11,776 nt of DNA, from NCBI GenBank assembly GCA_043799385.1, contig JAZDNV010000022.1:1-11776 (forward strand), written 5' to 3'. Below are positions 1 through 11,776 of this stretch, piece by piece. Positions within the stretch are counted from its first letter, which is position 1; each line of letters starts with the position of its first letter. Both the position numbers and the translations under genes were made by a program. Source of the DNA: Candidatus Aenigmatarchaeota archaeon (GTDB lineage Archaea; Aenigmatarchaeota; Aenigmatarchaeia; GW2011-AR5). The notes beneath the pieces were generated by a model. It saw only the letters and a program-made list of their open reading frames with translations. It was not told where the DNA came from and did no database searches.

Positions 1-423
1 ATAGTTGGACTGGAAGGCGATAATTGCATTGTAAAGATTACGATGCCGACAGAACAGGGTCCTCCTGCAGGATTCGTTCCAGGCGTTAACCCGCCGTATG
101 AGATGAAATGCAAGTTTTCTGACTATGCTGTTGGAGCAATGATGCTGGACAAAGACAAACTGAAAGAAAAATGTGAAGGAAACCTCGTGAAATTGATGGA
201 TATTGGTCCAGGCGGCACAGGCGAGCAATTGCCATCCCAGGAACCAGGAACGCCGACAGAACAGCAACAGCCTATACAGACAACGCCAACATCCTCCAGT
301 AGTGGTGGGGGAGGAGGTGGCGGCGGTTCAGCAGGCGGTAAAGGTCCGTGCGCCGGTTGTTTGAACAATGGAATATGCGATAGCGGCGAATGCAGCGATT
401 GTCCAGACTGCTATGGAAAATAG
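1..423 (+). CDS. Partial (5'-truncated) probable secreted/surface protein with Pro/Thr/Gln and Ser/Gly linker and a C-terminal Cys-rich motif
   Basis: Frame is open from base 1 (IVGLEGDNCIVKITMPTEQ...), so the true start probably lies upstream of the window. Ends with TTPTSSSSGGGGGGGG linker and CAGCLNNGICDSGECSDCPDC. Stop TAG 421-423. Confidence 0.75.
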   Translation: MVGLEGDNCIVKITMPTEQGPPAGFVPGVNPPYEMKCKFSDYAVGAMMLDKDKLKEKCEGNLVKLMDIGPGGTGEQLPSQEPGTPTEQQQPIQTTPTSSSSGGGGGGGGSAGGKGPCAGCLNNGICDSGECSDCPDCYGK

Positions 424-455
424 GCCAATATAACTAAGAAAATGTAGGTGATTGT

Positions 456-671
456 ATGGGAATAATCCAATTGACGTTTTGGGAAGTGATAGGCGCATTA
501 TTTGTATTAGCCGGCGTTTTCAGGCTTGTTGTGCCATTATGGGTAAAGAAAAATAAATTATCGATGCTGCAAAAGTTTACAGCACACTGCAAGAAGATGA
601 ATGCAACGATGATACGCGTCATCGGCTTGCTTTTGGTAATAATCGGCGCATTGCTGATATATTATCTGTAG
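456..671 (+). CDS. Small two-TM membrane protein, unknown function (71 aa)
   Basis: AGGTGA SD at 446-451 just before ATG 456; two hydrophobic segments flank a basic loop. Confidence 0.75.
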   Translation: MGIIQLTFWEVIGALFVLAGVFRLVVPLWVKKNKLSMLQKFTAHCKKMNATMIRVIGLLLVIIGALLIYYL

Positions 672-680
672 GTGATTGAC

Positions 681-863
681 ATGAAAAAGATTATCCTGAT
701 CCTGATGCTTTTGCTGGCAGTCACATTTGTCTGCGGCTGCGTTGCCAACGAAGGCACGACTATAAAGAATCAGGACCAGGCATCAAGCGCGGTTGAGAAC
801 GTGAGCAGCGGCGTCGAAAAAATCGGCCAGATACTTGAGGACATAGACAACAAGATAAGTTGA
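681..863 (+). CDS. Small lipoprotein (60 aa)
   Basis: GGTGA SD at 671-675 favours ATG 681 over GTG 672. MKK + hydrophobic core + FVCGC lipobox-like motif (archaeal xGC), then a short amphipathic helix. Confidence 0.75.
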   Translation: MKKIILILMLLLAVTFVCGCVANEGTTIKNQDQASSAVENVSSGVEKIGQILEDIDNKIS

Positions 864-867
864 TTGA

Positions 868-963
868 ATGAAGTGCATATTTTGCGGAAAAAAGATTGAA
901 GAAGGCATAACATGCGAAGAATGCGTGCCTAGCGGCGGCGGTTACGAATCTGATTACGAGTAG
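868..963 (+). CDS. 31-aa zinc-finger microprotein (CxxC-x9-CxxC), below the ORF-track cutoff
   Basis: ATG 868 to TAG 961-963 reads MKCIFCGKKIEEGITCEECVPSGGGYESDYE. Starts 4 nt after the lipoprotein stop, fills the otherwise empty gap, SD-like AGTTGA upstream. Confidence 0.7.
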   Translation: MKCIFCGKKIEEGITCEECVPSGGGYESDYE

Positions 964-1253
964 TTCTGCTTGGCGAGGACGCAGTAGTTTCTCATGCCAT
1001 TGCCTTTGCCCATGAAGGTTATCTCTGTTCTTGGTTTTTCATCGATCTCCGGAATTATCAGCTGTTTCGCCGAGAGATGGTCGTTAACAGATGAATCTAT
1101 GGTCGGGTAGTCCGCCCATGTAGGCGTATTCTCCGGTATCGCGACTGTCATGTCGAACATGATCTTTCCTGTTATCGCGCTGGCTCCCCTTAATTTTACT
1201 ATAGCTTCCGGTAGTCTCGCTCCTACAACCCAAGAATATTCAGCCATTGCCAT
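954..1253 (-). CDS. Hypothetical soluble protein (about 99 aa)
   Basis: Open frame; TGATG stop/start overlap with the upstream Zn-ribbon gene and AGGTG SD. Alternative start ATG 1247. No family recognised. Confidence 0.6.
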   Translation of the reverse strand: MAMAEYSWVVGARLPEAIVKLRGASAITGKIMFDMTVAIPENTPTWADYPTIDSSVNDHLSAKQLIIPEIDEKPRTEITFMGKGNGMRNYCVLAKQNYS

Positions 1254-1465
1254 CACACCTTCGCATTGCTCTGGACCTTTTCGTCAACCATGCCTCCACA
1301 AACCGGGCATTTAACGGACTTATAGAAGAAATTATAATTGCAGCTGTTGCACGAGTATCTCCTGACTACGGATTTCGGGTGCTTTAATTTTCGCTGTGAC
1401 GCTTCCTCTAGTAACGCAATATCCTCTCTTGTCAGAAACCCGCGAATCCTCTTTATTGCCTTCAT
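1253..1465 (-). CDS. Small Zn-ribbon protein (70 aa)
   Basis: MKAIKRIRG...YSCNSCNYNFFYKSVKCPVCGG (CxxC-x10-CPxCG). Start revised to ATG 1465: the longer ORF-track extension runs through promoter and repeat DNA and overlaps the divergent gene. Minus-strand TATA-like CTTTAAGA at 1490-1497. Confidence 0.7.
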   Translation of the reverse strand: MKAIKRIRGFLTREDIALLEEASQRKLKHPKSVVRRYSCNSCNYNFFYKSVKCPVCGGMVDEKVQSNAKV

Positions 1466-1502
1466 ATCCAATACTTGCTGGCAAAAGGTTCTTAAAGCTT
1501 TC

Positions 1503-1545
1503 ACTACTTTAAAGTTACTATAAACTACTTTAAAGTTACTATAAA
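1503..1545. repeat. Exact 21-bp tandem repeat (ACTACTTTAAAGTTACTATAA x2) in a divergent promoter
   Basis: Copies at 1503-1523 and 1524-1544; each contains the 10-bp palindrome ACTTTAAAGT (1506-1515, 1527-1536). Confidence 0.9.
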
Positions 1546-1608
1546 TTAACTTATACGTTCTTGCGCGGTAGTTATAAAGCTTAAATATCGGGGCGGACAA
1601 TTCATTAT

Positions 1609-2442
1609 ATGCGTGCTGATTTCGGCAAAACATTCTCCATGGCGTTCCGGTATGCCTTTAATATCGAGCGATTATTGCCGTTTTTCATTATAAACATCGT
1701 TTTGGTTGGTTTTGCGCTTTTGTTCGTAGACTCGGCCATAAACATACTCCCGCTAATGATGACTAACGGTTTTGCCATCGGCAGCATTGTATCATCCTTT
1801 TTGGTGGTCGCGGCTGTCTTTATCATCGCCGCTCTCCTGAACATCTTCCTTCGTACTGTGATAACGGACAACGCAAAACTCTACTGGCAGAAGAAAAAGA
1901 GCAGAATAGCAAAATCCGTTCCTGTCGCGAAGAAGAGATATCTTACCATAGTCATTGCTTTGATTCTTGTTTCTCTTATATCTGGTTTTGCGAGTTCGGT
2001 TCTTGTTCCTATCCCGTTTCTTGGCAGGGCATTTTCAGTTATAGCTTCCCTAGTGCTTACCATGATATTCCTTTTCGTCATGCAAATTATCATAATATCC
2101 AACAAAGGCGCAATAGACGGCATCAGGGAAGGCTACAGGCTTTTCGTGAAAAGTCCGCTTGAAATCTTTCTCTTCCTCATCGTCTTTGCAATACTTTCTT
2201 TTGTAATACTCTTTGTTGCAATTATACCGGTATTGGCTGTCTTGTTGCCAATAGCAATCCAATCAGCCGCATTGTTCATGAATCCAAACGCTGCTGTTTT
2301 CGCCAGCATAGTGTCTATGGTAAAGGCGAACATGTTCAGCTTCGCCGTTGCAGGTACGATAAGCTCAGCGATATTCGCCTATCTCTACGTGTTCCAGGAG
2401 TCGGCTAAAACGTTTTTCTACATGCAGAAGAAATCGCGCTAA
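1609..2442 (+). CDS. Multi-pass integral membrane protein (about 6 TM), uncharacterised
   Basis: 277-aa ORF with alternating hydrophobic and basic segments; AIDGIREGYRLF resembles the loop motif of GDPD-membrane-domain-like hypothetical families (inference). TTAAATA at 1581-1587 suggests a leaderless transcript. Confidence 0.8.
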   Translation: MRADFGKTFSMAFRYAFNIERLLPFFIINIVLVGFALLFVDSAINILPLMMTNGFAIGSIVSSFLVVAAVFIIAALLNIFLRTVITDNAKLYWQKKKSRIAKSVPVAKKRYLTIVIALILVSLISGFASSVLVPIPFLGRAFSVIASLVLTMIFLFVMQIIIISNKGAIDGIREGYRLFVKSPLEIFLFLIVFAILSFVILFVAIIPVLAVLLPIAIQSAALFMNPNAAVFASIVSMVKANMFSFAVAGTISSAIFAYLYVFQESAKTFFYMQKKSR

Positions 2443-2505
2443 GCGCGTGGCATTTCTTGTACTTTGTTCCGCTGCCGCAAGAATAAATGATTTTAAAGTT
2501 ATGAC

Positions 2506-2844
2506 TCACTTGTACTCGCGCCAGACGTGGTTGCACTTGACGCAGCGGAAGAATTGCGTGGGCGGCTCATCCGCAGATCGTGTTTGCTGCAGCCAATAAT
2601 ACGCTTTGATGTTTTCGCACTTGGGGCACATCTTGTCTGTCATCGGCAATATTATCCTGTCTTTCTCAAGAACTACGATACCCCTAACCTTCTCCTTTTT
2701 CTCGATGATTTTTAAATCCCCGACGTTCCTCTTCTTCTCGGCGCCGCACGAGCGGCATTTGAGATAGATGTTTTTTGTCTTCTTTTCTGGAATCATTATT
2801 GAGCCGCACTTGTCACAGAATTCTATCGTGCTTTTTTTCTTCAT
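2506..2844 (-). CDS. tfs: Transcription factor S (TFS / RpoM family transcript cleavage factor)
   Basis: N-terminal FCDKCGSIMIP...CRSCG ribbon; C-terminal CPKC...QTRSADEPPTQFFRCVKCNHVWREY with an intact acidic DE hairpin. GGGTG SD favours ATG 2844 over GTG 2853. Confidence 0.95.
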   Translation of the reverse strand: MKKKSTIEFCDKCGSIMIPEKKTKNIYLKCRSCGAEKKRNVGDLKIIEKKEKVRGIVVLEKDRIILPMTDKMCPKCENIKAYYWLQQTRSADEPPTQFFRCVKCNHVWREYK

Positions 2845-3029
2845 TTTTTGCACCCGATGAAAATGAACTAGTCAAATAAACGGATTCCAAAGCATTTAAA
2901 ACTTTGCGTGTAAAAAGAATGTAAATTGAGACTCTTTTTCTGCAATTTTATGAAATCCCACGATAGGGGAAAAGACAAAAGTTTTAAATATGTGACAGTG
3001 GTTAGTTGAAATAAGCGGAAGGTGATTTT

Positions 3030-3440
3030 ATCAAAAATTTCAACATCGTAAAACTGGATTCAAAAGGCCGTTTGATTCTTCCGTTTCACATACGCGATTA
3101 TTTTGGATTGCGCGGCGGGATGGAACTACTGATTACGAACAATGAAAAGAACGAGCTCAGGATATTTCCATTATTCAACGAAAAGACTGCAAAAATCAGG
3201 ATAACCATGACTGATGTTCCAGGAGCGATGTCAAAAATCCTTTCCGTTCTTGGCAAGAACAAGATAGATGTCATGATGAGCACTAGCCAGACAATAGAAA
3301 AAGGCAAGCTCGCTGAGTGGAACGGCATAGTCGACATCTCAAAGTGCAGAAACAAGAATATGAAAAAGCTCGAAAATGAGCTGAAGAACGTGGATGTTAT
3401 CAGAAAGGTCGATATATTGACAACAACAGGAAAGAAGTAG
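3030..3440 (+). CDS. AbrB/MazE/SpoVT-type DNA-binding domain fused to an ACT domain (paralog A)
   Basis: In-frame translation from 3030: IKNFNIVKLDSKGRLILPFHIRDYFGLRGG (AbrB/MraZ-like LDxKGRxxxPxxxR), then KIRITMTDVPGAMSKILSVLGKNKIDV (ACT motif). AGGTGA SD at 3020-3025 precedes ATC 3030; in-frame TAA at 3012. The start position is an inference. Confidence 0.8.
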   Translation: MKNFNIVKLDSKGRLILPFHIRDYFGLRGGMELLITNNEKNELRIFPLFNEKTAKIRITMTDVPGAMSKILSVLGKNKIDVMMSTSQTIEKGKLAEWNGIVDISKCRNKNMKKLENELKNVDVIRKVDILTTTGKK

Positions 3441-3445
3441 ACTAT

Positions 3446-3793
3446 TCATTGGTTTGTATTCAAAAACAGAATATCACGCTTCAATTTTTTTATGTCCCCA
3501 TCGTAATCCAGTATCGCCGACCACACCATCCTTTTTCTGATTGTGCCTATCTCGCTGCTCAGAACATCAATGCGATTTTTTCTCAGAAATTCTGACACGT
3601 CTTTAAGTTGGCCCGAATCCCTGAGCGTTATTTCAATCTTCCTCTTGTTGTTCAGCGGGATGACGTTTATCCCCTCGTTGCTGCTCACTTTAACCATAAA
3701 TTCATCGCCATTGTCTAGATTGAGCAGCTTCCTCAAGTAAAAAGGAATCGACACGCGTCCCTTAGAATCAAGCCTCGTGATGCCATGCTTCAT
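3446..3793 (-). CDS. AbrB/MazE/SpoVT-type DNA-binding domain fused to a degenerate ACT-like domain (paralog B)
   Basis: MKHGITRLDSKGRVSIPFYLRKLLNLDNGDEF is AbrB-like; KIEITLRDSGQLKDVSEFLRKNRIDVLSS aligns by eye with the ACT domain of paralog A. Confidence 0.8.
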   Translation of the reverse strand: MKHGITRLDSKGRVSIPFYLRKLLNLDNGDEFMVKVSSNEGINVIPLNNKRKIEITLRDSGQLKDVSEFLRKNRIDVLSSEIGTIRKRMVWSAILDYDGDIKKLKRDILFLNTNQ

Positions 3794-3876
3794 AGATTCA
3801 CTGTATCTATTACGATATTCGATTTTATATCCTTAATCCGTTAAAATTACAAAAATTACAAAAAACATCATTTTTT

Positions 3877-3891
3877 TGGAAAAATAATCCA
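3877..3891. promoter_or_regulatory. Putative Lrp/AsnC operator, site 1 (TGGAAAAATAATCCA)
   Basis: Imperfect 15-bp inverted repeat with an AT-rich centre, 14/15 identical to site 2; directly abuts a minus-strand TATA-like TTTAAAAA (3892-3899). Confidence 0.6.
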
Positions 3892-3930
3892 TTTTTAAAG
3901 CTTATTTCTCCCATGAAGCTGAAACTAATC

Positions 3931-3960
3931 TTTAAATATCTTTTTTGGAAAAATATTCCA
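3931..3960 (+). promoter_or_regulatory. lrp TATA box (TTTAAATA 3931-3938) and putative operator site 2 (TGGAA-AAATA-TTCCA, 3946-3960)
   Basis: Perfect 5-bp inverted arms; lies between the TATA box and ATG 3960, the usual autorepression position. Confidence 0.65.
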
Positions 3961-4382
3961 TGCTTTCGCAAAAAGATGTGAAAATTCTCAACATACTCGA
4001 GAAAGACTGCAAGCTTCCGAGCAAGAAAATCAGCGAAAGGACCGGTATACCGATAACCACTATTCACAACCGCGTGAAGAGGATGGAAGAGGACGGGGTA
4101 ATAAAGTCCTACCGCGCTGTTCTGGACAAGAAGAAGATAGGAAAACCGATACAGGCTTTCATCCATATATCTTTGAGCAACGTGGATTCGGCGTCAATCG
4201 GGAAAAAGATTTCAATGATGCCTGACGTCGATGAATGCTACATTTTGACAGGCACGACTGATATCCTTGTCAAGATATCTACGTCTGACGTTGACCACCT
4301 GAACAGTTTTGTCATGGGTAATATCAAGCCGATAAAGGGCGTTGAGAATACGCTGATATCGATTATCCTGAAAGAGATATAG
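3960..4382 (+). CDS. Lrp/AsnC family (feast/famine) transcriptional regulator
   Basis: LSQKDVKILNILEKD...ISERTGIPITTIHNRVKRMEEDGVIKSY HTH and ECYILTGTTDILVKI RAM domain. ATG 3960 preferred over TTG 3945 on TATA spacing. Confidence 0.95.
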   Translation: MLSQKDVKILNILEKDCKLPSKKISERTGIPITTIHNRVKRMEEDGVIKSYRAVLDKKKIGKPIQAFIHISLSNVDSASIGKKISMMPDVDECYILTGTTDILVKISTSDVDHLNSFVMGNIKPIKGVENTLISIILKEI

Positions 4383-4402
4383 CTTATCTGCTTTTGTTGG
4401 GA

Positions 4403-5752
4403 TTATGCAAGCAGCGAGTTTATCCTCTCGGCGAACGCTCTTTTTTCTGATTTCAGTGTTCTGTATTCGTTTACTATCTGCCTTTCAAGCCTGTTAACGC
4501 CAAGGTTTCCAGTTGTTCCGATATGCTTTTTCAGTTTTATGCTCTCTCTCGGGTCTATCTTGTCCAGTTTCATGAAATTGTATTCTATCTCCTTATGAGC
4601 GTCGCGGAAAGGAACGCCCTTTGAGACGAGCTCGAACGCCTTGTCTGCGGCAAAGATTTCCGGGGTGAAAGCAGCGATTAGTTTGTCTTCATTGACCTTT
4701 AGATCGTCGATAAGGTTTGCCATGATGTCAAGGCATGCGTTGACCGTGTTAAGGCTTTTCATCAGCGGCTCTTTGGTTTCCTGCAAATCGCGGTTATAGC
4801 CGGATGGCAGGTCCTTTACTATTCCTATCATCTGGAACAAAAAGGAAAAAACTTTGTTCCCTCTTGCACGGATTAATTCCAATACGTCCGGATTTCTCTT
4901 CTTTGGCATTATGCTTGAGCCTGTGCAGAACTCGCTTGGAATCTCGAAGAAATCAAACTCGTCTGCGCTGAATAATATCAAATCAGTTGACAGCCTGCTC
5001 AAGTCTATCATTACTTGCGATAGCGCTGATATCACGCCTGATTCTATCTTGCCTCGGCTGTTTGCAACGTATAAGACGTTGTTCTGGACCTTTTCAAAAC
5101 CGAGCAATTTTGTTGTAAACGATCGATCGATGTTCAACGGAACGCCGTAGCTTGCCGCTGAGCCCAGCGGATTTTGATTATTCAGCTTGTATGCGCATTT
5201 GACCATGATAAGATCGTCAAGCAATGCCTCTGCAAAGGACAGTATCCATAAACCGACAGAAGACGGCATTGCTTTTCTGAAATGAGTGTATCCCGGCATC
5301 GGTATGTCCTTATTCTTTTTGCCGAATTTTACAAGCGAATAGCACAGGTCAAGGATATTTTTTTCTATATCCAACATTTTTTCCTTTGTGTAAAGCCGCA
5401 TATCGAGCAGTATCTGGTCGTTCCTGCTTCTTCCTGCATGTATTTTTCTTCCGACTTCGCCTAGATGCTTTGAAAGGTGCGTCTCGACCTTTGTATGAAC
5501 GTCTTCTTCTTCAGGGGTGATCTTGAATTTGCCTTTTCTGTCCAGCGCTATTATTTCGTTCAGCGCTTTTTTCAGCCTTTTCAGTTCATCCTTTGATATG
5601 ACGCCAATCTTGTTGAGCATCGTCAAGTGCGCAATCGTCCCTATTACATCATATTTGACAATAAGCTGATCTAACAGAATATCCTCGCTTGCAGTAAATC
5701 TCTCCACTTTTCTTGCAGTTTCATTCTTGGCTTTACCGTTCCAAAGAGTCAT
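4403..5752 (-). CDS. argH: Argininosuccinate lyase
   Basis: EDVH, HAGRSRNDQ, MPGYTH, GSSIMPKKRNPD signature, GVPFRDAH. ATG 5752 (MTLWNGK) fits a minus-strand TTTTTATA near 5774-5782; the ORF-track TTG 5764 is the alternative. Confidence 0.95.
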   Translation of the reverse strand: MTLWNGKAKNETARKVERFTASEDILLDQLIVKYDVIGTIAHLTMLNKIGVISKDELKRLKKALNEIIALDRKGKFKITPEEEDVHTKVETHLSKHLGEVGRKIHAGRSRNDQILLDMRLYTKEKMLDIEKNILDLCYSLVKFGKKNKDIPMPGYTHFRKAMPSSVGLWILSFAEALLDDLIMVKCAYKLNNQNPLGSAASYGVPLNIDRSFTTKLLGFEKVQNNVLYVANSRGKIESGVISALSQVMIDLSRLSTDLILFSADEFDFFEIPSEFCTGSSIMPKKRNPDVLELIRARGNKVFSFLFQMIGIVKDLPSGYNRDLQETKEPLMKSLNTVNACLDIMANLIDDLKVNEDKLIAAFTPEIFAADKAFELVSKGVPFRDAHKEIEYNFMKLDKIDPRESIKLKKHIGTTGNLGVNRLERQIVNEYRTLKSEKRAFAERINSLLA

Positions 5753-5836
5753 ATAGATACTCAAAATCTATCGTATAAAAAAGGACTTAAAGGTTATTCT
5801 TCAGTGCTGTGCGGCGGTTGTAATTATAATTTTTTC

Positions 5837-5851
5837 TGAAAAATTTTTCCA
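5837..5851. promoter_or_regulatory. Putative Lrp/AsnC operator, site 3, in the argH/argG divergent region
   Basis: Reverse complement TGGAAAAATTTTTCA is 13/15 identical to site 2; includes the palindrome GAAAAATTTTTC (5838-5849); about 20 bp upstream of the argG TATA (TTTTTAAATA 5871-5880). Confidence 0.55.
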
Positions 5852-5901
5852 TTTCTTGCCGTTCCTGTCATTTTTAAATATTTTGTCATCCTATCAGAAA
5901 T

Positions 5902-7137
5902 ATGAAAGAAAAGGTCGTGCTCGCTTACAGCGGTGGACTGGATACTTCTGTCATTCTGCAATGGCTCATAGAAAAGGGTTATGATGTAGTTGCTTTTCTC
6001 GCCGATTTAGGACAAAAAGAAGATTTTGAAGCAGCGAAAAAGAAGGCATTGAAGATAGGCGCTTCCAAGGTATATATAGAAGACGTAAGGGAAGAATTCA
6101 TAAAAGATTTCGTATTCAAGGCGATAAAAGCAAATGCGATGTACGAAGGGCGCTATCTTTTAGGAACGTCCTTGGCAAGGCCGCTGATTGCAAAGAAACA
6201 GATAGATATTGCGAACAAGGAAAAGGCAACATTCGTCTCTCATGGCGCAACAGGAAAAGGCAACGATCAGGTGCGCTTTGAATTGACTTGTTACGCTTTG
6301 AAACCAGATATCAAGATAATTGCTCCTTGGAAAGAAGAGGAATACCTCAAAAGATTCCAAGGCCGCTCTGATTTGATAGATTATGCAAAGGCGCACGGAA
6401 TCCCTGTAAAGGCTACGAAAGACGAGCCGTGGAGCTCGGATCCGAATTTGATGCACATAAGTTATGAGGCAGGAGAACTGGAAGACCCTATGAAAAGGCC
6501 AAGGAATGGCATGTTTGAACTGACCGTATCGCCGAAGGACGCGCCTGACAAGGAAACGGAAATAGAGATAGAATTCGAGAAAGGCATTCCTGTTAGAGTC
6601 AGAAATCTGAAAGACGGAACGACAAAGAGTAAACCATTGGAATTATTTTTATATCTCAACGAAATCGGTGGCAAGAATGGCATAGGCAGAATCGACATGG
6701 TTGAGAATCGTTTTGTTGGCATCAAGTCACGCGGAGTTTACGAAACGCCTGGCGGAACGATACTTCACGCTGCTCATCGCGACTTGGAGGGCATAACGAT
6801 GGACAGGGAGGTCATGCACATACGCGACTCATTGATTCCTAGATTCGCCGAGTTAATTTATTACGGCTTCTGGTATTCGCCGGAAATGGAAGTGCTCATG
6901 GCGCTGATTGACAAAAGCCAGGAACATGTTTCAGGAAAAGTTCGTCTTTCATTGTACAAAGGAAACGTAATGGTAACCGGGCGTGAATCAAAAGAGTCAT
7001 TGTATGACGAAGCGCAGTCAAGCATGGACGTTTCAGGCGGTTATGATCAGCGCGACGCGAAAGGCTTCATAAAGCTTAATGCGATACGGCTGATAAACAA
7101 TACGTTGAGAAACCGCAGAATAAAGAAAAGATTCTAG
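5902..7137 (+). CDS. argG: Argininosuccinate synthase
   Basis: [12 protein letters not shown]-loop, [32 protein letters not shown] motifs; 411 aa. Confidence 0.97.
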
Positions 7138-7556
7138 ATTCCTACCGCATACAACGCCAACCGTGGATAACCCAATAGCGGCGATGCGAGAACGACCTTG
7201 CCGACCAGCTTTTCCTTGGTTATGTTGTGCTCGCATGACAGCTGCCTGACGTTGTTGTCGCCCTTTGTCTCGTAACTGCCGTCATCGTTTATCTTGATTA
7301 TCCTGTGTATAATCGGGCCCTTCTGCCTGCACTCGATGCCATCAAAACCGTCAAACAATATTATATCTCCCGCTTTCAAATTCTGCGGAGCAACAACGAC
7401 GACCAGATCGCCGACGTTCAGTATGGGCTCCATCGATTCTGAAACGACTGAAGTGATGGGCATCCGTGTTCCGAATGCAAAGCCTAATCCCTGCAGAAAT
7501 ATCCATGCCACGACGAAGGCTACTATAATCTCGACAATATCCTTTGCGAGCTTCAT
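7134..7556 (-). CDS. sec11: Signal peptidase I, archaeal/ER (Sec11/SPC18-like, S26B) type
   Basis: N-terminal [10 protein letters not shown] (catalytic Ser), GD, IIHRI (His), TKGDNN motifs. Confidence 0.92.
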
Positions 7557-7592
7557 GATTGTTATTTTGGGATTAAGGATTTAAATCATACC

Positions 7593-7677
7593 AGCTTTGC
7601 ACAAAAAGTGATACGCGCAATCCCATCGACGTTAGGCTATCGTCGCAAAGACGATAGCCTGATTTTTGTGCAAAGCT
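7593..7677. mobile_element. 85-bp MITE-like or structured palindromic element
   Basis: Perfect 15-bp terminal inverted repeats AGCTTTGCACAAAAA (7593-7607) / TTTTTGTGCAAAGCT (7663-7677); inner 11-bp perfect hairpin 7634-7644/7650-7660; flanks AATCATACC / AATCATGCC. The structure is directly visible; mobility is an inference. Confidence 0.55.
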
Positions 7678-7679
7678 AA

Positions 7680-8240
7680 TCATGCCCGGCCTCTGGACTC
7701 GCCGCTCAACCCTGATGCTATTAGATGCGCAACGCGTATCGGCTCGGGCACGTTTGAGCGGACGCACGTTACTTTCATCAATTCTTCGCATTCGTCATTG
7801 CTCAATCCAGCTTTCTGGTAGTAGATTTTGCCGGAGCTTGATATTTTTCCGGCGTTGCTAACTACGTTCAGCCTTTTTTTATAATCAGAAAATATCTTTA
7901 GCGCTTCCTTGAATTTTTTCATGTCAGGTTTCTTTCGCTGGATGACTATCACTGGTAGTTTTGTTTTTTTATGAAGTTTTTTTATGTCCACGAGATTGAA
8001 CCCTGCAAACGTTATCCCGTCGAGCATTATATACGACAACTGGTCATAGTGCCTGCTCTTTAAGATGCTAGCCGCAATCTTTTCCGTTGCATCTGTTCCG
8101 TCCTTTTTTATTCGAGTAGAAAGCAGACCGTCAAGGAATTTTCCGCCTCTGAAGATTGCGCCAACTATCAATACGTTTTTCTGCTTGAATCGGAAAGCGC
8201 AGTCGTCCCATGCAATTACGCGGATTTCGTCTTTAATCAC
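7680..8240 (-). CDS. DUF99 / UPF0215 family protein (endonuclease V-like fold)
   Basis: IRVIAWDD, VGAIFRGG, DGTDATEKI, MLDGITFAGFNLVDI, PEPIRVAHLIASG...GESRGRA motifs. Confidence 0.9.
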   Translation of the reverse strand: MIKDEIRVIAWDDCAFRFKQKNVLIVGAIFRGGKFLDGLLSTRIKKDGTDATEKIAASILKSRHYDQLSYIMLDGITFAGFNLVDIKKLHKKTKLPVIVIQRKKPDMKKFKEALKIFSDYKKRLNVVSNAGKISSSGKIYYQKAGLSNDECEELMKVTCVRSNVPEPIRVAHLIASGLSGESRGRA

Positions 8241-8264
8241 AAAAGAAATTGATGAGGAGATTTT

Positions 8265-9335
8265 TTAAGCGCGATAGTGCATCAATCTGTCGCCTATGCT
8301 TGGTTTCGGTTTGAAAAACTCCTCTATCGAACTGAAGTATTCTGGATGTTTCTCATATAAATCCGCTAATGTTTTTCCAATTCTTTCTTGTCCGTCCTTG
8401 TATGGCAGAAATCCCATCGGAGACCTCATTCTAGGTGATTCTGTCATGCCAAGCAAGTAAGCAGCAAAATTAACAGCCTCGGGATTCCTGAAGGTATCAT
8501 CTTTTACTAATAATTTCCTCTTACCAATTGATGCATAGTATTCAGGAATCGGGATTCCTACTATCTTGTTCAAACCAATTAGACTATCATCAATTTTCTT
8601 TGCTTCACTGTGTCTGCCATCTAATGCAAGTTCTGCCAACTTTGCATACACGCGGGGAAACATATTTGCCCAGACAGAAATTGCGCCAACGCCTTCTATC
8701 TCTGGGTCTGACATCATCCTGTACGTGTTCGGGTCGTCGCCTGATATCAACTTGAAGGCATGTTTGTTGAGACCATTTTTTCTAGCTTCCGCTCTTATCG
8801 CCTTCCAGAAGCTTGTCTCATCGTCGGTAGGTTTTGCCTTGCCTCCTGTCGAGTCTTTATTCCCTATTATATTGGGATATTCCATTGCAAGAGCGATCAT
8901 TATGTCAGGCTTTATAATCGGGTGTCCTCTCCCTGGGATGTTATAGATGATTACTTTGCATTCCGGAGCAGCCTCAGCGACTTTAGAGAAGTAATCGGCA
9001 AATCCCTGTTGGGAAGGGCAGTTGTAATAACCTGTTACGTGCAATGTCGCATATGCGCCCATGTCAGCTGCATGTTTTGTAGCATCCACACCCTCGTCAG
9101 GATTATTAGAACCGGCACCAGCAATTACAGGTACTTTTCCATTGGCTATTTTGATGGTTTCAGAAATATATCCTTTATGTTCTTCCCAATCTAAGGTAGG
9201 GCTTTGCCCTGTCGTGCCGCAAGGCACTAACCCGTGAATGCCGTAAGCGACTTGATATTCAACCAATTTTATAAAATCTTTAAAATTATCCGGTCTTATC
9301 AATGCGGTCATTGCGCCTTCGCATTTCTCAACCAT
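8265..9335 (-). CDS. dapA: DHDPS/DapA-family class I aldolase, probably 4-hydroxy-tetrahydrodipicolinate synthase, elongated
   Basis: GTTGQSPTL, PVIAGAGSN, GYYN, YNIPGR (catalytic Tyr, Arg), GNKDSTG (Schiff-base Lys), SGDD, GAISVWAN; 356 aa. Confidence 0.8.
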   Translation of the reverse strand: MVEKCEGAMTALIRPDNFKDFIKLVEYQVAYGIHGLVPCGTTGQSPTLDWEEHKGYISETIKIANGKVPVIAGAGSNNPDEGVDATKHAADMGAYATLHVTGYYNCPSQQGFADYFSKVAEAAPECKVIIYNIPGRGHPIIKPDIMIALAMEYPNIIGNKDSTGGKAKPTDDETSFWKAIRAEARKNGLNKHAFKLISGDDPNTYRMMSDPEIEGVGAISVWANMFPRVYAKLAELALDGRHSEAKKIDDSLIGLNKIVGIPIPEYYASIGKRKLLVKDDTFRNPEAVNFAAYLLGMTESPRMRSPMGFLPYKDGQERIGKTLADLYEKHPEYFSSIEEFFKPKPSIGDRLMHYRA

Positions 9336-9435
9336 AACCTTCTATTGAACTTAATTTTTTTAAAACTGAACAGGCATTGCGGAAGGATTACGAATCAATT
9401 ACGAAAGTAATATATACGGGTGAAATAATAGTATT

Positions 9436-9843
9436 ATGGCATACCGCTATTACGGACTGCATCCATGGAGCTATCTTTTGTTAGGGATAATATCCATACC
9501 ATTGATATTGATTATATTCTCGCTCTATTTCTCGACGGTCATTTTGATTTCATGGCTGGTCGGGATATCGCACGGCATCGCAGTGAACGAAGTATGGTTC
9601 TCTTTCATGGATAAAAACTTCGGCGCGTGGAAGAAATCAATCTTGAGGCGCGAGTATCACAAGCTATTCAGGAGGATGGAACCTTTACTAATCTCCTATT
9701 TTCTCGTTGCAGTAACCGCCTATTTGATATTTTTTGAATTCGGCCTTTTGCCTTACGTATGCATAATACTCGGGATATGTTTGACGGGATTATTTTATTA
9801 CAGGGAGCAGGGTGAATTCTACAGAAAGCTTATGAAGAAATAA
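9436..9843 (+). CDS. Hypothetical four-TM membrane protein
   Basis: 135-aa ORF with four hydrophobic segments; TATATA at 9411-9416 upstream. Confidence 0.7.
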   Translation: MAYRYYGLHPWSYLLLGIISIPLILIIFSLYFSTVILISWLVGISHGIAVNEVWFSFMDKNFGAWKKSILRREYHKLFRRMEPLLISYFLVAVTAYLIFFEFGLLPYVCIILGICLTGLFYYREQGEFYRKLMKK

Positions 9844-10062
9844 TCAAAGCGTCAGAAGATAGACAAGAACCAAAGCTAATGCTGCAAACCAATAGATTGT
9901 CCAGAAAATCTCGTATCTTCTTCTCTTTCCGATGAGAAACGTCGGCCAGTAATATTTTATCTTTTGTGCCCTCTTTAAACCCAAGACGAATCTAAGCAGA
10001 TGCAGCGAAAAATCATAGAAAATCATTATACCAATAGCATAAAGGATGATGTCCAATGCCAT
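9844..10062 (-). CDS. Small two-TM membrane protein
   Basis: 72 aa, hydrophobic termini with a basic/aromatic loop; starts immediately after the rpoL stop, so likely co-transcribed. Confidence 0.7.
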   Translation of the reverse strand: MALDIILYAIGIMIFYDFSLHLLRFVLGLKRAQKIKYYWPTFLIGKRRRYEIFWTIYWFAALALVLVYLLTL

Positions 10063-10063
10063 A

Positions 10064-10324
10064 TTATTTGATTGCCTTTTCGACTTCTTTCCTTAACTCG
10101 CGGACGTACGTCACTATCTTGCCAGACGAATTAATTAACGACTTCTTGGGGTCCTTGCTCTTCACGAGCAGCACAGGCTTCGACAGGTACGGATGCGCGA
10201 CTGCATAAGAGGAAAGCTCGACTTTTCTCTCCCACAATTTTTCATTCAATAGATTGACCAACGTCAGGTCGTCTAATTCTATCTTTAGCTTGTTTTTATC
10301 CTTTTCAAGAACTTTTACTTCCAT
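10064..10324 (-). CDS. rpoL: DNA-directed RNA polymerase subunit L (Rpo11)
   Basis: MEVKVLEKDKNKLKIEL..TLVNLLNEKLW...YAVAHPYLSKPVLLVKS..PKKSL pattern and size; divergent at the usual GEDHT motif (here DDLT). Confidence 0.85.
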   Translation of the reverse strand: MEVKVLEKDKNKLKIELDDLTLVNLLNEKLWERKVELSSYAVAHPYLSKPVLLVKSKDPKKSLINSSGKIVTYVRELRKEVEKAIK

Positions 10325-11184
10325 ATCTCATCAACATCTTCAGCATTCAGAACATTCATCGCATCGAATAACCTTGGGCACGCAGTGTTTATAAACATAT
10401 CTGCTTTTATTCCAAGAAGCTTTTCATCCGTTATCTCATCCATAATTAGTATGAAAGCCTTTTTATCCCTTTTTTCCAAGCATTTTTTAATCGCTTCTGC
10501 TTTTTTCAAATCGAACTGGCCCTGCTTCGTTGAAACGAGTATTGCGAATATCGCTGCGTCCTTTGCCTTGAATATCCTCGCATAACGCTTCTTTTCGAAA
10601 AGCATGTTATCCACTGACTCGATTTTTTTCTTCTCAACGTCAAGGCAATAGACTTTTCCTTTTACGCCAAGTGCATGGAATCGCCCTGAACCGATGAAAA
10701 GAAACGCATCTACTTTGCTTTTGATTTTTTCCGCGTTTTGTGTCCAGCAGCCTAGAACGTGACCGCCGACGACTGCTTTCTTTCCTATTTTTTCTAATTT
10801 TTTTGCAACTTCTTTTATTGACTCCATGTGCTGCACGGTTGTCAGCAAACCGATTCTTTTTTCCTTTATTGCAGAAAAATCAACGCCGCTGATATCTCCT
10901 GCAATCGCCCATGGGTAATAAAGCACTGGAATTTTGGTTTTTATTTTCTTGTAGAATTTTATATGGCCAACGTGAACGAGCATGTCGCATTTTGCTTTTC
11001 TCGCTTCATCGTCACGCAAATCGCAGGCGCCGTAGCACGGCTCGCCTGACACTATGACAGCTATTCCGCTCTTTTCCAGTTCATTTGCTATTTCCAGCGC
11101 TTTCATCCTCAAGCCGTCCGGTAATTGAAGTAGAATTTTTTTCGGCTTCCTTGACTTGACTGCTTTTACCAGATTACTAATCAT
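10315..11184 (-). CDS. dph2: Diphthamide biosynthesis enzyme Dph2 (2-(3-amino-3-carboxypropyl)histidine synthase)
   Basis: LLQLPDGL, PCYGACDL, HVGH, TTVQH, VLGC, STKQGQ, NTACPR, with the three Fe-S Cys motifs present. ATG 11184 preferred over TTG 11190. Confidence 0.93.
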   Translation of the reverse strand: MISNLVKAVKSRKPKKILLQLPDGLRMKALEIANELEKSGIAVIVSGEPCYGACDLRDDEARKAKCDMLVHVGHIKFYKKIKTKIPVLYYPWAIAGDISGVDFSAIKEKRIGLLTTVQHMESIKEVAKKLEKIGKKAVVGGHVLGCWTQNAEKIKSKVDAFLFIGSGRFHALGVKGKVYCLDVEKKKIESVDNMLFEKKRYARIFKAKDAAIFAILVSTKQGQFDLKKAEAIKKCLEKRDKKAFILIMDEITDEKLLGIKADMFINTACPRLFDAMNVLNAEDVDEIWK

Positions 11185-11206
11185 AACCAAAATTAACGGA
11201 CAACTG

Positions 11207-11214
11207 ATTTAAAA
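11207..11214. promoter_or_regulatory. Putative shared bidirectional TATA box for dph2 and the ABC ATPase gene
   Basis: TTTAAA at 11208-11213 is the exact centre of the 52-bp gap between ATG 11184 (-) and ATG 11237 (+). Confidence 0.6.
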
Positions 11215-11236
11215 CTTTTACAACAAGAGTTTTAGC

Positions 11237-11776
11237 ATGGACATCATAAAGCTCGAGGATGTTGCAAAAACCTACCAGATGGGAGACGTTAAGTTACGTA
11301 TTCTGAAGGATATTGACCTATGCGTAAAAAAAGGTGAATTTGTGGCGATAATGGGGCCTTCCGGTTCTGGAAAATCGACGATACTTCATATCGCTGGTTG
11401 TTTGGATCGTCCTACAAAAGGAAGGGTTATAATTGACGGAGAGGACGTTTCAAAGCTGAGCGACAACGAATTAGCCGATGTTCGTGGGGACAAAATCGGG
11501 TTTATCTTCCAGTTCTTTTATTTGCTCCCTTCGCTGACAACGTACAAAAATGTCTTGCTCCCGATGATTTTTCGCGGAAGGACCGATGAAAAACGTGCAG
11601 ATATGCTCCTTGACATAGTCGGTCTGAAGGAGAGGAAGAGTCATCGTCCCTCCCAATTGTCAGGCGGCGAGATGCAGCGAGTAGCGATTGCCCGTGCATT
11701 GGCAAATAATCCTAAAATAATACTTGCGGACGAGCCGACTGGTAACCTTGATTCTAAAACAGGGCAGGAAATCATA
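11237..11776 (+). CDS. ABC transporter ATP-binding protein, LolD/MacB/SalX-like (3'-truncated; absent from the ORF track)
   Basis: [16 protein letters not shown]...[16 protein letters not shown] (Walker A), [25 protein letters not shown] (signature), [16 protein letters not shown] (Walker B); runs off the window end. Confidence 0.95.

Follow-up and report, generated by a model that had tools for sequence, protein, structure and literature searches.

Predicted autoregulatory operator of an Lrp-type regulator extending to argH, argG, and an AbrB-ACT gene in an archaeon of the Aenigmatarchaeota

Control of neighboring amino acid genes by Lrp-type regulators is a described kind of circuit (PMC2995911). 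FL11 (PH1519) of Pyrococcus OT3 is described as a lysine/arginine-binding FFRP that has sites both at its own promoter and at a promoter for amino acid biosynthesis (PMC2715240). The same source gives archaeal FFRP sites the form abcdeWWWedcba, the natural FL11 sites being TGAAAWWWTTTCA, and sets out residue-to-base rules in which Thr at FL11 position 36 goes with T at base b and Thr-37 with T at base a. The autorepression of LrpA from Pyrococcus furiosus is described as acting through an operator that lies against the downstream edge of the TATA box and overlaps the start of transcription, so that polymerase recruitment is blocked while TBP and TFB bind, and LysM, Ptr2, and Ss-LrpB are described as activating from a dimer site upstream of the BRE/TATA of a neighboring metabolic gene (PMC2995911). 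For MraZ, DXXXR is reported as the DNA-binding motif and three repeats of GTGG[A/T]G as the binding repeats (bioRxiv 10.1101/2022.02.09.479790).

The stretch of DNA analyzed here, termed the window (11,776 nucleotides), comes from a tiny groundwater archaeon of a little-studied lineage (genome G000; 786,014 bp, 91% complete), and the gene switch found there appears to be of an ordinary kind. It is most likely an operator through which an Lrp-type protein regulates its own gene and which also reaches argH/argG and one of the AbrB-ACT genes, a kind already known, and the suggestion of the first-pass annotation that the circuit is of an undescribed kind does not hold against the description in PMC2995911. 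The lrp gene (3960-4382, + strand) encodes a 140-amino acid Lrp/AsnC (FFRP) regulator with matches over the cut-off to both HTH_24 (55.6 bits, E 3.8e-15) and AsnC_trans_reg (55.9 bits, E 4.1e-15), the former an N-terminal winged HTH and the latter the C-terminal RAM domain, for which amino acid binding is predicted. The closest solved relative is FL11/PH1519 (E 6.8e-23), with the DNA-binding half aligning free of gaps. The protein scores below every NCBIfam equivalog cut-off (LysM NF040947, 70.3 of 180 bits; AsnC, 69 of 227; Lrp, 61.8 of 233; LrpA NF040820, 59.1 of 250). The recognition segment IPITT[IV][HFY]NR is common to 13 of 18 orthologues, with a single-position difference (V, T, or C) in the other five. 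Convergent with lrp, as also in G004, G187, and G277, is argH (argininosuccinate lyase, 4403-5752, - strand), which starts from an ATG at 5752 with the N terminus MTLWNGKA and matches TIGR00838 at 371.4 bits, over the cut-off. A divergent region of 149 bp separates argH from argG (argininosuccinate synthase, 5902-7137, + strand; NF001770 581.6 bits and TIGR00032 506.7 bits, both over the cut-off).

A 15-bp palindrome of consensus TGGAA-N5-TTCCA, with a 13-bp core GGAAA-WWW-TTTCC, occurs three times in the window (no strand assigned), exactly at the positions reported in the first-pass annotation. Site 1 (TGGAAAAATAATCCA, 3877-3891) lies in the divergent region between the AbrB-ACT gene ACT2 and lrp at -83 to -69 relative to the lrp ATG. 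Site 2 (TGGAAAAATATTCCA, 3946-3960), a palindrome with perfect arms, occupies the interval between the lrp TATA box and ATG at -14 to +1, and site 3 (5837-5851; TGAAAAATTTTTCCA as read on the + strand and TGGAAAAATTTTTCA on the opposite strand) is placed in the argH/argG divergent region at -65 to -51 relative to the argG ATG, or -99 to -85 relative to that of argH. With at most one mismatch allowed, the pattern TGGAAAAATWWTYCA matches the window three times versus 0.02 expected, and none of 200 dinucleotide shuffles of the window reaches three. The same search over all 786,014 bp of G000 returns four matches, namely sites 1-3 and a fourth copy (site 4, TGGAAAAATTTTCCA, C25:44983-44997), and the reversed control pattern returns none. 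A position weight matrix built from the three window sites and scanned over G000 and orthologous upstream regions scores the four at 19.2-22.3 and the next best at 16.2; matches after the top four fall within crude ORF calls, six having been inspected (four at 15.6-16.2 and two lower). The enrichment over background expected in the earlier annotation is found, as is the likeness to archaeal FFRP sites, since the motif fits the abcdeWWWedcba form with the A/T center of operators of Lrp/AsnC (FFRP) regulators, perfectly in the C25 site and with departures at 1-2 positions in sites 1-3. A panel of 61 related genomes, surveyed for AbrB-ACT genes, argG, and perfect palindromes, contains 23 perfect TGGAAWWWWWTTCCA sites, seven of them abutting an lrp gene; a control pattern gives seven in total.

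Across the whole of G000, TTTAWATA is most frequent at positions -32 to -29 relative to start codons, indicating that transcripts are mostly leaderless. The lrp TATA box (TTTAAATA, 3931-3938, + strand) lies at -29 from the ATG as a leaderless promoter, and the argG TATA box (TTTAAATA, 5873-5880, + strand) and the argH TATA-like box (TTTTTATA, 5774-5781, - strand) are likewise at -29 from their respective ATG codons. Site 2 comes just downstream of the lrp TATA box, exactly the placement of the LrpA operator; the window's Lrp is not the LrpA equivalog, and a shared mechanism would be read from position only. Sites 1 and 2 had both been placed downstream of TATA boxes, which is correct for site 2 and correct for site 1 only on the condition that the minus-strand CTTTAAAA (3893-3900) serves as a promoter, giving a leader of 77 nucleotides. 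The nearer TATA-like box of ACT2 (3823-3830), with site 1 46 bp upstream of it, would leave both promoters downstream of site 1. Site 3 precedes the argG TATA box, as had been stated, and in this it resembles the sites of LysM, Ptr2, and Ss-LrpB, although it ends 21 bp before the box and the window's Lrp is far below the LysM cut-off.

Conservation of the site is seen at the lrp orthologues, where the matrix scores at least 12 upstream of 10 of 16 in other genomes (the remaining six score below 12) compared with 3 of the 727 upstream regions of G000 taken as background, in keeping with what had been foreseen for orthologous loci. The layout of TATA box, short spacer, palindrome, and ATG at lrp recurs in G004, G007, G040, G056, and G050. 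The lrp site also comes after the TATA box in G187 and G277, two genomes of 47-54% GC that share a genus, belong to a different family from G000, and count as one independent lineage, not two. A second upstream site accompanies lrp in G007, G002, G025, G187, and G277. The presence of a site at the regulator's own promoter and its conservation between TATA box and start across genera and two families point to a predicted operator, consistent with the proposal in the first-pass annotation that Lrp controls itself. Further sites follow the gene: G022 has a perfect palindrome 4 bp upstream of the TATA box of an asparaginase-like gene following lrp, a position like that of the LysM, Ptr2, and Ss-LrpB sites, and G008 has a related N4 palindrome at the asparaginase-like gene position after lrp.

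The cluster of AbrB-ACT gene, lrp, argH, and argG is present in the same arrangement in G187 and G277, where all matrix matches of at least 13 are confined to the two divergent intergenic stretches. Between argH and argG, each genome has one high-scoring palindrome (G187, TGGAAAGCTTTTCCA; G277, TGGAAAATGTTTCCA), which brings the palindrome in this region to three genomes in two families, and the relaxed pattern occurs genome-wide at 2 places in G187 and 4 in G277. The position varies: in G000 the site ends 21 bp before the argG TATA box, and in G187 and G277 it lies 17-23 bp away from the start codon of argH. In G004, the closest genome in which lrp adjoins argH, neither argH nor argG has a site (best score at most 0.1). 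The same cluster with palindromes in both divergent regions of G187 and G277 indicates that the link between Lrp and argGH is conserved, though absent in G004, and to that extent the predicted action of Lrp on argGH is upheld. An ArgR-controlled arginine regulon is not found in G000 (91% complete), in which the ArgR C-terminal domain PF02863 has no match (control matches are obtained in 8 of 14 reference genomes); this agrees with the ArgR independence claimed earlier. The arginine "regulon" here amounts to two genes, argH and argG, a narrower set than had been implied: G000, at 91% completeness, shows neither a complete arginine biosynthesis pathway nor a complete ADI pathway, with OTC (TIGR00658) giving a best match of 104.9 bits where 280.85 is required, no match for arginine deiminase (TIGR01078), and carbamate kinase (TIGR00746) at 25.6 bits with none above the cut-off. 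OTC is present in G004 and G187.

The palindrome is best read as the predicted operator of Lrp, autoregulatory and reaching argH, argG, and ACT2, with a probability of roughly 0.7; we infer that the binding protein is Lrp and, more specifically, this paralogue. Lrp on site 2 would leave TBP and TFB free to bind while excluding RNA polymerase, a negative autoregulation of the LrpA type, and would also occupy site 1 (shared with ACT2), site 3 (argH/argG), and the C25 site. The expression of argH, argG, and ACT2 would thereby be coupled to the amino acid state sensed by the Lrp RAM domain. The direction at the arg genes is a guess, namely activation from the upstream site in G000 and, for the f22 genomes, repression of argH. 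By analogy with FL11 alone, arginine or lysine might be considered as leads for the effector. The palindrome shares with the FL11 sites its form, its A/T center, bases c to e (AAA), and, on the protein side, His-39. It differs in the outer bases, which are GG here and TG (natural) or CG (SELEX optimum) in FL11; in contact residues 34-37, with P-I-T-T in the window's Lrp versus A-E-S-T in FL11; and in the target, which is argH/argG here and lysine genes there. The window's Lrp has Thr-Thr at FL11 positions 36-37, yet the motif has G-G, and only bases c to e obey the residue-to-base rules.

Other readings of the palindrome concern either the binder or the reach of the operator. A second Lrp paralogue in G000 (C11:2614-3057, - strand) has the recognition segment IPTTTIHNR, one residue apart from the IPITTIHNR of the window's Lrp, and its start codon is abutted by TGGAATAGTTATTCCA, which carries the same TGGAA/TTCCA arms with N6 spacing. 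This paralogue or mixed oligomers could be the main binder, giving cross-regulation rather than simple autoregulation, but that is quite unlikely: all four G000 sites have N5 spacing, the sole N6 site of the genome adjoins the paralogue's own gene, and the N5 site accompanies orthologues of the window's lrp across genera. That the palindrome is instead the operator of an AbrB-ACT protein is very unlikely, although AbrB-type proteins bind DNA and ACT2 divergently adjoins the sites in ten genomes. G007 (90% complete) keeps lrp and two sites, and an AbrB-ACT gene was not found there with either query; in G004 the site is kept at lrp while the AbrB-ACT genes are 4 kb away, and in genus g10 the ACT1/ACT2 pair is present and palindromes upstream of it are absent. 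The palindrome has, moreover, the FFRP form, and the ACT1 promoters of relatives bear direct repeats, 3-6 (G)TGGG(A) boxes after the TATA box, instead of it.

A reading closer to the preferred one keeps the autoregulation of lrp and dispenses with the link to arginine, site 3 and the C25 site being non-functional or having another role. The bare argH and argG of G004 and the shift in arg site position between G000 and G187/G277 speak for it, as does the C25 site, which has no clear adjoining target, the nearest plausible one being a gene for a 49-amino acid zinc-ribbon protein 268 bp off. We nonetheless consider it unlikely, as only four sites occur in 786 kb, site 3 among them, and the argH/argG region of another family holds one of the few genome-wide places counted above for G187 and G277. 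The Lrp operator extending to argH, argG, and ACT2 remains the preferred reading.

Of the two AbrB-ACT genes that had been placed under the operator, ACT2 shares its upstream region with a site, and ACT1 has no matrix match of at least 4 in its upstream region (2854-3035). ACT1 is an adjacent gene that has separate control elements and does not make up a second tier under the Lrp operator; in the window, its promoter lacks a TGGG box. ACT2 (3446-3793, - strand, 115 amino acids) is divergent from lrp here and in G025, G031, G014, G022, G008, G040, G187, and G277. AbrB-ACT genes are found in 27 of the 61 related genomes, mostly without argGH, compared with argG in only 4 of 61, which argues that they are not arginine-specific partners; the synteny of the cluster expected earlier extends to G187 and G277 and not to most genomes with AbrB-ACT genes.

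The AbrB-ACT family itself is uncharacterized and of side interest: a literature search found no paper with both "AbrB" and "ACT domain," and no sequence-level PDB relative was found. ACT1 (3030-3440, + strand, 136 amino acids) has a probable ATC start behind a GGTGAT Shine-Dalgarno sequence. The AbrB/MraZ-like N terminus exists only with the start at ATC 3030, the start that the first-pass annotation implies. At the homologous position 14 of 17 orthologues have ATG, GTG, or TTG, and G010 again has ATC. ACT1 matches ACT PF01842 (31.9 bits versus a cut-off of 27), NF006352 (E 6e-26), and, weakly, MraZ (E 8.9e-4, 19.6 of 23 bits). ACT2 matches TIGR01439 AbrB (31.4 bits versus 28.3) and NF006352 (E 2e-11), with weaker matches to MazE_antitoxin (E 2e-4) and ACT (E 0.003, 17.7 of 27 bits). 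The two align over their full length with an invariant D-x-K-G-R hairpin motif as in MraZ/AbrB/SpoVT. The AbrB/MazE/SpoVT swapped hairpin is thus assigned to ACT2 by TIGR01439 and to ACT1 through the PF04014 carried by its homologues and the alignment to ACT2, and the ACT domain to ACT1 by profile and model and to ACT2 by the alignment. In place of the tandem repeat of MraZ, the proteins each carry one hairpin domain followed by one ACT domain, although the (G)TGGG(A) boxes of relatives resemble the MraZ binding repeats. The AF2 model of ACT1 (pLDDT 82) predicts a C terminus with the beta-alpha-beta-beta-alpha-beta ACT fold that matches ACT domains in Foldseek with an rmsd of 1.7-2.4 over about 80 residues, and its best whole-chain match is NikR, suggesting a similar architecture of DNA-binding head and ACT-like sensor.

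The 15-bp palindrome TGGAA-N5-TTCCA, which the first-pass annotation had claimed for three places in this region, is found at all of them, as site 1 (3877–3891), site 2 (3946–3960) and site 3 (5837–5851), where shuffles of the window predict 0.02 matches. Genome-wide the pattern occurs four times in the source genome, the fourth site lying on contig C25 (44983–44997), with 0 matches for a control pattern. Scanning the genome with a matrix built from the window's three sites, a check proposed with the original claim, leaves the four sites standing clear of the rest with scores of 19.2–22.3 compared with 16.2 for the next best match, and the shuffles, the genome count and this gap in score together rule out a chance or low-complexity origin. 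Six lower matches (12.3–16.2, including the next four at 15.6–16.2) all lie inside coding sequence and are set aside as chance; one, at C25:53287, coincides with the MKKFFI start of a membrane protein, and another, at C25:99035, falls within an ORF. The best explanation, to which we assign a probability of about 0.7, is an Lrp operator through which Lrp would regulate its own gene, argG and argH and one AbrB-ACT gene. Of the cascade originally proposed, lrp, argGH and one AbrB-ACT gene are thus retained under a single operator, but the other AbrB-ACT gene, ACT1, has no Lrp-type site upstream of it in the window, and a two-tier cascade and arginine sensing stay conjectural. Beyond the fourth site on C25 come a 16-bp palindrome, TGGGAATTTTTTCCCA, at 45007–45022 and a TTTAAATA box at 45030, and a GTG 30 nt past this box begins a 32-codon ORF. 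Rfam searches of the window and the C25 locus gave no match near the gathering score, and a tRNA was not found at the latter.

The genes concerned are ACT1 (3030–3440, + strand), encoding a putative AbrB/MraZ-type hairpin and an ACT domain above the Pfam cut-off, ACT2 (3446–3793, − strand), encoding an AbrB domain above the TIGR01439 cut-off and a weaker ACT part, lrp (3960–4382, + strand), argH (4403–5752, − strand) and argG (5902–7137, + strand). They lie on contig C7 of an assembly of 786,014 bp in 31 contigs (91% complete, 43% GC), of which the window is the whole, together with the archaeal genes TFS, diphthamide synthase and endonuclease dU. The DNA was found in one sequencing run only, a groundwater metagenome (X1) with short contigs of low depth that are uninformative on the sites, and no RNA run containing it is listed. 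Close relatives of the Lrp were found in neither metagenome nor genome contigs, which gave only distant matches (29–35% identity), those with named genome records all being bacterial. The sole lysine-pathway gene in the window is a DHDPS-family gene at 8265–9335 (356 amino acids), scoring 170 bits against a DapA equivalog cut-off of 206.

The TTTAWATA element peaks at −32 to −29 from the start codons of 717 genes of the genome, indicating that transcripts are mostly leaderless, and the box is placed at −29 for lrp (TATA at 3931), argG (TATA at 5873) and argH (TTTTTATA at 5781–5774). Site 2 extends from −14 to +1 of lrp, adjoining the TATA box on its downstream side and covering the start. Site 3, at −65 to −51 relative to argG and −99 to −85 relative to argH, is upstream of both boxes. 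Site 1 occupies −83 to −69 of lrp and on the ACT2 side lies downstream of a TATA box only if CTTTAAAA at 3893–3900 is used; given the nearer ATATAAAA at −37, it is more likely upstream of the ACT2 promoter. The placements first described, with sites 1 and 2 just past TATA boxes and site 3 upstream of that of argG, therefore hold for sites 2 and 3 and only conditionally for site 1. ACT1 has its TATA box at 2983 and a leader.

The palindrome could be bound by Lrp or by an AbrB-ACT protein. Archaeal FFRP sites take the form abcdeWWWedcba, with TGAAAWWWTTTCA as the natural sites of FL11, according to PMC2715240, and the C25 site TGGAAAAATTTTCCA fits the form given there perfectly. Among proteins of solved structure, FL11 is the nearest to the window's Lrp (E 6.8e-23). 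The residue-to-base contact rules of PMC2715240 account for bases c to e and leave the outer GG unexplained, so they are unusable for assigning the binder. Site 2 is placed in agreement with the LrpA mechanism as outlined in PMC2995911, and the upstream sites match the activator arrangement described there for Ptr2, LysM and Ss-LrpB, except that site 3 is separated from its TATA box by more than the "few base pairs" mentioned there. Among 18 orthologues the recognition segment IPITT[IV][HFY]NR is common to 13, and the other 5 differ at one position. A relative whose genome is 90% complete (G007) carries lrp and two sites, and an AbrB-ACT gene was not found there with either query, which argues for Lrp and against an AbrB-ACT protein as the binder. 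Lrp operators that serve both the regulator's own gene and amino acid genes next to it are a well known mechanism. Lrp is the probable binder here, with a second Lrp as a possible participant: a paralogue 41% identical to the window's Lrp, encoded at C11:2614–3057 (locus C11:2614–3073), has TGGAATAGTTATTCCA, of the form TGGAA-N6-TTCCA, between the TATA box and the ATG of its own gene and directly against the latter, making cross-talk between the two paralogues possible. This paralogue is convergent with a GatD/asparaginase-family gene (C11:1260–2612).

Comparison with related genomes supports the operator at lrp. The matrix, derived from the source genome alone, was scored over the 200 nt upstream of lrp orthologues in other genomes and reaches at least 12 for 10 of 16, compared with 3 of 727 upstream regions of the source genome; the relatives are not independent, so a binomial figure for 10/16 overstates significance. 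The layout of TATA box, 4–9 bases, palindrome and ATG is repeated in five relatives (G004, G007, G040, G056 and G050). Perfect TGGAAWWWWWTTCCA sites number 23 among 61 related genomes compared with 7 for a reversed control, and 7 of the 23 abut an lrp gene. Perfect palindromes away from lrp were considered as a second target and rejected: of 15, 8 fall within long ORFs, and the other 7 belong to intergenic DNA or to short ORF calls, among them a probable tRNA (G060) and an array of tandem repeats (G038). The 61 relatives showed no second target in common. The G038 array (contig C31, L029:2525–2664) is intergenic, contains TGGAATAAAATTCCA three times in 58–67-bp tandem repeats, and represents a repeat element instead of an lrp promoter. 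In six relatives (L005:2946–4202, L009:1572–2765, L008:774–1990, L016, L006 and L007) lrp adjoins a type-I-asparaginase-like gene that scores below the NCBIfam cut-off. This gene shares an operon with ACT1 in G017 and G025, and in G022 its TATA box has a perfect Lrp-type palindrome 4 bp upstream.

The arginine genes extend the comparison. In a survey with argG as the only query, the gene turns up in few genomes (4 of 61 relatives and, in the class, 8 of 301) and is 75–77% identical across two families, and the full cluster is present in two families. Two genomes of one genus in another family, f22 (G187 and G277), have AbrB-ACT, lrp, argH and argG in the window's order and orientation. In their 11-kb loci every matrix match of at least 13 is within one of the two divergent spacers, the argH/argG spacer holding one match per genome (TGGAAAGCTTTTCCA and TGGAAAATGTTTCCA), and a relaxed pattern occurs genome-wide at 2 places in G187 and 4 in G277. 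A TTTAAATA box precedes the site there, which is 17–23 bp away from the argH start codon, so that by sequence comparison the putative arg site is conserved in presence and differs in position from that of the window. Both genomes have a further conserved Lrp-type palindrome at homologous places (L063:2483 on G187 C24; L064:2457 on G277 C19), flanked by a prefoldin-like gene and a gene for an ArsA/Get3-like ATPase, with no obvious target nearby. In G004, of the same family as the source genome, lrp is convergent with argH, argG is 8 kb away behind an OTC gene, and no Lrp-type site is found at argH or argG. The window's arrangement is thus shared with f22 and only in part with G004. The argG promoter of G004 (L010:17240–17345) has, in place of the Lrp palindrome, a pair of long inverted repeats that differ from each other, TAGTGGACCAACAAAAG...CTTTTGTTGTCCGCTA and AGTGAACCAAG...CTTGGTTCACT, which suggest another regulator.

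In the source genome, 91% complete, no OTC, arginine deiminase or carbamate kinase was found above cut-off, nor any ArgR. As assembled, only citrulline plus aspartate to arginine is possible, a restriction that is provisional at this completeness, and argG and argH look like an orphan pair. Arginine synthesis would here be linked at its last two steps to an Lrp regulator, with no ArgR detected in the genome; judged by titles and the openings of abstracts, no literature on an archaeal Lrp controlling argG was found.

The ACT1 N terminus reads xKNFNxVKLDSKGR, a hairpin of the AbrB/MraZ type that the protein includes only with translation from ATC 3030. This codon appears to be the start and has a GGTGAT Shine-Dalgarno sequence in front of it (window 3015–3035). 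Of 17 orthologues, 14 have ATG, GTG or TTG at the homologous position, G010 (L051) again has ATC, and the next canonical start, TTG 3072, would remove the conserved DNA-binding hairpin. The predicted ACT1 model (pLDDT 82) has an ACT-fold C-terminal half; no sequence relative was found in the PDB, and a literature search found no paper combining AbrB with an ACT domain. ACT1 homologues occur in 27 of 61 relatives and so mostly without argG, and ACT2 is divergent from lrp in ten genomes. At least three TGGG boxes are present in ACT1 promoters of 10 of 18 relative loci compared with 1 of 736 background regions, and none in the window's own ACT1 promoter; these boxes resemble the MraZ binding repeats described in bioRxiv 10.1101/2022.02.09.479790. 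In L049, L050, L051, L052, L057–L059, L009 and L056 the ACT1 orthologues have three to six direct (G)TGGG(A) boxes between TATA box and start. The AbrB-ACT fusions represent a conserved, unnamed candidate family of sensor-regulators with its own repeat element.

To our knowledge, transcription control in DPANN-type archaea is almost unstudied, and the sites provide a concrete, testable operator with four sites, a defined regulator, a predicted promoter geometry and comparative support strong enough to warrant a biochemical test. A broader and doubtful reading is that lrp, its operator, AbrB-ACT and divergent argH/argG form a self-contained, patchily distributed cassette for regulated citrulline-to-arginine salvage in ultra-small archaea, with AbrB-ACT as a new MraZ-like class of amino acid-sensing factors wired to Lrp in a two-layer circuit with a 49-amino acid zinc-ribbon partner. 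Zinc-ribbon proteins of 47–49 amino acids with the pattern CC...C..C...VY.KK...P.L.DD have no Pfam match. In several relatives their gene either lies upstream of ACT2 or is transcribed divergently next to lrp, the latter in G025, G031, G014, G007 and G002. The source genome homologue (C25:45265–45411) is 268 bp downstream of the fourth site and otherwise unlinked, with a second copy at C23:967–1080; copies in the relatives' loci are at L005:2051–2194, L012:1922–2065 and L013:1736–1879.
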